A stretch of DNA of 64,000 nucleotides, taken from Chloroflexota bacterium (GTDB lineage Bacteria; Chloroflexota; Anaerolineae; Anaerolineales; E44-bin32). Below the pieces are notes generated by a model that was given only the letters and a program-made list of their open reading frames with translations, did not search any database and was not told where the DNA came from. Positions 1-64,000 of this stretch are shown here, one piece after another (within the stretch, counting starts at the first letter, position 1; each line of letters begins with the position of its first letter). The DNA lies in the NCBI GenBank assembly GCA_022561385.1, contig JADFRG010000003.1:66049-130048 (forward strand), in the 5' to 3' direction. The position numbers and the translations under genes are program-made.

Positions 1-493
1 CCTCTTCAAAAGGTTCGGCCGGGACGCCCATTACAACCGAGCCAAACATCTGGACCAGTCGGCGGTAGGCGTCCTGTACAAAACGCTCGTCCTGGGTCTG
101 CTCGGTCAATTTATCCGCAGTTCCGTCGTTTAGACCGATGTTGAGTACGGTGTCCATCATTCCCGGCATGGAAAACTTGGCGCCGGAACGGCAGGAGACA
201 AGCAGTGGATCCGCCGGGTCGCCGAATTTTCTCCCGGTTGCTTTTTCAGTGGCCGCCATGGCCACCAGGACCTGATCCCACATCTCGTCCGGAAACGTAT
301 TGTCTTGCGCAAGATAGGCGTTGCAGGCCTCGGTCGTGACAACAAAACCCGGCGGGACCGGAATTTGCAATCGAGTCATATCGGCCAGATTGGCTCCTTT
401 GCCGCCCAGGAGGCCTCGCACACCCTCCCAATCTCCGGCCGCCTGCTCGGCCATCTCGACTTCCTCGAATCGATAAACCCATTGGTTTGCCAT
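1..493 (-). CDS. ppdK: pyruvate, phosphate dikinase, N-terminal part (gene runs off left edge)
   Basis: Own translation from ATG at 493..491: MANQWVYRFEEVEMAEQAAGDWEGVRGLLGGKGANLADMTRLQIPVPPGFVVTTEACNAYL...SCRSGAKFSMPGMMDTVLNIGLND. The LLGGKGANL, PVPPGF and SMPGMMDT motifs are typical of the PPDK N-terminus. Absent from the ORF track because there is no stop inside the window. Confidence 0.85.
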   Translation of the reverse strand, partial: MANQWVYRFEEVEMAEQAAGDWEGVRGLLGGKGANLADMTRLQIPVPPGFVVTTEACNAYLAQDNTFPDEMWDQVLVAMAATEKATGRKFGDPADPLLVSCRSGAKFSMPGMMDTVLNIGLNDGTADKLTEQTQDERFVQDAYRRLVQMFGSVVMGVPAEPFEE

Positions 494-586
494 ATTCACT
501 TCATCCTATCTTGAGACACGGTAAGGACGCGTGTCTGAATCGCACAATATTACAACGAAAGCACTAAGGCGTGAACGGAGGAACGT

Positions 587-795
587 GTGGTGTCCGCTCG
601 CGTCGGTCCGGCAACCGCTTATTCGAGTGTGGTGGGTACTATGAGCGCGGTGTTGGCCCGTGTTTGTCCGGTGAGCGCAGGTCCGACCGTGGTGAGTCTA
701 GCCGGATTGGCGTCCAGCCCGCGTTTGTCTGGCAAGCGCGTGGTCCGGCCGTGGTGGGTCTGGCTGGCCTCGGTCGGGCCCGCGTGGGTCCGGTT
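587..795. repeat. degenerate tandem repeat, about 60-62 bp unit, 3-4 copies, in the intergenic region upstream of ppdK
   Basis: GTGGTG anchors at 587, 629, 689 and 751. Units share GTGGTG.GT....GCCCG.GTTTGTC.GG..AGCGC..GGTCCG.CC. Confidence 0.45.
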
Positions 796-1171
796 AACTT
801 TCGATCGGAAGGCCGATCTGGATCTCGTTACCCTCGATCCGGACCGGGTAGGCGGGGATATCCACGATGGCGGGGAGGGTCAGCACGCGACCATTGCGGA
901 TATCAAACTTGGCCCCATGTCGAGGGCAAGCGATTTCATACTCGTCGACCTCGCCCTCTGCGACAGGGCCGTCGTCGTGCGAGCATACGTCCGCGATCGC
1001 GTAATAGAGACCCGCGATGTTGAATACCGCGATCGGCTCGTCGTCGATGTCGACGATCAATCTCTCTCCGTCGCCCAGTTCGCCTACCTCCGCGACCGTG
1101 ACATATTCTAGATTTTCGGCGTCAACTTCTATGTAGTTATACATGTCGGTGTGCCCCATGCTGGTGCCCAT
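794..1171 (-). CDS. Rieske [2Fe-2S] ferredoxin-type protein, last gene of the suf operon
   Basis: CSH-x16-CPRH Rieske motif (CSHDDGPVAEGEVDEYEIACPRHG). Alternative start at ATG 1144 (MYNYIEV). Confidence 0.8.
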   Translation of the reverse strand: MGTSMGHTDMYNYIEVDAENLEYVTVAEVGELGDGERLIVDIDDEPIAVFNIAGLYYAIADVCSHDDGPVAEGEVDEYEIACPRHGAKFDIRNGRVLTLPAIVDIPAYPVRIEGNEIQIGLPIES

Positions 1172-1172
1172 G

Positions 1173-1197
1173 CTAGGGCCCTAAGATCGGGCCCTAG
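1173..1197. other. perfect 9-bp inverted repeat hairpin between sufU and the Rieske gene
   Basis: CTAGGGCCC-taagatc-GGGCCCTAG, immediately upstream of the first in-frame ATG of the Rieske ORF. Confidence 0.5.
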
Positions 1198-1251
1198 TAA
1201 AAACCGCCGGCGCTCACCGACGGAATAGGTTCAACTGTCGCGGCATGAGGG

Positions 1252-1650
1252 TTAGAGCGAGGCCAGCTCCTCCTCAAGCTCGTCCAGACCGTACACCCCG
1301 GCCTTGAGCACCTTAAGCGAGAGCAGCGCACACTTCATACGCACCGGGCCCAAATCGATTCCAAGCATTTCGATCAACTCGTCCTTGGTGTACGACTTTA
1401 CCTCCTCGAGCGACATGCCTACGACCCGCTCGGTTAGCAAATCGGCCGCGGCCTGAGATATGGCGCAGCCATCTCCCGAAAAAGCGGCCTCATTAATACG
1501 CCCTTCATCGTCCACTCGCAAATCGATGCGAATGCGATCTCCACACAGCGGGTTGTCGTCCTCATAGGTGTAATCATGAGGATCCAGACGGCCCCGCATT
1601 TGGGGATTCTTGTATCGATCAATGATTTGTTCGCGGTATAGATCGTCCAC
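1252..1650 (-). CDS. sufU: SufU/IscU-type Fe-S cluster assembly scaffold / sulfur acceptor
   Basis: NPLCGD, GDGCAISQA and KCALL motifs. 4 nt downstream of sufS. Confidence 0.85.
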   Translation of the reverse strand: MDDLYREQIIDRYKNPQMRGRLDPHDYTYEDDNPLCGDRIRIDLRVDDEGRINEAAFSGDGCAISQAAADLLTERVVGMSLEEVKSYTKDELIEMLGIDLGPVRMKCALLSLKVLKAGVYGLDELEEELASL

Positions 1651-1653
1651 TGG

Positions 1654-2901
1654 CTAGGCGAAAACCTTCTTGACATCGTACAGCCCCTCAATCAGGCTGT
1701 CGATTTCGTCAGACGTATTGTACAGATAAAAGGAGGCACGCGTGGTTGCCGGCAATCCAAGTTTTTCGTGGAGTGGCATCGCACAGTGATGGCCCGCGCG
1801 AACCGCAACCCCTCGCCGATCCAGGATTTCGGCTATGTCGTGCGGGTGGGCATCCGAGAGGGTAAAGGCGGCCACGGCGCCTTTATGTTCTGCTGCAGGC
1901 CCATAGATGCGGACTCCCGGGACTTCTTCCAATTGATCCAATGCGCGCTCGATCATCTCCTGCTCGTGCTGCCGGATCGCCGGCATGCCCAGATTTGATA
2001 TGTAATCGACCGCGGCACCGAAGCCCACCGCCTGCGCGATCGGTGGCGTCCCGGCCTCGAACTTGCTGGGCAGCTCCGTCACGGTAAACGAGTCGAACTG
2101 CACACGTTTGATCATCTCACCGCCGCCCATGAACGGTGGCATCTCTTCCAGCAGCTCCCGCCGCCCGTAAAGCGCCCCGATGCCGGTGGGACCGCACATC
2201 TTATGGGCCGAGAAGACCAGGAAATCGACGTCTAACTCGGCGACGTTCACGGCCATATGCGGCACCGATTGTGCGCCATCTACAAGCACAACCGCGCCCG
2301 CGCCATGCGCCATTTCCGTCATCCGTGCCACCGGATTGATCGTCCCAAGCACGTTCGACATCTGCGTAAAACCCACCAGTTTTGGCCCCTGCTCGAGCAT
2401 TTGGCCGTACCGCTCGAGGTCGATGCGGTGATCTTCGGTCATCGGAGCGTAATCTATCGTAAAGCCAAGTTCGGCGGCCAGCATCTGCCAGGGGACGATG
2501 TTGGAATGGTGCTCCATCTGCGTGAGCAGCACCCGATCTCCGTCCTGGAGATTCGCGCGGCCCCAGCTGTGGGCAACCAAATTGATGGCTTCGGTCGCAT
2601 TCCGAGTAAATATGAGTTGCCGCGGCGACTCCGCGCCCACAAACCGCGCCACTTTCTCCCGCGCCGACTCAAAGGCCGCCGTAGCTTCCTCCGCCAGGGT
2701 ATGGATCCCGCGGTGGACATTCGCGTACTCCGTTTCGTAGAAACGCGACATGGCGTGGATCACCTGGGACGGCTTCTGGGAGCTGGCCGCTGAATCAAGG
2801 TAGACCAGCGGGACCCCCTCCTTGATTTCGCGCCCCAAGATCGGGAAATCCTTTCGAATGGCGCCGACGTCCAGCGTGTTATTGGTTTGAGGGGTTGCCA
2901 C
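1654..2901 (-). CDS. sufS: cysteine desulfurase, SufS type
   Basis: 415 aa. PLP-lysine context FSAHKMCGPTGIG and active-site RAGHHCA. Lies in the suf operon. Confidence 0.9.
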   Translation of the reverse strand: MATPQTNNTLDVGAIRKDFPILGREIKEGVPLVYLDSAASSQKPSQVIHAMSRFYETEYANVHRGIHTLAEEATAAFESAREKVARFVGAESPRQLIFTRNATEAINLVAHSWGRANLQDGDRVLLTQMEHHSNIVPWQMLAAELGFTIDYAPMTEDHRIDLERYGQMLEQGPKLVGFTQMSNVLGTINPVARMTEMAHGAGAVVLVDGAQSVPHMAVNVAELDVDFLVFSAHKMCGPTGIGALYGRRELLEEMPPFMGGGEMIKRVQFDSFTVTELPSKFEAGTPPIAQAVGFGAAVDYISNLGMPAIRQHEQEMIERALDQLEEVPGVRIYGPAAEHKGAVAAFTLSDAHPHDIAEILDRRGVAVRAGHHCAMPLHEKLGLPATTRASFYLYNTSDEIDSLIEGLYDVKKVFA

Positions 2902-2951
2902 TTCAGTGAAGCCTCTAGAATCTCTCGTTTGAGGACCGAGATCTGGACTGG

Positions 2952-3251
2952 TTATTTGCTCTTCATGCGCTTCGCGCCCTTCGCGACTCGACGCTTCTTT
3001 GATTTCTGGATCTTATCGCTGTCCTGTCGGGTCCACAGCACCCGATCGGGCACCATCCAGCCATCGGTCAGGTAAACGTCCTGATTGAACTGGACCGCCA
3101 CCATTTTATAATCCGCCTGAACCACGACCCCCTGGAGCCAATCGTTGACGCGCTGCTCGCCCTGCATATGATCGCATAAGATCTCAACCAGGTCTCCGAC
3201 GTCATATTTTCGAGGTTCTACGGTTGTGGCGGCTGTGTTTTCTGATGCCAT
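2952..3251 (-). CDS. hypothetical 99-aa protein with Lys/Arg-rich C-terminal tail, embedded in the suf operon
   Basis: ORF lies between sufD and sufS on the same strand. Tail is KIQKSKKRRVAKGAKRMKSK. No family recognised. Confidence 0.55.
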   Translation of the reverse strand: MASENTAATTVEPRKYDVGDLVEILCDHMQGEQRVNDWLQGVVVQADYKMVAVQFNQDVYLTDGWMVPDRVLWTRQDSDKIQKSKKRRVAKGAKRMKSK

Positions 3252-3287
3252 TAGGCCCTTATCCTCTACGGTTCGTCTCGTAACCTA

Positions 3288-4622
3288 TTAGACGCGAGGG
3301 CCGAGCTTCTTGTCAATCATTTTCTCGAATTGACTTCGGACGCTCTCGAGCGAAATGCGCTTCATGACTTCCGCGAAAAAGCCCTCCACCAGCAGGCGTT
3401 CGGCCTGTTCGCGCACCATTCCACGCGACATTAGATAAAAGATCGGTTCTTCTTCGAGCTGACTGACGGTGGCCCCATGCGTACAGCGGACGTCGTCCGC
3501 CAGAATTTCAAGCCCTGGAATGGAATCGGCTCGTGCCTGCTTGCTGAGTATCAGATTACGGTTGGCCTGATATCCATCCGTACGCTGGGCGTCAGGTGCG
3601 ACATAAATCATGCCCTGCCATACCGACCGGCTTCGATCGACCAACGCTCCTTTGAACAACAGGTCACTGGACGTGTTCGGAGCCAGGTGGTTCTGCTGCG
3701 TATCGTGATCCAGATGCTGAGTGCCATCCGCAAAGTAGAACCCGGTCCAGCGGCCCTGGGCACCCCGCCCGTCCAACGATAGTTCTGAGAAGTTTTTTGT
3801 GAGGTGGCTGCCCACCGCGCCAAAGATCCAATCTATCTGCCCGTCACGTCCTACGCGGGCCCGCTCATGGGTGAAATTCCATACATGATCGCCCCAGTCC
3901 TGGACCTCCACAAATGTGAGATGAGCGCCCTGGCTGACAATAACTTCCACGATTCCGGCGTGTAACGACGCTTGCTCGCCCCCGGGGGAGGCCATTTCAT
4001 GCACCACCGTGGCGGAGGCGCCCTCATCGACCACAATCAATACCCGGCTGAAGACCGCCAGCTCGCTGCCCGGCGCCCAGAGGGTGGAATATAGCGGCAC
4101 TTCGAGCTGCACACCGGCGGGTATGTACACCAGCACGCCATCCGTGGCCAATGCCGCAGCCAGCGCGGAAAACTTGCCCTCATCGTCAGGAACCACCGAG
4201 CCAAGATACTTCCGCAGGAGCTCCGAATGTTCCCCTATTGCCGTCCCCCAATCGGCGAATACCACTCGCTCATCCGTGATTTGGTCTAGATTGTCCAGTT
4301 TGGGATCGTGGCCGGGGCGCAACAGAAGCGACGGTCCGGGTCTGGACAACCCTGGATCCACGCGCCCATTGTCGCTAGGTTTGGCCGCGAAGCGATCGGC
4401 CGGCATACTGCGTAGATCTGTCCGCCTCCAGGGCTCGTCTTTAACCGTCGGTACGGGGAGCGATTCCCAGGCCTTCCAGGCCTCCACGCGCCGCTCCCTC
4501 AGCCATTTCGGCTCATTGAGCCGCTCGGAAGCCTGGGCCACCTGTTCATCAGAAAATTGAAACTCGGCCGCGGTCGACCGCCGAACGATTCTCTTGCGTT
4601 TCACTTTTGGTTCACTACTCAT
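3288..4622 (-). CDS. sufD: Fe-S cluster assembly protein SufD
   Basis: 444 aa, SufB/SufD family C-terminal beta-helix region (RCTHGATVSQLEEEPIFYLMSRG). Position after sufB. Confidence 0.85.
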   Translation of the reverse strand: MSSEPKVKRKRIVRRSTAAEFQFSDEQVAQASERLNEPKWLRERRVEAWKAWESLPVPTVKDEPWRRTDLRSMPADRFAAKPSDNGRVDPGLSRPGPSLLLRPGHDPKLDNLDQITDERVVFADWGTAIGEHSELLRKYLGSVVPDDEGKFSALAAALATDGVLVYIPAGVQLEVPLYSTLWAPGSELAVFSRVLIVVDEGASATVVHEMASPGGEQASLHAGIVEVIVSQGAHLTFVEVQDWGDHVWNFTHERARVGRDGQIDWIFGAVGSHLTKNFSELSLDGRGAQGRWTGFYFADGTQHLDHDTQQNHLAPNTSSDLLFKGALVDRSRSVWQGMIYVAPDAQRTDGYQANRNLILSKQARADSIPGLEILADDVRCTHGATVSQLEEEPIFYLMSRGMVREQAERLLVEGFFAEVMKRISLESVRSQFEKMIDKKLGPRV

Positions 4623-4717
4623 ATCTCAGTTCCATGCGAAGAGCCGGCTTCCGCCGGCCCCAGGTGAATCTGCAGTCAGGCATCTGACTAAACATTCGGG
4701 CCCGGACTTCGAAGGTG

Positions 4718-6130
4718 TTAACCGATGGAGCCTTCCATCTGCAGTTGGATCAAACGGTTCATCTCCACCGCATATTCCATGGGCAACTCGCGCACCAAAG
4801 GTTCAATGAAGCCTGAGACCACCATGGTGATCGCTTCCTCTTCCGATAAGCCACGGCTCTTCAAATAGAAAAGCTGCTCCTCGCCGATCTTGCTGACCGA
4901 GGCCTCGTGTCCGACGCTGACATCGCTTTCGTCAATTTCAATGGACGGATAGGTGTCGGAGCGGGACTCATCATCCAGCAGCAGCGCATCGCAAACGACA
5001 TTGGAGCGCGATCCTACGGCGTTTTTGTGGATCTTAAGCAAACCCCGGTAGGAAGCGCGCCCACCATCCTTGCTGATTGACTTCGACGTGATACGGCTGG
5101 TCGTCCTAGGCGCTACATGGATGACCTTGCCGCCTGTATCCTGATGCTGACCCTTGCCCGCGAATGCCATAGACAAGATCCCGCCGTAGGCTCCCTCGCC
5201 CACCAGGTAGCAGGAGGGGTACTTCATTGTCAGCTGGCTGCCCAGGTTGGCGTCCACCCATTCGTGTTTGGCGTTTTCGTGAACAATCGCCCGCTGGGTG
5301 ACTAAGTTGTAAACGTTAACCGACCAGTTCTGGATGGTTGTGTAGCGCGAGCGGGCGTTCTTTTTGACCACGATCTCAATGACGCCACTGTGAAAAGAAT
5401 CAGTGGTGTAGATCGGGGCCGTGCACCCTTCTACGTAGTGAACCTCGGCGCCCTCTTCGATGATGATCAGCGTGCGCTCGAACTGGCCGAGATTGGCCGT
5501 GTTCATGCGGAAGTAAGCCTGCAGTGGAAGCTCCACCTTTATGCCGGCAGGTATATAAACGAACGATCCGCCGGACCAGACCGCGCCATTCAACGCCGCG
5601 AACTTGTTGTCCGTGTGGGGAATGACGGTCCCAAAATATTCCCGGAAGAGATCCTCGTGATTCTTCAGTCCATCCTCGATGCTGACGAAGATAACCCCCA
5701 GCTCATCCAGGTGCTTCTGGATGCTGTGGTACACCATTTCCGATTCGTATTGCGCCCCGACGCCTGCCAGGAACTTCTGCTCCGCCTCCGGGATGCCAAG
5801 CTTTTCGAAGGTGGCCTTGATCGTGTCATCCACGTCGTCCCAGGATTTGCTCTCGGAATCCGTAGGTTTGACGTAGTAGTAGATGTTGTCGAGATCCATA
5901 CGGCTGAGGTCCCCGCCCCATGTCGGCATGGGCCGCTCAAAGAAGTGATCCAGCGCCTTCAATCGGAACTCCAGCATCCATTCCGGCTCTTCCTTCATGG
6001 CCGATATCTGTCGCACGACCTCCTTATCGAGCCCTTTGCGGGTCTTAAACACAGATACGTCGGGATCGCTGAACCCGTATTTGTACGTGTCCATCCCGTC
6101 TAGCTGTTTGAGATCTGCGGGTGTGGCCAT
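4718..6130 (-). CDS. sufB: Fe-S cluster assembly protein SufB
   Basis: 470 aa, highly conserved SufB sequence ([28 protein letters not shown]). Confidence 0.95.
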
Positions 6131-6132
6131 GT

Positions 6133-6891
6133 CTAAACCTCCATTATCTTTTCGTACCCTACTTCTTCCAGATGTTTTGCGAGATCCGGCCCGCCGGATT
6201 TGTGGATCCGGCCGGCAAGGAGAATGTGGACGAAATCGGGCTTGATGTAGTTCAGGATACGCTGATAGTGAGTAATAATGAGGATTCCAAGGTCTTCGCC
6301 GACGAGTGCGCTGATTCCCTTCGCCACGATGCGCACCGCGTCGATATCCAGTCCGGAATCCGTCTCGTCCAGGATGGCAATTTCGGGCTCCAAAGTAGCG
6401 AGCTGCAGGATCTCGGCCCGCTTCTTTTCCCCTCCGGAAAATCCGTCGTTCAGAAATCGTCCGGCGAACTCGTGCGGGATTTTTAGCAAATCCATCTTGC
6501 CCTTGAGCATCTCCCGAAACTCAGGTACCGGGATCTTGTTAGCATTTCCATTCTCGCCCGTGCGGCGGGCGTTGATCGCCATACGAAGGAAATTGGCTAC
6601 TGAAACCCCCGGGATCGCCACCGGATACTGAAAAGCCAGAAACAGACCCATGCGGGACCGCTCGTCAGGCGACCGTCCCAGGATGCTCTCGCCTTTGAAG
6701 ATCACCTCGCCCTCGGTCACTTCATAGGCGGGGTGACCCATCAAGATATTCGCCAGGGTCGATTTTCCGGCCCCATTGGGGCCCATCAAGGCGTGGATCT
6801 CACCCTGTTTAACCGTAAGATTTACACCCTTGAGAATTTCCTTGCCCTCGATTGAGGCATGTAGATTCTTGATTTCTAGCGTGACAGAAAT
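6133..6891 (-). CDS. sufC: Fe-S cluster assembly ATPase SufC, probably with a non-canonical ATT start
   Basis: Walker [10 protein letters not shown], signature FSGGEKKR, Walker [11 protein letters not shown]. The conserved N-terminus (I)[34 protein letters not shown] lies upstream of the track ATG (6789). In-frame stop at 6906..6904, no ATG/GTG/TTG in between. AAGGAG at 6904..6899 plus a 7-nt spacer leads to ATT at 6891. Confidence 0.9.
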
Positions 6892-7079
6892 TGGATTGCT
6901 CCTTTAAGCACGAACGCGGACGGATTATAGCACGCCGTATAATATTCGTCAATATTCTTTGAAAAATTACCCTCGGGAGAGGTTTACGCCGTAGAATGCT
7001 CGCCGCAGATCGATTTCGACCTTGTTTTCGACCTACTGGCGATATTCCGGACTAATAATTATAGGAAAAATCTGATTTA

Positions 7080-7109
7080 TTGACCTCGGTGCGTATGGGG
7101 TGTTATACT
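7080..7109 (+). promoter_or_regulatory. candidate sigma-70-type promoter of sufR (near-leaderless)
   Basis: TTGACC (7080-7085), 18-nt spacer, TATACT (7104-7109). ATG of sufR at 7119. Confidence 0.35.
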
Positions 7110-7118
7110 CCCCATATC

Positions 7119-7757
7119 ATGGGATCCCCTACACGTGAGGTCATCCTGCGGAGGCTGAAGGAGCAGGCAAAGTGCTCCGTCAACGATCTGGCAGAAGCCG
7201 CCGAGGTTTCGCCCGTGTCCGTGCGCCACCACATTACCGCCTTACTGGCACAAGATTTGGTGGTGTCGGAAGAAGTCAAACACGGCGTGGGTCGGCCCTA
7301 TCACGTGTTTTCTCTGACTGAAAAGGCGTTTGACCTCTATCCCGGGCAATATTTCAAGTTGACCAACCGGTTGCTCGATGAGATCAAAGATCACGTGTCA
7401 GAGGATCTCGTAACCGAGCTGTTCACCGGGGTGGCGAATGCCATGGCGGTCCAGTATGCGTCCCAGCTGGAGGGTCTGTCCCTGGAGGAGCGCCTGCCTC
7501 GCTTAATGGTTATGCTTAGCGAAGAAGGATTTGACGCAGATTATGAGTGGCGAGGGGATGAAGTGATCATCCGCGAACTCGGATGCCCCTATCTTCAGAT
7601 CGGCCGCAAGCACCCCGAGGTCTGCGCAGTGGATACTGGTTTTATCGCCACCGCGCTCGACCTGCCCGCGGAGCGCATCAATTGCCTGTTGGACGGCGAC
7701 ACGCATTGCACCTTCAGCTTGAAGGTGCCAAGCCGCAAGGAGGAACTTCCCGCATGA
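7119..7757 (+). CDS. sufR: SufR-like winged-helix (ArsR/DeoR-type) regulator with C-terminal Cys cluster
   Basis: N-terminal wHTH (SVNDLAEAAEVSPVSVRHHITAL). C-terminal C-x12-C-x19-C-x7-C. Divergent from the suf operon. Confidence 0.75.
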   Translation: MGSPTREVILRRLKEQAKCSVNDLAEAAEVSPVSVRHHITALLAQDLVVSEEVKHGVGRPYHVFSLTEKAFDLYPGQYFKLTNRLLDEIKDHVSEDLVTELFTGVANAMAVQYASQLEGLSLEERLPRLMVMLSEEGFDADYEWRGDEVIIRELGCPYLQIGRKHPEVCAVDTGFIATALDLPAERINCLLDGDTHCTFSLKVPSRKEELPA

Positions 7758-8098
7758 GCGAAGATGAAGCACCGGGTGTGATCTGGGAAGCGGATTCCAC
7801 CGACCCCGAGAAGTCCGAAGAGGTTCGGCAAGCGCTGCGCCAAGTGATGGATCCAGAGATCGGTCTCAGTGTGATCGAGCTGGGGTTGATCCGTGACCTG
7901 ACCATCCAAGAATCCGGACAACACGTTAAGATGATCATGACCACTCCCTTTTGCCCGTACGGACCCGCCCTTCTGGAGTCCGCCCGCGCCAAGGCGGAGG
8001 AGGCCACTGGAGCGACCACCACTATCGAGATGGCGATGGATGCGTGGGATCCGAGCATGATGGAAGACGGCGCGGGCGCCGAGTGGGGATTGTTCTAG
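7754..8098 (+). CDS. DUF59 / SufT-like Fe-S assembly protein
   Basis: ATGA start/stop overlap with sufR. MDPEIGLSVIELGLIRDL...TTPFCPYGP is typical of DUF59 (MIP18 family). Confidence 0.8.
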   Translation: MSEDEAPGVIWEADSTDPEKSEEVRQALRQVMDPEIGLSVIELGLIRDLTIQESGQHVKMIMTTPFCPYGPALLESARAKAEEATGATTTIEMAMDAWDPSMMEDGAGAEWGLF

Positions 8099-8126
8099 GC
8101 GGTCGACCCCAGGCAAGAGAATACGC

Positions 8127-8161
8127 AAAAGGCCGATAGTAAGCTCTCTCGGCCTTTTTTT
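8127..8161 (+). terminator. intrinsic terminator after the DUF59 gene (A-tract upstream, possibly bidirectional)
   Basis: aaaaGGCCGA-12 nt loop-TCGGCCttttttt. Confidence 0.6.
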
Positions 8162-8246
8162 GTGTACCCTGTTCCGCCCCGCGATCCACGCTGGGAAGCG
8201 GAATCTTTTCATTAGTACGGGGTATTGCAGATACGAACTGAGAATT

Positions 8247-8543
8247 TCAGGCGCCGAGCGCCTTGGATTGGTCTCGCCGGCGCTCCATGATGCCGATGAG
8301 CCCCAGCAGGCCCAGCAGGAGGCGGATCGCAAATCCAAGCGCGCTGGCAATAAAAATCACGAGCGAGGCCAAGATGAGTATCAGGATCCAGGGAGAGAAC
8401 ACCTGATCCCCCTTGATTGTCACCAGCCGCCCCCGCAGTTCGCTCACAAATATGGGGCTCGGCTCAACCGGTACGAGCGATTCGGCGAGCAGTTTTTCGA
8501 TCCGCTTGCGATTTAGGCGCTGACGAATTCCACCCATCTGCAT
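8247..8543 (-). CDS. small single-pass membrane protein, putative anti-sigma partner
   Basis: 98 aa with a hydrophobic segment WILILILASLVIFIASALGFAIRLLLGLLGLIG. Starts 4 nt after the ECF sigma stop. Confidence 0.5.
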   Translation of the reverse strand: MQMGGIRQRLNRKRIEKLLAESLVPVEPSPIFVSELRGRLVTIKGDQVFSPWILILILASLVIFIASALGFAIRLLLGLLGLIGIMERRRDQSKALGA

Positions 8544-8549
8544 GTTTTC

Positions 8550-9125
8550 CTAACTCGATCTCCCGTTAACTTCGTCTTCCATGGTCTTGATCTGATCACG
8601 CAGCGAATTGAGGGTTCGATGATACAGACTCTTGATCGCGCCCTCGGTCCGGCCCATGATCTGTCCGATTTCGGCGTTCGGCAACCGCTCGACAAACTTC
8701 AAGATAAGCAGCTGCTGCCGTTCGGGAGGCAGTTTCCTGACCACCTGCAGGAGCATCTGGTTCTGCTCCTCGGCCATAGCCAATGCCTCGGGATGCGTAA
8801 TTGCGGCGGTATCGGGCACATGGTCCTCAAGCGGAACAACCGGGCGGCGGCGGCGGTCGCGATGCCAGTTCGCGACCAGATTGTGCGCGATCCGATATAA
8901 CCACGCCGAATAAGGCACACCCTGGTTCTGGTAGTTTCCCACGTGCCTGAGTGCGCGCTGGAAGACGCGCGCGGTCAGGTCTTCGGCGTCTTGATAATCC
9001 CCGGTGCGATAAAAGATGTAGTTGTATATCCGCGTGACGTGTCGATTGTAGAGTTCACCGAACGCTTCCGGCTCGGTTGCCGCACGGCTAACGAGTTCTA
9101 TCTCATCGCTTTCGCGGAGCGTCAT
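8550..9125 (-). CDS. ECF-type RNA polymerase sigma factor
   Basis: Sigma-70 region 2 (YNYIFYRTGDYQDAEDLTARVF...WLYRIAHNLVANW) and region 4 HTH (LPNAEIGQIMGRTEGAIKSLYHRTL). Confidence 0.85.
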   Translation of the reverse strand: MTLRESDEIELVSRAATEPEAFGELYNRHVTRIYNYIFYRTGDYQDAEDLTARVFQRALRHVGNYQNQGVPYSAWLYRIAHNLVANWHRDRRRRPVVPLEDHVPDTAAITHPEALAMAEEQNQMLLQVVRKLPPERQQLLILKFVERLPNAEIGQIMGRTEGAIKSLYHRTLNSLRDQIKTMEDEVNGRSS

Positions 9126-9287
9126 GGCACCATTCGCCCCGCTCCACCCACTTCTCTAAAACAAACCCCGACTGTCACGACTCGTTACCTTTAAGTCACA
9201 CCCTTTTGGTCCTCCTGCATATGGAGGGGCGCGCAGTATAGCACAGCGGTTATACTGCAAGCGCTTGCCATAGGATGCACTCCGCGC

Positions 9288-12110
9288 ATGCAAACCCTCG
9301 TTGCGCTAGACATCGAAACCACCGGATTAGACCCCGTAACGGACGCTATTATCGAGATCGGCGCCATCCGCTTTCGCGATTCGCGTGAGGATGGCGAGTG
9401 GAGCCGGCTGGTAAATCCCGGACGACCTCTCTCGCCCTTCATCTCGCGACTGACGGGGATCACCGACGAGATGTTATCGGAAGCACCCAGAATTACAGAA
9501 GTTCTGGCATCGCTCGAGTCCTTTGTGGGGGAGGATCCGATCGTGGGCCACCGGGTCGAGTTCGATCTTGGTTTTCTTCGCCGCAAGGGCTTGTTCGGCG
9601 CCAACTTTCCGCTCGATACTTACGACCTGGCGGCGGTTGTTTTGCCGGATGCCGGGCGCTACAGCCTGGGCGCGTTGGCTAGCCTCCTGAAGGTGCCCTC
9701 GAAAAGCGCACACCGCGCGCTGGACGATGCCAGAACCACCATGCAAGTCTTTCAGCGCCTGTACGATCGCGTGATGGAGCTCCCCTACCCCCTGATAAAG
9801 GTACTAAGCGAGATGGCCGAGCCGATCGAATGGGGCACCGGTTGGGTTTTTGAGGCGGCACTGGACCAGATTGCCGAAGCGGGCGAAGATATGCCGGAAA
9901 CCGGTCGACTCCAGTTTGCCTCATTCGCCTCTCCTCCGACCACAAAACGTGCTTTATCCCCGGCTGACTCGCCGTCCGGTATGGACACCGAGGAACTTGC
10001 GGCGCTTATCGAGCCCGGGGGCGCGCTCGCAGAGGCGATCGAGGGGTATGAACATCGTACGCAGCAAGTTCAGATGCTCAGGGCGGTAAGCGAGGCGTTA
10101 TCGGAAAGTCGCCACTTATTGGTTGAAGCGGGGACGGGGACCGGGAAATCAATGGCTTATCTTATTCCCAGCCTCGAGTGGGCGGAGGCGACCGGATTCC
10201 GGGTGTTGATATCCACGAACACCATCAACCTTCAAGATCAACTGATACACAAGGACATTCCAGATCTACAGAGGGCGCTCGGAAAAGACTATCGGGCCGC
10301 GGTGCTCAAAGGGCGGAGGAATTACCTCTGTCCACGCCGGCTTTCCGCAATCACTCACCTGGGTCCCCGCAACTCGGAAGAGGCGCGGGTCCTGGCAAAG
10401 ATACTAGTCTGGCTGGTCCGCGGGGGTACCGGCGATGTCAGCGAGATCAACATCCGCGGCCCGGTGGAGGCCGCCATCTGGTCTCGACTGTCTGCAGACT
10501 ACGAAGACTGCAGCATGGAAGCCTGTCTGCAGCATACCGGCGGGACCTGCCCCTATTATCGATCCCGTCGGGAGGCGGAAGCCGCGCATGTGGTCATCGT
10601 CAACCATGCACTGCTCCTGGCGGATATCACCACCGGAAACCGCGTGATCCCGGACTATAAATACCTGATTATTGACGAGGGACACCATTTGGAATCGGCG
10701 ACGACACGCGGCCTTCGTTTTGATGTCACGGAGGCCGATCTGATTCGGGTGCTGCGGGAGCTCTCGGGAACCACGATCCGGCGCGTACTCAACCTGGCCA
10801 AGCAGGCTCTCCCGGCCGATCAGTTTGCGGAATTTCGACCTGTAGCAACCACCGTTACCGAGTCCGCGCGCGAGGCTCAACAGTTGACAGCCGGTTTCTT
10901 CGAGCGGCTAACAGAGTTCCTGGACCGCAGACGGGACGGCCGCCCAGTTGGCCGCTACGGTCAACAGGAACGGATATTGCCGTCCACGCGTACGCTCCCC
11001 TTCTGGAGCGAAGTCGAGATCGGATGGGACGAGCTTCGCAGCCCGCTCTCCAAAGTCCTGGATTCTCTGCAGCGTATCGTCTCTGCCTCGGAGGAGATCG
11101 GCGAGCGCGGCCTCGATGCGCCAGCGGAAGGCCCGCTGCAATTCTTGGAGGCCGGCTTATCGGAGGATCTGGCAGTAAGCTTGCGCGCCCTGGCCGATGA
11201 TCTCGCCGAGATCATTTCCAATCTGGACGAGCTGATTTTTGAAGCCGATCCTCAGCGAATTTATTGGCTTGAGCTGCAGCTGGAACCGGGTCGCCTGTCT
11301 ATGCACGCTGCCCCGCTGGATGTCGGGCCCCTGGTCGAGAAGTATCTTTGGCACGAGAAGGAATCGGTGATCCTCACCTCGGCCACCCTGACCACCGCCG
11401 GGGAGTTCGACTACATTCGGCGTCGCCTCAACGCGGACGATGCTGACGAGCTGTCCCTGGGTTCACCCTTCGACTATGAGAGCTCAACCCTCCTGTATCT
11501 GATCGATGACATACCGGAGCCCAAGGAGAACCGGACCTATCAGGCGGCTCTCGAGCGCGGCCTGATCTCCCTTTGTCGGGCCACGGGCGGTCGCACGCTT
11601 GTGCTCTTCACCTCCAACATGCAACTCATGACCACCGCGCGGGCAATTTCCGCGCCACTCGCCGAGCAGGGCATCTTAGTGCTGGAGCAAAGCGCCGGAG
11701 CCTCCCGCCATGCACTGTTGGAGACTTTTCGATCCACCGAGCAAGCCGTACTCCTGGGTTCGAGATCTTTCTGGGAAGGGGTGGATATTCCGGGCGATGC
11801 TTTGTCGGTCCTGGCCATTGTGCGTCTTCCGTTCGATGTGCCCAGCGATCCGATTATCGCGGCCCGGGCCGAAACCTACGAGAACTCGTTCAGCGAATAC
11901 TCGTTGCCGGAGGCCATCCTTCGTTTTCGGCAGGGGTTCGGTCGCCTGATCCGTACGCGTGCCGACCGGGGGGTTGTTGTGAGCTTCGATTCCCGCTTGC
12001 TCACCAAGAGCTACGGCCGCGCCTTCATTGACTCCCTGCCACACATGACTCAGCACGTCGGTCCCCTGAGCGACCTCCCGGGGCGGGCGACGCGCTGGTT
12101 GGGGATCTAG
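9288..12110 (+). CDS. dinG: DnaQ-like 3'-5' exonuclease fused to a DinG-family ATP-dependent helicase
   Basis: Exo motifs DIETTGLD and HRALDDA. Helicase Walker A GTGTGKS and DEGHHL box. 940 aa. Confidence 0.85.
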   Translation: MQTLVALDIETTGLDPVTDAIIEIGAIRFRDSREDGEWSRLVNPGRPLSPFISRLTGITDEMLSEAPRITEVLASLESFVGEDPIVGHRVEFDLGFLRRKGLFGANFPLDTYDLAAVVLPDAGRYSLGALASLLKVPSKSAHRALDDARTTMQVFQRLYDRVMELPYPLIKVLSEMAEPIEWGTGWVFEAALDQIAEAGEDMPETGRLQFASFASPPTTKRALSPADSPSGMDTEELAALIEPGGALAEAIEGYEHRTQQVQMLRAVSEALSESRHLLVEAGTGTGKSMAYLIPSLEWAEATGFRVLISTNTINLQDQLIHKDIPDLQRALGKDYRAAVLKGRRNYLCPRRLSAITHLGPRNSEEARVLAKILVWLVRGGTGDVSEINIRGPVEAAIWSRLSADYEDCSMEACLQHTGGTCPYYRSRREAEAAHVVIVNHALLLADITTGNRVIPDYKYLIIDEGHHLESATTRGLRFDVTEADLIRVLRELSGTTIRRVLNLAKQALPADQFAEFRPVATTVTESAREAQQLTAGFFERLTEFLDRRRDGRPVGRYGQQERILPSTRTLPFWSEVEIGWDELRSPLSKVLDSLQRIVSASEEIGERGLDAPAEGPLQFLEAGLSEDLAVSLRALADDLAEIISNLDELIFEADPQRIYWLELQLEPGRLSMHAAPLDVGPLVEKYLWHEKESVILTSATLTTAGEFDYIRRRLNADDADELSLGSPFDYESSTLLYLIDDIPEPKENRTYQAALERGLISLCRATGGRTLVLFTSNMQLMTTARAISAPLAEQGILVLEQSAGASRHALLETFRSTEQAVLLGSRSFWEGVDIPGDALSVLAIVRLPFDVPSDPIIAARAETYENSFSEYSLPEAILRFRQGFGRLIRTRADRGVVVSFDSRLLTKSYGRAFIDSLPHMTQHVGPLSDLPGRATRWLGI

Positions 12111-12239
12111 TCGAACATCCCCGGCTGCTGCCTGGCCCCTTATACATCCCCTCTGGTCTCAAGAAGTCAACACAACGATCCGCCTGTCTCGAAATAAGGG
12201 CGACCGCTGCTGCCCAGCCGCGCTATAATCCGAGCCGCC

Positions 12240-12797
12240 ATGATTGACGTCAACGAACTTCGGAGCGGGATCACCTTCGAGTTGGACGGACAAATATACA
12301 AGGTGATCGAATACGCACATCACAAACCCGGTCGCGGCAAGGCCACCATTCGAACCAAAGTGCGCGATCTTCGCAGCGGCACGCTGTTGGAGAAAACCTT
12401 CAATTCCAGCGATCGGGTTCAGGATATCCGCCTCGACTATAGGACCGCCCAATATCTTTATCGCGAGGGCGATCTATTCACCTTCATGGACATCGATAAC
12501 TACGAACAGCCGACGCTCGACGCTTCGGTTCTCGGGGATGCGGTTCAGTACTTGACCGAGGGATTGGAAGTCAAACTAACTTTCAACGGCGATGAGCCGC
12601 TCGAAGTCGAATTGCCAACCGCGGTGGACCTCAAAGTTACAGAAGCCCAAACCGGCGTAAAGGGCGACACCGCCACGGGAGCCACAAAACTTGTTACCAC
12701 CGAAACCGGCGTCAAAGTGCAAGTTCCCCTGTTCGTCGAGGCCGGCAATACCATCCGAATCGACACTCGCAGCGGTGAGTATCTCACGCGTGTGTGA
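12240..12797 (+). CDS. efp: elongation factor P (Arg at loop tip: KPGRGKA)
   Basis: 185 aa, full-length EF-P similarity. The beta3-beta4 loop is HKPGRGKATIRTK, with R32 where E. coli has K34. Confidence 0.95.
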   Translation: MIDVNELRSGITFELDGQIYKVIEYAHHKPGRGKATIRTKVRDLRSGTLLEKTFNSSDRVQDIRLDYRTAQYLYREGDLFTFMDIDNYEQPTLDASVLGDAVQYLTEGLEVKLTFNGDEPLEVELPTAVDLKVTEAQTGVKGDTATGATKLVTTETGVKVQVPLFVEAGNTIRIDTRSGEYLTRV

Positions 12798-13012
12798 CGC
12801 TTCTCCTTAACCAGGGGCTAACACACCGCCAGCACACTCTTGCTATAATTTCCCCGGCTAGGAGTGGAAAGATTCTAGGACCAATCGGCATCAGTATTCG
12901 GTCCCGGCCCTCACCGGCGCTCGGTCGATCCGAGAGCCCGTCAGCGGCACACATGGGGGACTACATATTTCAGGCCCGCTAGACGGACCTGAAAGAATTG
13001 GGGTATTTGGCT

Positions 13013-13357
13013 ATGCGCACACCGGCAGGATCAGAGTGCCCGTACTATTATGAGGATTATCACCGCGGCCGGGAGCGGCAAGAGTGTCGTCTGATCAATG
13101 ATTCGCCCAACGGCGGGAGGTGGGCTCCGGACCTATGCGGAAAGTGCCACGTCCCGCGCATCGCCATGGCGAACGCCTGCCCTAATCTAGTGCTGGAAGC
13201 CAAGGCGAAATTGGGCGTGCTTGGATTTGGCCGAGGCGTGGCGGTTTCCTCTTCATGCCTGCACACCGCCAAGCCGGTGGAGGTACCGGAGATTGGATGT
13301 GGCCACTGTCACGAGTTTCTCGATTTTTCGGTCGGTAACGACCCCTCGCCTTCCTGA
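13013..13357 (+). CDS. Cys-rich hypothetical protein
   Basis: ORF with 9 Cys including CGKCH and CGHCH. Start at ATG 13013 is preferred over TTG 12998. Confidence 0.5.
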   Translation: MRTPAGSECPYYYEDYHRGRERQECRLINDSPNGGRWAPDLCGKCHVPRIAMANACPNLVLEAKAKLGVLGFGRGVAVSSSCLHTAKPVEVPEIGCGHCHEFLDFSVGNDPSPS

Positions 13358-13388
13358 GTTCACCTCAACCTGCTCTTAATTTGTTGCC

Positions 13389-15059
13389 TCAGTCCTTAGG
13401 CTTCTTGCCACCGCCGCGTCCGGATTTATTGCGTAAATCGGCGCGCACGCAGCTCCAGCTTCCTCCGCAAATGTCATCGTAGAGCGACTGAACTTCGGAT
13501 TCGCTTACTCCATACTGCTTGGCCAGACGTGCCGCAGTATTTTGCCCATGATCCGGATTGTCCTCGGAATGCGACTGGCTCCGCAGTTCTTTGCGAACGC
13601 AGCCCCAGTCTTGTGCGCACGTCCCATGGTAGAGATCGAGAACTTCCTGGTCGCTCACGTCATACCGCGCCGCCAGCTGATCGGCCGTTCGTTCGAGTCG
13701 CTCCTGGCCTCTGTTCGATCGGTCCTCTTCTCGGTCCGTTCGCTCCTCGTCTCGCACCTGCTCACGCGTATCTCGGATGCCGGTGTCCAGGACAGACATC
13801 CAGTCGCCGTCATCCGCCAGTCGCTGCGCCTTCCCAATCTCGCCCCAGCTGTAACCGGCGGTATGGGCCTCGGCGACTTGGATCCAATCGGAGTCGGACC
13901 GTTCGGCCAGCCGCGCGGCGTGGGTCAGCTCCTGGAGCGAAACACCTTCTGCTAGATAAGTATCGAGCTGATCCGGATCTAGCTCCAGGTCTTGAGCGGT
14001 GCGATAAAAACGCCCCAGCTCGCCCGGCGACATGCCGTCCCCCAATCGGGCGAGCGCGTCATCGAAATCGGCCTCATAGCGCAGGACCGAACGAACGGAA
14101 TGGCGAATCTCGCCGATCGTAGCATCGCCGCTGATCACGAGCCCGACCAGCTCGCGAATTCCATGTTCTCCAAGTAATTCGGCAAATCGATTGAGCTGGG
14201 TCAAGCCGCCCCAGCCGTTCCCGTCCAGTTTCCAGTCGCGGATTTCTTCCCAGGTGAGATCCTCGATGATCTGGGCTAACTTGTAAGCATGCCACAGGCG
14301 CCCAAAGCCGAGCTGGGATCCGGTCAGTCCTCCGCGGACCATGTCAAATATGTCCTCGCAGGTGTACAGCTGCTCCGCCTGGCTAGGAAAGAGCATGCTC
14401 ACGCCGTCTGCGATGCGCTGCGCCATTGGGTGACATGCCTCCTCATCCGGATCGATTACAACAATAGGAAGCGTGTCCGATCCCATCAGACCGCAATCGT
14501 CGGTTACCTGAACTGACGCCTGGTATTTCCCCACCGCGGTGTAGGTGAATGAAGCGGCTCCGCTCCCATCAGCCGGGTCGGCTGACCCGTCGCCGTCGAG
14601 ATCCCAAGTGAAGGCGTAAGGTCCGATCCCACCGCTGACCTCGGTTGAGAAATTCACCGTGGCCTGGCCATTCTCGAGAACAACCATAGGCGGGAAGGGC
14701 TCACTCGTGAGCGTGACGACCGGCCCGTCGATAACGATCGTCCCGGTGACCTCCGCCGTGGCGTTAGCGGAGTCGGTGGACGACAGCGTCCAAACGTACT
14801 CCCCAGACGCGGGGTACATGTGGTCCACTGTGACCGGAAAGCCGTCGATGTCGGTCTGAAGGGGAATATCCTCATCACCGAAGCCCCAACTCAGGTTGTA
14901 CGGGCCGGTGCCCCCTTCGGCAGTAGCCGTCAGAGTAGCCTTGTCGCAGCTTACGGACGTTTCCACCCGCAGGCTAAACCCATCCTGCGCCGCTGCGGAA
15001 GCTGGGGCTAGCACCAGCATGATTGTCAGTACACCTGCAATCAGACGATGAGTGAGCAT
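13389..15059 (-). CDS. secreted PKD-domain protein with helical repeat region and twin Cys-containing C-terminal repeats
   Basis: Signal peptide MLTHRLIAGVLTIMLVLAPASAAAQ. PKD-like motifs (WGFGDED, WDLDGDGSAD...YTAVGKYQASVQVTDDCG). Two C-terminal repeats of pattern Y(D/G)VS.xEV..LY...C...W.CVR..LR. Confidence 0.7.
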   Translation of the reverse strand: MLTHRLIAGVLTIMLVLAPASAAAQDGFSLRVETSVSCDKATLTATAEGGTGPYNLSWGFGDEDIPLQTDIDGFPVTVDHMYPASGEYVWTLSSTDSANATAEVTGTIVIDGPVVTLTSEPFPPMVVLENGQATVNFSTEVSGGIGPYAFTWDLDGDGSADPADGSGAASFTYTAVGKYQASVQVTDDCGLMGSDTLPIVVIDPDEEACHPMAQRIADGVSMLFPSQAEQLYTCEDIFDMVRGGLTGSQLGFGRLWHAYKLAQIIEDLTWEEIRDWKLDGNGWGGLTQLNRFAELLGEHGIRELVGLVISGDATIGEIRHSVRSVLRYEADFDDALARLGDGMSPGELGRFYRTAQDLELDPDQLDTYLAEGVSLQELTHAARLAERSDSDWIQVAEAHTAGYSWGEIGKAQRLADDGDWMSVLDTGIRDTREQVRDEERTDREEDRSNRGQERLERTADQLAARYDVSDQEVLDLYHGTCAQDWGCVRKELRSQSHSEDNPDHGQNTAARLAKQYGVSESEVQSLYDDICGGSWSCVRADLRNKSGRGGGKKPKD

Positions 15060-15246
15060 TTCAAATCCTCCTATATGCGACGCGGGTTTTGTTCTACACA
15101 GGCTAACGGGGGATGATGGCGGCCGTTACACATGCGTTCAGTACCTTCGGACTATCGCCGGCAACTCGATCGTTGCGGGTATTCGGCCCTATTTACGGGC
15201 GGCGATACCCGTATGTCTGGTCGCTTAGCAGTTGCAGTGCTCGTGC

Positions 15247-16668
15247 TTACGGTGTCGGTGTGCAGTAGTTCGGGTGTCCCGGGTCTTCCTTGCATTTCTT
15301 CGGGTTCTCAGTGGGCGCTGCCGTAGGTGGAGGCGGAGTGTCGGTCGGCGCGGGTGGCAGAGTGTTTGTCGGCAGCAGCGTGGCGGTGGGCGGAGGTGGA
15401 GTGTCGGTCGTTGGCGGAGGCGTATCTGACGCAGGTAGGGTAGCGCTGGGGAGAGGCGTCGCAGTGGCGGCAAGTGCCTCGTCCGTCGCCAGAGCCGACG
15501 ACGCTGTGGTCGGATCCTGGTTCGCTTGAGCGGGCTGGCTCGCCGCGACCTCTGGCGATGGGTCCATTTCCGGCGGGAGGACCTCCCCGGTGTCGTTCCC
15601 GGAAGGTTCGATCAGCGAGGGGTCCTGCGTGGGCAGTGGAACACCAGCTTCCAGAGAATGGGGGGCATCCGCGGAATCGGTCGCTTTGGTAAGCCGTTCG
15701 CCGGGCAGTTTTATCAGGCCGGCCGAATAGGCGGGGATAGTCCCCGCGAGCCCCAGCAGCAGGATCAGCACGGCGGCCAAACCAGGTCGAAGACGGCGAG
15801 AACGCCTGATCGGCGCCGGCTTGGGTTTCGGATCGACAACGGGTTGCACGGTACCGAGTGCGATCTGGAGTGCCCGATTGGCCTCAGCAACCGACGCGAA
15901 TCGATGAGAGGGTTCAACCGAAATAGCCTTTGCCAGTACCCGCGAGGCTCGTTCGTTTAGGTCGGATTGATTCGCTCGACTGTGCCCCTCAACCGATCGC
16001 TCTCGCAGTGCTGCCAGCGCCTGTCCCGCAGGGTTGCCCGAAAGCAGCTCCAGGGCCAGAACGCCGAAGGAGTATTGGTCTGAGGCCGGGGTGGCAGGCT
16101 GGCCAGCGGTTATCTCGGGCGCGCGGTAGATTTCCCGCTCGCCAGATGAATGGAGAGATTGAACGGCCGATTGACCGAGACCGATTAGTCTTAGATCCCC
16201 GCTCTCCTCATCGAAGAGCAGTTGCGATGGATCCAGCGCCCCATGGTGAACACCGTGGGCGTGGGCATACTCAAGGACTTCTGCTAGCTCCTTCACAAGC
16301 ACCTCCGGAAGGAGCGAGGAGGCTAGCCCCGCTTCGAGCCGATCGGATAAGCTTCCGGCCGTGTAGTAGGGCACCACGATGTACGGGTGGCCCTCAACAA
16401 CGCCTGATGCCAGGGTCGGCGGCACCCGCGCATGCCGCAGCCTGGAAACGGCATTCAGGCCGCTACGCAACCGTGACAATGTGTCGCTGGCGCTTGAGGA
16501 CAGCGAAAAGACCTTGACAGCCACTGGATTCTGGCCGCCCTGTGAGTCGGCCAGGTACACCCGCGCGCCCGACCTGCCCCTCGGCTCTTGAAGCGTAGCG
16601 CCGGCCGGTCCATGGATCAGCTCAACGATCCGATATCCATGGATGGTTTGTCCAAGCAAACTGGCCAT
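15247..16668 (-). CDS. membrane-anchored Hanks-type pseudokinase with Pro/Thr-rich extracellular tail
   Basis: Kinase fold is recognisable (VAVKVF, YRAPE, DQYSFGVLALELLSG). The catalytic HRDLKPxN is HHGALDPSQ, DFG is GLG, and the Gly loop is degenerate. TM segment LAAVLILLLGLAGTIPAY. Tail carries PTDTPPPPTA-type repeats. Confidence 0.7.
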   Translation of the reverse strand: MASLLGQTIHGYRIVELIHGPAGATLQEPRGRSGARVYLADSQGGQNPVAVKVFSLSSSASDTLSRLRSGLNAVSRLRHARVPPTLASGVVEGHPYIVVPYYTAGSLSDRLEAGLASSLLPEVLVKELAEVLEYAHAHGVHHGALDPSQLLFDEESGDLRLIGLGQSAVQSLHSSGEREIYRAPEITAGQPATPASDQYSFGVLALELLSGNPAGQALAALRERSVEGHSRANQSDLNERASRVLAKAISVEPSHRFASVAEANRALQIALGTVQPVVDPKPKPAPIRRSRRLRPGLAAVLILLLGLAGTIPAYSAGLIKLPGERLTKATDSADAPHSLEAGVPLPTQDPSLIEPSGNDTGEVLPPEMDPSPEVAASQPAQANQDPTTASSALATDEALAATATPLPSATLPASDTPPPTTDTPPPPTATLLPTNTLPPAPTDTPPPPTAAPTENPKKCKEDPGHPNYCTPTP

Positions 16669-17006
16669 CTCGATTCTGAAGCGCTTTCCTCACGCGAAGC
16701 TGTGCAACCCGATCCCGCACCATAGGGGTCACGGCTGCCCCGCGCTTGCGCAGAGCTTCGGGGGCGATGATAAGAATGACGTCCGTTTCCTATTCCCTAG
16801 AACCGGGGGTGTGAGGTAGCGTTACAGAGCGCGCGCATGACCTATATCCCAGCGTCAAGGTGACCATTGAAACGGGACGCTCGACGGGAACCTGGCTTCA
16901 GAGCGACCGGCCTCCGCAAATGCATGTAATGCATGTATTGGGCTAACGGGCTAGCACGATCCGCGCCCGCCTTCGGGTGTAACAGATCGTCCGGCACATC
17001 GTTGTC

Positions 17007-17558
17007 ATGAGCAAAGTCGAGATTCCTTCACCCAGCGACGCCGAACTCATCGCCCGTGCTCAATCCGGGGATGAGGAGGCTTTCGGAGATTTATATGTAC
17101 GGTATCTCGATCCGATTTATCGTTACCTTCGAATCAAAGTCGATGAAGCCGCGGACGCGGAGGACCTTTGTGAGGCAGTTTTCTTGCGCACGTTCGAAGC
17201 CTTAGACCGATATCAAGAGCGCGGCCACCCTTTTTCTGCCTACCTGTATCAGGTAGCGCGCAGTCAGCTGGCCGATTTCTACCGGACGCATGTAGTCGGT
17301 GTTGACCTCGAGCAGGTACCGGAACCTGCCGCCGAGGATGCGGATCCGGAGGCCACCTATGCGCAGCATGAGCAGGCGCTGGATGCCGTTCGATCGCTGG
17401 GCAAATTGCGTGAAGACTATCAGGAGGTAATTCGGTTGCGGGTCGTCCTTGAGCTTCCAACTTCGACGGTGGCGTTATGGATGGATCGAAGCCCGGGCGC
17501 GGTGCGGGTGCTGCTGCACCGTGCCCTGATCGAGCTACGAAAGGAACTCGATGAGTAA
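17007..17558 (+). CDS. ECF-type RNA polymerase sigma factor
   Basis: Region 2 (FGDLYVRYLDPIYRYLRIKV...AYLYQVARSQLADFYR) and region 4 (LPTSTVALWMDRSPGAVRVLLHRAL). Confidence 0.85.
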   Translation: MSKVEIPSPSDAELIARAQSGDEEAFGDLYVRYLDPIYRYLRIKVDEAADAEDLCEAVFLRTFEALDRYQERGHPFSAYLYQVARSQLADFYRTHVVGVDLEQVPEPAAEDADPEATYAQHEQALDAVRSLGKLREDYQEVIRLRVVLELPTSTVALWMDRSPGAVRVLLHRALIELRKELDE

Positions 17559-18468
17559 GATGGAGCCCGACGTTCTCGATCGCTGCCTGCTTCGGATTCA
17601 GAGCGGCCAGGCGACGCTTGAAGAATGTCTTATTGATAATCCTGAGCATGCCCAGGAACTCGAGGCGCTCCTTCGAGTCGCGGCAGTGACACGCGCACAA
17701 TTGACCCCTGCGGGGCCTTCGCCGGCATTTCGAATAAATTCCCCCAAGAGAGTGATGAATCTGGCCAGGGCGCGGCGGAAGGCATCCGTAATGGCACCTC
17801 GAAGTCGCCCCAAGATAACCCGGCAGCCGGCTTTCCGTCTGGTCGGTGCCCTGGTCGCCGTGGCACTGCTTGTTGGAAGTGTGGGAGTCGCCTACGCGTC
17901 GGCTGACGCGCTCCCCGGGGACAATTTGTACGGCATCAAACGTGGGCTTGAGCGTGCGGCACTGGTCGTCAGCCTCAGCGCGGAGGGCGATGCCGAGCTC
18001 TGGCTGGAACAGGCCGACCGAAGAATCGCCGAGGTGGAAGAGCTGGTGCGGCGTGGGCGCGGGAAAGATGTCGGGCTCGCGCTGGCAGGCTACGAGAATG
18101 CGGTGCGCGAGGGATTGGAGATCGCCTCCGAGCAGGGCGTCGGCCTGAGCGATCTCGGCGCTGCGCTCAGCAAACATGAGCAGACGCTGATCGAGGTGTT
18201 GGAGAAAGCTCCCGAACAGGCAGCTCCGGCCCTCAGCCGCGCGCTTGAGCGCTCAAAGTCCGGGCGGGAAGAGATTAAGCAGATCCGGAAGGAGGGTCAG
18301 CACCCAAGCGACCCGACTCCTGGGCCGCAGAAGAAGACTCCTAAGCCGAAAAAGGAAGCGACCGAACTTCCTCCAGGCCAGCAGAAAATAGATGAAGCGC
18401 GGGAACGCGGCTTGCCCGCCGGCCAACTCAAGAAGACTGAGACGGCAAAATCGAACGGGTCTGATTGA
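17551..18468 (+). CDS. putative anti-sigma factor, single TM, DUF5667-like extracytoplasmic helical domain
   Basis: 8-nt overlap with the sigma gene. TM segment FRLVGALVAVALLVGSVGVAYA. PGDNLYGIKRGLE is typical of DUF5667 (recognised from memory). Confidence 0.6.
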   Translation: MSKMEPDVLDRCLLRIQSGQATLEECLIDNPEHAQELEALLRVAAVTRAQLTPAGPSPAFRINSPKRVMNLARARRKASVMAPRSRPKITRQPAFRLVGALVAVALLVGSVGVAYASADALPGDNLYGIKRGLERAALVVSLSAEGDAELWLEQADRRIAEVEELVRRGRGKDVGLALAGYENAVREGLEIASEQGVGLSDLGAALSKHEQTLIEVLEKAPEQAAPALSRALERSKSGREEIKQIRKEGQHPSDPTPGPQKKTPKPKKEATELPPGQQKIDEARERGLPAGQLKKTETAKSNGSD

Positions 18469-18852
18469 GGCGTGAGGCCGACCTTCGCTGAGGGCCTCGG
18501 CAGCGAACGTAGTTGTGTTTGCGCTCCCTCTTCCCGCGTACCAGACAGAGCAATCGCAGCGCCCCAGTTCCGCGGAGATTTTGGTGACATGTCGGTCAGG
18601 CATCACCTTGAACGACGCGTGAGCGGCCAACCTGCAAGCCATTGGTACCAGTCCTGGATTGACGGGGTCGGACTGTCAGCCCGGTCGCCCTCTGGGCCCA
18701 GGGATCTGCCTTCTCCACAGTGCCTCACTCGCTGCATGAAATGAGATCAGGATGTGCGGCGGCTGGGCTGGTCAACCGGGCGTAGGCATCTACTCCTCGT
18801 TCCACCGTCGGCCGGAGCGCGGCGGAGGCCTAGAGGAGTTCACGGAGTGAAG

Positions 18853-19962
18853 TCAGGATTCAATCTTCATACTGGGCTCATAGAGGCAGAGAGGGTCGCT
18901 TCCCAGGTAATTGCCGGTCTTCGCATAGGCTCGGGCCCGCGACCCCCCACAAATGCCATTGAATTCGCATCTTCCGCATTTGCCCCGATAGTTAATGGTG
19001 TCCCGAATGCTCCTGAACAGCTCGGAGTTGCGGTAGATTTCTACAGGACTGGATTTCCGAACGTTTCCAGCCGACAGGGGCAGAAAACCGGAAGGATAGA
19101 CCTCGCCGGCGTGAGAGATGAACATGATCCCGTTACCATCGCGCACGCCAAATCCCATCCCTATGGGGCTGCGCCAGATACTGGCGGCATCCTGCCCCTC
19201 CATTCCCATCTTTAACCAAGCCACGCGTCGGAAGTGGTGTGCCTCAGTCGTCGCGATCACAAACGGCGCTTCCTTGGAAAGGGCATAGAGCCACTCAAGC
19301 AACGTTTCGCACTGAGCAGGGCTGATCTCGTTCAGCAGGCGTCCACGGCCAACCGGAATCAGAAAGAAGAGGCTCCAGCGTATGATCCCCAAATTTTTGA
19401 CCAACGCATAGATCTGGGGGAGGTCTTTCAGCGTATCCGCCGTGATCAGCGTGTTAATCTGAAGGTGAAGTCCTGCTTCACGGGCAAGATTCGCGGCCCG
19501 GATCGTCCACTCGAAGCAGCCCGGTACCCCACGAAACGCATCGTGTTTTTCTGAAGTAGAACCGTCAAGGCTCAGAGAGATACTGCGAACACCACTGACC
19601 CCCAGTCGACGGATGCCAGCCTGTGCTAATTTGTGCGTGCCGCTTGGGGCGACTGACATGCGCATCTTCAGGCTAGCCCCGTACTCTACCAAGTCGAACA
19701 AGCTGGGAAACTTCATTGGATCGCCGCCGGTGAATACCAGGTGGGGTGCGGGTTCGCCGAATGAGTGGAGCTGCCTCATCAACACTTTGGCTTCGGACAA
19801 GCTCAATTCGCGCGGGTCACGCCAGTCAATCGCCTCAGCCCGACAATGTTTGCAAGCAAGATCACACGCTCGGGTAAGCTCCCAGTAGATGAGTAAAGGG
19901 GCCTCAGAGAAGGTCCGTTCACCAATCTCCTCCTGACTCTCAGTTATCAGCGAAGGATTCAT
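18853..19962 (-). CDS. radical SAM enzyme with C-terminal SPASM/twitch-like Cys cluster
   Basis: CDLACKHC (CxxxCxxC). C-terminal CGRCEFNGICGGSRARAYA...PLC. Start is ATG 19962 (MNPSLITE) or TTG 19995. Confidence 0.85.
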   Translation of the reverse strand: MNPSLITESQEEIGERTFSEAPLLIYWELTRACDLACKHCRAEAIDWRDPRELSLSEAKVLMRQLHSFGEPAPHLVFTGGDPMKFPSLFDLVEYGASLKMRMSVAPSGTHKLAQAGIRRLGVSGVRSISLSLDGSTSEKHDAFRGVPGCFEWTIRAANLAREAGLHLQINTLITADTLKDLPQIYALVKNLGIIRWSLFFLIPVGRGRLLNEISPAQCETLLEWLYALSKEAPFVIATTEAHHFRRVAWLKMGMEGQDAASIWRSPIGMGFGVRDGNGIMFISHAGEVYPSGFLPLSAGNVRKSSPVEIYRNSELFRSIRDTINYRGKCGRCEFNGICGGSRARAYAKTGNYLGSDPLCLYEPSMKIES

Positions 19963-20075
19963 TTGCAATCGATACCTCTGGCGCGGCTGCTCCAAAATTG
20001 CCCGTCACAGAGGAAGCTAAAGCCTCGGGAGGCACACCCACAGGCAGTGGGGGCATTTGGCGGAGCAAAAGGCAT
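19959..20075 (-). CDS. 38-codon Cys-rich small ORF overlapping the radical SAM ATG (candidate substrate peptide, speculative)
   Basis: Own translation: MPFAPPNAPTACGCASRGFSFLCDGQFWSSRARGIDCK. Its TGA overlaps ATG 19962 as ATGA. No strong SD. Confidence 0.25.
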   Translation of the reverse strand: MPFAPPNAPTACGCASRGFSFLCDGQFWSSRARGIDCK

Positions 20076-20091
20076 TGCACCGGGTTGAAGT

Positions 20092-20214
20092 TTAGCGACA
20101 AAAGCAGTCAGGCCGAAGGTCCAGGCGAGCAATTAGGAAGAGAATGATGTGTCTGAGACGCATGACGCGGGGATGTGAAGAAGATGGGCGCAGGTAATTG
20201 GCAATCTTGCTCAT
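20092..20214 (-). CDS. 40-codon small ORF upstream of the Cys-rich ORF (speculative)
   Basis: Own translation: MSKIANYLRPSSSHPRVMRLRHIILFLIARLDLRPDCFCR. GGAGGA lies 12 nt upstream. Confidence 0.12.
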   Translation of the reverse strand: MSKIANYLRPSSSHPRVMRLRHIILFLIARLDLRPDCFCR

Positions 20215-20586
20215 GGTTTCAAGGATTCCTCCATGGGCCCCCGACCTATCCCTCGGCGGTCCAATTGTCATCCATTGTAGGCTCTTCCAGCCTGCCGAGG
20301 CAGTGACATTATTCCTCTGGAGATATGTGCGATGTCATAGCGCGTCACCGTCTTCGGGTTTTACAGAGCCGGCACTTGGGCAGATCATCCAGGGGCCACA
20401 TCGAGAATCAGCAGCATCTTGAGGTGGTTTCATCTGTCTAAGGAATTGTCTTAGGTTGCATCGATCTGATAGACATGCCCGGAATCTCGAATCCCAATAG
20501 ACCGATCCATCTCAAAACGGTGTTTCTTCTCGGCCGTGGGCACAGCCAGTGAGGAGCCTACCGTAGCTGATTCGCCAATGGAATAG

Positions 20587-21442
20587 ATGGTAAGCTCCCG
20601 CGGCCGCTGAGATCAAGACCTTCTGGGCTGCGCTCTACGAGACCGATTTTGCACGTCTGCTGCTGGGAGAATCGTTTCACGCAGGCGGTCTTGAGCTGAC
20701 CGAGAGACCGGGGAACCTGCTCGATCTTCGTCTCGGACAGCGGGTGCTGGATGTCGCCTCCGGCACAGGTGCCAGTGCGGTTTTCCTGGCAGAGAGTTTC
20801 GGATGGGAGGTCGTGGGCACCGACTATAGTGCAGAACTCGTGGGCCAGGCGCGACGGCGCGCCCGAGAGGCTGGCCTGGGTCATCTCGTACGGTTCGAGC
20901 TTGGGGATTCGGAGAGTTCGCCCTTTCCGGACGGCGCCTTCGAGGCTCCGATTTGCCAATGCTACTTCTGCACCTTTCCAGATAAACACACTGCGGCTCG
21001 GGAGTTCGCGCGCGTGCTCAGGTCGTAAGGGCAAGTGGGGTTGAGGGACGTCACGCGGACCGGCCCCCTTCCGCCAGAACTATCCCGTCTCTTGGCCCAG
21101 ATCGTTTGCCTCGCGGAGGCGCCCTCTGATCGTTATGCGGCTCTGCTCGAGGAGGCCGGCTTTGGAATTGATCGGATCGAGATGCACGCGGAGGCCCTCA
21201 GATTGATGGTCAGAAATGTGCAAGCCAGGCTGCTTGGGGCAGATTTAATTCCCAAGGTAAAGAATATTGAATTACCAGGAGTTGACCTTGGACAGGCCAA
21301 GAGTGTTGCAGCCAGCGCAGCCGGTCCTGCGCTTTGGCGCTCAGATCGATTGGTCGGTTTCGGGAGAAGTAGTAGCCTGTCCTGCCTGCGCCAGTGCCCG
21401 CAGGCACAGGTGGGCGGACAGTCCAAGGAATGCCTTGGGTAG
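20587..21442 (+). pseudogene. decayed paralog of the ArsM-like methyltransferase at 32425..33225
   Basis: Visually about 80-85% nt identity over about 800 bp to the intact copy, in inverted orientation. Lesions: 4-nt deletion after the start (ATGGTAAGCTCC|CGCGG versus GTGATAACTTCCGCCCCCGCGG), TCC to TFW, in-frame TAA at 21026-21028, diverged 3' end. Confidence 0.75.
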
Positions 21443-21951
21443 TCCAACTATCCGCATTGGGGCCTCCTAGATTATCGGTTAACTTAAGGATGGCCCCAAT
21501 CTCTTTTCCCAGCTACTGTCTCACACGCATCTGAACCTAATCACTGCTGAGGTGCGACTTCAGGCGAAGTTTGTCGTGTAGGAAAAGCTGAGTCCGGATG
21601 GAAACGCAATCTACGTCTTGGACAATGTGAAGGGGTTGTCTAAAAAGTACCTTAGACAGCCCCTCGGCTTGACCGTACCGGTACACCGCCATCGAAGCGT
21701 GATTTGTTCGCGCTTGTCCAGGTCTATCGTGGAGTTCCAGGTGCAGATGCTGTGGGTGACGCTGATCCCCTCGGCCTGGGCTTCCCTGTCGGTGCGTCCT
21801 TCAACGTCAGAGGAGCCTTCGACTGCCGGCGGCAGTTCCTCGGGAACAGTGGCCTGGACTGAGGAACGGAATGGGCTGCCTCCCGGCAGCCCATGTAATC
21901 CGCTACAATTCTGACCCCTCGCGCTACTCTGTTACCTCACAAGGTGGTGCG

Positions 21952-22254
21952 CTACTTACAGAACCCGTTCTCTAGGGTTACTTCGTCCCAAGTCAGCCCG
22001 TCGGCCGTCACGTTGGTGACGGTGGTCGTGTAGCATCCCGACTTGGCGTTCTTCAAGCAAAAGGTCACGGTGCCGTCTGTGCCCGTCGTGCCGGTGCCCG
22101 AAGTAAGCAAGGAGCCGCCAAGGTTAAGATCAATGGAGACGGAAGCGCCCGCGACCGGCTGACCAGAGTCATCCACGAGGGCCACAGTGATGTTTAGGTG
22201 CCTATCGTTGCTCTTGCCGCCTTCGGTAGTGTAAGTGATCGAATCAACGCTCAC
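21952..22254 (-). CDS. Ig-like (Big_1/invasin-like) domain fragment, probably a gene remnant
   Basis: 100 aa from a GTG start with no signal peptide. The frame stays open upstream to about 22340 without ATG. Sequence has a Gly/Thr-rich beta-sandwich character. Confidence 0.35.
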   Translation of the reverse strand: MSVDSITYTTEGGKSNDRHLNITVALVDDSGQPVAGASVSIDLNLGGSLLTSGTGTTGTDGTVTFCLKNAKSGCYTTTVTNVTADGLTWDEVTLENGFCK

Positions 22255-22505
22255 CGTCGAGGCGGGAGCGCCGTCGCTCTTCCAGACCCGGACACTTGCC
22301 GCGCTGCTGGGTGCCGCGCATTCTTCGCTTGAAGCTCAATTAGGAACTGATTTGGCGACGTTGCCGGATCAGCCGGGATTTTCAGAGCGATGAAGCGCTT
22401 CTGCGCATTTCAGGTGCACATTGCACCATCAGGCCATGATCGGGATGCCTTGACAGTCTCCACCAATACGTGTTAACTTCTACAACCACAATCAAATAGG
22501 AAAAG

Positions 22506-22613
<108 letters not shown>

Positions 22614-22629
22614 ATGGTTATTAGACTCT

Positions 22630-22662
22630 GACCTCTCCAATCTTACGGCGGAGGTCTTTTTT
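22630..22662 (+). terminator. riboswitch expression-platform intrinsic terminator
   Basis: GACCTCTCC-loop-GGCGGAGGTC followed by TTTTTT, 36 nt before the ATG at 22698. Confidence 0.7.
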
Positions 22663-22697
22663 GTTGGACGGGATGGGAGCCCCGGAGGAGGACTCTC

Positions 22698-23912
22698 ATG
22701 GCAACACTCCCGTCGCAGACGGATCGAACACCAAGGCTCTCAACGGAAGCCGTGCACGCAGGCGAGAACAGGCCCTACCCGCACCACGCCCTGACCCTGC
22801 CCATCTTCGACACGTCGACATATACCTTTGAGAACACGGCAGACCTTCGTCAATTCATGGAAGCCCGCATGTGGGGGCTGGCGGAGGGACGGGTGGAGTA
22901 TGGGCGTTATGGCAACCCCACCATCTTCGAGGTCGAGGCCCGTGTGGCGGCGCTGTCGGGCGGCGAGGCGGCGGTTCTCATGTCTTCCGGTATGGCCGCC
23001 GTCACAAGCACGTTGCTCTCACTGCTCTATGCAGGAGATCACCTGGTGATCACGGACGATTCGTACCGGCGCACCCGGCAATTTTGTTTGACTTTCCTCA
23101 AGCGCTGGGGGATCGAGTGTTCGGTGGTCCCGGCCGGAGACCTGGAGCAGCTGGAGGCCGCCATCCGTCCCGAAACCAAAGTCATCGTCTCCGAGTCGCC
23201 AACCAACCCCTACATGCGGGTCCTGGATCTCGAGCGCCTGGTGGCTATCGCGAAGCGTCACAAGGTCAAGACCCTAATCGACAGCACTTTCGCAACCCCC
23301 ATCAATCAGCGGCCGCTCGAATTTGGCGTAGACCTGGTGGTGGATTCGGCTACGAAGTACCTCGGTGGCCACAATGATCTTCTGGCCGGGGCAGTAGTGG
23401 GTTCAGAATCGCTGATGGCCATGATTCGGCAGAACCAATGGGTCCTGGGAGCCGTATGCGATCCGCATACCGCCTACCTGATCCAACGCGGGCTCAAGAC
23501 ATTGGCACTCCGCGTTCATCAACAGAACACGAGCGCCATGAAGGTGGCCGAATTCCTGGAGGCCCAGGCCGGGGTCAGTCGCGTTTGGTATCCTGGACTG
23601 CGTTCTCATCCGGATCATGATATTGCCCGCCAGCAAATGGATGGTTTCGGAGGGGTAGTAAGTTTCGAGCTTGAGGGCGATCTGGAAACTACCAGCCGAT
23701 TCATTGATGCGGTTAAGCTCCCGCTCATCGCCTCCAGCCTGGGAGGGGTGGAGACGCTGATCGAGCAGCCGGCGCTCATGTCGTACTTCGAACTTTCCAG
23801 CGAAGAGCGGATGGAGATCGGCATCAAGGACAATCTCGTCCGGCTGGCAATTGGGATCGAGAGTCCGGAGGACTTGATAGCCGACCTGGCGGAGGCGCTT
23901 AAGGTTGTGTGA
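22698..23912 (+). CDS. Cys/Met-metabolism PLP enzyme (cystathionine gamma-synthase / gamma-lyase family)
   Basis: 404 aa. PLP-lysine motif [14 protein letters not shown]. Sits under a SAM-I riboswitch. Confidence 0.85.
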
Positions 23913-24074
23913 GGAGGACTAACGCTTGGGGTCAGCGCCGATCGATCGAGGGCTCTCCGGATCGTTTGACGTGGACCAATGCCAGTTTACGCTGAGCCGT
24001 GTCCCGATCCCACCAGGGATCGTTAACGACAATTACAGTTAGCCGTGCCCCCGAATTTTTCCCCCAACCTGGGA

Positions 24075-25448
24075 TTACCGCCGGCTCAAGATCTCCTCGG
24101 CGGCCTTCAACTGGTCCCTGACGGCACTGGGTGCGGTGCCGCCCAAGCTGCTCCTGCGCTCTAACGCCGCTTCAACGTCGAAGACCTCGACCACATCCTG
24201 CTCGAAGCGGCCATCCAGCACCCGCAGCTCTTGCAGGGGAACCTGGTCCAACGCGACCTGTTTCTCATCCGCCACTCTCACCACCCTGCCCGCGACGGCA
24301 TGCGCCTCTCTAAACGGCAGCCCTTTCCCAACCAGGTAATCCGCCAGATCGGTCGACAGCATGTCGGGCGTGATTGCGGCCGCCATCCGAGAGGGATGCA
24401 GCTGCAGCGTCCCGATCAGGCCGGTTAATACCGGCAAGACCTCGAGCAACGTGTCGTGAGCGTCGAAAACCGGCGGCTTGTCTTCCTGCAAGTCGTTGTC
24501 GTAAGCGGATGGCAGGCCTTTGAGGGTCGTCAGCAATCCGGTCAGATGGCCGACCAGGCGTCCGGCTTTGGCGCGGGTCAGCTCCAGGGCGCCGGGATTC
24601 CGCTTTTGGGGCATCAGGCTGGAGCCACTTGTGTAGCCCTCGTCGAGCTCGACGAATCCATATTCAGGGCCGCTGTATAAGATCAGCCCTTCCGCGTGGC
24701 GGCTGAGGTTCACCCCCAGCATCGCGGCCGCGAACAGGTACTCCACTGCGAAATCCCGGTCGGAGATCGCGTCGATACTGTTTGGACTGACCGAATCGAA
24801 GCCCAAATCGTCAGCGATCGCCTGGCGGTCGATCGGGTAAGCCGTGCCGGCCAGGGCCGCGGAGCCCAGAGGTAATACCGAAGCGGAAGCGCGTGCCAGG
24901 GCGAAACGGTCTCTGCTGCGGATGAGCGGCCAGAAGGCTGAGAGCATCCAGTGGCCCCAGGTGACCGGCTGTGCCGGCCGCATGTGCGTGTAACCCGGCA
25001 TCGGCAGGTCGACGCCGGCCCGTGCGCTCTGGACCATGGCCCTGGCCAGATCCAGAATCGCGACCTCGATCCGGTCGCAAGCGCGCATCACCCACAAGCG
25101 GAAATCGGTCGCCACTTGATCGTTCCGGCTGCGGCCGGTATGCAGTTTGCCGGCCACCGGACCTACCTGCTCGGTGAGCAGACGCTCGACGGCGGTGTGG
25201 ATATCTTCGTCGGTCGGGAGCGGTTCAAAGGCGGGGTCCGCGAGCGTTCCGCGAACTTCTTCTAACCCTGCGACGAGGGCTTCGACTTCGGATTCGGTCA
25301 GCACCCGCGCGCGGCCGAGCGCGCGAGCCCATGCCAGGCTGGCATCGACGTCCTCGCCATAAAGGCGGCGGTCGAACGAGAAGCTGTCGCTGAGTCGAGA
25401 AAATGCCGCGTCCGGCTCTTTTCCCATGCGACTTCCCCATAACCTCAT
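24075..25448 (-). CDS. argH: argininosuccinate lyase
   Basis: 457 aa. Fumarate-lyase signature GSSLMPQKRNP. Lies in the arg operon. Confidence 0.95.
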   Translation of the reverse strand: MRLWGSRMGKEPDAAFSRLSDSFSFDRRLYGEDVDASLAWARALGRARVLTESEVEALVAGLEEVRGTLADPAFEPLPTDEDIHTAVERLLTEQVGPVAGKLHTGRSRNDQVATDFRLWVMRACDRIEVAILDLARAMVQSARAGVDLPMPGYTHMRPAQPVTWGHWMLSAFWPLIRSRDRFALARASASVLPLGSAALAGTAYPIDRQAIADDLGFDSVSPNSIDAISDRDFAVEYLFAAAMLGVNLSRHAEGLILYSGPEYGFVELDEGYTSGSSLMPQKRNPGALELTRAKAGRLVGHLTGLLTTLKGLPSAYDNDLQEDKPPVFDAHDTLLEVLPVLTGLIGTLQLHPSRMAAAITPDMLSTDLADYLVGKGLPFREAHAVAGRVVRVADEKQVALDQVPLQELRVLDGRFEQDVVEVFDVEAALERRSSLGGTAPSAVRDQLKAAEEILSRR

Positions 25449-25463
25449 GCAGCTTACCCTCCG

Positions 25464-26684
25464 TTACGTTCGATATTCCGCATTGATCGACACATACTCG
25501 TGGGTCAGGTCGCAGGTCCAGACGGTGGCGGACGCCTCACCTTGCCCTAAGTCAAGCCGCAGGGTGATCTCCGGCTCAGCCAGGATCTTGGTGGCCTCGG
25601 CTTCTTCCCAGTCGGCCGCTTCGCCGGCCCGAACCAGCTGAAGCTCCCCCACGCCATCGCTGCTGATCCACAGCCCGAGTTGGCTGGGATCGAGCTCCAG
25701 GCCGGCGCGGCCGGCCGCGGCCAGCACCCGCCCCCAATTTGGATCTCCTCCGGCCAGAGCCGTCTTCACCAACGGAGAGGTGGCAATGGTTTTTGCGACT
25801 CGCACCGCGCCGGCTTCATCCTGCGCGCCCACCACCAACAATGTCACGAACTTCGAGGCGCCCTCCCCGTCTCGCACAATCGCGTGTGCAAGCGACAGGC
25901 AAACCTTATCGAGCGCCTCCGAGAAGCGCGCCACGCTAACCTCATCCTTCACCTCCACCCCGCTGGCGCCGTTGGTGAGGATCAGGACGCTGTCGTTGGT
26001 GCTGGTATCGCCATCTACCGAAATACGATTGAATGAACGATCCACTGCGCTACGCAGCAGCCGCTGCAAAACCGGCGCAGCGATGTTCGCGTCGCTAGTG
26101 AGCACCGCCAACAGGGTGGCCATGTCGGGATGGATCATTCCCGAGCCCTTAGCCATACCTCCGATCGTGATCGGTCCTCCAGGCAACTCCACTCGAACCG
26201 CAACCTGCTTGGAGCGGGTATCGGTGGTCATGATCGCCTCGGCGGCAGCTGTGCCGTTCTCCTTGGAAAGTTTCGCGTAGGACTGGCGAATGCCCACTTC
26301 CAGCTTCTTTACATCCAGCTGCTCGCCGATCAGGCCCGTGGAGAGCACCAGCACCTGCTCGGGGTTGCAGTTCAAGCTCTCGGCGGTGAGGCGCTGCATC
26401 TCGCGCGCGGCCTCCAGTCCGGCGGGGCCGGTGCACGCGTTGGCAACGCCAGAATTTGTGACGACGGCCCGGTACCGATCCGAATGGGTCTGGAGCGTCT
26501 CGCGGTCGAGGGTCACGGGCGCGGCCGGCAGTTGATTGCGGGTGAACACACCCGCGCCGCTGCAATCTCGCTGAGATACAACCAGTGCCAGATCCGGGGC
26601 GCCGGACGATTTTAAGCCGCAGGCGCTGGCCGCGGCCTCAAATCCCAGCGGGGCGGTTACTCCGCCGTCGGGGACAATCTGCAT
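25464..26684 (-). CDS. argJ: bifunctional ornithine acetyltransferase / N-acetylglutamate synthase
   Basis: 406 aa. Autoprocessing site context ATLLAVLTSDA. Full-length ArgJ similarity. Confidence 0.95.
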   Translation of the reverse strand: MQIVPDGGVTAPLGFEAAASACGLKSSGAPDLALVVSQRDCSGAGVFTRNQLPAAPVTLDRETLQTHSDRYRAVVTNSGVANACTGPAGLEAAREMQRLTAESLNCNPEQVLVLSTGLIGEQLDVKKLEVGIRQSYAKLSKENGTAAAEAIMTTDTRSKQVAVRVELPGGPITIGGMAKGSGMIHPDMATLLAVLTSDANIAAPVLQRLLRSAVDRSFNRISVDGDTSTNDSVLILTNGASGVEVKDEVSVARFSEALDKVCLSLAHAIVRDGEGASKFVTLLVVGAQDEAGAVRVAKTIATSPLVKTALAGGDPNWGRVLAAAGRAGLELDPSQLGLWISSDGVGELQLVRAGEAADWEEAEATKILAEPEITLRLDLGQGEASATVWTCDLTHEYVSINAEYRT

Positions 26685-26697
26685 TTCCGAAGGCCTC

Positions 26698-27942
26698 TCA
26701 ATCGCGTTGGACCGCGAGCTCGGGGGACGTGGAAGGGTCCTGTTCCGTCAGCGCCCGCACCTTCATCTGCAATCCGAAAAGGTCGATGAAGCCCTTCGCG
26801 TCGCGTTGATCATACACATCGTCGGCGCCGAAGGTGGCCAAATCCTCGCGGTAGAGGCTGTATGGGCTGGAGCGCGCAACGGCCGCTGCGCTGCCTTTAT
26901 AGAGCTTGACGCGCACCCATCCCGTCAGCGTTTCCTGGGATTCCGCTATGAAGGTCCCCAACGCGTGCCTTAAGGGAGTGAACCATTTGCCGTAGTAGAT
27001 CAACTCGGCATATCGAAGCGCGATCAACTCCTTGAAGTGAAGCATGTCTCGATCGAGGCAGATCGATTCGAGATCCTGATGGGCGACCGAGAGGATGGTC
27101 CCACCGGGGGTTTCGTAGACGCCGCGCGACTTCAGGCCCACCAGTCGATTTTCGACCATGTCCACCCGACCGATTCCGTGACGCGCACCCAGGGTATTCA
27201 GCTTTTCGATCAAGGCGGAAGGTCCGAGCTCCTCCCCATCCACTGAGGAAGGCACGCCTTGCCTAAAACCGATCTCCACCATCTGAGGCTGATCCGGCGC
27301 ATCTTCGGGGGAGGCGGTCCACTGAAACGGAGATTCCTCCGGCTCCTTCGCCGGATCTTCGAGCGGACCCCCCTCATGCGAGAAATGCCACAGATTGCGA
27401 TCGCGACTGTAAATGGAACGTGTGGTGGCCGAGACGGGGATGTTTTTCAGTTCCGCATACTCCAGCGCATCTTCCCGGGAGCGGATTTCCCACTCCCGCC
27501 AGGGAGCGATCACCTTGAGTTTCGGGGCAAGCGCCTTATACGTCAATTCAAACCGCACCTGATCATTGCCCTTGCCGGTGCAGCCGTGGGCAAGCGCATC
27601 GGCGCCCTCCTGAACCGCGGTGGCCGCCTGCCACTTGGCGATCAGCGGCCGCGCAATGGCGGTCCCTAACAAATACTTGTGCTCGTAGACCGCGCCGGAT
27701 TGCAGCATGGGAAAGAGGAAATCGCGTGCAAACTCTTCCCGAAGGTCTACCTGAACCAATTTGCTGGCGCCGCTTGCGACGGCCTTCTCCTCCAGCCCGG
27801 CCAGTTCCTCGCCCTGCCCGACATCCGCGGTGAAGCAGATCACTTCGCAATCGTATTTCTCACGCAACCAGGGAACGATGACGGAGGTGTCGAGCCCTCC
27901 TGAATACGCCAGTACTACTTTATGGATATCTGATTTCGACAC
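26698..27942 (-). CDS. argG: argininosuccinate synthase
   Basis: 414 aa. [12 protein letters not shown]-binding motif. Confidence 0.95.
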
Positions 27943-27974
27943 GGAAACCTCCTAGTCGAACAAATAGCTCGGCG

Positions 27975-28442
27975 TCATGCGGCATTCAAATTCATGACAA
28001 CCGCCACTTCGTCGCAGTGATCCTGTATCGGGCAGAGTCGGCAGTCGCGCCACACTTTTTCAGGAAAACGCGGCGCCAGGCTGAGCTCGAATCCGAGCTT
28101 CTGGAAAAAACCCATGGCGCGGGTCAGGGCAAATAGTGTGTACACCCCGCGATCACGCGCCTCTTCGATGAGCGCTTGTCCAATCGCCATGCCCAGGCCG
28201 TTATGTTGGGACTCTGTGGACACCGCCAGGGAACGGACTTCGGTCAACGTCGAGGTGTACTGGACGAGCGAGCCGCAGGCCTGAACGGCATTACCCTGAA
28301 TTGCAACTACCCAATCATCTAAGCTCGATGCGATTTCACTGCGAGTACGGGGCAGCAGCTCGCCGTCTTTTGCGTAGCTCGCAACTAGATCAGCGATCCC
28401 CGGAACGTCGCGCGGCACCGCCCTGCGGATCTCAGTCTCCAT
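27975..28442 (-). CDS. GNAT acetyltransferase, short N-acetylglutamate-synthase-like
   Basis: GNAT motif A (RSLAVSTESQHNGLGMAIGQALIEEA). Inside the arg operon. Start METEIRR at 28442 overlaps the argD end by 11 nt. Confidence 0.7.
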   Translation of the reverse strand: METEIRRAVPRDVPGIADLVASYAKDGELLPRTRSEIASSLDDWVVAIQGNAVQACGSLVQYTSTLTEVRSLAVSTESQHNGLGMAIGQALIEEARDRGVYTLFALTRAMGFFQKLGFELSLAPRFPEKVWRDCRLCPIQDHCDEVAVVMNLNAA

Positions 28443-29634
28443 CGACCCGCCCCAACATGTTCCAATTTTCGGCCAGTACCTGCAGCCCGGCATCGATCTC
28501 TTCAGGAGAGATGGTCAGCGGCGGGCAAATTCGCAAGACCTCTTCGCCGGCGCTGATCACGATCAGACCACCCTGCCGGGCGGCTTCGATCAACGGCTTG
28601 ACCGGCCCATTTCCCTGCATGCCGAGCAATAAGCCGCGCCCTCGCAGCTCGACGATTCGTTCTTCGCCAAGCGCAAGCAGGCCCGCACGCATTTTCTGGC
28701 CGTTATTTTCCACCTGCTGAAGAAATTCCGGACGACTGACTTCATCGAATACGGCACTTGCCACAGTGCATATAAGCGGGCCGGCCGCGAAGGTGCTTCC
28801 ATGATCCCCGGGTTCGATAGCCGAGGCGATCGGATCGGTGACCAGAGTGGCTCCGATGGGCAATCCACCCGCCAGCGGCTTCGCCAGGGTCATGATGTCG
28901 GGTGTGACTCCGGTCCACTCGTGCGCCCAGAGTCGGCCGGTGCGCCCCAGGCCGCATTGCACCTCATCGAAAACCAACAGGGCATGGTGCTGATCACACA
29001 GCGCGCGCAGCCCAGCCAGGAACTCCGGATCGGCCATGTACACACCGCGCTCGCCCTGGATCGGCTCGACAAATACTGCACACACTCGATCGCTGATCGC
29101 GCGTTCGGCCGTGGCCAGATCGTTGTAGGGGACAAACGTCACGCCCGGGACGAGCGGCTCAAAGGGTCGCCGGTAGGCCGGTTTGTGGGTCAGGGACAGG
29201 GCGCCCATCGTGCGGCCGTGGAACGAGCCCTCGAAGGCGATGACCTCGGCCTTGCCCTCCCCGTGGTTGAGTCCAGCCCATTTGCGGGAAAACTTAAGTG
29301 CGGCCTCGTTGGCCTCGGCGCCACTGTTGGAAAAGAAGACCCGGTCGGCGAAGGAGCTCTCCACCAATCGGCGTGCCAATTCGACCTGCGGCTCCGTATG
29401 GAACAGATTGCTGACGTGGGTCAATCTCCCGCCCTGTACCTGCAATGCCTCGAGCCAACTCGGATGGGCGTGGCCGAGCGCGTTGACGGCGATGCCGGCC
29501 GCGAAGTCGAGATAACGCTTGCCTTCGGCATCGAAGAGGTAGCTTCCCTCTCCGCGCGTGAAAACCACCGGCGGACGGTTGTAGGTATGAACCAGATAGC
29601 GGGATTCGGCCTGGATGACCTGCTCGGTATCCAT
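28432..29634 (-). CDS. argD: acetylornithine aminotransferase
   Basis: 400 aa class-III aminotransferase (FDEVQCGLGRTG, TLAKPLAGG). Confidence 0.9.
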   Translation of the reverse strand: MDTEQVIQAESRYLVHTYNRPPVVFTRGEGSYLFDAEGKRYLDFAAGIAVNALGHAHPSWLEALQVQGGRLTHVSNLFHTEPQVELARRLVESSFADRVFFSNSGAEANEAALKFSRKWAGLNHGEGKAEVIAFEGSFHGRTMGALSLTHKPAYRRPFEPLVPGVTFVPYNDLATAERAISDRVCAVFVEPIQGERGVYMADPEFLAGLRALCDQHHALLVFDEVQCGLGRTGRLWAHEWTGVTPDIMTLAKPLAGGLPIGATLVTDPIASAIEPGDHGSTFAAGPLICTVASAVFDEVSRPEFLQQVENNGQKMRAGLLALGEERIVELRGRGLLLGMQGNGPVKPLIEAARQGGLIVISAGEEVLRICPPLTISPEEIDAGLQVLAENWNMLGRVDGD

Positions 29635-29637
29635 GGG

Positions 29638-30402
29638 TTAGGACCCGCTCGCGGTAAGCAGCGTGCCTTCGCCCGCGGCCAGGCCGGGAAGGTCTACGAT
29701 TCTCACCTGCGACACTCCGCCGCGAAGCGCCTCCGATCCGGCGCGCACTTTGGGGACCATCCCCGCGCGGATCTCGTTCCTGGCGATCAAGCTCTCAGTC
29801 TGACCAATTTCGAGCTGGGGCACGATCCGGCCCGAGCGGTGCACACCTGAAACATCCGACACAAACGCCAGCTCGTGGGCTCCCATCGCCTCGGCGATGG
29901 CCCCGGCGATGTTATCCGCGTTGACGTTATAGATCTGGCCGTCCAGGCCGAGCGAAAGCGGCGATATAACCGGGAGCAGCCCGGCTTCGAGCAGGCTGTA
30001 AAGCAATTCGGTCTCGACTTTGACTATCTCGCCAACCTGTCCCAGGTCCTCGGTGGGGTGATTCAGCTTGCGAACGCGTACCAAACCTGCGTCGAAGCCG
30101 CTCAGGCCAATGGTCTTGATTCCCTTCCGCATCAGCGCCGTTACCAGCTCCGCTCTCAATTCGCCGCAGAGCACCATCAGCGCCGCGCGCATGGCCTCCG
30201 GACCCGTGCGGCGCATCCCTTGTACCCTCTCCGGCTCCGAACCCAGAAGAAGCTGAATTTCGTCTACGGCCTGGCCTCCGCCGTGGACCAGGATCATCGG
30301 CGACGGCAACTCGGCAATCACGCCAGCCAACTGCTCTCGAAATTCCGGCTGGTCCAGTTTGTTCCCGCCGACCTTGATGACTCGCAACGGCATTTTATCC
30401 AC
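29638..30402 (-). CDS. argB: acetylglutamate kinase
   Basis: 254 aa amino-acid kinase fold (VIKVGGN, LVHGGG). Confidence 0.9.
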   Translation of the reverse strand: MDKMPLRVIKVGGNKLDQPEFREQLAGVIAELPSPMILVHGGGQAVDEIQLLLGSEPERVQGMRRTGPEAMRAALMVLCGELRAELVTALMRKGIKTIGLSGFDAGLVRVRKLNHPTEDLGQVGEIVKVETELLYSLLEAGLLPVISPLSLGLDGQIYNVNADNIAGAIAEAMGAHELAFVSDVSGVHRSGRIVPQLEIGQTESLIARNEIRAGMVPKVRAGSEALRGGVSQVRIVDLPGLAAGEGTLLTASGS

Positions 30403-30408
30403 CGGGCT

Positions 30409-31413
30409 CTAGAGCAATCCGGTGGTTTCCTCCAGTCCGAAAACGACGTTCATGTTCTGTATCGCCTGTCCGGCCGCGCCCTTTCGGAGGTTGTCGATCG
30501 CGGCCGTGATCACGAGCATTCCGTCGACTTCGGTCATGCCGATCACACATCGATTGCTGTAGTTGACCTGACGCAGGGTCGCCACCTCGCCCAGAGGGAG
30601 GATCGTGATGAACGGTTCCTCCGCGTACGTCTCAAGGTAGAGATGATGCACCTGCGACTCGACCCAGCCTGAACGCAGCGGGACGTACAGGGTGGAAAGT
30701 AGTCCGCGCGGGATGGGCACGAGGTGCGGGCTGAAGATCAGCCTGAGGTCCGAATCGCCCCAGCGGGCCAGCATCGTCTCCATCTCGGGCAGATGTCGGT
30801 GTGCACGCCCAATGCTGTAGGGACGCAGGTCCTCCGCTACCTCTACAAACTGTGTCGCCAATTTGGGCGTGCGGCCTGCTCCGGACACGCCGGATTTAGC
30901 GTCCACGATCACTCGTCCGCCGACCACAGATTCGAGCAGCAGCGGATATAGAGCGAGCAGCACCGAGGTCGGATAACATCCAGGGTTGGCTACCAGACGG
31001 GCGTCAGGCAGCCGCTCCCGTTCGGTTTCGGTCAGTCCGTAGACCGCTTCGTCGAGCAGTTCCGGGGCAGGATGGCGCTGCCCGTACCATTTCTGGTAAA
31101 GCTCCGGGTCTGCCAGGCGAAAGTCGGCGCTGAGGTCGATCACGCGGGTGCCCTCTTGCAGCGCCTCCGCGGCCACTTCGGCCGACTGCCCATTCGGGAG
31201 ACAGAGAAACACCAGATCCACGTCTTCGATGGGGGCCTGCACCGGATCGATGAGATTGATATCTGGAGCTCCGGGGAAGACCTTCGCCAGGCTCTGATCT
31301 GGACTGGATCGGGAAGTTGCGAATTTGAGCCGGACCTGATCGTGGCGGCCGAGCAACCGGATCAACTCCGCTCCGGTGTAGCCGGTCGCACCCAGAACTC
31401 CAACCTCGATCAT
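30409..31413 (-). CDS. argC: N-acetyl-gamma-glutamyl-phosphate reductase
   Basis: 334 aa. GATGYTG NAD-binding motif and active-site PGCYPTS. Confidence 0.95.
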   Translation of the reverse strand: MIEVGVLGATGYTGAELIRLLGRHDQVRLKFATSRSSPDQSLAKVFPGAPDINLIDPVQAPIEDVDLVFLCLPNGQSAEVAAEALQEGTRVIDLSADFRLADPELYQKWYGQRHPAPELLDEAVYGLTETERERLPDARLVANPGCYPTSVLLALYPLLLESVVGGRVIVDAKSGVSGAGRTPKLATQFVEVAEDLRPYSIGRAHRHLPEMETMLARWGDSDLRLIFSPHLVPIPRGLLSTLYVPLRSGWVESQVHHLYLETYAEEPFITILPLGEVATLRQVNYSNRCVIGMTEVDGMLVITAAIDNLRKGAAGQAIQNMNVVFGLEETTGLL

Positions 31414-31433
31414 GCTGACTCCTATAAATGAAA

Positions 31434-31461
31434 CCGCCAGACCTCGTTGCCGGTCTGGCGG
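31434..31461 (-). terminator. perfect 10-bp stem hairpin plus T-rich tract 20 nt upstream of argC ATG (terminator of the upstream operon or a 5'-UTR attenuator)
   Basis: Minus strand: CCGCCAGACC-ggcaacga-GGTCTGGCGG followed by TTTCATTTAT, then AGGAG and ATG. Confidence 0.4.
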
Positions 31462-31672
31462 GGATTGCGTGCGAATGGTAGTAGCTACTCAGGCAGCCCC
31501 AGAGTCCAGACCAAGGATCCAGTATGGTCGACGATCACGTGGCTGAGGGGCTACGGGCAGTTTCATCGTTGGGAAAGCATATACGATGCCCCCGGCCTTG
31601 TCAACACAACGACCATTTTGTCTGCACCATTGGGTTGGGGCGTGCTTCCGATGTCTCGGGCCGACCTCCCAA

Positions 31673-32359
31673 CTATGCATCGACCAGTCGCCTCGCCTGC
31701 CGGAAGACATTGTGAAACATGGAGCGCGTGAGCCGGCCGGTGAAGGTGTTCTGCTGACTGGGATGGTAGCTCACCAGTAGGTGCAGGCCATCCGGGAGGG
31801 TGCTCAGTGCGCCGTGGGCGAACTTAGGTTTCGGCCGCGGGAGTTCCCCTCCGGCTCCGGCCCAGGCTACCAGGAACCCATCGAAAGCGATCTTGCCCAG
31901 GCAAAGCACAACCCGCAGATGTCGAAGCGCGGCCAGTTCACGAATCAGGAACGTGCGGCAGGTCTCTTTCTCAATTCGACTGGGCTTGTTTGCCGGAGGC
32001 GCACAATGTACGACGGCGGTGATGTAGGCGTCCTTGGGTTTGAGCTCGTGGTCGGTTGTGGCGGAGGGCGATCGATTGGAGAAGTCGTAACGATACATGG
32101 CCTCGAACAGCCATTCCCCGCTGCGATCACCGGTGAACATCCTTCCGGTTCGATTCCCGCCGTGCGCTGCAGGAGCCAGGCCGACAATCATGAGCCTCGC
32201 CTGAGGGTCCCCAAGAGACGGCACCGGCCGGCCCCAGTAGGTTTGGTCGGCAAATCGCCTGGTTTTTCGGGCCGCGATGTCTTCCCGATGGGCCACCAGG
32301 CGTGGGCAGGCGCGGCATCCAATAACTTCTTCCCGGATGGCGGCAAGATCAGATTTCAT
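31673..32359 (-). CDS. uracil-DNA glycosylase, family 5 (UDGb)-like
   Basis: CRACPRL and GLAPAAHGGNRTGRMFTGD motifs. Start is ATG 32359 (MKSDLAAIREE) or TTG 32422. Confidence 0.8.
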   Translation of the reverse strand: MKSDLAAIREEVIGCRACPRLVAHREDIAARKTRRFADQTYWGRPVPSLGDPQARLMIVGLAPAAHGGNRTGRMFTGDRSGEWLFEAMYRYDFSNRSPSATTDHELKPKDAYITAVVHCAPPANKPSRIEKETCRTFLIRELAALRHLRVVLCLGKIAFDGFLVAWAGAGGELPRPKPKFAHGALSTLPDGLHLLVSYHPSQQNTFTGRLTRSMFHNVFRQARRLVDA

Positions 32360-32424
32360 TTTGGGCCGTTCAATTGGAGGCACAGACGGAATATTTCGCG
32401 TACGCGGCCGGTTCGCATGCAACG

Positions 32425-33225
32425 TTAAGGCAGCGTTGCCATCAGCAATCCATAACCAAGCGTGCCTTCTTCGATCGTCCTGGCCGCGCTTGCCGCCACA
32501 ATTCTGGCTTCTTCGAAATCAACCCCTGGTATTTCGAGCTTTTTTACTTTGAATATCAACTCGGCGCCGAGCAGACTGGCGCGCACGTTTCTAACCGTCG
32601 TTTCAAGCACTTCCGGATGCGGCTCGATGTGATCAATTCTAAAGCCGGCTTCTTCGAGCAGGGCCGCATAACGATCCGAGGGAAGCGCCTCTGAGATGCA
32701 CACGATCTGGGCCAGGAGCCCGGATAATTCTGGCGGAAGCGGGCCCGACCGCGTGACGTCACTCAAGCCCACTCGACCTCCGGCTCTGAGCACGCGCGCA
32801 AACTCCCCGGCCGCAGTGTGTTTGTCTGGGAAGGTACAGAATGAACATTCACAAATTAGGGCATCGAAACTGCCGTCCGGAAAGGGCAATTTCTCGGAAT
32901 CTCCGAGTTCGAACCGCACGAGATGAGCCAGGCCGGCCTCTTGGGCGCGCCGTCGCGCCTGGCCCACGAGTTCTTCACTGTAGTCGATACCCACGACCTC
33001 GCATCCGAATTTCTCTGCCAGGTAAACCGCGCTCGCACCTGTGCCGGAGGCAACATCCAGCACCCGCTGTCCGGGGCGAAGATCGAGCAATTTCCCCAAC
33101 CTTTCGGTGAGCTCGAGACCGCCCGGGTGAAACGATTCTCCCAGCAGCAGTCGCGCCCAATCGCTCTCGTAAAGCGCGGCACAGCAGGTCTTGATCTCGG
33201 CGGCCGCGGGGGCGGAAGTTATCAC
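32425..33225 (-). CDS. class I SAM-dependent methyltransferase, ArsM-like with conserved Cys sets
   Basis: SAM motif I VLDVASGTGASAV. Cys sets TCC (N-terminal), ICECSFCTF and VCISEA align by eye with ArsM NCVINL and VGCLAG regions. GGRVGLSDVTRSGPLPPEL...YAALLEEAGF resembles ArsM GGRFAVSDVV...YVAKLAAAGF. Start GTG 33225 overlaps the radical SAM stop (GTGA). Confidence 0.75.
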   Translation of the reverse strand: MITSAPAAAEIKTCCAALYESDWARLLLGESFHPGGLELTERLGKLLDLRPGQRVLDVASGTGASAVYLAEKFGCEVVGIDYSEELVGQARRRAQEAGLAHLVRFELGDSEKLPFPDGSFDALICECSFCTFPDKHTAAGEFARVLRAGGRVGLSDVTRSGPLPPELSGLLAQIVCISEALPSDRYAALLEEAGFRIDHIEPHPEVLETTVRNVRASLLGAELIFKVKKLEIPGVDFEEARIVAASAARTIEEGTLGYGLLMATLP

Positions 33226-34760
33226 TTGCCTGCACCATTCAAATTGAAGGAGAAGGTCAGGGGTTCGGGATCGAATGCAAGCCCTTCCTGCTCGGCCTTC
33301 CGTCGCGATCGCTGGCGCTGCGCCAGCTGCTGGCGGGTCTGCTCCCGGTAGCCGATATTGTTGTAGGCACAGAAGGGGATCTGCTTGCCATCCGGCAGCA
33401 GGATTACCTTGCAGCACTTCATTACATTCTTTTGGTTGAAGGTCCAGGGGTCAAGGAAATCCTGGAGGGCGATCATGAACACGTGATCCGTGATGGCCGC
33501 GAGCTCCGACTCCTCCAGCAGGTCGCAGATGGAGCAGGAGAGTGCGAAGTCGCGCCCCGACTTTTCCGTTCCCGGGACGGCCGAGGAAGACCAAAGCGCC
33601 TCGAGCGTGGTCTGGATCGTCTCGGCGCTAAACTCACCGAGATCCGGCACGATCCGATTTGACACATAGTCAAGGTAGTCCTCGACCTTTAGGAAACGTG
33701 GCAGAGGCAGGACCGTCTCACCCTCGACATAGGCATAAGTCATCGAGTTACAGGTGGGGAAGCAGCAAGGGACCGGGAAGAAGTCTTTCTCCACAAAAAG
33801 CCCATCCGTCTGCGCTTCAATCAACTTGATAATGTCAGGGTTCGTCATTCGAGTCAGCGGGTCATGGTCCTCATGACGGCCTGAGTGAAATGCAGGTTGA
33901 AATGTGATCCCGCGGACCGCTGGATGTTTCAGCCCAAATCTGACGATCTCGCCTAGCTCATGCTCATTGACATCTCGCTCAACCGCCGGCACGAGAATGA
34001 CCGTACAGCCGATCTCCGCCAGCCGATCCAGTGCGCGCAGCTTCTGATCCAGAATATCGGCCTCGCCCCTTAGGATGCGGTAGGTTTCCGACTCGAAGCC
34101 GTCAAACTGAAAATAGATTGCGGGGCGCGGATCGATCCCGGCCAGCTGCTCGAGAAATCCGTCGTCATCGGCGATGCGTTTGCCGTTGGTATTGAGCATA
34201 ACGCGTCGGATATTCCGACGGGTGGCAGCCTCCAGCATCGGGATGATGTCTGGATGGATCGTGGGTTCCCCTCCCGAAAACTGAACCGCCTCCGGTTGTC
34301 CCTCGGTTTCCACGAAGTGATCCAGGATTCCTTCCACTTCCTCTAGCGTGAGATTGAAACCCACGCCGGCGTCCGCAAAGCAGAGCGGGCAATCCATGTT
34401 GCATGCGGTATTTACCTCGATGATGCCCAAGCAAGCATGCTGTTGATGGTCGGGGCAGAGACCGCAGTCGTGCGGGCAGCCGTGAACGATATCGGTCGAA
34501 AACTTAAGCGGAATCGTGCCCGGTTTGTTGTAACGCGCGGAGCCCACGTAGGCCTCGGCGTCTCCATAGATCAGCGCCTCGAAGGGTCCATGCTCCGGAC
34601 AGCGCTTCCGCATGTAGACCTTGTCGTCACGCAGCAGAATGTGAGCATCGATCACCCGCCGGCAGACCGGGCAGATGCTGCGCGTGAGCTCAAAAAATAC
34701 GGAATCCGAATCTTGCTTTACTGTGTTGGGCGAAGGTGAGATCATCAAAGGGGTGTCCAT
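33222..34760 (-). CDS. multi-cluster radical SAM enzyme with N-terminal zinc-ribbon (COG1964 / Tes-MJ0619-like architecture)
   Basis: 512 aa. N-terminal CPVCRR...KRCPEHGPF, extra cluster motif GCPHDCGLCPDHQQHAC, radical SAM motif CNMDCPLC. Confidence 0.8.
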   Translation of the reverse strand: MDTPLMISPSPNTVKQDSDSVFFELTRSICPVCRRVIDAHILLRDDKVYMRKRCPEHGPFEALIYGDAEAYVGSARYNKPGTIPLKFSTDIVHGCPHDCGLCPDHQQHACLGIIEVNTACNMDCPLCFADAGVGFNLTLEEVEGILDHFVETEGQPEAVQFSGGEPTIHPDIIPMLEAATRRNIRRVMLNTNGKRIADDDGFLEQLAGIDPRPAIYFQFDGFESETYRILRGEADILDQKLRALDRLAEIGCTVILVPAVERDVNEHELGEIVRFGLKHPAVRGITFQPAFHSGRHEDHDPLTRMTNPDIIKLIEAQTDGLFVEKDFFPVPCCFPTCNSMTYAYVEGETVLPLPRFLKVEDYLDYVSNRIVPDLGEFSAETIQTTLEALWSSSAVPGTEKSGRDFALSCSICDLLEESELAAITDHVFMIALQDFLDPWTFNQKNVMKCCKVILLPDGKQIPFCAYNNIGYREQTRQQLAQRQRSRRKAEQEGLAFDPEPLTFSFNLNGAGK

Positions 34761-34896
34761 TCTTTAACTCCGACTAACTGTAGTGAAATCCGCTATGGCT
34801 GGGTGTGAGCGCCCATACAACAAAGGACCTACGATAATGTTGCCTGCCCCAGCCGAGCTGCTTCTCGGTAGAATCCGTTTCTGGAAGGCGGGGAGT

Positions 34897-34970
34897 CACT
34901 CGCGAGGCTCGTACTAAAAGCAGACACTCGTGAGGCGCGTGCTCCAAGCAAACATTCGCGGGCCTCGTAC
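34897..34970. repeat. 2.6 copies of a 28-bp direct repeat (18-bp core plus 10-bp spacer) in the divergent intergenic region
   Basis: Cores: cactcgcgaggctcgtac (34897), cactcgtgaggcgcgtgc (34925), cattcgcgggcctcgtac (34953). Each pair is 15/18 identical. Spacers are taaaagcaga and tccaagcaaa. Confidence 0.6.
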
Positions 34971-35031
34971 AGCCGGCCGGAACTCGCCGGCCGGGCACCG
35001 TTGGATATCATGCCGAAAAGGACCTCATCCA

Positions 35032-36483
35032 TTGGTAGCTGAATCAGAACCCCGGAAACTAAAGATAGTGCAATCTCTGGTTTTTTACCCGCGCGGCGGC
35101 AGCGCTCAAGTCGTACGCTACTTATCGCGGGCGCTAATCGACCTGGGCCACCAGGTGCACCTGGCGACGGGTTCGCTGAGCGACGGGGACCCGGAGCATG
35201 AGGCGAGCAGGTTTTACGGCGATATCCCGCTCACCATGGTCGACTACACGGAGGCCTGGCGAGGGTTCAAGGAGGGCAGAAACCCCATTTCTCCGGAATG
35301 GGATGCGCCATTTCATCCGAGTTATGAGGACAAGGCGGGCGTACCCGACCGGGCATTCTACAAGGTCAATTCCGATGAATACGCCGCGCTCCGCCGTTCC
35401 TGGGAAGCTCTGTTTCAGGATATCAAGCGGCGCTTCCAGCCGGACCTGATCCATCTGCATCATTTGAACCACATGCACCTGGCCGCGGCGGAGGTTTACC
35501 GGGAGCTGCCAAGAGCGAGCCAGCTGCACGGCACCGAGATCAAGATGTTGGAGAACCTCGCCAACCTGGAAGAGGAGAAGCTTGAGGAGGCCCCCTTCCG
35601 AAGCTTATGGCGAGGGATCATGACCGAGGCCGCCCAATCGGTGAAGCATTTCTTTGCCATCAGCCCCGACGTCCGCCAACGGGGAATGACCGAATTCGGA
35701 CTTGAAGACCAGGACCTCACCGTCATACCTAATGGGGTGGATATTTCGCTCTTCAAACCACGCGGCTGGACGGACACCAAGAAATTGGACTTCTTACGAC
35801 AGATCCTGCTGGAGCAGCCGCGTGGCTGGGATGAGAGCGGCGTGGCCGGGAGTGTGGGTTATTCGGAGAGTGACCTGAAGCGTTTTGGCACCGCTTCGGG
35901 TGGCCTCAAGCCCCTGCTAATGTTTGTCGGTCGCTTTCTTGACTTCAAACGCGTCCCGCTGTTAATTGAAGCGGTGGCTGATGTCAACGCTCGGTTCGAA
36001 ATGGGTGATGAATGGCCTCCCTTCAACCTGCTCGTTTGGGGCGGGATGCCCGGCGAATGGGAAGGGCGGCACCCTTACACGGTTGCACGCGAATTAGGGC
36101 TCACGAACGTATTCTTTACCGGGTGGTTACCGCATGCAATCCTGTCGAAAGGGCTCAATCTAGCCGACGTGTTCGTCGCGCCTTCCTATTATGAGCCGTT
36201 CGGCCAGGTGTTCCTTGAGGCGATGGCGTCCGGAATGCCGGTGATCGCCACTCGCAGCGGAGGCCCAACCAGCTTTGTCCTTGATACTGGGCCAAATGCG
36301 AATGGCTGGTTCGCGGAGGTGGACGATGTTCAGTCTCTGGCGGAAACCCTGTATTCGGCGCTCGAGGATGGCCCGGAGAGAAGTCGGCGGGGAGCTAACG
36401 CGCTGGAGCTGGTTCGGAAGGAATATAGCTGGGCGGGAATCGCAAGGCATTATGTTGCCGCCTACCGCCAACTGATCGAGTGA
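35032..36483 (+). CDS. GT4-family (GT-B) glycosyltransferase
   Basis: EPFGQVFLEAMASGMPVIATRSGGP motif. N-terminus is LKIVQSLVFYPRGGS. Start uncertain: TTG 35032 or GTG 35068, since the track start 34930 covers the repeat region. Confidence 0.8.
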   Translation: MVAESEPRKLKIVQSLVFYPRGGSAQVVRYLSRALIDLGHQVHLATGSLSDGDPEHEASRFYGDIPLTMVDYTEAWRGFKEGRNPISPEWDAPFHPSYEDKAGVPDRAFYKVNSDEYAALRRSWEALFQDIKRRFQPDLIHLHHLNHMHLAAAEVYRELPRASQLHGTEIKMLENLANLEEEKLEEAPFRSLWRGIMTEAAQSVKHFFAISPDVRQRGMTEFGLEDQDLTVIPNGVDISLFKPRGWTDTKKLDFLRQILLEQPRGWDESGVAGSVGYSESDLKRFGTASGGLKPLLMFVGRFLDFKRVPLLIEAVADVNARFEMGDEWPPFNLLVWGGMPGEWEGRHPYTVARELGLTNVFFTGWLPHAILSKGLNLADVFVAPSYYEPFGQVFLEAMASGMPVIATRSGGPTSFVLDTGPNANGWFAEVDDVQSLAETLYSALEDGPERSRRGANALELVRKEYSWAGIARHYVAAYRQLIE

Positions 36484-36758
36484 CGGCAGTTGGCGAGCGT
36501 CCGTACACAGTTCGAGCCTACTGGCAGCAAACAATTGTGTGCTAATTTATATTTTCGAGGATTAATCCCGGCGCCTCCCAACCCGCGACTTTGCGATGCG
36601 CGTCAAGGCGGGAAGCGCCTTGCAGCAGTCTGGCTCAGTTCATGATGGCTATGCGCAGTCGAATTCGCCGGCGGTCCACAACCGGCCATCCGTCGGCCTT
36701 CGCTGCCACCGCGCTCCAGACCCAAGTCGAAGAGTCACGGTTAGGCCTTACCTAACGA

Positions 36759-36788
36759 TTGACAAGCCGTGCCTCACGCGCGTAGAGT
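36759..36788 (+). promoter_or_regulatory. candidate promoter giving a leaderless kinase mRNA
   Basis: TTGACA (36759-36764), 18-nt spacer, TAGAGT (36783-36788). ATG at 36796, 7 nt after the -10. Confidence 0.4.
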
Positions 36789-36795
36789 GACCCCA

Positions 36796-37854
36796 ATGAA
36801 CATCGCACGTTATGAGGTTTTCGAACAACTCGGCCGAGGCGGAATGGCCACGGTGTATCGCGCTCGCGATCCGCGGTTCAAACGCCAGGTGGCGATCAAG
36901 TTGCTGCCGCGTGAATTCCTGCACGACCCAAATTTCAAGGCCCGCTTCGTGCGAGAAGCTCAGACCGTCGCGCGGCTAGAACATCCCGCCATCGTGCCGG
37001 TTCACGACTTCGGCGAACATGAGGGCCAGCCGTACCTGGTCATGCGGCATATGGGAGGTGGCTCCCTGGCCGATTGGATCGAGCGCGGCCCTTTGCGCGT
37101 TGAGGAGGCGGCCGCCGTCGTTATGCGGGTGGCCGCCGCACTGGACTATGCACACGGTCGGGGCGTGATCCATCGCGACCTGAAGCCAGGAAATATCCTC
37201 TTCGACGAGGCCGGCCATGCCTACCTGGCCGATTTCGGAATCGCCCAGTTGGCGGAGGCCACCCTGGCACTCACCAAGAGCGGGGTCTACATCGGGACAC
37301 CCGCCTACATGAGCCCCGAGCAGGTGCGTGGTGATCTCGAGCTCGATGGACGCAGCGACGTCTATGCGCTTGGCATCATCCTTTTCGAAATGCTCACCGG
37401 GAGGCAACCTTACACGGCCGACACGCCTGCTAAGCTCATGATGAAACATGTGCTGGACCCGGTTCCAAGCCTTCGTGACCTCGACCCGGCGCAACTGCCG
37501 GCCGCCGATCAGATCGTGGCACAGGCCATGGCCAAGGACCGGGAGGAGCGCTTTGCGGGCGCGGCCGAGCTCGGTGAAGCGGTTGGATCCTTAGTCGGAG
37601 ACACTTCCTCCCAGCTCATTGCCGAGCGTCCGATCACCGGTGTGGGAAAACCGCCACGTCGCGCGAGCTTGCGCCACCGCTGGTCGTGGATTCTGGCCGG
37701 CCTGCTACTGCTCGGCACGGTAGGCGGCGCACTTGCGATGGGAGCGGCCGCGCGCGGCGAAACCAACGCCGGATACCGCGCCTGCGCTTGTAATAGCCAC
37801 GGAGACCGAGGTCCCCTCATCGACCCCGACGGTTGTGCCCAGCCATACTCCTGA
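36796..37854 (+). CDS. Hanks-type Ser/Thr protein kinase with TM segment (reading frame breaks just after the TM)
   Basis: GRGGMATVY, VAIKLL, HRDLKPGNILF, DFG and SPE all present. TM segment WILAGLLLLGTVGGALAMGAAA. Confidence 0.85.
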   Translation: MNIARYEVFEQLGRGGMATVYRARDPRFKRQVAIKLLPREFLHDPNFKARFVREAQTVARLEHPAIVPVHDFGEHEGQPYLVMRHMGGGSLADWIERGPLRVEEAAAVVMRVAAALDYAHGRGVIHRDLKPGNILFDEAGHAYLADFGIAQLAEATLALTKSGVYIGTPAYMSPEQVRGDLELDGRSDVYALGIILFEMLTGRQPYTADTPAKLMMKHVLDPVPSLRDLDPAQLPAADQIVAQAMAKDREERFAGAAELGEAVGSLVGDTSSQLIAERPITGVGKPPRRASLRHRWSWILAGLLLLGTVGGALAMGAAARGETNAGYRACACNSHGDRGPLIDPDGCAQPYS

Positions 37855-38281
37855 GCCCACCATGGGTAATCCCGGACCGATCTGGGCCCAGATGATGCAG
37901 GATGCGGCTTGCCGCGCCGGGCCGGGAACCGTGTATGAGATTCTGGGTTATGTCGCCGCCGGCCAGTCTGCCCTAACTTACGGGACGGATCTTGAAGGGG
38001 ACTGGTGGTGGATCCAATCCCCGGACGGCTCGCGCAGGTGCTGGATTTCCAATTTACTGGTTTCGTTTCAGAGCAATCTGCCAGAAGTTCCGATCCTGAC
38101 CCCCGAACCGACGCCGCGCGAACTTCCTGCGACCGCGACCGAGGCCCCGCCTCCACCCCCGGCCCCGACCGCGACCTTCACTCTTGTGCCGCCACCGCCG
38201 GGACCGACCTTCACACCCACGCAGGCCGGTACACTCGAATTCCCTGAATGTGGCTCACCTGCTCCGGAGATCTGCCCGTAA
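37733..38281 (+). CDS. PT-linker plus SH3b-like extracellular domain ORF, probably the frameshifted continuation of the kinase
   Basis: In the +1 frame relative to the kinase: KPTPDTAPALVIATETEVPSSTPTVVPSHTPEPT...CRAGPGTVYEILGYVAAGQSALTYGTDLEGDWWWIQSPDGSRRCWIS. No signal peptide or SD of its own. Confidence 0.5.
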   Translation: MRWERPRAAKPTPDTAPALVIATETEVPSSTPTVVPSHTPEPTMGNPGPIWAQMMQDAACRAGPGTVYEILGYVAAGQSALTYGTDLEGDWWWIQSPDGSRRCWISNLLVSFQSNLPEVPILTPEPTPRELPATATEAPPPPPAPTATFTLVPPPPGPTFTPTQAGTLEFPECGSPAPEICP

Positions 38282-38420
38282 TAGAGCCAGCGTTCTCCCA
38301 GCAGCCGCCAGGAATTAGGTCGAGGCGCTTCGCAGCGCGTGGGAGGTTGAGAGCACGGTCGCGTGTAGTACGACCGTCCAATTCACACAGCCACCCGATC
38401 GCGAGCCATAATGGGTTGGC

Positions 38421-38984
38421 ATGAGCAGCAAGCGGTTTCGTCTCGGAATGTTCGTCATCTCCGGCGTACTATTGTGCGCGGTTGGCGGCTACCTTGCCGT
38501 TTCATGGCCGCACTTGGCCGAAGAGGGGAGCGAGGTGACGCCGGCTCGCTATTCGGCCATACAACGACGCTGGGCGGCCAAGGGTCCCTATCACTACCGG
38601 CTCCTGGCGAGCTACCACTATGACATTGTGGGTGGATGTTCTGACGACGTCGAAGTGATGAACGAGAGAGTGATCCGCACCTATCGGACCGACTGCGGGA
38701 GTCCCGGATTCCTCACAGTCTCGAAGATCTATGACATGTTTCAGGACTTCGTCGGACAAGAGAGCACTCGTCCCCTGGCCAGCGATCGGTGCAATTATTA
38801 TTACGTCAACGCGAACTTTGACCGCGCGACCGGGTATCCCCGCTACTTGAAAAGCCAGCTCATCTCGGCACCGACCCGAGGGCAGTACTTCTCGCTCGAG
38901 CGGTCCTCCAGCGTTCAGAGCTGTTTGGCGATCGGGCCGCCGAGGCTCACCGCCACGATCCAATCACTCACGCCACTCGACTAG
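38421..38984 (+). CDS. membrane-anchored hypothetical protein
   Basis: 187 aa with N-terminal TM segment FVISGVLLCAVGGYLAV. 4 Cys in the ectodomain. Confidence 0.6.
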   Translation: MSSKRFRLGMFVISGVLLCAVGGYLAVSWPHLAEEGSEVTPARYSAIQRRWAAKGPYHYRLLASYHYDIVGGCSDDVEVMNERVIRTYRTDCGSPGFLTVSKIYDMFQDFVGQESTRPLASDRCNYYYVNANFDRATGYPRYLKSQLISAPTRGQYFSLERSSSVQSCLAIGPPRLTATIQSLTPLD

Positions 38985-39054
38985 CGCATATATGATGCTC
39001 GCATTCGTCGAGAACAAATTGGCCGCCCCCAGCATGTGAGTCTCGACCCCCTAC

Positions 39055-39459
39055 CTAGGAGCCGCTCGACACCTTCGAAATTGCGTCCTCGACTACGTCT
39101 TCCAGAGCTCCAGCCGATTGGGGCCCGAAGGCGCGCCAGAGCACATCCCCTTGAGGATCTAGGATTACATAGCTGGGATGACCGGGTAGGCCATAATGTT
39201 GGAAGACGCTCCTACCCTGACCCGAGGCCGCGTCAAGAGCGCGTATTTCTACCTGATCGCCGAATGTTGATTCCAGCCCGTTCACGACGGGCGTCATTTG
39301 CTCTCACTGAAATCAACCCTCGGTATAGAAGTAAAGGAAGGTCGGCTTGTCTGGTGCTGGGGTGATCGGTGTGGATGAATTGGCCGATGCACACCCGGTA
39401 AGCAGCAGCGCCACCAGGGTCAGGCTGACCGCGGCAACTTTTTTCTTCGGGATATCCAT
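39055..39459 (-). CDS. thioredoxin-fold lipoprotein with two in-frame TGA at the CxxC positions (candidate UxxU selenoprotein)
   Basis: The two track ORFs (39313..39501 and 39055..39297) are in the same frame. The junction reads TTC TAT ACC GAG GGT TGA TTT CAG TGA GAG CAA ATG ACG CCC, i.e. FYTEG-*-FQ-*-EQMTPVVNGLE, aligning with Trx xxFWAxWCxxCxxxxPxxxxL. Lipobox LLTGC. Cis-Pro region LPGHPSYVILD. Start is 39459 (MDIPKKK) or 39501. Confidence 0.65.
39276..39292 (-). other. SECIS-like hairpin downstream of the two TGA codons
   Basis: GCCCGU-CGUGA-ACGGGC: 6-bp stem with a GU-containing loop. Begins 11 nt after the second TGA (39306..39304) and 20 nt after the first (39315..39313). Confidence 0.35.
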
Positions 39460-39623
39460 CACGATAATTCTAACCGGTTGTTCAGGCCTCCAAACCCGCA
39501 CCTTCGATCGGATCGGTGACCCTAACCCCTGACCGCGGCATAAACTACTAGGTGAAAAACCTTACTCCGCGTAATAGAGAAATATGTTAATAATGAGCTC
39601 TGATTAGAAGAGAGGAGAGTGCC

Positions 39624-40253
39624 ATGCCTTCAGAGAAAAAGACAAAGAAGGTCAGTCGAAAACAACTTCAAGCGGAAAAAAAGCAGCGAGCTGCGCGTCG
39701 CAGAAATTGGCTTTGGGGGCTAGGGGCGGTAATCGTATTGTTCGTAGGATATTCCTTTGCCAGCTCCGGGGCCGGGCCCAAACCTGGTATCACGGAAGGG
39801 CTTTCTGATGAAGAGATAGCTGCCTTGCCCGCTGCCCCAGTAGTAGGCGCTCGTGCGCCCGACTTTACGATTTTAGATGTAGAGGACAACTCCTTTACGT
39901 TAAGCGAGGTCTTGGGAAAACCCACTGCCATCATGTTTTTCCACACTTGGTGACAGCCTTGTAATCAGAGTGCCCCCGCGTTGCGGCGGGCCGAAGTGGA
40001 GTTTGGGGACGACCTAACGATCCTATTTGTTGATGAACAAGAGCCGTTGGATGCGGTGCTTGAGTTTGCTGATAAATATGGGCTTACGAGCACATTCCTG
40101 ATGGATCGGTCCGGTGCCGTCGGTTTTAGTTATCGCCTGACCTCGACACCCACGACCTATTTCCTGGATCCGAGCGGGGTCGTGCAGGACATCCGGATCG
40201 GTGCAGTGAGTTACAGTTGGCTGGAGAAAAATGTGGAAAGAAGCCTGCAGTGA
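39624..40253 (+). CDS. membrane-anchored TlpA/ResA-like thiol:disulfide oxidoreductase with in-frame TGA at the first Cys of CxxC (candidate UxxC selenoprotein)
   Basis: Track ORFs 39624..39953 and 39981..40253 share a frame. The junction is CAC ACT TGG TGA CAG CCT TGT AAT, i.e. FFHTW-*-QPC-NQSAPAL, matching FWxxWCxPCxxExPxL. GARAPDF upstream and YRLTSTPTTYFLDPSGVV downstream. Confidence 0.7.
39972..39991 (+). other. SECIS-like hairpin downstream of TGA 39951-39953
   Basis: GCCCCCGC-GUU-GCGG(C)GGGC: 8 bp with one bulged C and a GU in the loop. Starts 18 nt after the TGA. Confidence 0.35.
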
Positions 40254-40850
40254 TTCAGGATCAGTCTCGACATTCGCGTTAAGCCCAAAGCGGCCAACGG
40301 ACGATAACCCGCAACCTCCTCCCCCCTCACTTTAAGCGCCTATCTCCTCTCTGCGCGTTGATGACTTCGGTCGCCGGACTGGCTGACATAAAGGCCGCCC
40401 CAACTGCGTGAGAAAGGAACACTCCGAAATGCGTCTACAAGAGCGACGAATAACATAATAATTTTCGGTCTGACCCCCCGAGCCAGGTTCAGACAAAGAT
40501 CTGACATGGGCCTGCTTCGCAGCTCGCCAGCTATGATCGCCCGATCTGGGGAAGTGCCTGGGGAGACGAAAGCCTCCTTGTCATTGAATCGTTGAAGTAA
40601 GTCGGTCGATGAGAGGAGCTTTGTCACTTTCAATGCCCTGTATCCATTCCGACAATATAGATGGAGCTTATCGGTATAGGTGACGGCCCGGGCAAAAGGC
40701 AAGGCTTCAGGTTCTTGACCACGGCGGTAAGCCTTCTTCGAAGGCTTCGCCGAACCTTATCTTTCAACTGGAGGAGTCAGCTCCTGTCCGGTAGTTCGGC
40801 TTAGTGCGGGTTTTCCAAACCAGGCGACCCATGGGCCGTGGGCGACGCTA

Positions 40851-41690
40851 TTGAGTGGACAAGTGAATACCTTCTCCTTGCGGCCCGCCGCCATATTGGG
40901 AGGCGTGCTGGTTTTGGCATCCCTGGTTGTGCTCAGCCTGATCTGGGCCACATCTGCGCGTAGGTCCGGATCCAATGGCCAGCTCATTTACTTCAATGCC
41001 ACAAATGATCGCGGTGAGCTCCTCACCTATCGAGGAGGCCCTGATGTCATCGGCCCAGGCATGATGGGCACACGTCTCAGCTGCGCTTCCTGTCACGGCC
41101 AGGAAGCAAGGGGTGGCGTGCACATGATGCACATGCGGGTAATGGACGCGCCCGATATCCGCTGGTCGGTTTTAGCCGGCGAGGTTGGAGAAGAGCACGC
41201 CAGCGAAGGCGACCCCGAAGACGAGCATACGGAAGCGCATGCCGGCTACGATCTAGTGAATTTCCGCATGGCGGTAGTGGAAGGCCAGCATCCGAACGGC
41301 GAGCGGCTGAACGCTGAAATGCCACGCTGGCAGATCGGCGACGGCGATCTGAAAGACTTGGCAGAATTCTTGAGATCCCCACCGTTGCTAGAGAAAGGAG
41401 TGCTTATGATGCCTGGAGGTTTTTTCGGAGGCGGAGGATGGATCATCTTCCCCATCATTGGAGTCGTCGTCATGATGGTATTCATGTTCATGATGATGAG
41501 CCGACGGGGAGGTATGATGAGCCGACGGGGAGGTTTCGGGTCTAGTCGAGACGACTATGGCCGAAGCCCCCGAGGCCACAACACCGAGATGGGTGAGACG
41601 GAAACGCCGCTCTCGATCCTGAAAAGCAGGTATGCCCGAGGCGAAATCAGCAAAGACGAATATGCGGAGATGAAGAGCGAGCTACAGTAG
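40851..41690 (+). CDS. membrane-anchored c-type cytochrome domain read through in-frame into a SHOCT-domain membrane module
   Basis: N-terminal TM, heme motif CASCH, then (no stop) MMPGGFFGGGGWIIFPIIGVVVMMVFMFMMM...SILKSRYARGEISKDEYAEMKSELQ (SHOCT). Confidence 0.7.
   Translation: MSGQVNTFSLRPAAILGGVLVLASLVVLSLIWATSARRSGSNGQLIYFNATNDRGELLTYRGGPDVIGPGMMGTRLSCASCHGQEARGGVHMMHMRVMDAPDIRWSVLAGEVGEEHASEGDPEDEHTEAHAGYDLVNFRMAVVEGQHPNGERLNAEMPRWQIGDGDLKDLAEFLRSPPLLEKGVLMMPGGFFGGGGWIIFPIIGVVVMMVFMFMMMSRRGGMMSRRGGFGSSRDDYGRSPRGHNTEMGETETPLSILKSRYARGEISKDEYAEMKSELQ
41406..41690 (+). CDS. possible independently translated SHOCT-domain small membrane protein (nested in the cytochrome ORF)
   Basis: AAAGGAG (41394-41400), 5-nt spacer, ATGATG at 41406, in-frame. 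The 94-aa product has the usual stand-alone SHOCT protein architecture. Confidence 0.45.
   Translation: MMPGGFFGGGGWIIFPIIGVVVMMVFMFMMMSRRGGMMSRRGGFGSSRDDYGRSPRGHNTEMGETETPLSILKSRYARGEISKDEYAEMKSELQ
41493..41534 (+). repeat. perfect 21-bp tandem duplication inside the SHOCT module
   Basis: atgatgagccgacggggaggt twice, encoding MMSRRGG twice. Confidence 0.9.
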
Positions 41691-42269
41691 GGTAGCTCGC
41701 TTTGGATCATCTTAGAGCGGTAGACTCTATTGCTCTTTGTCTCCTGCTCGCTATTCATTGCTGCCAGGGGCCTCTGATCGCCCGGTCACTTCCCCACCCC
41801 CTCCCGGGGGCCACGAAATCCAAGACTGGAACCTGAAACCTGATTGGTTTTGGGGGCTGCAAAGCGTCGCCTCGCGGCTCAGGATGAAGTCTTCAAGGGT
41901 GACTAATACCGTGCCAATTTTGGGTTCTGGCGCCCCCGCTACGTTCGAACAAGATCCAACGCGTGGTCGCATTACACCGTCCCAAAAAGCGGAAGATATA
42001 ATCCCTCGACCGGGACCTGCGTGCCTGTACTCGATAGAGTGCGCCCGCCAGGGTGTTCTGCCCCACCCAGAATCGGGGCCGAGCCAAGCGCGAGCGGTTG
42101 ATCACATTCATTCAGCAGCAGTTCCCGCAGAGCCTGCCGAGGCTGCGGCTCGAGGGCGAGTGTGTCGTAACCGCGGGCACTAGAATTGGGCTGGCGCGGG
42201 CCTGTTTCGGAAGGCGGCCTGGCCGATGGGCGAAACGAGATCATCGGCAAATGACAGAGGGAGGGAAAC

Positions 42270-42563
42270 GTGGGACGGCAAGAAACGATTGAGAAATTGA
42301 AAAACGAGCTGGATGAGCTCAACGAGAAGCTAGATTCACTGGAGGCCACGGGCGAGAAGATCAGTGCCGACGTGAAGTCAGCCTACACGGAGCAAATGGC
42401 GGCGCTGCGCGGACGGAAGGACAAGCTCGCCGAGAAACTCGGCGAAGCAGAGCGCGCAGGCATGGACCTCTGGGAAAGGGTGGCGGGCGATTTTGAGATC
42501 GCGCGAGCCGCGCTCGAAGCCGGCATCACGGAGTTGCGGGCACAGTATAAAGATCAGAAATAG
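42270..42563 (+). CDS. small coiled-coil hypothetical protein
   Basis: GTG start preceded by GAGGGAGGG. 97 aa, heptad-like with E/K/L-rich sequence. Confidence 0.5.
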   Translation: MGRQETIEKLKNELDELNEKLDSLEATGEKISADVKSAYTEQMAALRGRKDKLAEKLGEAERAGMDLWERVAGDFEIARAALEAGITELRAQYKDQK

Positions 42564-42596
42564 ATCGAGGGGCCGACATGCCGTGCCGCAACCCTC

Positions 42597-42853
42597 TTAG
42601 TCAGGGGAGAACGCGTAACACCATGCCACACCCTCCAAAACCGTCTCGCCATCGGCGCGTGTCACGGTGATCGCCAGCTCGGTAACCGGCTTGGATTCGT
42701 GTACGCTGAGAACTTTGGCCTCCGCGGTGACCGTATCACCGATAAAAACCGGGGCCGTGAACCGCCAATCCTGGCTGAGGAAGACGGTACCGGGCCCGGG
42801 CAGGTCTTCGGCCACAAGAGCATGAAGCAGGCCGGTCGTCAGGCCGCCTTGCA
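42597..42853 (-). pseudogene. 3' fragment of a MaoC-like dehydratase gene (left copy of the 255-bp direct repeat)
   Basis: 42599-42853 versus 46947-47201: 252/255 identical by my alignment, with no indels. It covers only the last ~80 codons of the gene at 46936..47349. Confidence 0.85.
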
Positions 42854-42967
42854 GGACAGCTCGAGTTGGGAAGTCATGGCCCAGACCTAATCGGTGGCGC
42901 GAATAGGCGGCGGGGGGAGCCTAAGGCTGGCTGGATTACGTCGGAACATAGCCGAGGCGGAGATCAC

Positions 42968-43960
42968 TCAATACCGAAATTCATGCACGAGCGCCAAGGT
43001 TTGAGGTCCGATTGTTCCCTCAACCATCTCGACCAACTCTCCGTCAATCCATACCCCCACTACGAATTCCTGCTCGACCTCGTTCCCGCAAGTTGCATAG
43101 TAATCCACGATCACCTGATAATTGCCTGAGGGCGCCGTGCCAGCCTTCCAGAAGATGCTCTCCAGCGGCTCGGTTGTCGCCGTGAGACAAGAACCATTGG
43201 CTTCGTATTCCAGCAAGCCCCCAGTCAACGACCGAGGATTTTCGAAGTAGATCTCCTCCTCTCGCGGATCAATTACGTGCAAATCCAAATCTGCAACAGA
43301 CTGCCAAAGAAGAGAAACCACCAGATCTCCGGTTACCTCAATCTCACCTGCCCTTGATCGCAAGGCAGCGGACCGTGGGATGGATGTCGGCTGCGGAGTC
43401 GGCAGCGATGTCGGGGTGGGGCTCGGAGGGGGTTGCACGCCACCGCAGGCAAGTGCGATCTCATAGTTCACCCCTGAATCGTCGCTGATCAGCGTGAAGC
43501 TGTAGGTTGCCCGTCTCGGCAGCAGGAAACTTCGCGTGTCCGAAGAACTTGCCCCACCGCGGGCATGAATCAGGCTCTCATCTTCGAGCTGAAGATCGAA
43601 CTGCAGGTCGGAACTGTCGCTTGCGCTGAGGTAATGCACAGAGAGCACATCCCCCGGCTCGCCCTCAATCTGCCAGGTGACGTTGCTGTGGGGAAGGAGC
43701 TCATGACGGATGGACTGGCCACAAGGCAAAATTAAAGGCAGCAAAGGCTCAGACGATGGGGTGGCGGTTTGAGGTTCGTCTCCCAAGGTGCCGCTAGAAA
43801 ACTTCCCGCTGGTCTCCTGTGAAGGACCCGCTGAAGTTGAGACGGTTACTGCAAGTAGCCCCGCTGAGAGAGCCATGCAAGCCGCCAGGCCCGCCAGCCC
43901 GGCAAGGCCTCCCGCGAGCAGAACGGGGGTGCTGCGGGCACGATCGGAGGTCCGCAGCAC
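42968..43960 (-). CDS. membrane-anchored/secreted hypothetical protein with DUF2135 (YfaP)-like C-terminal domain
   Basis: TM segment near the N-terminus, PT linker. C-terminal LDLHVIDPREEEIYFENPRSLTGGLLEYEANGSC resembles the DUF2135 motif (from memory). Confidence 0.6.
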   Translation of the reverse strand: MLRTSDRARSTPVLLAGGLAGLAGLAACMALSAGLLAVTVSTSAGPSQETSGKFSSGTLGDEPQTATPSSEPLLPLILPCGQSIRHELLPHSNVTWQIEGEPGDVLSVHYLSASDSSDLQFDLQLEDESLIHARGGASSSDTRSFLLPRRATYSFTLISDDSGVNYEIALACGGVQPPPSPTPTSLPTPQPTSIPRSAALRSRAGEIEVTGDLVVSLLWQSVADLDLHVIDPREEEIYFENPRSLTGGLLEYEANGSCLTATTEPLESIFWKAGTAPSGNYQVIVDYYATCGNEVEQEFVVGVWIDGELVEMVEGTIGPQTLALVHEFRY

Positions 43961-44003
43961 CCGGTAAAGTCCGAGACTGAATTTGATGTTTTGCCCTCAG
44001 GCG

Positions 44004-44582
44004 CTACTTCGTGGATATGTTTGCGGTCACCTTGCTGGGTCGCTCCGCCTTTAGCTTGGCAACCTGTCGGCCGTTGTCACGCCAGGCTTCGGCCACCATA
44101 GGGGCCGAGTATGTGTAGAAAACCTCGCGAACGGGCTCCTTGATCAGAAAGAGCAGAATGACAACATCCACCCCAGCCGTCAGAGCGTACGTCGCAATCG
44201 AGCCGAGCCCCAGACCGAGTACAGCGAGCCAGTTGGGAGCAAGCGATCCGATGCCGAGCGCGACCGCGCCGGCCTGGCCGAAGAGCCCGCCGATGATCCC
44301 AAGCAGGGCCAGGAACACGGCTCCCATTCGAGCCGAGTTCCTCATCTTCACCAGGTCTCTCCCAGTAACGGCATAGAGGCTAACGAGCAGCAGGCTCAGT
44401 AGCGTGCCGATGATCGGCAGGAAGAGCTTCTGAGCTAGTCCCGTCGAGCCATCGCTGAGTATCGGCAGAATGGCATAGACGATGATGGCCACCGCACCGA
44501 TCAGGTAGGCGATCGCCATCAGGAAATGATAAGCCGAGGCGAGGCTTACCTGGTCGTGAATGACTCTATCTTTGGTGTTCAT
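44004..44582 (-). CDS. polytopic membrane protein (about 4 TM)
   Basis: 192 aa with four long hydrophobic segments. Confidence 0.7.
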   Translation of the reverse strand: MNTKDRVIHDQVSLASAYHFLMAIAYLIGAVAIIVYAILPILSDGSTGLAQKLFLPIIGTLLSLLLVSLYAVTGRDLVKMRNSARMGAVFLALLGIIGGLFGQAGAVALGIGSLAPNWLAVLGLGLGSIATYALTAGVDVVILLFLIKEPVREVFYTYSAPMVAEAWRDNGRQVAKLKAERPSKVTANISTK

Positions 44583-44611
44583 TTTGGTTCTCTCCTTTGC
44601 GCTAGGGTCGG

Positions 44612-46390
44612 TCAGTGCAACGGCGAAATCATGAGGTCATCGCCGAAAGTCGGATAAGCAAAATCTGTTGCTCCGCTGCCGATGGTCGCGAGCTGTGAAT
44701 CGGCGAGCTCCGTCAACCCAATCGGCGCGGACTTCGAGCTCGGATCCTGATCGGAAGGTGCTGGGATGGTGAGCAAGTATCCGACCGGCAGAATCGTCGA
44801 ATCGTTGAGGGCGTTCACCCGCAGGATGTCATCCGCAGTGGTCCTGTGCTGGTCGGCAATCGCTGGAAGGGTATCGCCCGCCCTGACGGTGTACGAGGCC
44901 ACAGAGGGCGACCAAGCGGCCAAGTCGGTTCGCCTGAGCACATCGAACCCGCCAAGACCGGTCCGGCGGCGCCAGCTCCCGCAGTTTTCACAGGTACTGC
45001 GCAGCACCCCTGCGTCTGGATCCATCGGGTCGTACAGCAGAACCCGTTCGATCCAAAAATCCCCATTTGCCTGTTCTTGATTTGTGACTGTGTAGCTACG
45101 GCCATCGCCATCCACTTCAGTGACGACGAACATATGCGAGAAGGCGCCACGGCCTGAGTACGTGAAAAGAAAGTCGCCGGGATAAAGCGGCCACTCCGAG
45201 AAATCAAAGCGCTCAATCGATTGGGTGAACCGGTGGATTCGGTATTGGTCGCTCGGGAACAGGGACCATGGCCGGCCGTTAGTGAGGGGATCGGCCAGCC
45301 AGTAATTGGCGAGGTCGGTGACCGGCCCGGCCGCGCTTGGCAGAAGCCCGGCGTGCTGAAGAATGGCTGCGGCCAGCGGCCCACACATGTTGGACGGATC
45401 CTCATATCCATACCGTTGAAAACCAATCGCCCGTGCGACTTGTTGGGTCTCTTCCCGAGAGCCGGTAACAAATTTCTGGGCTGTCGTGCGGAGCCTGTCC
45501 TGCCAGCCCAATAAATCCTGTGAAGGCTTGGTCTGCAGCTCGCGAAGGTCGCCGAATCCGGCTTCGCGCATCCAACTGCATATAATCGGCCCGCCGTGTG
45601 GGTCTGTGGCGCCGGCCGAATCGAAGTAGCCCTTCCTTCCGGCGAAATACCCATACTTGCCCAGCAGTTGGTCGAGTGCCTGTCTCGAAAGTTCTCTATC
45701 GCCTATGGCCACCGCGTGAACATGGATTTCGGAGCCGGGGTAGAGCTCGTCCTCATCACGCAGCCAGGCCGCAAAACCCGCGGCTCGAAGCGCTCTAACA
45801 ACCCCCTCGATCTCACCATAGAGGACCCGTTGCGTTTGAGGATGCTTGACCGAAATATCCAGAACCCCGCGGTCACGATGCGGGTCTGGCATTGGGAGCT
45901 TGCCAGGGTGATCGATGGAGACGATCGCGGTTTCCGTCAGATCGATGGACCCGCCGTAGATCTGCCCGGCCTGTTGAAGCATCCCAAAGGTGCGAACGCT
46001 CAGCACCCGTTCTCCTACTTGGACCGGGGAATAATCCTCCACAGGGGAGCCGCAGCCGGCCGGTTCGAATCTGGCTGTCACGGCAGTAAAGGGGACTAGC
46101 TCCTCCAAGGAAGACGGCTCGGCTTGGGGCGGGCCATCGGAATTGGAATGGGTGGTTACAGCAGCCGGAACAAGTGGCACGATCGGCTGGGATTGGGTGA
46201 TTGAAGATAAAGGCGTCCGGGTGAGCGATGGGTCGTCCTGGCCATCCGCTTCTGATGGCGCATTTTCGGGCGCGATCGTGGTGATCGCAACCGCCACGGC
46301 AAGCACAACAAAGATCGCTTTCACCATGGAAAGCAGGATCGCCGAAGCGATCAGAGGCAGACGGAGATCGGCGTTGCCGACGATTAGCAT
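44612..46390 (-). CDS. membrane-anchored multidomain cell-wall protein with C-terminal LysM
   Basis: TM at the N-terminus. LysM is YTVRAGDTLPAIADQHRTTADDILRVNALNDSTILPVGYLLTIP. The central region has a Cys/His pair (NMCGPLAAA ... FSHMFVVTEVD) suggestive of a papain-like/NlpC-type peptidase, which is unverified. Confidence 0.7.
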   Translation of the reverse strand: MLIVGNADLRLPLIASAILLSMVKAIFVVLAVAVAITTIAPENAPSEADGQDDPSLTRTPLSSITQSQPIVPLVPAAVTTHSNSDGPPQAEPSSLEELVPFTAVTARFEPAGCGSPVEDYSPVQVGERVLSVRTFGMLQQAGQIYGGSIDLTETAIVSIDHPGKLPMPDPHRDRGVLDISVKHPQTQRVLYGEIEGVVRALRAAGFAAWLRDEDELYPGSEIHVHAVAIGDRELSRQALDQLLGKYGYFAGRKGYFDSAGATDPHGGPIICSWMREAGFGDLRELQTKPSQDLLGWQDRLRTTAQKFVTGSREETQQVARAIGFQRYGYEDPSNMCGPLAAAILQHAGLLPSAAGPVTDLANYWLADPLTNGRPWSLFPSDQYRIHRFTQSIERFDFSEWPLYPGDFLFTYSGRGAFSHMFVVTEVDGDGRSYTVTNQEQANGDFWIERVLLYDPMDPDAGVLRSTCENCGSWRRRTGLGGFDVLRRTDLAAWSPSVASYTVRAGDTLPAIADQHRTTADDILRVNALNDSTILPVGYLLTIPAPSDQDPSSKSAPIGLTELADSQLATIGSGATDFAYPTFGDDLMISPLH

Positions 46391-46622
46391 AAGCCCGGTG
46401 TTGACCCGGTCGAGAAATGAAATGCCCGCTGTCCCTTACCGACAACGGGCCACTCCAGACCGCGATCAAGGTAGCACGAGATCCGACCTCGCAGCCTTAC
46501 ACTTGATTAACAGCCCGCCAGATCTGCCCTACAGATGGGGTGGGGGATCCCGACTTCAGGGCGGGCCTCCGACAACCACGGCCTTAATGCGGACGATGAT
46601 TTCCCTAAGATCTAGGAGGGGG

Positions 46623-46742
46623 AGGTTTTTGGTCCAGGCGAGACGACTATGATCGAAGCCCCCGGAGCCTCAACACCGAGAGGGGTGAGACCGAAACGCC
46701 GCTTTCGATCCTGGAAAAGTGGTATACAAAAGGCGAGATCAG
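46623..46742 (+). pseudogene. remnant of a SHOCT-module C-terminus (diverged copy of 41531-41650)
   Basis: GGFWSRRDDYDRSPRSLNTERGETETPLSILEKWYTKGEI versus GGFGSSRDDYGRSPRGHNTEMGETETPLSILKSRYARGEI. No start, and the frame decays after it. Confidence 0.6.
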
Positions 46743-46935
46743 GGCCTGCATGCCCCCGTCGGGGTATCCCGGCAGGCTCGAATTCGTGTGCTGTGAGGCC
46801 TGCAGTATTAGCAGAAAGGCGACTGCGCCGGCGCCTTCCCGGCCGGGGGAAGTGCCGAAATTCACGCGTGCCTTAGGGTCACCGCTCTGAACACCGTCCC
46901 CCGACCCAAGATCAATGAGTCTCGAATGCCGAGCG

Positions 46936-47349
46936 TCATCCCACCGAGTCAGGGGAGAACGTGTAACACCATGCCACACCCTCCAAGACCGTCTCGCCAT
47001 CGGCGCGTGTCACGGTGATCGCCAGCTCGGTAACCGGCTTGGATTCGTGTACGCTGAGAACTTTGGCCTCCGCGGTGACCGTATCACCGATAAAAACCGG
47101 GGCCGTGAACCGCCAATCCTGGCTGAGGAAGACGGTGCCGGGCCCGGGCAGGTCTTCGGCCACAAGAGCATGAAGCAGGCCGGTCGTCAGGCCGCCTTGC
47201 ACCACTAATTTCCCAAACCGAGTGCCGGCCGCAAATTGCGCGTCAAAGTGCAGAGGATTACGGTCCCCTGTCAGCTCAGAATATGAGAGCACGTGCTCGG
47301 TTGTGAAGGTATTGCTTCGCCGAGCGGTCTGACCCACGTAAATATCCAT
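46936..47349 (-). CDS. MaoC-like (R)-specific enoyl-CoA hydratase / hotdog-fold dehydratase
   Basis: 137 aa. SELTGDRNPLHFD...FGKLVVQGG motif. Confidence 0.85.
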   Translation of the reverse strand: MDIYVGQTARRSNTFTTEHVLSYSELTGDRNPLHFDAQFAAGTRFGKLVVQGGLTTGLLHALVAEDLPGPGTVFLSQDWRFTAPVFIGDTVTAEAKVLSVHESKPVTELAITVTRADGETVLEGVAWCYTFSPDSVG

Positions 47350-47389
47350 CCCACATCACCTTTCTAACAACGGGTCGGATTGGGTGAGT

Positions 47390-48628
47390 CTATCCGCGGC
47401 CCACGGCCAGTCGTTCTGCGGCCGGTAACCGGCGCAACGCGAGCATCCCCCAAATACCTACCGCAGGCCCAATCGCAAGGAACGCAAAAGCCCATTCCCA
47501 GCCGATCCAAGAAACAAGACTTGGGATCAAGCGGATCGTGAAGAGCGTCAGGAGAAAGCCCATGCTGGTTTGAAGCGTCAATGAGGTTCCAACATACCGC
47601 TGGTCGGTGAGCTCGCTTACGCTTGCCGAGAATTGGGCGGAGTCGGCCACTACTGCGAATCCCCACACCAGGCTCAGCGCGATCAGCGGTATGGGTGGTC
47701 CGCCAAATAAGAGGCCGACAATCAGGCAGCACGCGCCACTAATTCCCATTAGCAGCGAAGTAATGACCGTCCTACCCATCCGGTCAGCGAGCAGACCGGC
47801 AAGCAAGCTCCCGAGAGCGCCGGCTGCGAAGACTGCAAAGGAAACCAGGCCGGCAAAGCGAGCGTCCAGACCAATCGAGGCAAAGCTGGCCACCAAAAAA
47901 ATCGGGAGCCAGGCCCACATGGCAAAGAGCTCCCACATGTGGCCCAAATAACCAAGGTTGGCGAGCATGATTTCGCGTTTGCGCAGGATCACGCCCACAT
48001 GACGCCAGTTGAAGTGCGGCGCCGGCGCCGCAAAGGGTCCCTCCCGAATGAAAAGCGCCGAGACGATACATCCGACCGCGGCCAGTGCCGCCGACAGATA
48101 AAGCGTAAAGGTCCAGTGCCCAAGCCCTCCGGCGGCGTTAAGCAGGTGCGGCGCACCCGATCCGAGTGTGAGCGCACCCACCAACAGACCAATCCCGAGC
48201 CCGCGGTCGGATTTGGTCCAGGTGGCCATGATCTTCATTCCGACCGGATAGACACCGGCTAGGACCAACCCCGTCAAGAAGCGAAGCAACAATGCGAGGC
48301 CCAAACCCTGGGCCAATATCGGAATCAACGCGGTTGCCAGGGCCGCAAGCCCGGCTGAGATCGACATCATCCAGCGCGAGGGCAGCCGATCGGCCAGGCC
48401 GAGCAGCGCCGAGCCGAAAGCCCCCACAACAAAGCCAATCTGAACCGACATCGTCAGCCAGGCACGCCCTGAGTCGTTCAGCCTCCAGACTTGAGTCAGT
48501 TGCGGCACTACCGCGGAAGCTGAAAACCACACCGACATGCTCAGCAGCGTGGCCACAGACAACAGCAACAGCGTGGGCCGCTTGCCGACGACCAGGGCTA
48601 GGCGAGGTCGAGCTAGTACTTTGCCCAG
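47390..48628 (-). CDS. MFS transporter
   Basis: About 12 hydrophobic segments. The track start is TTG 48568. The frame stays open upstream and GAAGGAGG plus an 8-nt spacer precedes CTG 48628 (MGKVLARPRLALVVGKRPTLLLL), so the start is uncertain. Confidence 0.75.
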   Translation of the reverse strand: MGKVLARPRLALVVGKRPTLLLLSVATLLSMSVWFSASAVVPQLTQVWRLNDSGRAWLTMSVQIGFVVGAFGSALLGLADRLPSRWMMSISAGLAALATALIPILAQGLGLALLLRFLTGLVLAGVYPVGMKIMATWTKSDRGLGIGLLVGALTLGSGAPHLLNAAGGLGHWTFTLYLSAALAAVGCIVSALFIREGPFAAPAPHFNWRHVGVILRKREIMLANLGYLGHMWELFAMWAWLPIFLVASFASIGLDARFAGLVSFAVFAAGALGSLLAGLLADRMGRTVITSLLMGISGACCLIVGLLFGGPPIPLIALSLVWGFAVVADSAQFSASVSELTDQRYVGTSLTLQTSMGFLLTLFTIRLIPSLVSWIGWEWAFAFLAIGPAVGIWGMLALRRLPAAERLAVGRG

Positions 48629-48691
48629 GTAGGACGCCTCCTTCTCTCCGCGTTCAGTGATTGGAACCCGGCACCACCCAGTTTCGATTGG

Positions 48692-50746
48692 CTATTTGAG
48701 GGTCTCTGTGTTGTCGCCCTGAACCATCTGGCGAATCTGTTCCACCACTTCGGGGTTGGCCAACGTGGTGACATCGCCGATATCCCTGGCGTCAGAGATG
48801 GCCGCCAGGACGCGGCGCATGATCTTTCCGGACCGCGTCTTCGGCATATCAGGCACGATATGCACACGTTTGGGTCGAGCAATCTTCCCAATCTCCGTCT
48901 CGATCGCGGCCACCACCGCCTCCTGAATCTTCTTGCTCGGCTTGTATTCAGGTTTCAGTGAGATGTAGGCGTCCGGTACGCGCCCCTTGATATCATCCGC
49001 CATTGGCACAACGGCTGCTTCCGCAACTTCTGGAACTAACAAACACGCCGACTCGAGTTCTTTCGTGCCCAATCGATGTCCGGCGACGTTGATCACGTCA
49101 TCAACCCTGCCCAAAATCCGATAGTAGCCATCGTCGGCCTGAATTGCGGCGTCTCCCGTGAAGTAGGGCCAGTCTCTCCAGTCTTTGCTCTCCGGGTTCC
49201 TGCAGTATTTCTCGTAGTAGGTTGAGACGTACCGCTTGCGGTCCCCCCAGATCGTCTCGAACCCCCCCGGCCAGGGGTTCTGAATGCAGATGTTTCCCGC
49301 CTTCCCCGAACCGCGTTCGATCACACTGCCGTCCTCGTCATAGATGATGGGATGGATGCCCGGCATCCCCGGGCCCGCACTCCCAGGCTTCATCGGATGG
49401 ATGGCCGGCATCGTGCTGCAGAGGAAGCCTCCCGTCTCGGTTTGCCAGTAAGTGTCCACGATCACCGCTTTGCCTTTGCCAACGGAGTGGTAATACCATC
49501 GCCAGACCTCCGGCTCGATCGGTTCGCCAACGGTGGTCATGTGCTTAAATTGGAACTGGTACTTACCAGGTTCGTCCGGACCGGCCTTCCTGAGCATCCG
49601 GATCGTTGTCGGCGCCGTGTGAAATATGTTGACCCCCAATCTCTCGGCGATCCTCCACGTTCGCCCGGCGTCCGGATAGGTCGGTACTCCCTCATACATT
49701 ACGGAAGTGGCCGCCAGCGAAAGCGGCCCGTACACGATGTAAGAATGGCCCGTAATCCATCCGATATCCGCCATGCACCAATACACATCTTCGGGGTGGA
49801 TATCCTGCACATATTTCGAGGTGCCCGCAACATATGCAAGGTAACCGCCCGTATTGTGTTGACAGCCTTTCGGCTTCCCCGTGGTACCGCTCGTGTACAT
49901 CAGGAAGAGCGGCGCTTCGGCCGGCATGGATACGGGTTCGATGCGGGCGCCGAGATAGTTGGGAAGCAGCTCGTCCACGAAGAAGTCCCGGCCCTTTACC
50001 ATCTTTGACTTCGAGACGTATTGTCCGGGGTACCGCCGCCAGACCAACACCTTGTCGACGACCTGACCTTCGTTACCGGCCACCTGAACTGCTTCGTCCG
50101 ACTTCACCTTGTGGTCAAGTAAATCGCCCGCGCGATGGTAGCCGTCCATCGTTATCAGAATTCGAGAACCCGAGTCCGCGATCCGTTCGCCGCACGACTT
50201 GCCACTGAACCCTCCGAAGACTTCGGAATGAATTACACCCAGCCGGGCGCAGGCGAGCATGGTGATGGGCAGCTCGGGGACCATGGGCAGGTGCAGCGTC
50301 ACCCGGTCGCCGGCCTTGAGGCCCGCAAAGTCCTGGAGCAGCGCCGCGAGCTCATTCACCCTGACGTAGAGCTCTTGGTAGGTGAGGGCCACATCCGCTT
50401 CTTCCTCCGGCTCCGGCACCCAGATGATGGCGGCCTTATTCCGGTGGTTTGGGAGGTGACGGTCGACGCAGTTGTAGCAGGCATTGATCCGCCCGCCCAC
50501 AAACCAACGCCAGCTGGGGGCGTTGCTGGTGTCGAGAGTCGTATGCCAGTACTTGTCCCACGTAAGTAAGTCTGCGTATTCTTTGAAACACTCGGGAAAG
50601 TTTCCGAGCCGAAATCGGTCGAACACCGCCTGATCGGTCTGATTGGCCTGGGCGATGAATTCCGCCGGTGGGTAGAAATACTCCTCTTCCTGCCAGTGAG
50701 CAGCGATTTCGGCTTCGCTAACTTCGATGCCTTCCTTATCGCTCAT
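48692..50746 (-). CDS. acs: AMP-forming acetyl-CoA (short-chain acyl-CoA) synthetase
   Basis: 684 aa. AMP-binding motif YTSGTTGKPKG, YWQTETGG, and C-terminal PKTRSGKIMRR. Confidence 0.92.
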   Translation of the reverse strand: MSDKEGIEVSEAEIAAHWQEEEYFYPPAEFIAQANQTDQAVFDRFRLGNFPECFKEYADLLTWDKYWHTTLDTSNAPSWRWFVGGRINACYNCVDRHLPNHRNKAAIIWVPEPEEEADVALTYQELYVRVNELAALLQDFAGLKAGDRVTLHLPMVPELPITMLACARLGVIHSEVFGGFSGKSCGERIADSGSRILITMDGYHRAGDLLDHKVKSDEAVQVAGNEGQVVDKVLVWRRYPGQYVSKSKMVKGRDFFVDELLPNYLGARIEPVSMPAEAPLFLMYTSGTTGKPKGCQHNTGGYLAYVAGTSKYVQDIHPEDVYWCMADIGWITGHSYIVYGPLSLAATSVMYEGVPTYPDAGRTWRIAERLGVNIFHTAPTTIRMLRKAGPDEPGKYQFQFKHMTTVGEPIEPEVWRWYYHSVGKGKAVIVDTYWQTETGGFLCSTMPAIHPMKPGSAGPGMPGIHPIIYDEDGSVIERGSGKAGNICIQNPWPGGFETIWGDRKRYVSTYYEKYCRNPESKDWRDWPYFTGDAAIQADDGYYRILGRVDDVINVAGHRLGTKELESACLLVPEVAEAAVVPMADDIKGRVPDAYISLKPEYKPSKKIQEAVVAAIETEIGKIARPKRVHIVPDMPKTRSGKIMRRVLAAISDARDIGDVTTLANPEVVEQIRQMVQGDNTETLK

Positions 50747-51578
50747 AAAAGGTCCCTCCTGTCGGCCCGATCTGATAGTTTACAAGATGAGTTTGCTAAT
50801 GTATGGATCGAATCGGATCTGCAGATCCGTCTGAGTTCCCTCACATTTGTACAACATTTGTCTCGTTTTTGAGAGGCGGGAGCATATCCAGCTCGCTTCT
50901 GCGAGCTCGTCATCGGAGACATGGCCACGATGATCCCAGCGGTCCTGGCGACCGCCATCCCGGTCACTGTAGCCAGGGTGATGATCATGGTGTTCACGCC
51001 GATCATCTGGAGTTGCGAGCGCAGATCAACCGTGACCAGGGCGGTTAGAGGTCGCAGCAATTAAAATAGAACTCAAATCTCAGATAGCCTCCCCGGGCCG
51101 GTGTGTCAGGGGTTCGCCTTCGTGAGTGTTCTGGAGGACAGGAACTTGGGAACACGAAAATGAGCACATTATTCGTGGCTCCTGAAGGCATCGCTCAAAA
51201 TTTGAACATAAGGTATGAAATGGCGCTCATTTTGAGCGGCCATGAGTAAAATGCATTGCACTGTGTCATAGGTCATGAAGCGGGGGGACCAAGCTCGCTT
51301 CAGGCGATTTAGCGACGAAACCGATCCATGATCCGCGGGCGTTTGGGGATCTAGCCGAATCCCATCGCCATGAGTTGACTGTTCACTGCTCTGGACCCAT
51401 AAAGAAGAAGATGAGGATTGCCGCGAGCCACGGACGCTTCATAAGTCACCTCCAAAGGATTTGATCACTATATTGTTTAACTGTCCAAGCTGGCGAAACT
51501 GTTCGGTCTACATCCACCAATCTGCATCGCACGAGCGCCTTGAGGGTCCATAACATTTACAATCCACACTTGGAAAAA

Positions 51579-51610
51579 AGGACAGGACCGACCGTCTATG
51601 TGTCCGTCCT
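51579..51610 (-). terminator. orphan intrinsic terminator oriented on the minus strand
   Basis: Minus strand: AGGACGGAC-13 nt loop-GTCCTGTCCT followed by TTTTTT. No minus-strand gene lies upstream of it. Confidence 0.4.
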
Positions 51611-51728
51611 ACCCAGCTGCGGCGTCAACGAGCGGCAGCTCCTCGGCCCGCCTCATGAAATCTGGGGCGCAGAGTCGGAGACCCATAGACTCTTGATCAT
51701 TCGCAGTCCATAGAGGAGGTTCACACAC

Positions 51729-52730
51729 ATGCCTAGCTTTGCGATCGCTACCAAGGGAGCATTGCTGCTTGTTCGGCAGGGAAATGTCGAACAGCATCTG
51801 CAGGGGCTGGCGCCCGAGTCGATTTCCCTCGATGAGACCGACCCAACCCGACAGTATGTTGGGACCTCGGGCAACGGTCTATGGCGCAGCAGCGACACCG
51901 GCCGCAGTTGGGAGCCGGCGGGCGCAGGCATTCCGCATAGCGAGATCACGGCAGTGGCGGTCGAGCGAGCAGGTGATGCGCGCCCTGGAGTCGTTTACGC
52001 CGGGACCGAACCCAGCACGCTCTCCCGCTCCGATGACGCAGGAGAGACCTGGCGCGAGTTGACGGCGCTCATGGACCTGCCCTCAGCCACCAGTTGGAGC
52101 TTCCCACCCAAACCCGAGACTCATCATGTGCGCTGGATCGAGGTCGATCCTACGGTCGAAGGAAGGCTGTACGTGGCAATCGAGGCCGGCGCGCTGGTTC
52201 GGTCGACCGACGGCGGCGACACCTGGCAAGACCGCGTAAGCGGCGGACCGATCGACACGCACACCGCGGCCACCCACCCAGCAGCGAGCGGACGTTTGTA
52301 TTCGGCTGCAGGAGACGGTTACTTCGAGAGCGATGATGGCGGGGATAGCTGGTCGCGACCAATGGATGGCCTACAACATGGCTACTTGGTCGGCGTGGCG
52401 GTGGATCCCGGGGACCCCGATACGGTGGTGGTTTCCGGCGCCTCAGGTCCGTATCTGGCATATCGGCCGAGCAATGCTGAGGCCTATATGTACCGAAGGA
52501 TGGGTGGGCGGCCATTTGAGCTGGCAATGGAAGGTTTGCCAAACGGGCGGGGCACTGTGGCCAGCCGGCTTGCGACGCGTGCGGATGAACCGGGCGTCTT
52601 CTACGCCGCCAACAATCACGGGCTGTTCCGCTCAAAGGACGGTGGGGTGAGCTGGAAGGCGCTCGAGATCGCGTGGCCAGATGGCGTGTTCCGCCGCGGC
52701 GTGGATGCTTTGATCGCCTTTCTTGAGTAG
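51729..52730 (+). CDS. BNR/Asp-box repeat beta-propeller protein (Ycf48-like)
   Basis: Repeated S-x-D-x-G-x-(S/T)-W boxes (SSDTGRSW, SDDAGETW, STDGGDTW, SDDGGDSW, SKDGGVSW). SD GAGGAGG. Confidence 0.75.
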   Translation: MPSFAIATKGALLLVRQGNVEQHLQGLAPESISLDETDPTRQYVGTSGNGLWRSSDTGRSWEPAGAGIPHSEITAVAVERAGDARPGVVYAGTEPSTLSRSDDAGETWRELTALMDLPSATSWSFPPKPETHHVRWIEVDPTVEGRLYVAIEAGALVRSTDGGDTWQDRVSGGPIDTHTAATHPAASGRLYSAAGDGYFESDDGGDSWSRPMDGLQHGYLVGVAVDPGDPDTVVVSGASGPYLAYRPSNAEAYMYRRMGGRPFELAMEGLPNGRGTVASRLATRADEPGVFYAANNHGLFRSKDGGVSWKALEIAWPDGVFRRGVDALIAFLE

Positions 52731-53551
52731 GGCGCCGCAGGGCCCGCTATTCATCAAATCGGCGGCGGGGGCCTTGCGCCACTAGTAGAAGGAGCCTTCC
52801 CGCCTGCTCAAGAGTTCATACGCTCTCTTGAGGGCCTGGCTGCGGTTCCACACCGGCCGTTGACCTTGATTTTCCATTTCGCGCGCAAAGGAGAATCGGC
52901 CTTGACTCTCCGCCTAAGTGAACGCGAACGGACCGGTTCAAGCGGTAACTAAGGGATTTGTAAATCTCATATCCGACCAGAGCCAGAAGCCAAACCTCAT
53001 CTTCCTTCCACAGCCGGTGACCATCCACATCCTGGAACGCCGGCTTTGGCAGTCGCCGTGAGACTGCAAGTCCCATATCAAACTCATGAACGGCCATTTA
53101 ATTTCCCGGCATCGCGCCCACGCAAGCGTCAAGAAGATTGCCGCAAATAAAACACCAAAGCATCAGAACGCAATGAACGGGAACAGCTCGGCAATTAGGT
53201 CAGTCACTTTTCAGAAGCCGGTGCGAGCACCTCTCCAATTATGGTGAGGTCGCTGCCTGATTGCCAAGCCTAAGAAATCCAAGTATGCCTCTGGCTCGAA
53301 GATGTTCCAGATTTCCACTGGGCGATAATCCTGGTCGCAGCGAAACTCTCCGCTACTCCCGTTATGCATGAACCGCCACCCGAGCAAGACAAAAAAGGCG
53401 TAAAGCCCCCGCTCGAGAGTGGGGCTCTGCGTTTTTCGCAGCTTCCTGACCGCTTGACAAGAGAGGGGGAGCGGTGGACCGTCTGAAATCCGTCGGCATT
53501 CCCAAATCGCTCGGCAACAGCCGAGCGGTCGGTTCGAAACTCGCACACCGT

Positions 53552-53570
53552 ATTCTTGACCGATCGGTAA
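53552..53570 (+). promoter_or_regulatory. TetR-operator-like inverted repeat overlapping a -35 box (copy 3)
   Basis: ATTCTTGACCGATCGGTAA. TTGACC, 17 nt, then TACAGT at 53579-53584. Confidence 0.5.
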
Positions 53571-53607
53571 AAATAAGATACAGTTTGGCCTCTCTCCGCT
53601 AGATCAA

Positions 53608-53652
53608 ATGGCGCGAACTGTGGATTGTGACCCCGATCGAGCTTTGGTTTGA
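53608..53652 (+). pseudogene. 14-codon remnant of a tetR 5' end (MARTVDCDPDRALV*)
   Basis: Part of the 53552-53647 segment, which is about 85% identical (my alignment) to the reverse complement of 59685-59781 (tetR promoter plus MARTKEFDPARALES). Confidence 0.55.
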
Positions 53653-53691
53653 ATCTAGCCTTCAGGCAACTGTGACGAGAAAGGACACACC

Positions 53692-54177
53692 ATGCAACCA
53701 TCCAATCCGACGGACCTGGCCTACTGTTTCGCCTACGGCATCGACGCTGTTGGCAGAGGGGATTTCGATCGAGGCGTCGCCATGTGGGAGGAGTGTCTTG
53801 CCGAGGACTACTCGTTCAAGTTCACCTTCTACCCTGGTGGGCCTTCGGTGGAGTGCCCTGGACCTGACTGCCCGGTTCAGGAGTACGAGAGCCTTGCACA
53901 GCTGCGGGCTCAATTTGCACAGGGCAATTTCAAGCAAGAAGGATACACGGCCACGCAGCATCAGATGTTGAACGTCGAGCTTAGAAGTCAAGACGGGAAT
54001 GAAGCGGAAGTTTTTGCCTACATTCAGGCGAATCATTTCCTCCCCGACGGCGTTATTCACATCTTTTGGGGTGACTACTCCATCAAATGCGTCGAGAAGG
54101 TTGGGCGTTGGCGAGTGCAGCGTGAGGAGATCACAGGCACCTCCTTCTTGAAATTCCAGGGCTCACAAGTCGGCTGA
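53692..54177 (+). CDS. SnoaL/NTF2-like fold protein
   Basis: 161 aa. The pattern is typical of the SnoaL_4/NTF2-like family (recognition by eye). SD GAAAGGA. Confidence 0.65.
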   Translation: MQPSNPTDLAYCFAYGIDAVGRGDFDRGVAMWEECLAEDYSFKFTFYPGGPSVECPGPDCPVQEYESLAQLRAQFAQGNFKQEGYTATQHQMLNVELRSQDGNEAEVFAYIQANHFLPDGVIHIFWGDYSIKCVEKVGRWRVQREEITGTSFLKFQGSQVG

Positions 54178-54279
54178 TCAGGAGCCGACAACTCGTCTCT
54201 TATTCAGTACATAGGTGGCTACTCAATGGGGCGCATCCGCGCGGCAACGGTGGCACGGTCGGGCGGATGCCTTCAAGCC

Positions 54280-54846
54280 TCATGTATTGGGAAACAACCA
54301 CCTGCGGAAGAAGCGCGTGATCCAGGGCATCACCCAATAAGTGGCCAAAGTGGCCACGATGCTGACCGTCACGAGGGTGCCCAGCGCTGGCGGAAACTGG
54401 GTGGTGTCGGCAACCCATCGGCCAATCACGAGGATAAGAGGATAGAGACCGACGACGGTGAGGATGGCCATCTTGTATCGTGCTGGACGCCCTGGCGATC
54501 GCTGTACGGCCGGCGGCGTGAACCACCCCTCCAAGCCATGGGCCTCCTCCAAAACCGGCTCACCCTCGGTCAACTCCATGGATTGCTCCACGATGCTTGC
54601 TCGCTCCGATGACGCGCGCCACAGGGAGTAACGGTCGAAGCTGTCAAAACGAAGGATGATGACATAAGTCGGGTGGCTTGGGTCAACGGGCCGGACGACG
54701 TCCATCCCGACGTACCCTTCGAAACCAGACACCACACCCCTTATCTCATCGATCCAGGCCTCAAACTCGGCTACGCGGTCGGGCTTCACTCGACGCGTGA
54801 TGCCGACCGAGATCGGATCCGGATCATTCAGTCCATCGGTATTCAT
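54280..54846 (-). CDS. ABM (antibiotic biosynthesis monooxygenase)-like domain protein with C-terminal TM pair
   Basis: 188 aa with an N-terminal ferredoxin-like ABM pattern (VKPDRVAEFEAWIDEIRGVVSGFEGYVGMDVVRP...YVIILRFDS). Two C-terminal TM segments. Confidence 0.65.
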   Translation of the reverse strand: MNTDGLNDPDPISVGITRRVKPDRVAEFEAWIDEIRGVVSGFEGYVGMDVVRPVDPSHPTYVIILRFDSFDRYSLWRASSERASIVEQSMELTEGEPVLEEAHGLEGWFTPPAVQRSPGRPARYKMAILTVVGLYPLILVIGRWVADTTQFPPALGTLVTVSIVATLATYWVMPWITRFFRRWLFPNT

Positions 54847-55043
54847 GGTTCGCTGCCTTTCTGTACCCGTAGGATACGCAAGCGGCTCGGCCAGAAAACC
54901 GCCGCCGATTCACGGCCGATCCAGTCAAGTCCCGCCCATAGACGTACTCTGCTGAGGGGCGGGATGTCAGACGTGTACTTAGTTGGCATAACATCGCCGG
55001 CCGTTACCGTGGCCTTAGGTCCTCCCGCGGATATAGCCATCGC

Positions 55044-55592
55044 CTAAAGACGCGTGTGACCCATGGCATCACAACGTATGTGGCAGCGGGCGCCACGATT
55101 CCCACAGTAAGCAGCGTCGAAAGCGCAAAGGGCACATCGACGGGGGAGTAGAAGGAGAATGAAACCGGTGGCCAGGATCAGCGGATAAAGCGTGCCAAAC
55201 GTCAGGATCGCCATTTTATGCCTCGGGGGAATGATTAGGTCGTCGTCCGGGGGCGCAAACCAAGATTCCAGACCATGCCGCCCCTGCAAAGCTGGCCGCG
55301 TAAGGCTGAATTCGTCGGCGAGCTCGATGAGTTTTGCCCGCTCCCGCGAGTTGTGCCAAAGAGCATATTTGTCGTGGCTATCAAATCGCAGAATCACCGT
55401 GTATCGCGGTGTTTTCCCGCGAGATAGCCGGGGCCGGACGACGTCCATGCCGGCGTAGCCATCAACAGCACTCAGCGCAGCCCTGACTTCCTGCAGCCAA
55501 CCTTCGAATTCATCGACGCGCTCCGGTTTGACGTCCCGTACGAGGGCCACAGAAACCGAATCACGATCCTTGAAGTCCTCCACACTCTCCAC
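55044..55592 (-). CDS. paralog of 54280..54846 with a 3' frameshift
   Basis: Same architecture up to KMAILTFGTLYPLILATGF. Downstream of the G5 run at 55142-55146, the conserved C-terminus (VAPAATYVVMPWVTRVFRRWLYP) is in another frame that ends at 55004. Confidence 0.65.
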   Translation of the reverse strand: MESVEDFKDRDSVSVALVRDVKPERVDEFEGWLQEVRAALSAVDGYAGMDVVRPRLSRGKTPRYTVILRFDSHDKYALWHNSRERAKLIELADEFSLTRPALQGRHGLESWFAPPDDDLIIPPRHKMAILTFGTLYPLILATGFILLLLPRRCALCAFDAAYCGNRGARCHIRCDAMGHTRL

Positions 55593-55883
55593 CTTTTCAA
55601 TTCGCCTTCCTGCCCGCCGGATAGATTACGCCCGCACCTCAAGTTTTCCTGAGCTGCACTTCGTCACCTGGGGATGTCAGGCCGTTGGCGCCGGCATCCT
55701 CTGAGCAGCGCGATGCTCCTGCGCATCGCCAGCCGCCCCTAGGCCGGAGCCAATTCGGGGTGCCGGCGGCCGCATGCATTTCAAGCGGGAATAGCATTGG
55801 CGGAAGGCTTTTTTGGCGCACTAAACACCCATGCCACATGCTTATGTTGGGGTCGCGAGCCTGCGACTGGCTAGGCTGCAGCG

Positions 55884-56279
55884 CTAGTTGTGATCATGCT
55901 CGACTTTGCGGATGGATCGATTTCCACCTTCGAGAGCGTCGGATTCCACGCCCCAACTCCAATGAGTATTGACCCGAATAACAATGATCTCTCGGCCATC
56001 CACTTCGTCGATCTCAGCAGTGCCATGGATCTTGATCCCGCGCGGTTTCCACGGAGAAACCGATGCGAGATCGTCGATTACCAGCGCGACCTTTGTATTG
56101 CCGCTGCTGACATTCTTGTACTTAAGCGTGGGCTTGAGCTTCAGGCCGGAAACGATGAACCGCCCACCCTCGAACTGGAAACCTACCGGGGAAACATCGG
56201 GCTGCATTGCCGAAGAAACGGTCGCGATCCGGGCCAACCGTTGGCTTGCCAAATAGGCTATTTCGTTGTCTGAAAACAT
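55884..56279 (-). CDS. PPOX-class (pyridoxamine 5'-phosphate oxidase family) probable F420/FMN-dependent protein
   Basis: MFSDNEIAYLASQRLARIATVS...PRGIKIHGTAE. SD AAAGGAG before ATG 56279. Confidence 0.75.
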   Translation of the reverse strand: MFSDNEIAYLASQRLARIATVSSAMQPDVSPVGFQFEGGRFIVSGLKLKPTLKYKNVSSGNTKVALVIDDLASVSPWKPRGIKIHGTAEIDEVDGREIIVIRVNTHWSWGVESDALEGGNRSIRKVEHDHN

Positions 56280-56322
56280 AAGCATCTCCTTTGATCGCGA
56301 GCCTCGTCCTGCAACCAGCAAG

Positions 56323-57441
56323 TCAAAACGGGCTTCGCACTCGTTGCTCCAACACTCCGATTGTCACAAGACCTGTCAGGGCGATTGCCAGCACCAGGAC
56401 GGTGCTCATTCCAATAGCCAGAACGATCGCGATCGCCATCACAACCATGGGCACGACTCGTGTCAGAGCTAAGGCACCCGTCGCCCTCCACAGAGCGATG
56501 GCCATGCCCCCAACAAACAAGGTTATCCCAAGCGCGAATGCAAGGGTCGCCGCCGGAGGAAGCGGTTCAGCCGCGTGTACAAGAATCGCTTCCATAGAAG
56601 TTGCATATGCAATGACACCGGCCAACATCAGAAAATGAATGAAGCTGTAGGAATCTCTAGCGATCATCGATCGCTTGGAACCTGGATTAGAAGCCAACGC
56701 TCGTTCGAGTGCCGGCTTGGCTCGCGCGAAGTAGCTCCACCAGAGCCCTCCGGTGACTGCAACCGAGAGCACCGCTACCAGCAGCAGTTGGCTGGTCCAG
56801 ATTGCGTCGGCGACGCCGACGGCAACCACCGTCAAGGTCTCGCCGATCGCTATGATCACGAACAGGCCGTGACGTTCGGCAAAGTGCTCAGGATGTATAT
56901 TCCAATCTTTAGCTTGGACACTTACGCCAGCGGCGATGATGTCTAAGAGGATCGCCAGCCCCCAAAGCCAATACTGGGCGACACCTCCAATGATTCCGCC
57001 GATCAATACGGCCGACAATCCGCCAGTCGATAGAACGATCCAGGTCCGAAGGGCCTGTCGCAGACTAGGATTTTCCAGGGAGACGAAAAACTGCAAAGTT
57101 AGACCCATCGTGCGCACTAATGCGTACGAGACGGCAAACAGGAGGGAGCGGTCCCCGAAGGCTTCCGGGACCGCCACGGCCACAAAAAGGGCCACCCCGG
57201 TCGTAATAAGGATACTGAGTTCAACGAGCGGGTGAGTCGTATCGGCCGCGTTCAGACTCCAGGTGAGTTGAGACCAGGTCCACCAGACCAGCCAGAATAT
57301 TAGGATCGACTGTCCTACGGCGATCCAATCGTGTCCTTCATTCAGGAGCTTAACGATTTGTGTTACAGAAAAGACGAATACAAGATCGAAGAATAGTTCA
57401 ACAAATGTAACCTTCTGATCTTCCGGGGATGTGATCGCCAT
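56323..57441 (-). CDS. LtrA (low temperature requirement A)-family membrane protein
   Basis: N-terminal VTFVELFFDLVFVFSVTQI. About 10 TM segments. Confidence 0.8.
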   Translation of the reverse strand: MAITSPEDQKVTFVELFFDLVFVFSVTQIVKLLNEGHDWIAVGQSILIFWLVWWTWSQLTWSLNAADTTHPLVELSILITTGVALFVAVAVPEAFGDRSLLFAVSYALVRTMGLTLQFFVSLENPSLRQALRTWIVLSTGGLSAVLIGGIIGGVAQYWLWGLAILLDIIAAGVSVQAKDWNIHPEHFAERHGLFVIIAIGETLTVVAVGVADAIWTSQLLLVAVLSVAVTGGLWWSYFARAKPALERALASNPGSKRSMIARDSYSFIHFLMLAGVIAYATSMEAILVHAAEPLPPAATLAFALGITLFVGGMAIALWRATGALALTRVVPMVVMAIAIVLAIGMSTVLVLAIALTGLVTIGVLEQRVRSPF

Positions 57442-57528
57442 ATTCCGACCCGCGCCTAGTGGTGCTGTGCCAACGATAGGGTCTTTAGCCTCATCTTGCT
57501 TTGCCTGATTTGAGGCAGCATGCGGCAG

Positions 57529-58164
57529 CTACTCTCCCAGGTCGGCGACATCTATCTTGCTCCCGGTGACAAAATTGTAGGAGTCCACAATCAGCTGCAG
57601 CACAGATTTCAACTCTTCGTGAGTCTGCGGCGTAAAGATCATCACTAGCCCGGGGACCCCGAGTTGATCCGCGATCGGCTGGGGTTCCGCCCATCCGGCA
57701 TCGACGGCCTCCCGGGCCCGATCCAGAGGAAGCGAGGCATGCAGGCTTCCGTCGGGGTGGATGTGGGCAAACTCGCGTCCGGAAACGATCTGGTCCTGAC
57801 GAACAATGGTCACGCTCTCGTTGATCCAGAGCCCGCGGGCACCAGGAAGCGAAAAGGTTGAGGGGCGATTTTCGACTCCGGGCAGCGCAAAAGCGCGTCG
57901 AAAAAGCTCTTCATTCACGTCCGGCACGGGGTCCACGCCGATCTGCTGGTGAGGAACCGATCCCGTGGTTTCCGGTCTCGGGCTTTGTCGTTCGGGTAGC
58001 GTGGGGTAGGTCATTATTGGCTCCTCTTCAGATTGAACCGTTGGGGGGGTACACGCAGCGACGCCCATTCCGATGATAAGGGCCCCTGCGAATATCCCCC
58101 AGTGCAAGTTTCTGATAGGTCGGCGGTGGGCCGACCGTTCAGCAACACTAGATGTTAAATTCAT
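57529..58164 (-). CDS. lipoprotein with luciferase-domain-like C-terminus (PF17648-like, from memory)
   Basis: AGGAG, 4-nt spacer, ATG 58164. Lipobox GMGVAAC. REFAHIHPDGSLHASLP motif. Confidence 0.5.
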   Translation of the reverse strand: MNLTSSVAERSAHRRPIRNLHWGIFAGALIIGMGVAACTPPTVQSEEEPIMTYPTLPERQSPRPETTGSVPHQQIGVDPVPDVNEELFRRAFALPGVENRPSTFSLPGARGLWINESVTIVRQDQIVSGREFAHIHPDGSLHASLPLDRAREAVDAGWAEPQPIADQLGVPGLVMIFTPQTHEELKSVLQLIVDSYNFVTGSKIDVADLGE

Positions 58165-58260
58165 TTCGCTCCTAGTATGCACAGCGGCCCCCAAAATCTC
58201 GTGACCGGAGGGTGTCCGGTAATTTGGCGGACACCCTCGCTTCAGGCAGATACAGGACGA

Positions 58261-58992
58261 TCATGAAGCCACGCGCGTCCGGCGCCACATGAGCACACCC
58301 ATGGTCAGCAGCCACAGCGTGAGAAAGCTGGAGAAGCTGGAAAACAGCATGCTGGTCACCAATACGGAGAGGCCGGTGTAGGCCTGCACGAATCCAGTGA
58401 TGAGTGACGCAGTCGCGAGGACAACGGCCACCCAGCCCAGCCACCGGGGATAATTATCACTGAACGCGACCCCAAGCCCGTAGAGCAGGAGCGTGACGCC
58501 GAAGAACACAATGATAAAGGTGCTGAAGAGACCGATGTCGATCTCCTCCATCATTTCGGCAATCGCTAAGGTTCCTGCGCCGGGTGCGGCAGCATAGGCG
58601 TCGTGCACGACCTTCGAGGTGATGCCGTCAAGGCCGATCAATACGACCCACAAACCGGTGCTAACTAGCGCGCTGACATAGCCAAACTCTGCCCACGCCG
58701 CGCCCGGCTGGCCGCTGATGGATTTACGCAGGGCGACCAGACCGCCGAGCAACAGCAGGCCGCTCACGAGAAGCACAAGGTGGTCGGTTAGCCAGATGTC
58801 GCTGGCGGCTACGGCCTCGATCTGTGCCTGTGTAATTTCAATGTTGGGTGAGCGCGCGTGCAAAATGTTGGCGACCATGAACAGCACCGCTCCGATGATG
58901 GCCGATACCGCCCCTATTCGGATGAGCGTTCGGTCGTCGGCAGCGCTGGATGCTCCATCGTCCAAGCTACCGGATGCATGGGATGCAGACAT
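58261..58992 (-). CDS. polytopic membrane protein (DUF4386-like)
   Basis: 243 aa with about 6 TM segments. Confidence 0.65.
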   Translation of the reverse strand: MSASHASGSLDDGASSAADDRTLIRIGAVSAIIGAVLFMVANILHARSPNIEITQAQIEAVAASDIWLTDHLVLLVSGLLLLGGLVALRKSISGQPGAAWAEFGYVSALVSTGLWVVLIGLDGITSKVVHDAYAAAPGAGTLAIAEMMEEIDIGLFSTFIIVFFGVTLLLYGLGVAFSDNYPRWLGWVAVVLATASLITGFVQAYTGLSVLVTSMLFSSFSSFLTLWLLTMGVLMWRRTRVAS

Positions 58993-59110
58993 TATCTTAT
59001 TGCTCCTTTTGCGGATCGTGTATTTACGGCCAAAGTACCGAGCGAGAATTCCACCGCGGCGAGTCTATTGGGCGGAGCCTCCTTTCGATTCTGATAAATC
59101 CTGTTGGTTA

Positions 59111-59132
59111 TTCTGACCAGTCGGTCAAGAAT
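59111..59132 (-). promoter_or_regulatory. TetR-operator-like inverted repeat (copy 1), upstream of the 58992 membrane-protein gene
   Basis: Minus strand: ATTCTTGACCGACTGGTCAGAA, i.e. TGACC-N4-GGTCA. Confidence 0.5.
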
Positions 59133-59145
59133 ATTGACAAAAAAA

Positions 59146-59724
59146 CTAATCGAGCACGGACAGTGTGGTTTCGACGATCCCCTCCAGGACTTGTCGGTCT
59201 CGCGTCGTTTTCGCCATTACGCGCAACCCAAACATGGAGTTGGTCAGATAGTTGGCAAGGGAGGTGATGTCACGTTCCGGGCGAATATCGCCCGTCCTTT
59301 GTCCGATAGCCAACAAACGGTAAAACGTCTCTTCATACTCTTTCCTACCTTCTTTGCCGATGGCTGCAAATTCTGCGTCATGGGGGGCCAGCTCCACGAT
59401 GGTGTTAACGAAGAAGCATCCCCGACACTGCTTATCGGCAACGGATATGTCGACTTTGTGGGCAAAGATCTCCGCGATGGTAGATTTGGCCGAGCCCAAA
59501 TTGTCATAAAAATCGGCGGGGGGTAAATTCAGTTTGAGATAGCGCTCTAGCGCCGCCAAATACAACGCGCGCTTGCTCCCGAAGGTGTCATACAGGCTGC
59601 CCTTCTGAATTCCCATGTGCTCGCAGAGTTCTCGGACGGAGGTAGCTTCATATCCCTGCAACCAGAACAGCTGCATGGCGCTTTCCAAAGCTCGAGCGGG
59701 GTCAAATTCTTTAGTTCGCGCCAT
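59146..59724 (-). CDS. TetR/AcrR-family transcriptional regulator
   Basis: 192 aa from MARTKEFDPARALESAMQLFWLQGYEATSVRELCEHMGIQKGSLYDTFGSKRALY (TetR HTH). The longer track ORF (to 60147) is an upstream open-frame artefact. Confidence 0.9.
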   Translation of the reverse strand: MARTKEFDPARALESAMQLFWLQGYEATSVRELCEHMGIQKGSLYDTFGSKRALYLAALERYLKLNLPPADFYDNLGSAKSTIAEIFAHKVDISVADKQCRGCFFVNTIVELAPHDAEFAAIGKEGRKEYEETFYRLLAIGQRTGDIRPERDITSLANYLTNSMFGLRVMAKTTRDRQVLEGIVETTLSVLD

Positions 59725-59760
59725 GGGATCTAGCGGTGAGAGGCCAACACTGTAACCTAT

Positions 59761-59782
59761 TGTGACCGACCGGTCAAGAATG
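59761..59782 (-). promoter_or_regulatory. TetR-operator-like inverted repeat (copy 2) overlapping the tetR -35
   Basis: Minus strand: ATTCTTGACCGGTCGGTCACA. TGACCG-N2-CGGTCA. TTGACC, 17 nt, then TACAGT. Confidence 0.55.
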
Positions 59783-59971
59783 CGGTGCGCGAGGATGGGA
59801 ACGCAGGGTCCCCGGGTCACGGATTTGCCTAATTTGTTGCCAGGAATCAGCGGCCGCGCCTGGCAAAGGCTTGGCTCAATCCGTCCGACACAATTTTTGT
59901 CTTTTGGCCGAGGGATTGTTCTAGGACGCGATTTGCCTCGGTCTAATACTTCGGTTGGGAGATCAGCCAGA

Positions 59972-60625
59972 CTAAGGAATTTTCCACTCCGATAGCGCCG
60001 CCTCAACTTCGGCACACGGTCGTAATTCCAAATCGCGTCGCAAATGACTTGGGCCGCCGGTTGGCGTCCCGGCACCCGGCGCAATCGCCAGGCACAGCGT
60101 TTCCGTGCCAGCATCGCGCAGCCGGATCCGCCCCTCCTCATATACAAAGCGCTGCCGCGGCTGGTCGGTGCACTCCTGAAGGCGAAGTTCAGCGCCCGCC
60201 TCGACGCTATCGGCCTCGACGCACAGCTGGTAGGCTTCCATATAGATTTGGCCCACCGATGGAAAATTGAATGTGAACGTTTCGTCTTCGGCGGCGCGTA
60301 GTTTACAGGTGTGCGCCTGGAGTGCGCCTTGTAAATTCAGGCTTAGGCCAGCCCCGGGAATATCAACGCAATAATATTCTGGCTCGTCTAAGGGATCTTG
60401 AAGTTGGATCAGACCCGCAGTAGAGGCCGGATCGCTTCCCGCTTGCCCAGAAGGTGATGGTTCTGTCGGCAAAGTGACTGCAGTCTGGCAGGCCGCCAGG
60501 CTGCCGCCAACTAGCAGATTAAGCACAGCCAAGCGCAGAATTCCGGCTTGACGCCCTTTCAAAAGCCGCTTGCCCAAATATATATCCCCGTTGTCTATGC
60601 GCAACAAAATCTCCCTCTCATCCAC
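59972..60625 (-). CDS. lipoprotein with ricin-type beta-trefoil-like Cys pattern
   Basis: Lipobox GGSLAAC. Three repeated C...C segments (YCVDIPG, QLCVEAD, TLCLAIAP). Family call is tentative. Confidence 0.5.
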   Translation of the reverse strand: MDEREILLRIDNGDIYLGKRLLKGRQAGILRLAVLNLLVGGSLAACQTAVTLPTEPSPSGQAGSDPASTAGLIQLQDPLDEPEYYCVDIPGAGLSLNLQGALQAHTCKLRAAEDETFTFNFPSVGQIYMEAYQLCVEADSVEAGAELRLQECTDQPRQRFVYEEGRIRLRDAGTETLCLAIAPGAGTPTGGPSHLRRDLELRPCAEVEAALSEWKIP

Positions 60626-61252
60626 CGTCGCCGACCGGAAGTAATACCACGATTCTAATCTGGAGCGACCTCGTATGATTTTAGGCGCCGGTCACCTGAT
60701 GGGCGGTTGGCATCCATCCTCCAAGAACACTCTGCTCCTTTATGGGTCATTTCGATCTATGGGTTGCAAACCAGTTTGTCCATCTAGGCTCGGACCACAA
60801 GGGTATTCAAAGTCGTTCCCACATTTCTCAAGATGAGAAACCGATTTCGACGTCCGCGCCAATATTCCTCAAGGTTGAGGAGAGGGAGAGTAATTTTTGA
60901 GCACGCCTATTGAAGGATGAGAATATCCCCAGCTGGGTTCGGTAAGAGAATCGGACGGTAACGGGCGGATACGAATTCCACAACGCTCTGAGAGCCATTC
61001 AAGGCGCGTTTTCGGGCTCACAGGTCATTTGATCCCTGCGAATCTAAAGATAAATCTCGCAATTAGCCGGGGAACCCCACTCCGGACAACCTCACCACGG
61101 ATCTCCAGACTGCGTCCTGCATGCTCCGGTCGTAGAAGTGCTCGTCTTGCTGGACCTCAAGCGTGCCGACCATCGCGCCGGGCGGACAAGGCGACTGTCG
61201 CGATCGACCGTTCCGCTGCCGACCGGCTAACAAGCCTGAATATAAGCTGGGA

Positions 61253-62437
61253 TTAGGGCGCCGCTGGCTCAAGAAGGCCTAGGGAGGCGCGCCACTCATG
61301 ATCCAAGACGTCCATGTTAAGAGCGTAGATTTGAAGGAGGGCGTCGTCGTAGGTGCTGCCTCCCTGGAAGACAGCCAGCAACTCCCGCATCTTCGCCCAG
61401 CCATAGGTATCGATCAGGTACGCCACCAAACTCTGGCTCTGGGCATAAGAGAGACTGGCTCCCAGGTGGCCGGCCGGGAAGCTGCTGCTGAGGCTCCGCA
61501 GCGTAATGAGAGTATCCTCTGCGGCTGCACGATCCAGCGCCGACTGCTGATACGGGGCCAGTGGCCCTTCGGCGTAGGTAGCCAACCCTTCATTCAGCCA
61601 GGGCGGCAGGCCTCCGAAGCAGTTAAAGGTAAGTTCCTGGATTAGCAGATGCGCCAGCTCATGGACCAACCCGCTGACTTCCTCCTCTGCACGCTCAGGT
61701 GAGATGGTGATCAGCAAGATGTTTTGGGATCCGAAGGCCAGGCCCCCAGTCCACTCCTGCGCAAAGAGGATGGCGCCTTGTACATCTTCTGCGTCTGCGT
61801 AGATGAAGGCCTGGATGGGCTGCACCAGATCACTCCCCAGCTCTAGAGAAGCGAGACCACCTGCCATAGCCTGGGCCAGCTCTGCGACGAAGTCCCTCCC
61901 GCCCGTGTACCAGTGCAGCGTGATGTTATCCTGGGTGAGGGACTGCCACTGGAACCGCTTATCCTCGTATTCCAGTTCTTGCCGGTGGCTTAGATAAGAG
62001 CGGCCTCCTTCGTCCTCGAACCGCCAGCGCCACCACACCACGGTCCCCGGGGGGATGGAGCCGGTCTTTTTCAGCTCCCATTCCCAGCTAAGCTCCACCT
62101 CAGTGTCCGGTTCGAAATCCAGACGTACGCTGGAATATTCTCTTGTGGCACAAGAGTAAACGTGATCAGTGCCAAATTCCAAGTCTACCTTCCGCAAGGG
62201 GAGGGCGCTGGATGCGCTCAAAATGAAGTCAATAGAATCCGGGAAGTCGATAGTGGCCTCGCTGGCAGCCAGCGTGACATCGGCATAGTCGAGCGTTGGG
62301 GCGGCTGTGGGAGTCGCGGCGAATGTGGAAGCAGGCGCGGGGGTAAGGATAGGCGCGGAGGTCGCGGTCCCGCATGCGATCGTCACCACCAAGCTGGCAA
62401 GGCCCAGCAATACCCTCGGCCTTATTGCGACCACCAT
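61253..62437 (-). CDS. lipoprotein zinc metallopeptidase, peptidase-MA-like
   Basis: Lipobox VVTIACG. HELAHLLIQE (HExxH) followed by NEGLATYAEG. Confidence 0.7.
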   Translation of the reverse strand: MVVAIRPRVLLGLASLVVTIACGTATSAPILTPAPASTFAATPTAAPTLDYADVTLAASEATIDFPDSIDFILSASSALPLRKVDLEFGTDHVYSCATREYSSVRLDFEPDTEVELSWEWELKKTGSIPPGTVVWWRWRFEDEGGRSYLSHRQELEYEDKRFQWQSLTQDNITLHWYTGGRDFVAELAQAMAGGLASLELGSDLVQPIQAFIYADAEDVQGAILFAQEWTGGLAFGSQNILLITISPERAEEEVSGLVHELAHLLIQELTFNCFGGLPPWLNEGLATYAEGPLAPYQQSALDRAAAEDTLITLRSLSSSFPAGHLGASLSYAQSQSLVAYLIDTYGWAKMRELLAVFQGGSTYDDALLQIYALNMDVLDHEWRASLGLLEPAAP

Positions 62438-62452
62438 CAGCCTCCCACTTTC

Positions 62453-64000
62453 TTAGCGTTCAATGGAGAGGTCCTGAAGAATCGGAATACCTATCGCCGA
62501 CAGCTCATAACCCTTCACGTATGGGCGCACCAGGACATAGCTGCGATTGTGCCAGAGCGGGACGGCGACCCAGTCGTCCAGGATGCGCCGCTCAATCTCC
62601 TGGTACAGGGCCATGCGGGCCTCGTGGTCCGGCTCCACTGCAGCTTCCTCCAGCAGGCTGTCCACCTCAGGATTGGAGTACCCAAAGTGATTTTCGTCGC
62701 TTTCGCTGTGGAACAGCACCTCCAGGAAGTTCTGCGGGTCTGGGTAGTCGGCGCACCAGCCGGTGGCCTCCAGAGGCAGCTCCTTGGCATCCCGCCGGTC
62801 AAGGTAGTCTTGCGGTTCGGGAAGTGACACCGCTTCCACCTCCACCCCTAGATATTCCTGCCACATCCAATGGAAGGCGTCGTCATGCGTGAAAGACACG
62901 ATGACGGGCAGGTTTTCCGCACCACCGTACCGAGATTGTTCCAGCAGGGCCCGGGCTTGAGACGGGTCGAAGGGAACCGGCGAGAGGGACGGGTTATGAC
63001 CGGGCATATCGGGAGGAACAATGCTGCTGGCCCGGTCTGGCATCCCCTTCAAGCTGACGGCCAGTAGCTTATCTATGTCCAACGCGAGAGCAAAGGCCTG
63101 GCGAACCTTGGGATCGTCAAAGGGTGGCATAGTTACGTTGAAGGCTAGATAGCTCGTACAGAACTGCGTGGCCACCTCCAGGCCGTTGCTGAGCGGATTG
63201 GCCGGGTCTTGAGCGCGCTCGATGTTAGAGGTGAATACAGGGACCAGATCAATCTCGCCCTGCTCATACATAATCATGGGGCGCCCCGCGAACAGGCGGT
63301 ACACGACGTGCGCCAGCTCGGGCACGCCGCCGTAGTATTGCTCATTTCGCTCCAGGACAAGCAACTCGTCTTTCTCCCACACCTTGAGCTTGAAGGGGCC
63401 GGTGCCATTGGGTGCATCGGTCCAGTCGTCGCCGGACTCCACGTTGTTCCGGTCGACCACGTAGGCGGTGGGGTAGGCCAACTTCTGGAGGAAGTAGGGC
63501 TTGGGCGCGTCAATGGTCACGCGAAGGGTCAAGTCGTCCAGCACCTGCAGGCCGGTTATCTCTGTCGCCTCTCCGTCTAGCTTCTCTTTTACCCCTAAAA
63601 TGTCGCCCAAGTAGGTGCGGGCTGTGGGCGATTCAATGGCCGGGTCGGCGGCGCGCTCCCACGCGTACTTGAAGTCGTGGGCCGTCAGCTGCTTGCCATC
63701 GTGGAAGAGCACGTCCGGGCGCAAGTGGAACGTGTACACAGTCCCACCGCCCGTCACCTCCCAGTCCCCAGCGATGTCCGGCACTACCCGCAGCTCTCGG
63801 TCCAGCCTGACCAAGCCGCTGAAAATTGCCCCGGGGACCCCCGCCGGGCTGCCGCGGTAGAGGGGTGGATCTAGCGTCAGGATCTCGCCTCCCCCTAAGA
63901 AGAGCGAGTCGTCTTGCGACGCGCCAAAGGGAGCGGGGGCTTCTAGCGTAAAGCTGGAGGCGAAGGCGTTAATGGCTCCAGCCAGCTGGTCGTATTCCGC
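62453..64000 (-). CDS. ABC transporter substrate-binding protein, family 5 (peptide/nickel, OppA/DppA-like), N-terminus beyond the right edge
   Basis: The frame stays open from 63814 to the window end (AEYDQLAGAINAFASSFTLEAPAPFGASQDDSLFLGGGEILTLDPPLYRGSPAGVPGAIFSGLVRLD). Family-5 SBP similarity throughout. Confidence 0.85.
   Translation of the reverse strand, partial: AEYDQLAGAINAFASSFTLEAPAPFGASQDDSLFLGGGEILTLDPPLYRGSPAGVPGAIFSGLVRLDRELRVVPDIAGDWEVTGGGTVYTFHLRPDVLFHDGKQLTAHDFKYAWERAADPAIESPTARTYLGDILGVKEKLDGEATEITGLQVLDDLTLRVTIDAPKPYFLQKLAYPTAYVVDRNNVESGDDWTDAPNGTGPFKLKVWEKDELLVLERNEQYYGGVPELAHVVYRLFAGRPMIMYEQGEIDLVPVFTSNIERAQDPANPLSNGLEVATQFCTSYLAFNVTMPPFDDPKVRQAFALALDIDKLLAVSLKGMPDRASSIVPPDMPGHNPSLSPVPFDPSQARALLEQSRYGGAENLPVIVSFTHDDAFHWMWQEYLGVEVEAVSLPEPQDYLDRRDAKELPLEATGWCADYPDPQNFLEVLFHSESDENHFGYSNPEVDSLLEEAAVEPDHEARMALYQEIERRILDDWVAVPLWHNRSYVLVRPYVKGYELSAIGIPILQDLSIER

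What the first reader, a model, noticed from the sequence alone, without database searches (positions are those of the whole stretch)
32425..34760. Translationally coupled module: multi-cluster zinc-ribbon radical SAM enzyme plus Cys-rich ArsM-like methyltransferase
Seen in sequence:
- The 512-aa radical SAM ORF ends with TGA 33224..33222, which overlaps GTG 33225..33223 (GTGA). That GTG opens a 266-aa methyltransferase.
- The radical SAM protein has an N-terminal CPVC...CPEHG ribbon, an extra GCPHDCGLCPDHQQHAC cluster motif and the CNMDCPLC radical SAM motif.
- From memory this architecture matches the COG1964 branch, which includes archaeal tetraether lipid synthase (Tes/GDGT-MAS, MJ0619-like).
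- The methyltransferase resembles arsenite methyltransferase ArsM in its SAM-binding core and in the segment GGRVGLSDVTRSGPLPPEL...YAALLEEAGF.
- It carries Cys sets (TCC, ICECSFC, VCIS) at or near the positions of the As(III)-binding cysteines of ArsM.

Established knowledge: known ArsM-partnered radical SAM enzymes (ArsS for arsenosugars, ArsL for arsinothricin) act on metalloid substrates. The radical SAM enzyme here appears to be of a different architecture from ArsS.

Inference: the pair could make an uncharacterised C-As/C-S or methylated lipid/metalloid product. The module is followed closely by a family-5 UDG gene on the same strand.
Basis: partly seen in the sequence, partly recalled or inferred. 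Interest (0 to 1): 0.7.

Follow-up and report, generated by a model that had tools for sequence, protein, structure and literature searches.

The report
Conserved Tes-like radical SAM/methyltransferase pair
Two overlapping genes encode a relative of the archaeal tetraether-lipid synthase and a cysteine-rich, arsenite-methyltransferase-like enzyme; the two are almost always adjacent in hundreds of soil bacteria, so these bacterial "Tes homologues" probably do an uncharacterised two-enzyme reaction rather than plain lipid coupling.

Summary
A 512-aa radical SAM ORF (33222-34760, minus strand) ends in a GTGA overlap with a 266-aa methyltransferase (MT) ORF (32425-33225).

- **Radical SAM enzyme:** it is a full-length homologue of GDGT-MAS/Tes (PDB 7TOL, 6.7e-84) and keeps all four metal sites. 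It scores below the curated cut-offs for both Tes (337/450) and TrsS (324/490). It has five extra invariant cysteines.
- **Methyltransferase:** it scores just under the DVU_1556-family cut-off (150.8/155), and ArsM models come second. Six cysteines are essentially invariant in 72 orthologues. C127 and C176 align with the two As(III)-binding cysteines of ArsM.
- **Pairing:** it is near-obligate. The MT follows the radical SAM gene in 74 of 75 genome loci from five phyla. The radical SAM gene precedes the MT in 71 of 71 metagenome loci.
- **Relatives:** some occur as radical SAM–ArsM-like fusions, others as TrsS clusters with DVU_1556 MTs.
- **Neighbours:** disulfide oxidoreductases recur next to the pair. 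Ars genes do not.

Function is untested. My best guess is C–S (or C–metalloid) bond formation on an alkyl substrate, followed by methylation of that soft atom. The family-5 UDG gene downstream is incidental.

The parts
33222..34760 (-). Radical SAM enzyme, 512 aa, of the GDGT-MAS/Tes-TrsS superfamily (clade unassigned)
   Evidence: Pfam Zn_ribbon_HMPTM plus Radical_SAM. NCBIfam Tes 337.5 against a cut-off of 450, and TrsS 324.5 against 490. PDB 7TOL 6.7e-84 over residues 25-477. Foldseek top hits are 7tol/7tom at 1.5e-30. The exact sequence is NCBI MCH7609448.1, named 'radical SAM protein'.
34590..34673 (-). Rubredoxin-like zinc-ribbon motif C30-X2-C33-X20-C54-X2-H57
   Evidence: Same spacing as the GDGT-MAS motif C9X2C12X20C33X2H36 (PMC9433317). 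Invariant in 77 orthologues.
34431..34478 (-). N-terminal auxiliary [4Fe-4S] motif C95, C99, C102 with H105/H108, plus the extra invariant C110
   Evidence: Aligns with GDGT-MAS C73/C77/C80 plus His. Invariant in 77 orthologues.
34380..34403 (-). Radical SAM CX3CX2C motif (C120, C124, C127)
   Evidence: Read from the translation. Lies within the Pfam Radical_SAM match at residues 115-275. Invariant.
33750..33767 (-). Cysteines C332-C333-x3-C337. C332 and C333 are absent from GDGT-MAS and from a bona fide Tes representative
   Evidence: HMMER alignment to 7TOL and BLASTP to P0326. Invariant in 77 orthologues.
33525..33536 (-). Extra invariant C409-x2-C412 pair, absent from GDGT-MAS and Tes
33369..33422 (-). 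C-terminal auxiliary-cluster motif M447-K-C449-C450...C464. M447 aligns with the labile Met439 of GDGT-MAS
   Evidence: Alignment to 7TOL and PMC9433317. The cysteines are invariant in 77 orthologues. M447 is invariant in the 25-sequence alignment A2.
33222..33225 (-). GTGA stop/start overlap (translational coupling)
   Evidence: Read from the sequence. The same 4-nt overlap occurs in 33 of 75 orthologous loci.
32425..33225 (-). Cysteine-rich class I SAM methyltransferase, 266 aa, of the DVU_1556-like/ArsM lineage
   Evidence: NCBIfam DVU_1556 family 150.8 against a cut-off of 155, and ArsM PRK11873 107.3 against 263. Pfam Methyltransf_11/25/31. AF2 model with pLDDT 84.8.
33181..33186 (-). N-terminal C14-C15 pair in the motif K-x-C-C
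   Evidence: Present in 71 of 72 orthologues. Absent from DVU_1556-type MTs.
33037..33063 (-). SAM-binding motif I, VLDVASGTG (residues 55-63)
   Evidence: Invariant L56, D57, G61, G63. Lies in the core of the Pfam MT matches.
32836..32853 (-). C125-E-C127-x-x-C130 after strand beta-4. C127 aligns with the ArsM 'ISNC' cysteine
   Evidence: HMMER alignments to ArsM 5evj and AS3MT 8xt7. Conserved in 71-72 of 72 orthologues. E126-C127 is shared with DVU_1556-type MTs and with the fused ArsM-like domain.
32698..32700 (-). C176, which aligns with the second As(III)-binding cysteine of ArsM ('GEC')
   Evidence: Present in 72 of 72 orthologues.
34761..34929 (.). Intergenic region between the radical SAM gene and a divergent GT4 glycosyltransferase gene. 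Presumed promoter region of the module
   Evidence: Position only. No sigma-70-like site and no Rfam match was found here.

Best explanation
The two genes form one functional unit: a two-enzyme system, or three enzymes where a disulfide oxidoreductase is also encoded.

**Shown**
- The radical SAM enzyme has the complete GDGT-MAS/Tes machinery: a rubredoxin-like site, an N-terminal auxiliary cluster, the radical SAM cluster, and a C-terminal auxiliary cluster with its labile methionine.
- The MT belongs to the ArsM/DVU_1556 lineage. It has two invariant cysteines at the positions ArsM uses to hold As(III), and four more invariant cysteines.

**Inferred mechanism**
1. The radical SAM enzyme abstracts a hydrogen atom from an unactivated, probably terminal, alkyl carbon of a hydrophobic substrate. 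As in GDGT-MAS, the carbon radical is captured by a soft atom at the C-terminal cluster and its extra cysteines.
2. Instead of being resolved into a C-C bond, the C-X bond is kept. I favour X = sulfur from the cluster, with arsenic or another metalloid as the main alternative.
3. The MT binds that atom through its thiolates and methylates it.
4. Cysteine pairs oxidised in the cycle are reset by the co-encoded disulfide oxidoreductases: a MerA/Lpd-like flavoprotein, VKOR or TrxR in aerobes, and HdrA/HdrD-like proteins in anaerobic relatives.

It is not an orthologue of the tetraether synthase.
For: **Coupling**
- GTGA overlap. The MT is downstream in 74 of 75 genome loci from Chloroflexota, Acidobacteriota, Armatimonadota, Dormibacterota and Gemmatimonadota.
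- The radical SAM gene is upstream in 71 of 71 metagenome loci. The 4-nt overlap recurs in 33 of 75 loci.

**Fusions and related clusters**
- P0399, P0400 and P0404 fuse a TrsS-like radical SAM domain to an MT domain. That MT domain scores 240.6 of 263 on the ArsM model and carries CC, GCG, ISNC and SAC motifs.
- True TrsS loci carry a DVU_1556 MT in the same cluster: one gene away in L082, directly upstream in L086, three genes away in L083.

**Radical SAM chemistry**
- All GDGT-MAS metal ligands, including the labile Met, are conserved.
- GDGT-MAS is known to form a C-S(cluster) intermediate (PMC9433317).
- Five extra invariant cysteines are present.

**MT**
- C127 and C176 align with the ArsM As(III) ligands. 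They are shared by this clade, by most of the DVU_1556 MTs examined and by the fused ArsM-like domain.
- Six cysteines are conserved in 71-72 of 72 orthologues.

**Redox partners**
- PNDR occurs in 41 loci and VKOR in 26. Redoxin, PrdB-like, SelL-related and CcdA-like genes each occur in 9-12 loci.
- Of 122 loci with at least 1.5 kb of flank, 69 have at least one such neighbour, often with overlapping stop and start codons.
- HdrA/HdrD-like genes sit next to the anaerobic relatives.
Against: - Nothing here identifies the substrate or the product. No tool gives the geometry of the cysteines.
- The MT's overall fold matches small-molecule C-, N- and O-methyltransferases (RebM, TleD, PEAMT, GPP-MT) better than ArsM.
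- The ArsM 'YGCG' cysteine is missing.
- The window itself has none of the redox partner genes.
- VKOR is normally a thiol oxidant facing the outside of the cell, which fits a 'reset by reduction' role poorly.
- The extra cysteines could simply bind one more Fe-S cluster or zinc.
- The thiol-redox neighbours could reflect general redox housekeeping.
- The radical SAM model is only of moderate confidence (pLDDT 64.7).
Confidence: 0.4

Rival explanations
1. Organo-metalloid pathway. The MT is a true metalloid methyltransferase acting on As(III)/MAs(III), Sb, Se or Te. The Tes-like radical SAM enzyme attaches an alkyl or lipid carbon radical to the metalloid, as ArsS and ArsL do with other carbon radicals. 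The product would be an arsenolipid-like compound.
For: - C127 and C176 align with the As(III) ligands of ArsM.
- ArsM-type models are the second-best NCBIfam hits for every MT of the clade tested.
- In archaeal fusions the MT domain is almost a canonical ArsM, scoring 240.6 of 263 and carrying all four cysteine motifs.
- Established knowledge: the ArsM cycle needs a disulfide reductant, which fits the PNDR and TrxR neighbours.
- Established knowledge: two other radical SAM families (ArsS, ArsL) already partner with ArsM.
- A PiT/PHO4 oxyanion transporter lies nearby in 9 loci.
Against: - No ars genes are among the recurrent neighbours of 161 loci.
- The ArsM score is far below cut-off (107 of 263), and the 'YGCG' cysteine needed for the first As(III) methylation is absent.
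- Identity of 66-88% across five phyla, in more than 567 species genomes, looks like a core function rather than a detoxification trait.
Confidence: 0.2
2. Bacterial tetraether / membrane-spanning lipid synthase. The radical SAM enzyme couples two fatty-acyl or alkyl tails tail-to-tail, giving iso-diabolic acid or brGDGT, as the lipid-biomarker literature proposes for bacterial Tes homologues. The MT is an accessory lipid-modifying enzyme acting on a head group or chain.
For: - Full-length homology to GDGT-MAS with all cofactor sites.
- The literature hypothesis for bacterial Tes homologues in Acidobacteria and Chloroflexota (PMC8941075; PMC10087280; PMC11868695).
- The clade occurs in Bryobacterales and Terriglobia.
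- A CDP-alcohol phosphatidyltransferase gene lies next to the pair in 14-15 Ktedonobacteria loci.
- The MT fold resembles PEAMT, CFA-synthase and prenyl C-MT enzymes.
Against: - It fails the curated Tes cut-off (337 of 450), whereas a real Tes representative scores 556. Identity to that Tes is only 29%.
- It lacks a roughly 20-residue insert of Tes and gains five invariant cysteines.
- C-C coupling by GDGT-MAS needs no methyltransferase (established knowledge), yet here the MT is obligate (145 of 146 loci) and is fused to the radical SAM domain in relatives.
- The invariant ArsM-position cysteines and the disulfide-oxidoreductase partners have no role in this model.
- From my own knowledge, cultured Ktedonobacteria that carry the pair are not known to make membrane-spanning lipids.
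Confidence: 0.12
3. Cofactor or metalloenzyme maturation. Like the TrsS/DVU_155x cluster that sits beside Mo or W aldehyde oxidoreductases, the pair builds or modifies a sulfur-containing cofactor or ligand, or a low-molecular-weight thiol. The co-encoded flavoprotein would then be that compound's disulfide reductase.
For: - TrsS clusters lie next to a Mo aldehyde oxidoreductase with XdhC and MocA-like genes, or next to W-AOR genes.
- The MT is nearest to the DVU_1556 family.
- A glutathione/mycothione-reductase-like PNDR is translationally coupled to the pair in several phyla.
Against: - No Mo- or W-enzyme genes and no cofactor genes recur near this clade.
- The window has arg genes, a UDG and a GT4 gene as neighbours.
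- The TrsS score is far below cut-off (324 of 490).
- The Tes-type active site is a narrow hydrophobic tunnel in GDGT-MAS, which suits an alkyl chain better than a polar cofactor.
Confidence: 0.1

Closest known systems
GDGT-MAS / Tes (tetraether lipid synthase; MJ0619, MA_1486; PDB 7TOL/7TOM; NCBIfam NF045702)
   Same: - Same four-domain architecture and the same metal-binding motifs.
- These are the rubredoxin-like CX2CX20CX2H site, the N-terminal cluster with three Cys plus His, the CX3CX2C motif, and the C-terminal cluster with its labile Met.
- The alignment covers the full length. It is by far the best sequence and fold match.
   Different: - 29-33% identity, and 337 bits against a cut-off of 450.
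- Lacks a roughly 20-residue insert before C337.
- Has five extra invariant cysteines: C110, C332, C333, C409 and C412.
- Bacterial rather than archaeal.
- Always paired with a cysteine-rich MT, which the established Tes reaction does not require.
TrsS radical SAM (seleno)protein with the DVU_1556-family methyltransferase (NCBIfam NF045646, NF045667)
   Same: - The radical SAM enzyme belongs to the same superfamily and is partnered with an MT of the same lineage.
- The E126-C127 motif is shared with the DVU_1556 MTs; C176 is shared with two of the three examined.
- A disulfide-reductase-type protein is encoded alongside.
   Different: - Both proteins here score below the family cut-offs (324 of 490; 150.8 of 155).
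- TrsS clusters also encode C_GCAxxG_C_C, DUF7479, an AMP-ligase, XdhC, MocA-like and HdrA-like proteins. They sit beside Mo or W aldehyde oxidoreductases in anaerobes.
- None of those genes accompanies this clade.
- This clade's MT adds an N-terminal CC pair, C125 and C130.
- The function of TrsS is itself unknown. I could not read the paper that describes it.
ArsM with ArsS (arsenosugar) or ArsL (arsinothricin)
   Same: - A radical SAM enzyme is teamed with a cysteine-rich class I MT.
- Two MT cysteines align with the As(III) ligands of ArsM.
- Archaeal relatives fuse a near-canonical ArsM domain to the radical SAM enzyme.
   Different: - The radical SAM enzyme belongs to a different family: Tes and TrsS are its best NCBIfam matches.
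- The MT fails the ArsM cut-off and lacks the YGCG cysteine.
- There is no ars gene context.
Sulfur-inserting radical SAM enzymes that use an auxiliary cluster (LipA, BioB, MiaB/RimO)
   Same: - The logic of the proposed mechanism: a carbon radical attacks a sulfur of an auxiliary [4Fe-4S] cluster.
- MiaB and RimO then deliver a methylthio group (established knowledge; the comparison is made in PMC9433317).
   Different: - No specific homology beyond the radical SAM core (Foldseek E of about 1e-4).
- Here methylation would be done by a separate class I MT, not by a second SAM in the same active site.
C10P/C10Q-type radical SAM plus MT-fold two-component systems
   Same: A radical SAM enzyme and an MT-fold protein act together on one substrate (the paper is cited in PMC13459092).
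   Different: From my own knowledge, that system uses a HemN-like radical SAM family, has no cysteine-rich site, and occurs in natural-product gene clusters.

Membership tests
Tes / GDGT-MAS tetraether lipid synthase (NF045702) | Four-domain architecture with a rubredoxin-like site, an N-terminal auxiliary cluster, the radical SAM cluster, and a C-terminal auxiliary cluster with a labile Met | tested here: met
   The motifs C30X2C33X20C54X2H57, C95/C99/C102 plus His, C120/C124/C127 and M447/C449/C450/C464 align with those of 7TOL and are conserved. Foldseek top hit is 7tol.
Tes / GDGT-MAS tetraether lipid synthase (NF045702) | Score at or above the curated equivalog cut-off of 450 bits | tested here: not met
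   337.5 bits. A genuine Tes representative, P0326, scores 556. Identity to P0326 is 29%.
Tes / GDGT-MAS tetraether lipid synthase (NF045702) | Catalyses C(sp3)-C(sp3) coupling of lipid tails, and the host makes membrane-spanning lipids | not testable with these tools
   This needs lipidomics or enzymology. The host is a Chloroflexota (Anaerolineae-like) MAG.
TrsS radical SAM (seleno)protein (NF045646) | Score at or above the curated cut-off of 490 bits | tested here: not met
   324.5 bits.
TrsS radical SAM (seleno)protein (NF045646) | DVU_155x-type gene cluster (HdrA-like, DUF7479, C_GCAxxG_C_C, AMP-ligase, XdhC, MocA-like) beside a Mo or W aldehyde oxidoreductase | tested here: not met
   That cluster is seen in L082, L083 and L086. 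The window neighbours are a UDG, argC/argB and a GT4 gene. None of the cluster's genes is among the recurrent neighbours of 161 loci.
DVU_1556 family methyltransferase (NF045667) | Score at or above the curated cut-off of 155 bits | tested here: not met
   150.8 bits for the window MT. Orthologues score 119-140, whereas MTs next to true TrsS score 186-206.
DVU_1556 family methyltransferase (NF045667) | Encoded next to a Tes/TrsS-superfamily radical SAM enzyme, with a shared (R/H)PGG motif and E-C motif | tested here: met
ArsM arsenite methyltransferase (NF008823 / PRK11873) | Score at or above the curated cut-off of 263 bits | tested here: not met
   107.3 bits. PDB ArsM 5evj gives only 31.7 bits. 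No ArsM is in the top 50 Foldseek hits.
ArsM arsenite methyltransferase (NF008823 / PRK11873) | The two core As(III)-binding cysteines (CmArsM C174 and C224; hAS3MT C156 and C206; numbering from my own knowledge) | tested here: met
   C127 aligns with the ISNC cysteine and C176 with the GEC cysteine in HMMER alignments to 5evj and 8xt7. Both are present in 72 of 72 orthologues.
ArsM arsenite methyltransferase (NF008823 / PRK11873) | The 'YGCG' cysteine (CmArsM C72), required for methylation of inorganic As(III) | tested here: not met
   The corresponding region reads LLGESFHPGG. The GCG cysteine of the fused ArsM-like domain aligns with L28.
ArsM arsenite methyltransferase (NF008823 / PRK11873) | An N-terminal cysteine (CmArsM C44 equivalent) | tested here: inconclusive
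   A conserved C14-C15 pair exists, but no tool aligned the N-terminus to ArsM. The HMM matches start at residue 30-46.
ArsM arsenite methyltransferase (NF008823 / PRK11873) | Arsenic-resistance gene context (arsR, arsC, acr3/arsB) | tested here: not met
   No such gene cluster is among the recurrent neighbours.
ArsM arsenite methyltransferase (NF008823 / PRK11873) | Methylates As(III) | not testable with these tools
   This needs an enzyme assay.
Mss (bacterial membrane-spanning lipid synthase, Thermotoga) | Homology to the characterised Mss radical SAM enzymes | not tested
Mss is only described in the literature read here.

The most novel reading that the evidence does not exclude
The Tes-like radical SAM enzyme and its ArsM-lineage MT make lipids or alkanes whose terminal carbon carries a methylated soft atom, such as a methylthio or dimethylarsinoyl group. 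That would be a new class of C(sp3)-heteroatom bond-forming enzymes. If the atom is arsenic, it could be the missing route to arsenic-containing hydrocarbons and fatty acids. As a corollary, many 'Tes homologues' counted as brGDGT producers, and many 'arsM' genes counted in soil metagenomes, would be this system instead.
Probability: 0.15. Interest if true: 0.9.

Novelty: new variant of a known kind. Interest (0 to 1): 0.68.

Why it matters
- **Lipid biomarkers.** Bacterial homologues of the archaeal tetraether synthase are used as genetic evidence for who makes brGDGTs, the lipids behind widely used palaeotemperature and pH proxies (PMC8941075, PMC10087280, PMC11868695). This work shows that a very large, cross-phylum clade of those homologues (at least 567 species genomes) is locked to an ArsM-lineage, cysteine-rich MT and often to a disulfide oxidoreductase. 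It fails the curated Tes threshold. Counting such genes as Tes is therefore unsafe.
- **Arsenic surveys.** JGI names many of these MTs 'arsenite methyltransferase', which may inflate arsM surveys.
- **Enzymology.** The pair, its fused archaeal relatives and the TrsS clusters define a recurrent radical SAM + MT + disulfide reductase triad of unknown chemistry. The triad is directly testable in cultured Ktedonobacter and Dictyobacter strains.

Tried and rejected
- **Anti-phage defence.** PADLOC gave only generic radical SAM core (pVip) and MT (mad2) matches. Rejected.
- **Riboswitch or leader RNA.** No Rfam match in window 31000-37000 at E <= 1, nor in 12 orthologous loci at gathering score.
- **Redox partner genes in the window.** A tblastn with PNDR, VKOR, SelL-related, DUF3179, TrxR, PrdB-like, CDP-OH transferase and others found nothing in the 64 kb.
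- **True mercuric reductase.** The recurrent PNDR has only the CxxxxC pair and no MerA C-terminal CC. It scores below the MerA cut-off.
- **Structural proof of ArsM membership.** Foldseek put RebM, AtmM, TleD, MitM and PEAMT first, with no ArsM in the top 50.
- **Literature.** The paper that defines TrsS (PMC12013261) is not held. Searches for TrsS, DVU_1556, IPR034474, arsenolipid plus radical SAM, and C-GCAxxG-C-C found no characterisation of this pair.
- **UDG as part of the module.** It is not among the recurrent neighbours in 161 loci.
- **The 330-aa MT ORF starting at 33417.** Rejected in favour of the 33225 start, on the basis of orthologue N-termini.
- **Cysteine geometry.** The structure tools return no coordinates, so the spatial clustering of the cysteines could not be measured.

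Full report
**1. The observation**

On the minus strand, an ATG at 34760 opens a 512-aa ORF that ends with TGA at 33224-33222. The GTG at 33225-33223 overlaps that stop (GTGA) and opens a 266-aa ORF ending at 32425. A longer 330-aa reading from 33417 is a by-product of an upstream in-frame GTG inside the radical SAM gene. Orthologue N-termini all begin about 10-20 residues before the K-x-C-C motif, which supports the 33225 start.

**2. The radical SAM enzyme**

- Pfam finds the HMPTM/MJ0619-type zinc ribbon plus a Radical_SAM domain.
- The best solved structure is GDGT-MAS (7TOL), at 6.7e-84 over residues 25-477. A moderate-confidence AF2 model (pLDDT 64.7) also finds 7tol/7tom first, at 1.5e-30. 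The next hit, MoaA, is at 9e-8.
- All GDGT-MAS metal sites described in PMC9433317 are present:
  - rubredoxin-like site: C30X2C33X20C54X2H57;
  - N-terminal cluster: C95/C99/C102 plus His;
  - radical SAM cluster: C120/C124/C127;
  - C-terminal cluster: M447/C449/C450/C464, where M447 aligns with the labile Met439.
- The cysteines are invariant in 77 orthologues, and M447 is invariant in the 25-sequence alignment A2.
- The protein scores 337.5 bits against the Tes model (cut-off 450) and 324.5 against TrsS (cut-off 490). A genuine Tes representative scores 556 and is only 29% identical to the window protein.
- Compared with GDGT-MAS and that Tes, this clade lacks a roughly 20-residue insert before C337. 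It has five additional invariant cysteines: C110, C332, C333, C409 and C412.
- A full HMMER scan of 1.84 billion representatives finds 701 clusters at E < 1e-30. Of 20 representatives tested, only one passes the Tes cut-off and none passes the TrsS cut-off.
- So the superfamily has a large unassigned sector, and this protein belongs to it.

**3. The methyltransferase**

- It is a class I SAM MT.
- Its best NCBIfam match is the DVU_1556 family, at 150.8 bits against a cut-off of 155. Several ArsM-type models follow (PRK11873 at 107 of 263), ahead of UbiE-type models. Three orthologues from other phyla behave the same way, scoring 119-140.
- Against PDB sequences, and by fold (AF2 model, pLDDT 84.8), the closest proteins are PEAMT, MitM, RebM/AtmM, TleD and GPP-MT, not ArsM.
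- Even so, HMMER aligns C127 with the ArsM 'ISNC' cysteine and C176 with the 'GEC' cysteine in both Chlamydomonas ArsM and human AS3MT. From established knowledge, these are the two core As(III) ligands.
- In 72 orthologues from at least five phyla, C127, C130 and C176 are invariant. C14, C15 and C125 are present in 71 of 72, and C75 in 68 of 72.
- The ArsM 'YGCG' cysteine is absent; the sequence there reads HPGG.
- The E126-C127 motif is shared by this clade, by the DVU_1556-type MTs examined and by an archaeal fused ArsM-like domain, and C176 by most of them. The N-terminal CC pair, C125 and C130 are specific to this clade.

**4. Co-occurrence**

The best 80 are 66-88% identical. They come from Chloroflexota (57 loci), Acidobacteriota (17), Armatimonadota (2), Dormibacterota (2) and Gemmatimonadota (1); one further locus comes from an unclassified uncultured bacterium. 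The Chloroflexota include cultured Ktedonobacter, Dictyobacter, Tengunoibacter and Ktedonosporobacter.
- The MT lies immediately downstream on the same strand in 74 of the 75 loci that extend past the radical SAM gene. The single exception is L036.
- The stop and start overlap by 4 nt in 33 loci and by 1-23 nt in 13 more.
- In the reverse direction, a metagenome scan with the MT alignment found 585 relatives. In 71 of the 71 best loci with upstream sequence, the radical SAM gene is directly upstream.

**5. Relatives tell the same story in other forms**

- Homologues of a near-TrsS representative include fusion proteins (P0399, 724 aa; also P0400 and P0404). In P0399 the radical SAM domain scores 459 of 490 on TrsS. 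The MT domain scores 240.6 of 263 on the ArsM model and carries CC, GCG, ISNC and SAC motifs.
- Proteins that NCBI names TrsS were examined in Desulfovibrio sp. Fe33, Fusibacter ferrireducens and a Chloroflexota MAG. Each sits in a cluster that contains a DVU_1556-family MT (186-206 bits), an HdrA-like flavoprotein, DUF7479 and an AMP-ligase. Two of the three clusters also carry a C_GCAxxG_C_C protein and XdhC/MocA-like genes. All three lie beside Mo or W aldehyde oxidoreductases.
- The fusion locus and an archaeal locus carry HdrD-like CCG-domain proteins.

**6. Other neighbours of this clade**

I pooled 161 loci and counted recurrent neighbours.

| Neighbour | Loci |
|---|---|
| MerA/lipoamide-dehydrogenase-like flavoprotein (PNDR) with only the CxxxxC pair | 41 |
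| VKOR | 26 |
| CDP-alcohol phosphatidyltransferase (Ktedonobacteria only) | 15 |
| TlpA-like redoxin | 12 |
| PrdB/GrdB-like | 10 |
| SelL-related redox protein | 9 |
| CcdA/DsbD-TM | 9 |
| PiT/PHO4 transporter | 9 |

- Of the PNDR genes, 23 are on the same strand within 150 nt of the pair, several with overlapping stop and start codons. Of the VKOR genes, 20 are immediately after the MT.
- TrxR-mycoredoxin fusions appeared in 6 of the first 81 loci.
- Of 122 loci with at least 1.5 kb of flank, 69 have at least one thiol-disulfide oxidoreductase neighbour.
- No ars genes recur.
- The window itself has only the two-gene core. A family-5 UDG follows it, then a terminator-like hairpin and arg genes. 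A divergent GT4 glycosyltransferase gene precedes it.
- No riboswitch and no defence-system signal was found.

**7. Interpretation**

What is shown:
- The pair is a real, strongly conserved, translationally coupled unit.
- The radical SAM enzyme has the complete GDGT-MAS catalytic apparatus but is not a Tes or a TrsS by curated criteria.
- The MT is of the ArsM/DVU_1556 lineage, with a cysteine-rich active-site region.
- A triad of radical SAM enzyme, MT and disulfide oxidoreductase recurs from anaerobic archaea to aerobic soil bacteria.

What is inferred:
- GDGT-MAS traps its carbon radical on a sulfur of the C-terminal cluster. ArsM-lineage MTs hold a soft atom on cysteine thiolates and methylate it, generating a disulfide that must be reduced (established knowledge).
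- The most economical reading is therefore C-X bond formation on an unactivated alkyl carbon, followed by methylation of X.
- I favour X = sulfur because of the thiol-redox context and the absence of ars genes. Arsenic or another metalloid is the main alternative, given the near-canonical ArsM domain in the fusions.
- I give this reading 0.4, the specific organo-metalloid version 0.2, a plain Tes-type lipid coupler with an accessory MT 0.12, and a cofactor- or thiol-maturation role 0.1.

**8. Novelty and importance**

- Public annotation of these proteins is generic: 'radical SAM protein' and 'class I SAM-dependent methyltransferase'. JGI calls some of the radical SAM enzymes 'pterin dimethyltransferase' and many of the MTs 'arsenite methyltransferase'.
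- The literature treats bacterial Tes homologues as candidate brGDGT synthases without experimental support and does not mention the MT partner. The GDGT-MAS paper notes bacterial homologues of unknown function.
- I found no description of this pair. The related TrsS and DVU_1556 families exist as NCBIfam models, but I could not read the paper behind them.
- I rate the finding a new variant of a known kind.
- It matters for three reasons: it questions Tes-homologue-based inference of brGDGT producers, it questions arsM-based surveys, and it points to untested radical SAM chemistry in cultured, tractable organisms.

Noticed in passing
window 31673-32359 (ATG) or 31673-32422 (TTG), minus strand: Family-5-type uracil-DNA glycosylase directly downstream of the MT. 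It has a Pfam UDG domain and scores below the family-4 cut-offs. Its best PDB match is 2D3Y at 3.3e-57, full length. It is not conserved next to the pair in other loci, so the adjacency is probably incidental or a local operon feature.
   Followed up: yes
window 31434-31461, minus strand: Terminator-like GC-rich hairpin with a T-run, between the UDG gene and argC. It suggests that radical SAM, MT and UDG could form one transcript here.
   Followed up: partly
window 29638-31413, minus strand: The ORFs at 30409-31413 and 29638-30402 read like argC (N-acetyl-gamma-glutamyl-phosphate reductase) and argB (acetylglutamate kinase). This judgement comes from the translations only and was not tested with family models.
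   Followed up: no
window 34930-36483, plus strand: Divergent 517-aa GT4 glycosyltransferase. It shows only weak, sub-threshold similarity to BshA/MshA-type thiol-biosynthesis glycosyltransferases. It is not conserved next to the pair elsewhere.
   Followed up: partly
window 36769-37854, plus strand: ORF with Ser/Thr protein kinase motifs (GRGGMATVY..., HRDLKPGN) and a C-terminal hydrophobic segment. Read from the translation only.
   Followed up: no
L084 6001-8175; proteins P0399, P0400, P0404: Archaeal (Conexivisphaerales-like) fusion of a TrsS-like radical SAM domain with a near-canonical ArsM domain (240.6 of 263 bits). An HdrD-like CCG-domain gene overlaps its start. A second radical SAM gene and a second MT gene follow.
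   Followed up: partly
L082, L083, L086 (true TrsS loci): TrsS sits in a conserved cluster with an HdrA-like flavoprotein, DUF7479, a DVU_1556 MT and an AMP-ligase; L082 and L083 also carry C_GCAxxG_C_C, XdhC and MocA-like/HD genes. The cluster is next to a Mo aldehyde oxidoreductase in Desulfovibrio and Fusibacter, and next to two W-type AOR genes in a Chloroflexota MAG. The function of this cluster is unknown.
   Followed up: partly
L139 4837-6003 and 8 other loci; also L001 9710-10840: A PiT/PHO4-family oxyanion transporter recurs downstream of the pair. YjeF_N (NAD(P)HX epimerase domain) recurs in 7 loci, and also in L001. Their meaning is unclear.
   Followed up: no
L046 about 6570-7360; L056 about 6620-7360: In a Terriglobia MAG (L046) and a Bryobacteraceae MAG (L056) the MT is split over two reading frames, giving two tblastn segments. 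This is either an assembly frameshift or a pseudogene.
   Followed up: no
L036 1021-2631: The only genome locus in which the radical SAM gene (72% identical) is not followed by the MT. A convergent 581-aa ORF with an N-terminal hydrophobic segment follows instead. The MT may lie elsewhere in that MAG.
   Followed up: partly
L006, L014, L018-L020, L023, L026-L029, L041, L042 (Ktedonobacteria): A class-specific extended cluster surrounds the pair: a CDP-alcohol phosphatidyltransferase, two small multi-pass membrane proteins, the PNDR and a second class I MT. This is a possible link to phospholipid metabolism, but it is confined to one class.
   Followed up: partly
L141 1957-2229: The single ArsC-like (LMW-PTP type) match found near the pair among 161 loci.
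   Followed up: no

What the first reader, a model, noticed from the sequence alone, without database searches (positions are those of the whole stretch)
39055..39459. Thioredoxin-fold lipoprotein with BOTH redox-motif cysteines encoded by in-frame TGA (candidate U-x-x-U, diselenide-type selenoprotein)
Seen directly:
- Two track ORFs on the minus strand are in one frame, interrupted only by TGA at 39315..39313 and TGA at 39306..39304.
- The junction reads FLYFYTEG-TGA-F-Q-TGA-EQMTPVVNGLE.
- By eye this aligns position for position with the thioredoxin active site (beta1, then W-C-x-x-C, then the alpha1 helix xxMxPxxxxL).
- The rest of the fold is intact: lipobox LLTGC, cis-Pro region LPGHPSYVILD and the C-terminal helix.

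Why decay is an unlikely explanation:
- Two nonsense codons landing exactly on the two catalytic Cys positions, with no other lesion, is unlikely for random decay.
- It is the classic Cys(TGY)-to-Sec(TGA) exchange pattern.
- A 6-bp hairpin with a GU-containing loop (39292..39276) starts 11 nt after the second TGA, the spacing expected for a bacterial SECIS.
- TGA is a genuine stop for efp, sufR, the GT4 gene and the metB-like gene in this window, so a reassigned genetic code is excluded.

Context from established knowledge: single-Sec CxxU/UxxC thioredoxin-fold selenoproteins are established in bacteria. A UxxU motif is known mainly from the SelL family. I do not recall a characterised bacterial exported UxxU lipoprotein. 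How one SECIS could serve two UGAs 6 nt apart is itself an open mechanistic question.
Basis: partly seen in the sequence, partly recalled or inferred. Interest (0 to 1): 0.86.

Follow-up and report, generated by a model that had tools for sequence, protein, structure and literature searches.

The report
Double-selenocysteine thioredoxin-like lipoprotein gene
This is very probably a real gene for a small exported thioredoxin-like protein whose two active-site cysteines are both replaced by selenocysteine (encoded by two in-frame TGA codons read with the help of one short RNA hairpin). It belongs to a widespread Chloroflexota family that public databases hold only as truncated "hypothetical" fragments.

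Summary
On the minus strand, 39459..39055 is one reading frame interrupted only by TGA at 39315-39313 and TGA at 39306-39304, giving ...FLYFYTEG-U-F-Q-U-EQMTPVVNGLE.

This is not decay or a sequencing error.
- The identical gene with both TGAs is present in four independent assemblies.
- 51 of 52 homologous loci first read (39-98% identity, all named ones Chloroflexota) carry TGA-x-x-TGA at the same two codons. One has TGA-x-x-TGC. More distant relatives read later are U-x-x-U or U-x-x-C.
- The closest all-Cys homolog is a CcdA/DsbD-thioredoxin fusion.

A 6-bp hairpin (39292..39276, loop CGUGA) covaries, partly through amino-acid changes, and meets every published bacterial SECIS criterion. 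Its loop lies 26 nt after UGA1 and 17 nt after UGA2.

The divergent neighbour gene (39624..40253) is a second selenoprotein candidate, TlpA-like with W-U-Q-P-C and the same 26-nt spacing.

TGA ends 15 of 31 long ORFs in the window, so the genetic code is standard.

Family context (a cytochrome c fused or adjacent, DUF3105, a CopA-type ATPase) points to an extracytoplasmic redox or copper role.

Not shown: selA/B/C/D in this genome, and actual selenium insertion. UxxU motifs are already known in other families, so this is a new family and variant, not a new principle.

The parts
39055..39459 (-). Complete coding sequence of the thioredoxin-like lipoprotein: 134 codons including two UGA, with stop TAG at 39057-39055.
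   Evidence: Translation. Pfam Thioredoxin PF00085 scores 24.9 bits against a cutoff of 23.5. PDB thioredoxins align over residues 35-127.
39391..39459 (-). Signal peptide with lipobox: MDIPKKKVAAVSLTLVALL-L-T-G-C, with the lipidated Cys codon at 39393-39391.
   Evidence: Read directly from the sequence. A lipobox-type ...[GAS]-C follows a hydrophobic stretch in nearly all homologs (alignment).
39313..39315 (-). First in-frame UGA (residue 49), at the position of the N-terminal active-site Cys. It lies 26 nt before the apical loop of the hairpin.
   Evidence: TGA in 52/52 loci and also in distant relatives L055, L060, L062 and L064.
39304..39306 (-). Second in-frame UGA (residue 52), at the position of the C-terminal active-site Cys. 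It lies 17 nt before the apical loop, and the stem starts 11 nt after it.
   Evidence: TGA in 51/52 loci and TGC in L013. TGC in the two L060 paralogs.
39276..39292 (-). SECIS-type hairpin GCCCGU-CGUGA-ACGGGC, lying within the codons for T-P-V-V-N-G-L.
   Evidence: 98% of cells paired, 15 double-change cells, and 0/500 shuffles reach the observed values. RNAalifold finds the same helix. Folding energy is -10.5 kcal/mol with z = -3.2. Loop bases C-G-U-G are invariant.
39175..39183 (-). G-H-P motif: an invariant His directly before the cis-Pro of the thioredoxin fold, next to the active site.
   Evidence: Aligns with the cis-Pro of thioredoxins. G-H-P is present in all 48 distinct UxxU sequences. 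The U-x-x-C and C-x-x-C relatives have Y, Q, T or V instead of His.
39624..40253 (+). Divergently transcribed neighbour: a membrane-anchored TlpA/ResA-like protein with W-U-Q-P-C (UGA at 39951-39953).
   Evidence: Pfam AhpC-TSA 5.6e-20 and Redoxin 3.4e-15. The UGA is conserved in L001, L002, L015 and L018, and also in the decayed copies L023, L024 and L026-L028. A Cys form (WCVPC) is present in L003.
39972..39991 (+). SECIS-type hairpin of the neighbour gene: GCCCCCGC-GUU-GCGG(C)GGGC. Its loop starts 26 nt after the UGA.
   Evidence: Fold; sequence. It is identical or nearly identical in relatives, so there is too little variation to test covariation.
40851..41690 (+). Membrane protein with a cytochrome c domain (CASCH) and a C-terminal SHOCT domain. 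It is a likely member of the same extracytoplasmic module.
   Evidence: Pfam SHOCT 3e-9 and Cytochrom_C 21.3 bits, exactly at the cutoff. Cytochrome c and SHOCT genes recur next to family members.

Best explanation
39459..39055 (minus strand) is an intact gene for a small extracytoplasmic, lipid-anchored thioredoxin-fold protein whose redox motif is U-F-Q-U.

Decoding. Both UGA codons are recoded rather than read as stops. Recoding is directed by a single short SECIS hairpin inside the coding sequence (39292..39276, G-U in the loop), which would recruit SelB carrying Sec-tRNA(Sec). The first UGA lies 26 nt before the loop. That is the same spacing as the single UGA of the neighbouring TlpA-like gene and of the U-x-x-C relatives. 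The second UGA lies 17 nt before the loop. Both distances fall within the 16-37 nt range of bacterial SECIS elements. The second Sec therefore most likely arose by a TGC-to-TGA change in front of an already working SECIS.

Function (inferred). The mature protein would cycle between a diselenide and two selenols. Its likely role is an extracytoplasmic reductant or isomerase, or a Se2-His site for a soft metal such as Cu(I). It probably works with the adjacent TlpA-like selenoprotein and c-type cytochromes. It is probably kept reduced by a CcdA/DsbD-type membrane electron carrier.

What is shown: the gene structure, the conservation, the RNA structure and the fold. What is inferred: Sec insertion itself, the electron donor and the substrate.
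For: - Both TGAs are conserved at the same codons in 51/52 loci of 39-98% identity, with coding conservation and a signal peptide/lipobox upstream and the rest of the fold downstream.
- A search of 1.84 billion representatives gave 180 clusters. Nearly all are 73-81-residue fragments starting at the Met just after UGA2, so the interruption is family-wide.
- The five 'full-length' entries have W-x-x-W. For the one whose DNA was read (P0051), this is TGA read with code 4.
- Hairpin covariation includes non-synonymous compensations. Examples are Pro CCC to CCU paired with Gly GGG to Arg AGG, and Val GUC to Ala GCC paired with Asn AAC to Arg CGC.
- All four published bSECIS criteria are met (for the criteria; for the values).
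- The identical gene is present in four independent assemblies.
- TGA is the stop of 15/31 long ORFs in the window.
- The thioredoxin fold is confirmed.
- A second UGA-containing redox gene with the same UGA-to-loop spacing lies next door, and it has a Cys-form homolog.
- U-x-x-C and C-x-x-C relatives exist. The latter are fused to a DsbD_TM/CcdA domain.
- In one lineage (L023-L028) both selenoprotein genes are visibly decayed, which shows what real decay looks like here.
- Context: a cytochrome c is fused or is the next gene on the same strand in 21 loci; DUF3105 lies just upstream on the same strand in 13; a CopA-type ATPase lies within about 3.5 kb in 10.
- Chloroflexota include selenoprotein-rich genomes (PMC13326102; PMC1794560).
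Against: - No selA, selB, selD or tRNA-Sec is present in the window or in about 360 kb of related loci. The rest of the genome could not be searched.
- No direct evidence of selenium insertion exists.
- E. coli SelB is known (my knowledge of Chen 1993 and Liu 1998) to be strict about UGA-to-SECIS spacing, so efficient decoding at both 17 and 26 nt is an assumption.
- The hairpin is short (6 bp) and has no family-wide lower stem.
- In the window itself no CopA, DUF3105 or CcdA gene lies nearby, so the functional context is borrowed from relatives.
Confidence: 0.8

Rival explanations
1. Mixed or Cys recoding. One or both UGAs are decoded as Cys, not Sec, by a tRNA-ReC/SelC*-type tRNA delivered by SelB at the same SECIS. 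The protein would then be U-x-x-C, C-x-x-U or C-x-x-C in vivo.
For: PMC13582414 reports that tRNA-ReC-like tRNAs, which read UGA as Cys in the presence of a SECIS, are enriched in genomes with UXXU-type hydrogenases (about 56% against about 2.3% in other Sec-type genomes). Nothing in the sequence distinguishes Sec from Cys insertion. U-x-x-C relatives show that Cys is tolerated at position 2.
Against: No such tRNA is present in the window or loci. The second TGA is retained in 51/52 loci although a single base change would give Cys. The strict co-occurrence of the second UGA with the His before the cis-Pro suggests a distinct chemistry.
Confidence: 0.12
2. Decaying pseudogene, or a split gene giving a 48-residue lipopeptide plus a separately translated 80-residue fragment, as current annotations imply.
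For: Gene callers annotate only the 80-residue fragment, as 'hypothetical protein'. An ATG follows the second TGA in every member. One lineage (L023-L028) really is decayed.
Against: Two stops fall exactly on the two catalytic positions in 51/52 diverged loci, with no other lesion. There is no conserved ribosome-binding site before the internal ATG (sequences). The fragment would lack both the signal peptide and the active site. The RNA hairpin is maintained at the cost of amino-acid changes.
Confidence: 0.03
3. Reassigned genetic code (TGA read as Trp or Gly throughout) or a sequencing/assembly error.
For: Some public protein entries of the family read W-x-x-W.
Against: For the one W-x-x-W entry whose DNA was read (P0051), the W positions are TGA translated with code 4. 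TGA terminates 15 of 31 long ORFs in this window. Identical sequence occurs in four independent assemblies. Trp at both catalytic positions of a thioredoxin would make no functional sense.
Confidence: 0.01

Closest known systems
SelL / 'Prx-like thiol:disulfide oxidoreductase' selenoproteins (UxxC/UxxU; Shchedrina et al. 2007, cited in PMC2398784; review table in PMC13188914)
   Same: Both are thioredoxin-superfamily folds with two Sec in a U-x-x-U redox motif. Both occur in bacteria. In SelL both UGAs are thought to be served by one SECIS and to form a diselenide (my recollection of the 2007 paper, which is not held in the library).
   Different: SelL is a peroxiredoxin-like (AhpC-TSA) protein. 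This protein gives no hit to AhpC-TSA or to NCBIfam SelL_rel_redox. It is a minimal 110-residue thioredoxin, lipid-anchored outside the cell, and carries an invariant His before the cis-Pro.
Bacterial thioredoxin and thiol:disulfide interchange selenoproteins (PF00085 / PF13098, UxxC; PMC13188914 Table 1)
   Same: Same fold, same position of the first Sec, and a SECIS inside the coding region just downstream. The U-x-x-C relatives found here (L013, L060) look like this type.
   Different: Those families have one Sec. Here the resolving Cys is also Sec in about 95% of the members read. No NCBIfam selenoprotein model reaches its cutoff.
UXXU-type group 4 [NiFeSe] hydrogenases (PMC13582414, 2026)
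   Same: Two UGAs three codons apart lie upstream of one predicted SECIS. The same open question applies: how are both decoded?
   Different: In the hydrogenases the motif is a Ni ligand pair in a large cytoplasmic enzyme, and Cys-type relatives are common. Here it is a small exported redox protein, and the SECIS is a minimal hairpin with measurable covariation.
ResA / CcmG / TlpA / ScsC-type extracytoplasmic thioredoxin-like reductases fed by CcdA/DsbD
   Same: Both are membrane- or lipid-anchored thioredoxin folds outside the cytoplasm. Both are associated with c-type cytochromes and copper genes. The closest all-Cys homolog here is fused to a DsbD_TM domain. A TlpA-like gene is adjacent.
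   Different: Those proteins use CxxC and have the larger Redoxin/AhpC-TSA-type domain. Substrate and electron donor are untested here.
[quoted passage not shown]
   Same: A U-x-x-U motif replaces a metal-binding CxxC. Family members here often neighbour a copper/heavy-metal ATPase.
   Different: The fold is different (ferredoxin-like HMA against thioredoxin). Metal binding by the present protein is only a hypothesis.

Membership tests
Bacterial selenoprotein gene (Sec-UGA plus bSECIS) | In-frame UGA at a position conserved among homologs, with coding conservation on both sides | tested here: met
   UGA1 is present in 52/52 loci and UGA2 in 51/52. Conserved sequence lies upstream (PAPDKPTFLYFYTDG) and downstream (MTPVVNGLE...GHPSY) in one frame.
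Bacterial selenoprotein gene (Sec-UGA plus bSECIS) | bSECIS model: apical loop of 3-9 nt, upper stem of 4-16 bp, G in the first two loop positions, 16-37 nt from UGA to loop, MFE <= -7.5 kcal/mol (PMC13188914 Fig. 2) | tested here: met
   The loop is CGUGA (5 nt, with G-U at positions 2-3) and the stem is 6 bp. Spacing is 26 nt for UGA1 and 17 nt for UGA2. Folding energy is -10.5 kcal/mol. Covariation: 0/500 shuffles reach the observed value.
Bacterial selenoprotein gene (Sec-UGA plus bSECIS) | Homologs with Cys at the Sec position | tested here: met
   Position 2 is Cys in L013 and in both L060 paralogs. Both positions are Cys in the DsbD_TM-Trx-Trx fusion P0113 (FYSGDCPICERMAPVIDGL; E = 1.1e-7). 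No close (over 35% identity) all-Cys homolog was found.
Bacterial selenoprotein gene (Sec-UGA plus bSECIS) | selA, selB, selC (tRNA-Sec) and selD in the same genome | not testable with these tools
   None is present in the 64-kb window or in about 360 kb of related loci (ARAGORN; tblastn with E. coli SelA/B/D). The phylum does contain Sec users.
Bacterial selenoprotein gene (Sec-UGA plus bSECIS) | Selenium actually incorporated at the UGA positions | not testable with these tools
   Requires 75Se labelling or mass spectrometry.
Thioredoxin fold / thioredoxin family (PF00085) | beta-alpha-beta-alpha-beta-beta-alpha core, with the dithiol motif at the N-terminus of helix 1 and a cis-Pro loop | tested here: met
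   The AlphaFold2 model of homolog P0051 has pLDDT 89.4 and the order E-H-E-H-E-E-H. The top Foldseek PDB hits are thioredoxins, with TM about 0.8 and rmsd 1.2-2.7 A. phmmer aligns U-x-x-U on C-G-P-C and H-P on the cis-Pro. Pfam scores 24.9 bits against a cutoff of 23.5.
SelL / SelL-related redox proteins | Peroxiredoxin-like (AhpC-TSA) domain matching NF040769 / PF00578 | tested here: not met
   This protein has no hit to PF00578 or NF040769. Only the neighbouring TlpA-like gene hits them.
SelL / SelL-related redox proteins | U-x-x-U motif | tested here: met
Bacterial lipoprotein | Signal peptide ending in a lipobox [LVI][ASTVI][GAS]-C | tested here: met
   MDIPKKKVAAVSLTLVALL-LTGC in the window. 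An equivalent ...[GAS]-C follows a hydrophobic stretch in nearly all homologs. Processing by Lgt/Lsp was not tested.
Any existing NCBIfam selenoprotein family | Score above the curated cutoff of a family model | tested here: not met
   The best NCBIfam hit is 29.1 bits against a cutoff of 140 (thylak_slr1796). seleno_TsoX scores 13.9 against 52.

The most novel reading that the evidence does not exclude
A family that requires a diselenide: a U-x-x-U thioredoxin-like lipoprotein with an invariant His beside the two Sec. The three residues would form either a very low-potential extracytoplasmic redox centre or a Se2-N site for Cu(I), working with a fused or adjacent cytochrome c and copper-export genes. 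Both Sec would be inserted from two UGAs 6 nt apart by one 17-nt SECIS hairpin. The natural U-x-x-C and U-x-x-U pairs sharing the same hairpin would make tandem-UGA decoding by bacterial SelB directly testable.
Probability: 0.35. Interest if true: 0.8.

Novelty: new variant of a known kind. Interest (0 to 1): 0.62.

Why it matters
- It adds an apparently undescribed and widespread selenoprotein family to the prokaryotic selenoproteome. The search returned 180 clusters at 50% identity, nearly all of them fragments of this family. The family is not among the 119 families of the 2026 review and has no NCBIfam model. PGAP calls only an 80-residue 'hypothetical protein'.
- It is one of very few cases in which both redox residues are Sec in nearly every member read. 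This argues that a diselenide or bis-selenolate centre is itself the selected feature.
- Because the SECIS is minimal and U-x-x-C relatives use the same hairpin, the family is a compact natural system for asking how one bacterial SECIS serves two closely spaced UGAs. That question was raised as open in 2026 for UXXU hydrogenases.
- It shows that annotation pipelines systematically truncate these genes, or in some collections translate them with the wrong genetic code.

Tried and rejected
- Lower stem pairing the UGA1 region with the sequence after the hairpin. It is predicted for the window copy, but only 50.8% of cells pair across the family. It is not a family feature.
- Alternative 5-bp hairpin using the invariant AUG and loop bases (alignment columns 19-23 with 28-32). 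Three pairs are invariant and the other two are not kept, so there is no covariation support.
- Search for selA/B/D and tRNA-Sec in the window and all fetched loci. Nothing was found. This is uninformative for the whole genome.
- Mechanical scan of the window for further TGA read-through ORFs. It recovered 39951, and by eye no other convincing candidate.
- Rfam gathering-threshold scan. The only hit is a SAM riboswitch; nothing matched at the hairpin.
A natural homolog alignment was used instead.
- The SelL paper (PMC1955791) is not held in the library. Statements about it rest on my memory and on citations in PMC2398784.
- CcdA near the gene: found only in L004 and L020, not in the window.
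Full report
**Observation.** The minus strand from 39459 to 39055 is a single reading frame. It reads MDIPKKKVAAVSLTLVALLLTGCASANSSTPITPAPDKPTFLYFYTEG-TGA-FQ-TGA-EQMTPVVNGLESTFGDQVEIRALDAASGQGRSVFQHYGLPGHPSYVILDPQGDVLWRAFGPQSAGALEDVVEDAISKVSSGS-TAG. With Cys substituted at both positions, the protein passes the Pfam Thioredoxin threshold (24.9 against 23.5 bits). A sequence search of the Protein Data Bank aligns the two positions on the C-G-P-C of thioredoxins and the H-P of LPGHPSY on their cis-Pro. The hairpin GCCCGU-CGUGA-ACGGGC lies at 39292..39276 and begins 11 nt after the second TGA.

**Not an error, not decay, not another code.**
- The exact 80-residue downstream fragment is on record on many contigs. 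The four places read (two ENA metagenome assemblies, NCBI MAGs GCA_022626265.1 and GCA_022568065.1) all carry the identical gene with both TGAs.
- TGA ends 15 of the 31 long non-overlapping ORFs of the window, so the genetic code is standard.
- A search of 5.8 billion proteins returned 47 hits. 45 of them are C-terminal fragments beginning at the Met just after the second TGA, and two are N-terminal fragments ending just before the first.
- A filter-free search of 1.84 billion cluster representatives gave 180 clusters. Nearly all of them are again 73-81-residue fragments starting at residue 1 of the query.
- Five 'full-length' representatives read W-x-x-W at the site. The DNA of one (P0051) shows that these W are TGA translated with code 4.

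**DNA of homologs.** I fetched 14 loci from species-representative genomes, all Chloroflexota MAGs where named (Anaerolineales, Aggregatilineales, Phototrophicaceae and others). I also fetched 38 loci from metagenomes.
- Of the 52 loci covering the site, window included, 51 have TGA-x-x-TGA at exactly the same two codons. One (L013) has TGA-x-x-TGC.
- Protein identity to the window ranges from 39% to 98%.
- The upstream part is conserved in the same frame: signal peptide, a lipobox-type ...[GAS]-C and the strand PTFLYFYT[DE][GN].
- More distant relatives reached through the representative search are also U-x-x-U (L062, L064).
- In one contig (L060) there are two tandem U-x-x-C paralogs next to a T-P-V-U peroxiredoxin gene and a formate-dehydrogenase-like operon.
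- The nearest homolog with Cys at both positions is P0113 (E = 1.1e-7). It is a DsbD_TM/CcdA membrane domain fused to two thioredoxin domains reading FYSGDCPICERMAPVIDGL.
- The family therefore shows the classical Cys/Sec exchange. Sec at position 1 is universal among the close members. Sec at position 2 is present in about 95% of them.

**What real decay looks like here.** In contigs L023, L024 and L026-L028 the signal peptide of the thioredoxin-like gene is deleted and conserved residues are changed (SYVILD to SPVIPD). L026-L028 also carry an extra stop. In L028 the flanking gene is 98% identical to window 42968-43960. The adjacent TlpA-like gene has two extra stops in all five. The window copy shows none of this.

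**The RNA element.** I aligned 33 distinct sequences from UGA1 to +63.
- The helix formed by columns 24-29 and 35-40 is paired in 98% of cells. It has 15 cells with changes on both sides, and none of 500 shuffles reaches the observed pairing or covariation. Slid controls drop to 5-50% pairing. RNAalifold recovers the same helix.
- Several compensations cost amino-acid changes. Pro CCC to CCU is paired with Gly GGG to Arg AGG in L007, L009, L010 and L011. Val GUC to Ala GCC is paired with Asn AAC to Arg CGC in L007. The RNA structure is therefore selected in its own right.
- The loop bases C-G-U-G are invariant.
- The published bacterial SECIS model requires a 3-9 nt loop, a 4-16 bp stem, a G in the first two loop positions (usually followed by G or U), 16-37 nt between UGA and loop, and MFE of -7.5 kcal/mol or lower (PMC13188914).
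- The values here are a 5-nt loop, a 6-bp stem, G-U at loop positions 2-3, spacings of 26 nt (UGA1) and 17 nt (UGA2), and -10.5 kcal/mol. All criteria are met for both codons.
- A lower stem that includes UGA1 is predicted in the window copy but is not kept across the family.
- An alternative hairpin using the invariant AUG has no covariation support.

**Second selenoprotein candidate next door.** The divergent gene 39624..40253 is a membrane-anchored TlpA/ResA-like protein (AhpC-TSA 5.6e-20). It reads FFHTW-TGA-QPC. Its TGA is conserved in relatives, and a more distant homolog in L003 has WCVPC. A GC-rich hairpin with loop GUU follows at 39972..39991, and its loop starts 26 nt after the UGA. 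This equals the spacing of UGA1 in the thioredoxin-like gene, and the U-x-x-C relatives carry their single UGA in the same register before the same hairpin. The likely history is therefore C-x-x-C, then U-x-x-C, then U-x-x-U. The second Sec would have been created by TGC to TGA in front of a SECIS that was already working. It lies 9 nt closer to the hairpin, at the E. coli-like distance of 11 nt from the stem base (my knowledge of the fdhF SECIS).

**Fold.** AlphaFold2 on an alignment headed by the natural homolog P0051 gave pLDDT 89.4. The secondary-structure order is strand-helix-strand-helix-strand-strand-helix, and the motif sits at the start of helix 1. The best Foldseek matches in the PDB are thioredoxins, with TM about 0.8 relative to the target and rmsd 1.2-2.7 A.

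**Function (inferred).**
- Same-strand cassette: many family loci show DUF3105, then the U-x-x-U gene, then a monoheme cytochrome c (CSACH...PPHDxxGHTWHH).
  - The cytochrome c is the next gene on the same strand in 21 loci and is physically fused in L040, P0050 and P0109.
  - DUF3105 lies just upstream on the same strand in 13 loci.
- Other recurrent neighbours:
  - A CopA-type P1B ATPase with two HMA domains lies within about 3.5 kb in 10 loci.
  - Small SHOCT membrane proteins are common, and a CcdA-like gene is adjacent in two loci.
- In the window's own clade the partners are instead the TlpA-like selenoprotein and a cytochrome c-SHOCT membrane protein (40851..41690).
- Taken together with the CcdA-fused Cys homolog, this points to an extracytoplasmic thiol/selenol oxidoreductase tied to c-type cytochromes and copper handling. 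That role resembles ResA, CcmG, TlpA or ScsC.
- One detail may matter. All 48 distinct U-x-x-U sequences have His directly before the cis-Pro (G-H-P). The U-x-x-C relatives have Y, Q or T there, and the C-x-x-C homolog has V. That residue sits beside the active site in every thioredoxin fold. It could be a third ligand of a Se2-N copper site or a catalytic partner of the diselenide. This is a hypothesis only.

**Comparison with what is known.**
- The 2026 inventory of 119 prokaryotic selenoprotein families lists UxxU only for the Prx-like/SelL-type family, an HMA 'putative mercuric reductase' family and FmdB-like proteins. Thioredoxin (PF00085) and thiol:disulfide interchange proteins (PF13098) are listed as UxxC.
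- The GOS study saw UxxU only in a Prx-like family.
- A September 2026 paper reports UXXU in group 4 [NiFeSe] hydrogenases. It explicitly leaves open whether one SECIS serves both UGAs. It also notes enrichment of tRNA-ReC, which reads UGA as Cys, in such genomes. This is the main rival here.
- The present protein gives no hit above cutoff to any NCBIfam selenoprotein model and none to SelL-related or AhpC-TSA models.
- GenBank calls its fragment 'hypothetical protein'.
- It is thus a new family and a new motif variant of a well-known kind (thioredoxin-fold selenoproteins with an intragenic SECIS). It is not a new principle.

**Limits.**
- No selA, selB, selD or tRNA-Sec is present in the window or in the fetched loci, and the rest of the genome could not be searched. 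Sec use in the phylum is documented.
- Sec insertion, the identity of the residue at each UGA, lipidation, the electron donor and the substrate all remain to be shown.

**Verdict.** The gene is very probably a functional double-UGA selenoprotein gene of a previously unannotated Chloroflexota family. Interest is moderate to high. Its value lies in the family's near-universal U-x-x-U motif, the clean minimal SECIS, and the natural U-x-x-C/U-x-x-U series for studying tandem UGA decoding.

Noticed in passing
window 39624-40253 (+), UGA 39951-39953, hairpin 39972-39991: The divergent neighbour is a TlpA/ResA-like membrane-anchored protein with W-U-Q-P-C, a second selenoprotein candidate. Its UGA is conserved in close relatives, and L003 has the Cys form WCVPC. 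The loop of its hairpin starts 26 nt after the UGA, the same as for UGA1 of the main gene.
   Followed up: partly
L023, L024, L026-L028 (metagenome contigs; L028:179-1168 is 98% identical to window 42968-43960): In this closely related lineage both selenoprotein genes are decayed. The thioredoxin-like gene has lost its signal peptide and has altered conserved residues, with an extra stop in L026-L028. The TlpA-like gene has two extra stops. In L028 the gap between TlpA and orf330 is about 1 kb, against 2.7 kb in the window, so the cytochrome c-SHOCT gene appears to be absent. This may reflect loss of the Sec trait.
   Followed up: partly
window 39175-39183 (-) and all family loci: His before the cis-Pro (G-H-P) is present in all 48 distinct U-x-x-U sequences. 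It is replaced by Y, Q or T in the three U-x-x-C relatives and by V in the C-x-x-C homolog P0113. The second Sec and this His appear coupled.
   Followed up: partly
window 39295-39297 (-); alignment A2 columns 19-21: The ATG (Met) two codons after the second UGA is invariant in every locus, although neighbouring residues vary. No conserved ribosome-binding site precedes it. It is the reason gene callers annotate an 80-residue fragment.
   Followed up: partly
L040:783-1436; P0050, P0109; next gene in L007, L014, L029-L035, L037, L038, L041-L048, L050: A monoheme cytochrome c domain with the motif PPHDxxGHTWHH is fused to, or encoded directly after, the U-x-x-U thioredoxin-like gene. DUF3105 is often just upstream, and a CopA-type ATPase is often nearby.
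   Followed up: partly
window 40851-41690 (+): Membrane protein combining a cytochrome c domain (CASCH) with a C-terminal SHOCT domain. SHOCT proteins recur near family members.
   Followed up: partly
L060:3226-4651 (and L061): A run of split redox genes follows a formate-dehydrogenase-like operon: a peroxiredoxin with T-P-V-U and two thioredoxin-like U-x-x-C paralogs. This contig comes from a selenoprotein-rich organism.
   Followed up: partly
P0051, P0089, P0102, P0119, P0195: Public protein collections contain 'full-length' members with W-x-x-W. For P0051 the DNA shows TGA at both positions, so the gene was called with genetic code 4. This is a database artefact that could mislead homology searches.
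   Followed up: partly
P0033 (MHA2427678.1): One family fragment is filed under a 'Candidatus Hermodarchaeia archaeon' (Asgard) MAG and named a TlpA family protein. This is either a binning error or a transfer.
   Followed up: no
window 22506-22613 (+): SAM riboswitch (RF00162, 87.3 bits) upstream of the ORF 22698-23912.
   Followed up: no
window 32425-34760 (-): A radical SAM protein with an HMPTM-type zinc ribbon is followed by a SAM-dependent methyltransferase with an N-terminal CCAALYESDW motif. The Pfam calls come from the matching loci. No in-frame TGA was noticed in either gene.
   Followed up: no

What the first reader, a model, noticed from the sequence alone, without database searches (positions are those of the whole stretch)
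39624..40253. TlpA/ResA-like membrane-anchored oxidoreductase with TGA at the first Cys of its CxxC motif (candidate W-U-Q-P-C selenoprotein)
Seen directly:
- ORFs 39624..39953 and 39981..40253 share a frame.
- They are separated by a single TGA (39951-39953) in the context AIMFFHTW-TGA-QPC-NQSAPALRRAEVEF.
- This matches the redoxin active site FWxxW-C-xP-C-xxExPxL, with the TGA on the nucleophilic Cys.
- Flanking hallmarks are intact: GARAPDF substrate loop, TPTTYFLDPSGVV cis-Pro strand, and an N-terminal TM anchor.
- An 8-bp bulged hairpin with a GUU loop (39972-39991) begins 18 nt after the TGA.

The gene is divergently transcribed from the UxxU candidate 120 bp away. That makes two independent TGA-at-Cys events in neighbouring genes of the same fold.
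Basis: partly seen in the sequence, partly recalled or inferred. Interest (0 to 1): 0.75.

Follow-up and report, generated by a model that had tools for sequence, protein, structure and literature searches.

The report
Selenocysteine ResA/TlpA-like redoxin gene in Anaerolineae
The apparent split gene is one intact gene for a membrane-anchored thiol-disulfide oxidoreductase whose catalytic cysteine is replaced by a TGA-encoded selenocysteine, which makes it a new member of an already known kind of bacterial selenoprotein.

Summary
Window 39624-40253 (+) is a single frame with one internal TGA (39951-53) at the first Cys of the CxxC site of a ResA/TlpA-like redoxin.

The selenoprotein reading is well supported:
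- The same TGA is present in about a dozen distinct orthologs (42-85 % identity), including six named Chloroflexota/Anaerolineae MAGs.
- More distant homologs carry Cys at that column.
- dN/dS after the TGA (0.08-0.21) matches that before it.
- TGA is an ordinary stop for 13 of 34 window ORFs, including this gene's own.
- The hairpin at 39972-39991 meets the published bacterial SECIS model and is conserved with a compensatory C-G/A-U swap.
- Four-fold sites are frozen only within the hairpin.

The gene is always adjacent to a thioredoxin-like lipoprotein gene with two conserved TGAs (UxxU).

Two closely related populations carry decayed alleles with extra stops. In one of them the hairpin is also broken.

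Not tested: whether the source genome has selA/B/C/D (none in the window) and whether the protein contains selenium.

UxxC "Prx-like/TlpA-like" selenoproteins are already catalogued, so novelty is modest.

The parts
39624..40253 (+). Complete selenoprotein coding sequence: 209 codons plus a TGA stop. It encodes a ResA/TlpA-like membrane-anchored thiol-disulfide oxidoreductase.
   Evidence: One frame with a single internal TGA. Pfam AhpC-TSA 1-123/124, E 5.6e-20. NCBIfam ResA PRK03147 scores 78.9 bits, below its 170-bit cut-off. PDB ResA 4nmu, E 8.6e-15.
39610..39619 (+). Purine-rich Shine-Dalgarno-like stretch GAGAGGAGAG, 4 nt before ATG 39624.
   Evidence: Read directly from the sequence. No comparable stretch precedes TTG 39981.
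39708..39761 (+). Predicted signal-anchor transmembrane helix (residues 29-46, WLWGLGAVIVLFVGYSFA). It follows a K/R-rich cytoplasmic tail.
   Evidence: Sequence read directly. The same architecture is seen in all orthologs. Topology is inferred from the positive-inside rule.
39951..39953 (+). In-frame TGA, the proposed Sec110 codon, at the nucleophilic position of the UxxC active site.
   Evidence: TGA sits at the same column in L001-L004, L011-13 and L085-L090. Cys occupies it in more distant homologs.
39960..39962 (+). TGT codon for Cys113, the resolving cysteine of U-Q-P-C.
   Evidence: Invariant in all orthologs.
39972..39991 (+). Bacterial SECIS-type hairpin: 8 bp, one bulged C, apical loop GUU at 39980-39982, 26 nt between the UGA and the loop, -13.2 kcal/mol.
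   Evidence: Supporting calls: 33, 35, 52, 54, 56, 70, 83. The model constraints come from PMC13188914 Fig. 2.
40149..40151 (+). Codon for Pro176 of the T-P-T motif, the position of the thioredoxin-fold cis-proline.
   Evidence: It aligns with the proline of ResA LPT in 4nmu and is invariant in orthologs. The cis conformation is inferred.
40251..40253 (+). True stop codon, also TGA, with no SECIS-like hairpin after it.
   Evidence: Orthologs end at the same ...ERSLQ-stop. TGA ends 13 of 34 large ORFs in the window.
39055..39459 (-). Partner gene for a thioredoxin-like lipoprotein with two in-frame TGAs (39313-39315 and 39304-39306; motif U-F-Q-U). It is always adjacent to the redoxin gene.
   Evidence: Translation. 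Pfam Thioredoxin. Both TGAs are conserved in L085, L086, L087, L089 and L002, and the genes are adjacent in two different arrangements. A SECIS-model hairpin follows the TGAs.
39347..39520 (+). Remnant of sequence homologous to the 5' part of a cupredoxin gene. That gene lies between the two selenoprotein genes in relatives; the copper-binding domain itself is missing in the window.
   Evidence: tblastn of the L085 cupredoxin ORF matches only its residues 1-58 in the window. The L085 ORF hits Pfam Cupredoxin_1 and Copper-bind.

Best explanation
Window 39624-40253 encodes one 209-residue selenoprotein.

Proposed mechanism (inferred):
- During translation, the mRNA hairpin at 39972-39991, a bacterial SECIS element lying inside the coding sequence, recruits SelB carrying Sec-tRNA(Sec).
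- UGA 39951-53 is then read as selenocysteine instead of stop.
- The product has a short positively charged cytoplasmic tail and one transmembrane anchor (residues 29-46).
- It carries an extracytoplasmic thioredoxin-fold domain of the ResA/TlpA/DsbE type, with active site Sec110-Gln-Pro-Cys113 opposite the Thr-Pro176 loop.
- It most likely acts as a reductant of disulfides, or of oxidised Cys ligands, on the outer face of the membrane. A CcdA/DsbD-type membrane protein would re-reduce it.
- It probably works with the adjacent UxxU thioredoxin-like lipoprotein on copper-protein and/or cytochrome c maturation.

Shown here:
- gene integrity and family assignment;
- conservation of the TGA and the Cys/Sec pairing;
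- purifying selection across the TGA;
- a conserved SECIS-type hairpin;
- conserved linkage to the UxxU gene.

Inferred only: actual Sec insertion, membrane topology, electron donor and substrates.
For: TGA conservation:
- TGA is at the identical column in about a dozen distinct otherwise-open orthologs at 42-85 % identity, from metagenomes and six named Chloroflexota/Anaerolineae MAGs.
- Gene callers had either split these genes or read them with table 4, giving 'W' at the column.

Cys/Sec pairing:
- Cys occupies the column in more distant homologs (WCxPC).
- Cys is also found within the same HTW-[C/U]-xPC-NxSAP signature in P0029, at 40 % identity.

Selection across the TGA:
- dN/dS downstream of the TGA is 0.08-0.21, the same as upstream.

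TGA as a normal stop:
- TGA is a normal stop for 13 of 34 ORFs, including this gene's own.

The hairpin:
- It fits all four bSECIS constraints (loop 3 nt starting G-U, 8-bp stem, spacing 26 nt, -13.2 kcal/mol).
- 97.5 % of cells are paired across 10 orthologs, with the closing pair C-G in 5 and A-U in 5. Only 1 of 500 shuffles reaches this.
- RNAalifold finds the same helix.
- The 42 % ortholog L011 has a different-sequence 8-bp hairpin with loop GGC, shifted 3 nt.
- Four-fold degenerate sites are invariant at 3 of 4 hairpin codons and at 0 of 20 elsewhere (Fisher p = 0.002).
- The hairpin is broken (-5.9 kcal/mol) only in the lineage that also has extra stop codons.

Context:
- The UxxU partner gene is adjacent in every sufficiently long locus, in two different arrangements.
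- A cupredoxin gene lies directly upstream in L085-L087.
- A cytochrome c/SHOCT gene lies downstream in the window.
- A DsbD_TM (CcdA-like) gene sits next to the L011 ortholog and 6.4 kb away in L088.
- The class Anaerolineae includes Sec users.
Against: - No selA, selB, selD or tRNA-Sec is present in the 64-kb window or in 683 kb of fetched loci. The source genome as a whole could not be searched.
- Two closely related populations carry alleles with extra nonsense codons (L005; L006-L010). The gene is therefore dispensable in some strains, and the window's lineage could in principle have lost Sec decoding recently.
- The window has lost the adjacent cupredoxin gene present in relatives.
- No CcdA-like gene is in the window.
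- The 60-nt region after the TGA is not more stable than shuffles.
- There are no expression or protein data.
Confidence: 0.86

Rival explanations
1. This is a relic selenoprotein gene. The family is a genuine selenoprotein family, but the window's organism has recently lost Sec decoding or the pathway the protein serves. The intact-looking copy then terminates at UGA 39951 and is on its way to decay.
For: - Close relatives show exactly such decay. L005 has TAG at codon 29 and TAA at codon 99.
- L006-L010 have TGA at codon 16, TAA at codon 179, a broken hairpin, a decapitated UxxU gene and flanking deletions.
- The cupredoxin gene is already lost in the window.
- Sec machinery has not been seen.
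Against: - The window allele has no defect in the ORF, the hairpin or the partner gene.
- The identical allele occurs in 61 blocks of the assembly collection. It is 100 % identical in six contigs whose flanks differ by 0.1-0.6 %.
- In L005 the UxxU gene is still intact with both TGAs, which argues that Sec decoding persists in that near relative.
Confidence: 0.08
2. This is an ordinary pseudogene: a Cys codon (TGT/TGC) mutated to TGA by chance.
For: A single-base change from TGT/TGC gives TGA. Gene callers split the gene.
Against: - The TGA is present in about a dozen orthologs down to 42 % identity, with saturated synonymous divergence (dS > 1.4).
- dN/dS downstream is about 0.1-0.2.
- A conserved, covarying hairpin follows the TGA.
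Confidence: 0.01
3. Two separate polypeptides are made: a 109-aa N-terminal fragment, and a 90-aa fragment started independently at TTG 39981.
For: Both ORFs exist and were called separately in public assemblies.
Against: - TTG 39981 is TTT or GTT in L002, L087, L088, L089 and L090.
- No Shine-Dalgarno sequence precedes it.
- The QPCNQSAPA segment between the TGA and the TTG is conserved, including the resolving Cys.
- A split inside the active-site helix would give no functional thioredoxin fold (Pfam match spans it).
Confidence: 0.01
4. The UGA is read through without selenium. Either TGA is generally reassigned (genetic code 4 or 25), or near-cognate Trp/Cys is inserted with the hairpin acting as a read-through stimulator.
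For: Prodigal-type callers chose table 4 for three short ortholog contigs, giving 'W'.
Against: - TGA terminates 13 of 34 large ORFs here, and this gene itself at the conserved ...SLQ end.
- GC content is 55-64 %, unlike code-4/25 organisms.
- The column is Cys in homologs, the position where Sec, not Trp, is functional.
- The hairpin matches the SECIS model.
Confidence: 0.03

Closest known systems
'Prx-like thiol:disulfide oxidoreductase' selenoprotein family (Kryukov & Gladyshev 2004). It is listed with PF00578, motif UxxC/UxxU, 1-2 Sec in PMC13188914, and as 'Prx-like protein, UXXC' in PMC1088965.
   Same: - The best Pfam hit is PF00578 AhpC-TSA.
- It has a thioredoxin-type UxxC motif rather than the TxxU motif of true Prx.
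- Sec is on the N-terminal nucleophilic position.
- A bSECIS follows directly after the UGA.
- It is a predicted redox protein of unknown substrate.
- UxxU forms also exist in that family, as in the neighbour gene here.
   Different: - Orthology to the Geobacter representative (WP_010940744.1) was not tested.
- The word-based homolog search found only Chloroflexota-type relatives.
- This clade has its own signature, MFFH[ST]W-U-xxC-N-x-[SN]-A-P, and an N-terminal membrane anchor.
- Its best named relatives are ResA/DsbE/TlpA rather than peroxiredoxins.
ResA / TlpA / CcmG(DsbE) extracytoplasmic thiol-disulfide oxidoreductases (Cys forms; Bacillus ResA structures 4nmu, 1st9).
   Same: - The fold and domain boundaries match (ResA model 37-169/176).
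- It has the W-C/U-x-P-C active site.
- The proline of the cis-Pro loop is conserved.
- It has an N-terminal membrane anchor.
- A CcdA-like neighbour is present in some loci, with cytochrome and copper-protein genes nearby.
   Different: - Sec replaces the nucleophilic Cys.
- The conserved Glu after the CxxC (C-x-x-C-x-x-E-x-P) is Ser.
- Scores are below the NCBIfam cut-offs for ResA (78.9 vs 170), DsbE and TlpA, so it is not an equivalog of any of them.
[quoted passage not shown]
   Same: It is a TlpA/ResA-fold selenoprotein predicted from metagenomes.
   Different: - The motif differs (U-G-C, against U-x-x-C here).
- NF041054 did not match the window protein at E <= 1e-4. It matched only the Cys relative P0029, and only partially.
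Bacterial SECIS consensus model (Zhang & Gladyshev 2005, as summarised in PMC13188914 Fig. 2).
   Same: The loop is 3 nt beginning G-U, the stem is 8 bp, the spacing is 26 nt, and the MFE is -13.2 kcal/mol. All of these lie within the model.
   Different: - There is no sequence similarity to E. coli fdhF/fdnG SECIS, which is usual for bSECIS elements.
- No Rfam family matched.
- SelB binding was not tested.

Membership tests
Bacterial selenoprotein gene (computational criteria used in the field) | An in-frame UGA conserved at the same column in orthologs, with an open frame on both sides. | tested here: met
   TGA is present in L001-L004, L011-13 and L085-L090.
Bacterial selenoprotein gene (computational criteria used in the field) | Cys-containing homologs aligned with the UGA (a Sec/Cys pair). 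| tested here: met
   L014-L040 have WCxPC. P0004, P0029, P0041 and others have Cys.
Bacterial selenoprotein gene (computational criteria used in the field) | Purifying selection on the sequence downstream of the UGA, in the same frame. | tested here: met
   dN/dS is 0.08-0.21 downstream and 0.04-0.27 upstream in comparisons among the intact orthologs.
Bacterial selenoprotein gene (computational criteria used in the field) | A bSECIS hairpin with loop 3-9 nt, G in the first two loop positions, stem 4-16 bp, 16-37 nt from the UGA to the loop, and MFE <= -7.5 kcal/mol. | tested here: met
   Loop GUU, 8 bp, 26 nt, -13.2 kcal/mol. It is conserved and covarying.
Bacterial selenoprotein gene (computational criteria used in the field) | selA, selB, selD and tRNA-Sec in the same genome. 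| not testable with these tools
The only support is at taxon level: Anaerolinea thermophila is SelD+/SelA+/SelB+.
Bacterial selenoprotein gene (computational criteria used in the field) | Selenium demonstrated in the protein (75Se labelling or mass spectrometry). | not testable with these tools
   This needs an experiment.
ResA/TlpA/DsbE-type extracytoplasmic thiol-disulfide oxidoreductase | A thioredoxin-fold domain with the redox motif W-C-x-x-C at the start of helix 1, and the cis-Pro loop. | tested here: met
   Alignment to ResA 4nmu puts TW-U-QPC on TWC-KPC and P176 on the LPT proline. Pfam AhpC-TSA and Redoxin match full-length.
ResA/TlpA/DsbE-type extracytoplasmic thiol-disulfide oxidoreductase | An N-terminal membrane anchor or signal placing the domain outside the cytoplasm. 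| tested here: met
   A K/R-rich tail plus an 18-residue hydrophobic stretch. Orientation is inferred from the positive-inside rule.
ResA/TlpA/DsbE-type extracytoplasmic thiol-disulfide oxidoreductase | The conserved acidic residue after the motif (C-x-x-C-x-x-E-x-P). | tested here: not met
   The sequence is U-Q-P-C-N-Q-S-A-P. Ser or Asn occupies that position in all Sec-clade members.
ResA/TlpA/DsbE-type extracytoplasmic thiol-disulfide oxidoreductase | A score above the curated family cut-off (NCBIfam ResA, DsbE, TlpA). | tested here: not met
   ResA 78.9 against 170, DsbE 42.3 against 123, TlpA 29.9 against 230. It is a relative of these families, not an equivalog.
ResA/TlpA/DsbE-type extracytoplasmic thiol-disulfide oxidoreductase | A CcdA/DsbD-type electron donor. 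| tested here: inconclusive
   A DsbD_TM gene is adjacent in L011 and 6.4 kb away in L088. None is in the window.
'Prx-like thiol:disulfide oxidoreductase' selenoprotein family | A PF00578-type domain with a thioredoxin-like UxxC (or UxxU) motif. | tested here: met
   PF00578 is the best Pfam hit and the motif is U-Q-P-C. The family description is in PMC13188914 and PMC1088965.
'Prx-like thiol:disulfide oxidoreductase' selenoprotein family | Sequence orthology with the family representative (WP_010940744.1). | not tested
   The representative sequence is not retrievable with these tools.

The most novel reading that the evidence does not exclude
The redoxin is one half of a dedicated, Anaerolineae-specific two-selenoprotein relay with three Sec codons. 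The two halves are a membrane-anchored UxxC reductase and a UxxU thioredoxin-like lipoprotein. The relay would service extracytoplasmic copper and haem proteins (cupredoxin, cytochrome c). No curated family model describes this module, and natural populations show it being lost stepwise: cupredoxin first, then the redoxin, then both genes and the SECIS.
Probability: 0.3. Interest if true: 0.5.

Novelty: new member of a known kind. Interest (0 to 1): 0.36.

Why it matters
- It corrects a systematic mis-annotation. In all the public assemblies examined the gene is either split into two ORFs or translated with the wrong genetic code.
- It adds a Chloroflexota clade to the catalogue of thioredoxin-fold UxxC selenoproteins, for which no curated NCBIfam model currently fires.
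- The conserved pairing with a UxxU partner gives a concrete, testable extracytoplasmic selenoprotein module.
- Intact and decayed alleles coexist in near-identical genomes. This is a small natural experiment on selenoprotein loss and on the coupling between ORF integrity and SECIS integrity.

Tried and rejected
- Rfam at gathering thresholds found only a SAM riboswitch in the window. No SECIS or tRNA-Sec family matched.
- ARAGORN found no tRNA in the window and no tRNA-Sec in 683 kb of loci.
- NCBIfam scans of 30 large window ORFs found no SelA, SelB or SelD.
- The first metagenome scan with the 7-sequence alignment failed for lack of a conserved stretch. It was repeated with 4 orthologs.
- Folding 60 nt after the TGA against shuffles was uninformative (z = 0.40).
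- The promoter/terminator scan of 38900-40900 gave nothing above the shuffle expectation.
- A window-wide scan for other TGAs with open frames on both sides plus a SECIS-like hairpin returned only this gene as a plausible coding candidate.
- Linking Sec machinery to the source MAG through the protein search tools was considered and dropped.
- Structure prediction was judged redundant given the E = 8.6e-15 alignment to solved ResA structures.
- General TGA reassignment, a chance pseudogene and an independent downstream start were considered and rejected (see rivals).
Full report
**1. Observation**

- ORFs 39624..39953 and 39981..40253 lie in one frame and are separated by a single TGA at 39951-39953. 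The context is AIMFFHTW-TGA-QPC-NQSAPALRRAEVEF.
- A purine-rich ribosome-binding stretch (39610-39619) precedes ATG 39624. Nothing comparable precedes TTG 39981.
- With Cys written for the stop, the 209-aa product matches Pfam AhpC-TSA over 1-123 of 124 model positions, straight across the TGA (E 5.6e-20), and also Redoxin.
- In NCBIfam it is nearest to ResA, StoA, DsbE and TlpA, all below their curated cut-offs.
- Among solved structures it is nearest to Bacillus ResA (4nmu, E 8.6e-15). TW-U-QPC aligns on TWC-KPC, and Pro176 aligns on the proline of the ResA LPT loop.
- The hairpin is exactly at 39972-39991: GCCCCCGC-GUU-GCGG(C)GGGC.
The Glu of C-x-x-C-x-x-E-x-P is Ser here.

**2. Is the TGA conserved?**

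A search of predicted proteins returned three full-length relatives (64, 60 and 45 % identity) that show 'W' at the critical column, and one relative truncated after HSW.
- Their contigs all carry TGA at that codon. The 'W' is a gene-caller artefact of translation table 4.
- A metagenome scan added a 42 % ortholog with the same TGA (L011-13). About 70 more distant relatives all have Cys there (WCxPC).
- A scan of one genome per species found six MAGs with an ortholog at 48-85 % identity. They are named Chloroflexota, Anaerolineae, Anaerolineales or Anaerolineaceae. Each has TGA at the column and an otherwise open frame.
- An exhaustive HMMER search of 1.84 billion representatives found 64,868 relatives of the fold. 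Only a handful belong to this clade, among them P0007 (again 'W').
- The same search found a Cys-form relative, P0029, with the same local signature HTW-C-VPC-NNSAP at 40 % identity.
- So the Sec/Cys pair criterion is met, and the Sec clade is small and confined to Chloroflexota as far as sampled.

**3. Is the downstream part translated in frame?**

- Pairwise Nei-Gojobori estimates give dN/dS of 0.08-0.21 for the 99 codons after the TGA. Among the intact orthologs the 40 codons before it give 0.04-0.27. Synonymous divergence is often saturated.
- The would-be internal start TTG 39981 is TTT or GTT in five orthologs.
- The nine residues between the TGA and that codon, including the resolving Cys113, are conserved.
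- TGA is an ordinary stop in this genome. It ends 13 of 34 large ORFs, including this gene at the conserved ...ERSLQ end.
- Chance pseudogene, split gene and genome-wide TGA reassignment are therefore rejected.

**4. The hairpin**

The published bacterial SECIS model requires four things (PMC13188914 Fig. 2):
- a 3-9 nt apical loop;
- a G in the first two loop positions;
- a 4-16 bp stem, with 16-37 nt between the UGA and the loop;
- MFE <= -7.5 kcal/mol.

The window element has loop GUU, 8 bp, 26 nt spacing and -13.2 kcal/mol.
- Background: 6.5 % of all 1898 TGA trinucleotides in the window are followed by a qualifying hairpin, and 0.84 % by one as stable.
- Across 10 intact orthologs, 97.5 % of cells pair.
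- The closing pair is C-G in five orthologs and A-U in five. That swap costs two amino-acid changes (Ala-Leu to Glu-Phe).
- The bulged base varies (C or A) and slides by one position in L003 and L089.
- Only 1 of 500 column shuffles reaches the observed values. RNAalifold finds the same helix unprompted.
- The 42 % ortholog L011 has an unrelated-sequence 8-bp hairpin (AGCGCACC-GGC-GGUGCGCU, -13.0 kcal/mol), shifted 3 nt.
- Independent of pairing, four-fold degenerate third positions in conserved codons are invariant at 3 of 4 sites inside the hairpin and at 0 of 20 elsewhere in the gene. Mean entropy is 0.135 against 1.44 bit, and Fisher p = 0.002.
- This shows selection on the RNA itself.

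**5. Context**

- On the opposite strand, 39055-39459 encodes a thioredoxin-like lipoprotein with two in-frame TGAs (U-F-Q-U).
- Both TGAs are conserved in five orthologs with varying middle residues (FQ, IP, PP, SP).
- The gene is adjacent to the redoxin in every locus long enough to tell, in two arrangements. It is divergent upstream in the window, L005, L085 and L086. It is downstream on the same strand in L087, L089 and L002.
- Conserved linkage through rearrangement argues for a functional pair.
- L085, L086 and L087 have a type-1-copper cupredoxin gene immediately upstream of the redoxin. The window and L005 keep only about 58 codons of homologous 5' sequence (39347-39520).
- The window has a cytochrome c/SHOCT gene downstream (40851-41690).
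- L088 has cytochrome b and c genes nearby. L089 has a DsbA-like gene upstream.
- L011 has a DsbD_TM (CcdA-like) gene next door, and L088 has one 6.4 kb away.
- This fits the ResA/TlpA paradigm of an extracytoplasmic reductant fed by CcdA and serving haem- or copper-protein maturation. Substrate and donor remain inference.

**6. Decay in sister populations**

- The exact window allele is common. Its 109-aa N-terminal ORF occurs in 61 blocks of the assembly collection.
- In six contigs read (including NCBI MAG GCA_022626265.1), the 630-nt gene is identical while 17-20 kb of flank is 99.4-99.9 % identical.
- Contig L005 is 94 % identical over 4.4 kb. It has TGG->TAG at codon 29 and AAA->TAA at codon 99 of the redoxin. 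Its UxxU gene and other neighbours are intact.
- Five assemblies (L006-L010) have flanks 95-98 % identical to the window, but this region is only about 82 % identical. They carry:
  - CAA->TGA at codon 16 and TAT->TAA at codon 179;
  - two uncompensated C->A changes in the hairpin, which drops to -5.9 kcal/mol, below the SECIS threshold;
  - a UxxU gene lacking its start and carrying an extra stop;
  - deletions on both sides.
- That the hairpin decays only where the ORF decays is an internal control for its function.
- It also shows that the module is dispensable in some strains. This keeps alive a minor rival: that the window copy is a not-yet-decayed relic.

**7. What could not be shown**

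- No selA, selB, selD or tRNA-Sec is in the window or the fetched loci. The rest of the genome is out of reach of these tools.
- Support is indirect. Three conserved Sec-type TGAs sit in two adjacent genes across several MAGs. Published tables also list Anaerolinea thermophila and Caldilinea aerophila as SelD+/SelA+/SelB+, with 4 and 3 known selenoproteins (PMC5029168 Tables S1 and S2).

**8. Comparison with what is known, and novelty**

- Thioredoxin-fold UxxC selenoproteins are well catalogued. They include 'Prx-like thiol:disulfide oxidoreductase' (PF00578; UxxC/UxxU; 1-2 Sec), 'thiol:disulfide interchange protein' (UxxC) and a 'UGC-containing TlpA family' (PMC13188914, PMC1088965, PMC1794560).
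- The window gene meets the descriptive criteria of the first of these. Orthology with that family's representative was not tested.
- No selenoprotein-specific NCBIfam model matches it.
- It works like ResA/TlpA but fails their curated cut-offs and lacks their conserved Glu, so it is a relative and not an equivalog.
This is a new (Chloroflexota) member of a known kind of selenoprotein. Interest is moderate-low for the gene itself, and somewhat higher for the conserved UxxC/UxxU pair and its observable loss.

Noticed in passing
window 39055-39459 (-); TGAs at 39313-39315 and 39304-39306: The neighbouring thioredoxin-like lipoprotein gene has a U-x-x-U motif. Both TGAs are conserved in five orthologs (xx = FQ, IP, PP, SP). 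One hairpin (GCCCGU-CGUGA-ACGGGC) lies at SECIS-model distance from both TGAs. No NCBIfam selenoprotein model matches it.
   Followed up: partly
L005 3062-3691; L006-L010 (e.g. L006 6001-6621): Closely related populations carry decayed alleles of the redoxin with extra nonsense codons. In L006-L010 there is also a broken SECIS hairpin, a truncated UxxU gene, and deletions equivalent to window 39372-39510 and 40466-41883.
   Followed up: yes
window 39624-40253 vs L005: Synonymous divergence between the window and L005 is 0.44 in the 40 codons before the Sec codon but 0.014 in the 99 codons after it. This suggests a recombination breakpoint inside the gene.
   Followed up: no
window 39347-39520 (+); L085 9483-9911: Relatives (L085, L086, L087) have a type-1-copper cupredoxin gene between or next to the two selenoprotein genes. 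The window keeps only a 5' remnant. In L085, the signal-peptide-like starts of the cupredoxin ORF and of the UxxU gene are encoded antisense to each other on the same DNA.
   Followed up: partly
window 36769-38281 (+): The Ser/Thr kinase ORF ends at 37854, and its Pro/Thr-rich continuation is in another frame (ORF 37733-38281). In L005 the two are one continuous frame, so the window and the L091-L096 contigs appear to carry a frameshift or a different C-terminal arrangement.
   Followed up: no
window 32425-34760 (-): There is a radical SAM protein closest to the 'radical SAM (seleno)protein TrsS' and to tetraether lipid synthase Tes (both below cut-off). Next to it is a DVU_1556-family methyltransferase. 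No in-frame TGA was seen in them.
   Followed up: no
window 22506-22613 (+): A SAM riboswitch (Rfam RF00162, 87 bits) lies directly upstream of a cystathionine gamma-synthase / methionine gamma-lyase family gene at 22698-23912.
   Followed up: no
window 42574-42853 and 46923-47201: A segment of about 280 bp is present twice in the window at about 96-98 % identity. It overlaps a MaoC-dehydratase-like gene and a fragment of one. A SHOCT-like coding stretch of the cytochrome c/SHOCT gene (40851-41690) also recurs at 46621-46740.
   Followed up: no
window about 31412-31439 (- strand), between the UDG gene (31673-32422) and argC (30409-31413): A very stable hairpin, CCGCCAGACC-GGCAACGA-GGUCUGGCGG (-21.3 kcal/mol), sits at the argC start, overlapping its first two bases. 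It may be a terminator or a regulatory element of the arg cluster.
   Followed up: no
P0107 (representative protein library): One clade member reads HSW-R-PVC, with Arg at the Sec column (possibly TGA->CGA), and is truncated. It may be another inactivated allele.
   Followed up: no
L011 1756-4750: The 42 % Sec ortholog sits between a ferric-reductase-like membrane protein and a DsbD_TM (CcdA-like) gene. A MerR regulator and a Tn3-type transposase are nearby, so in that lineage it may be part of a mobile or metal-responsive cassette.
   Followed up: partly
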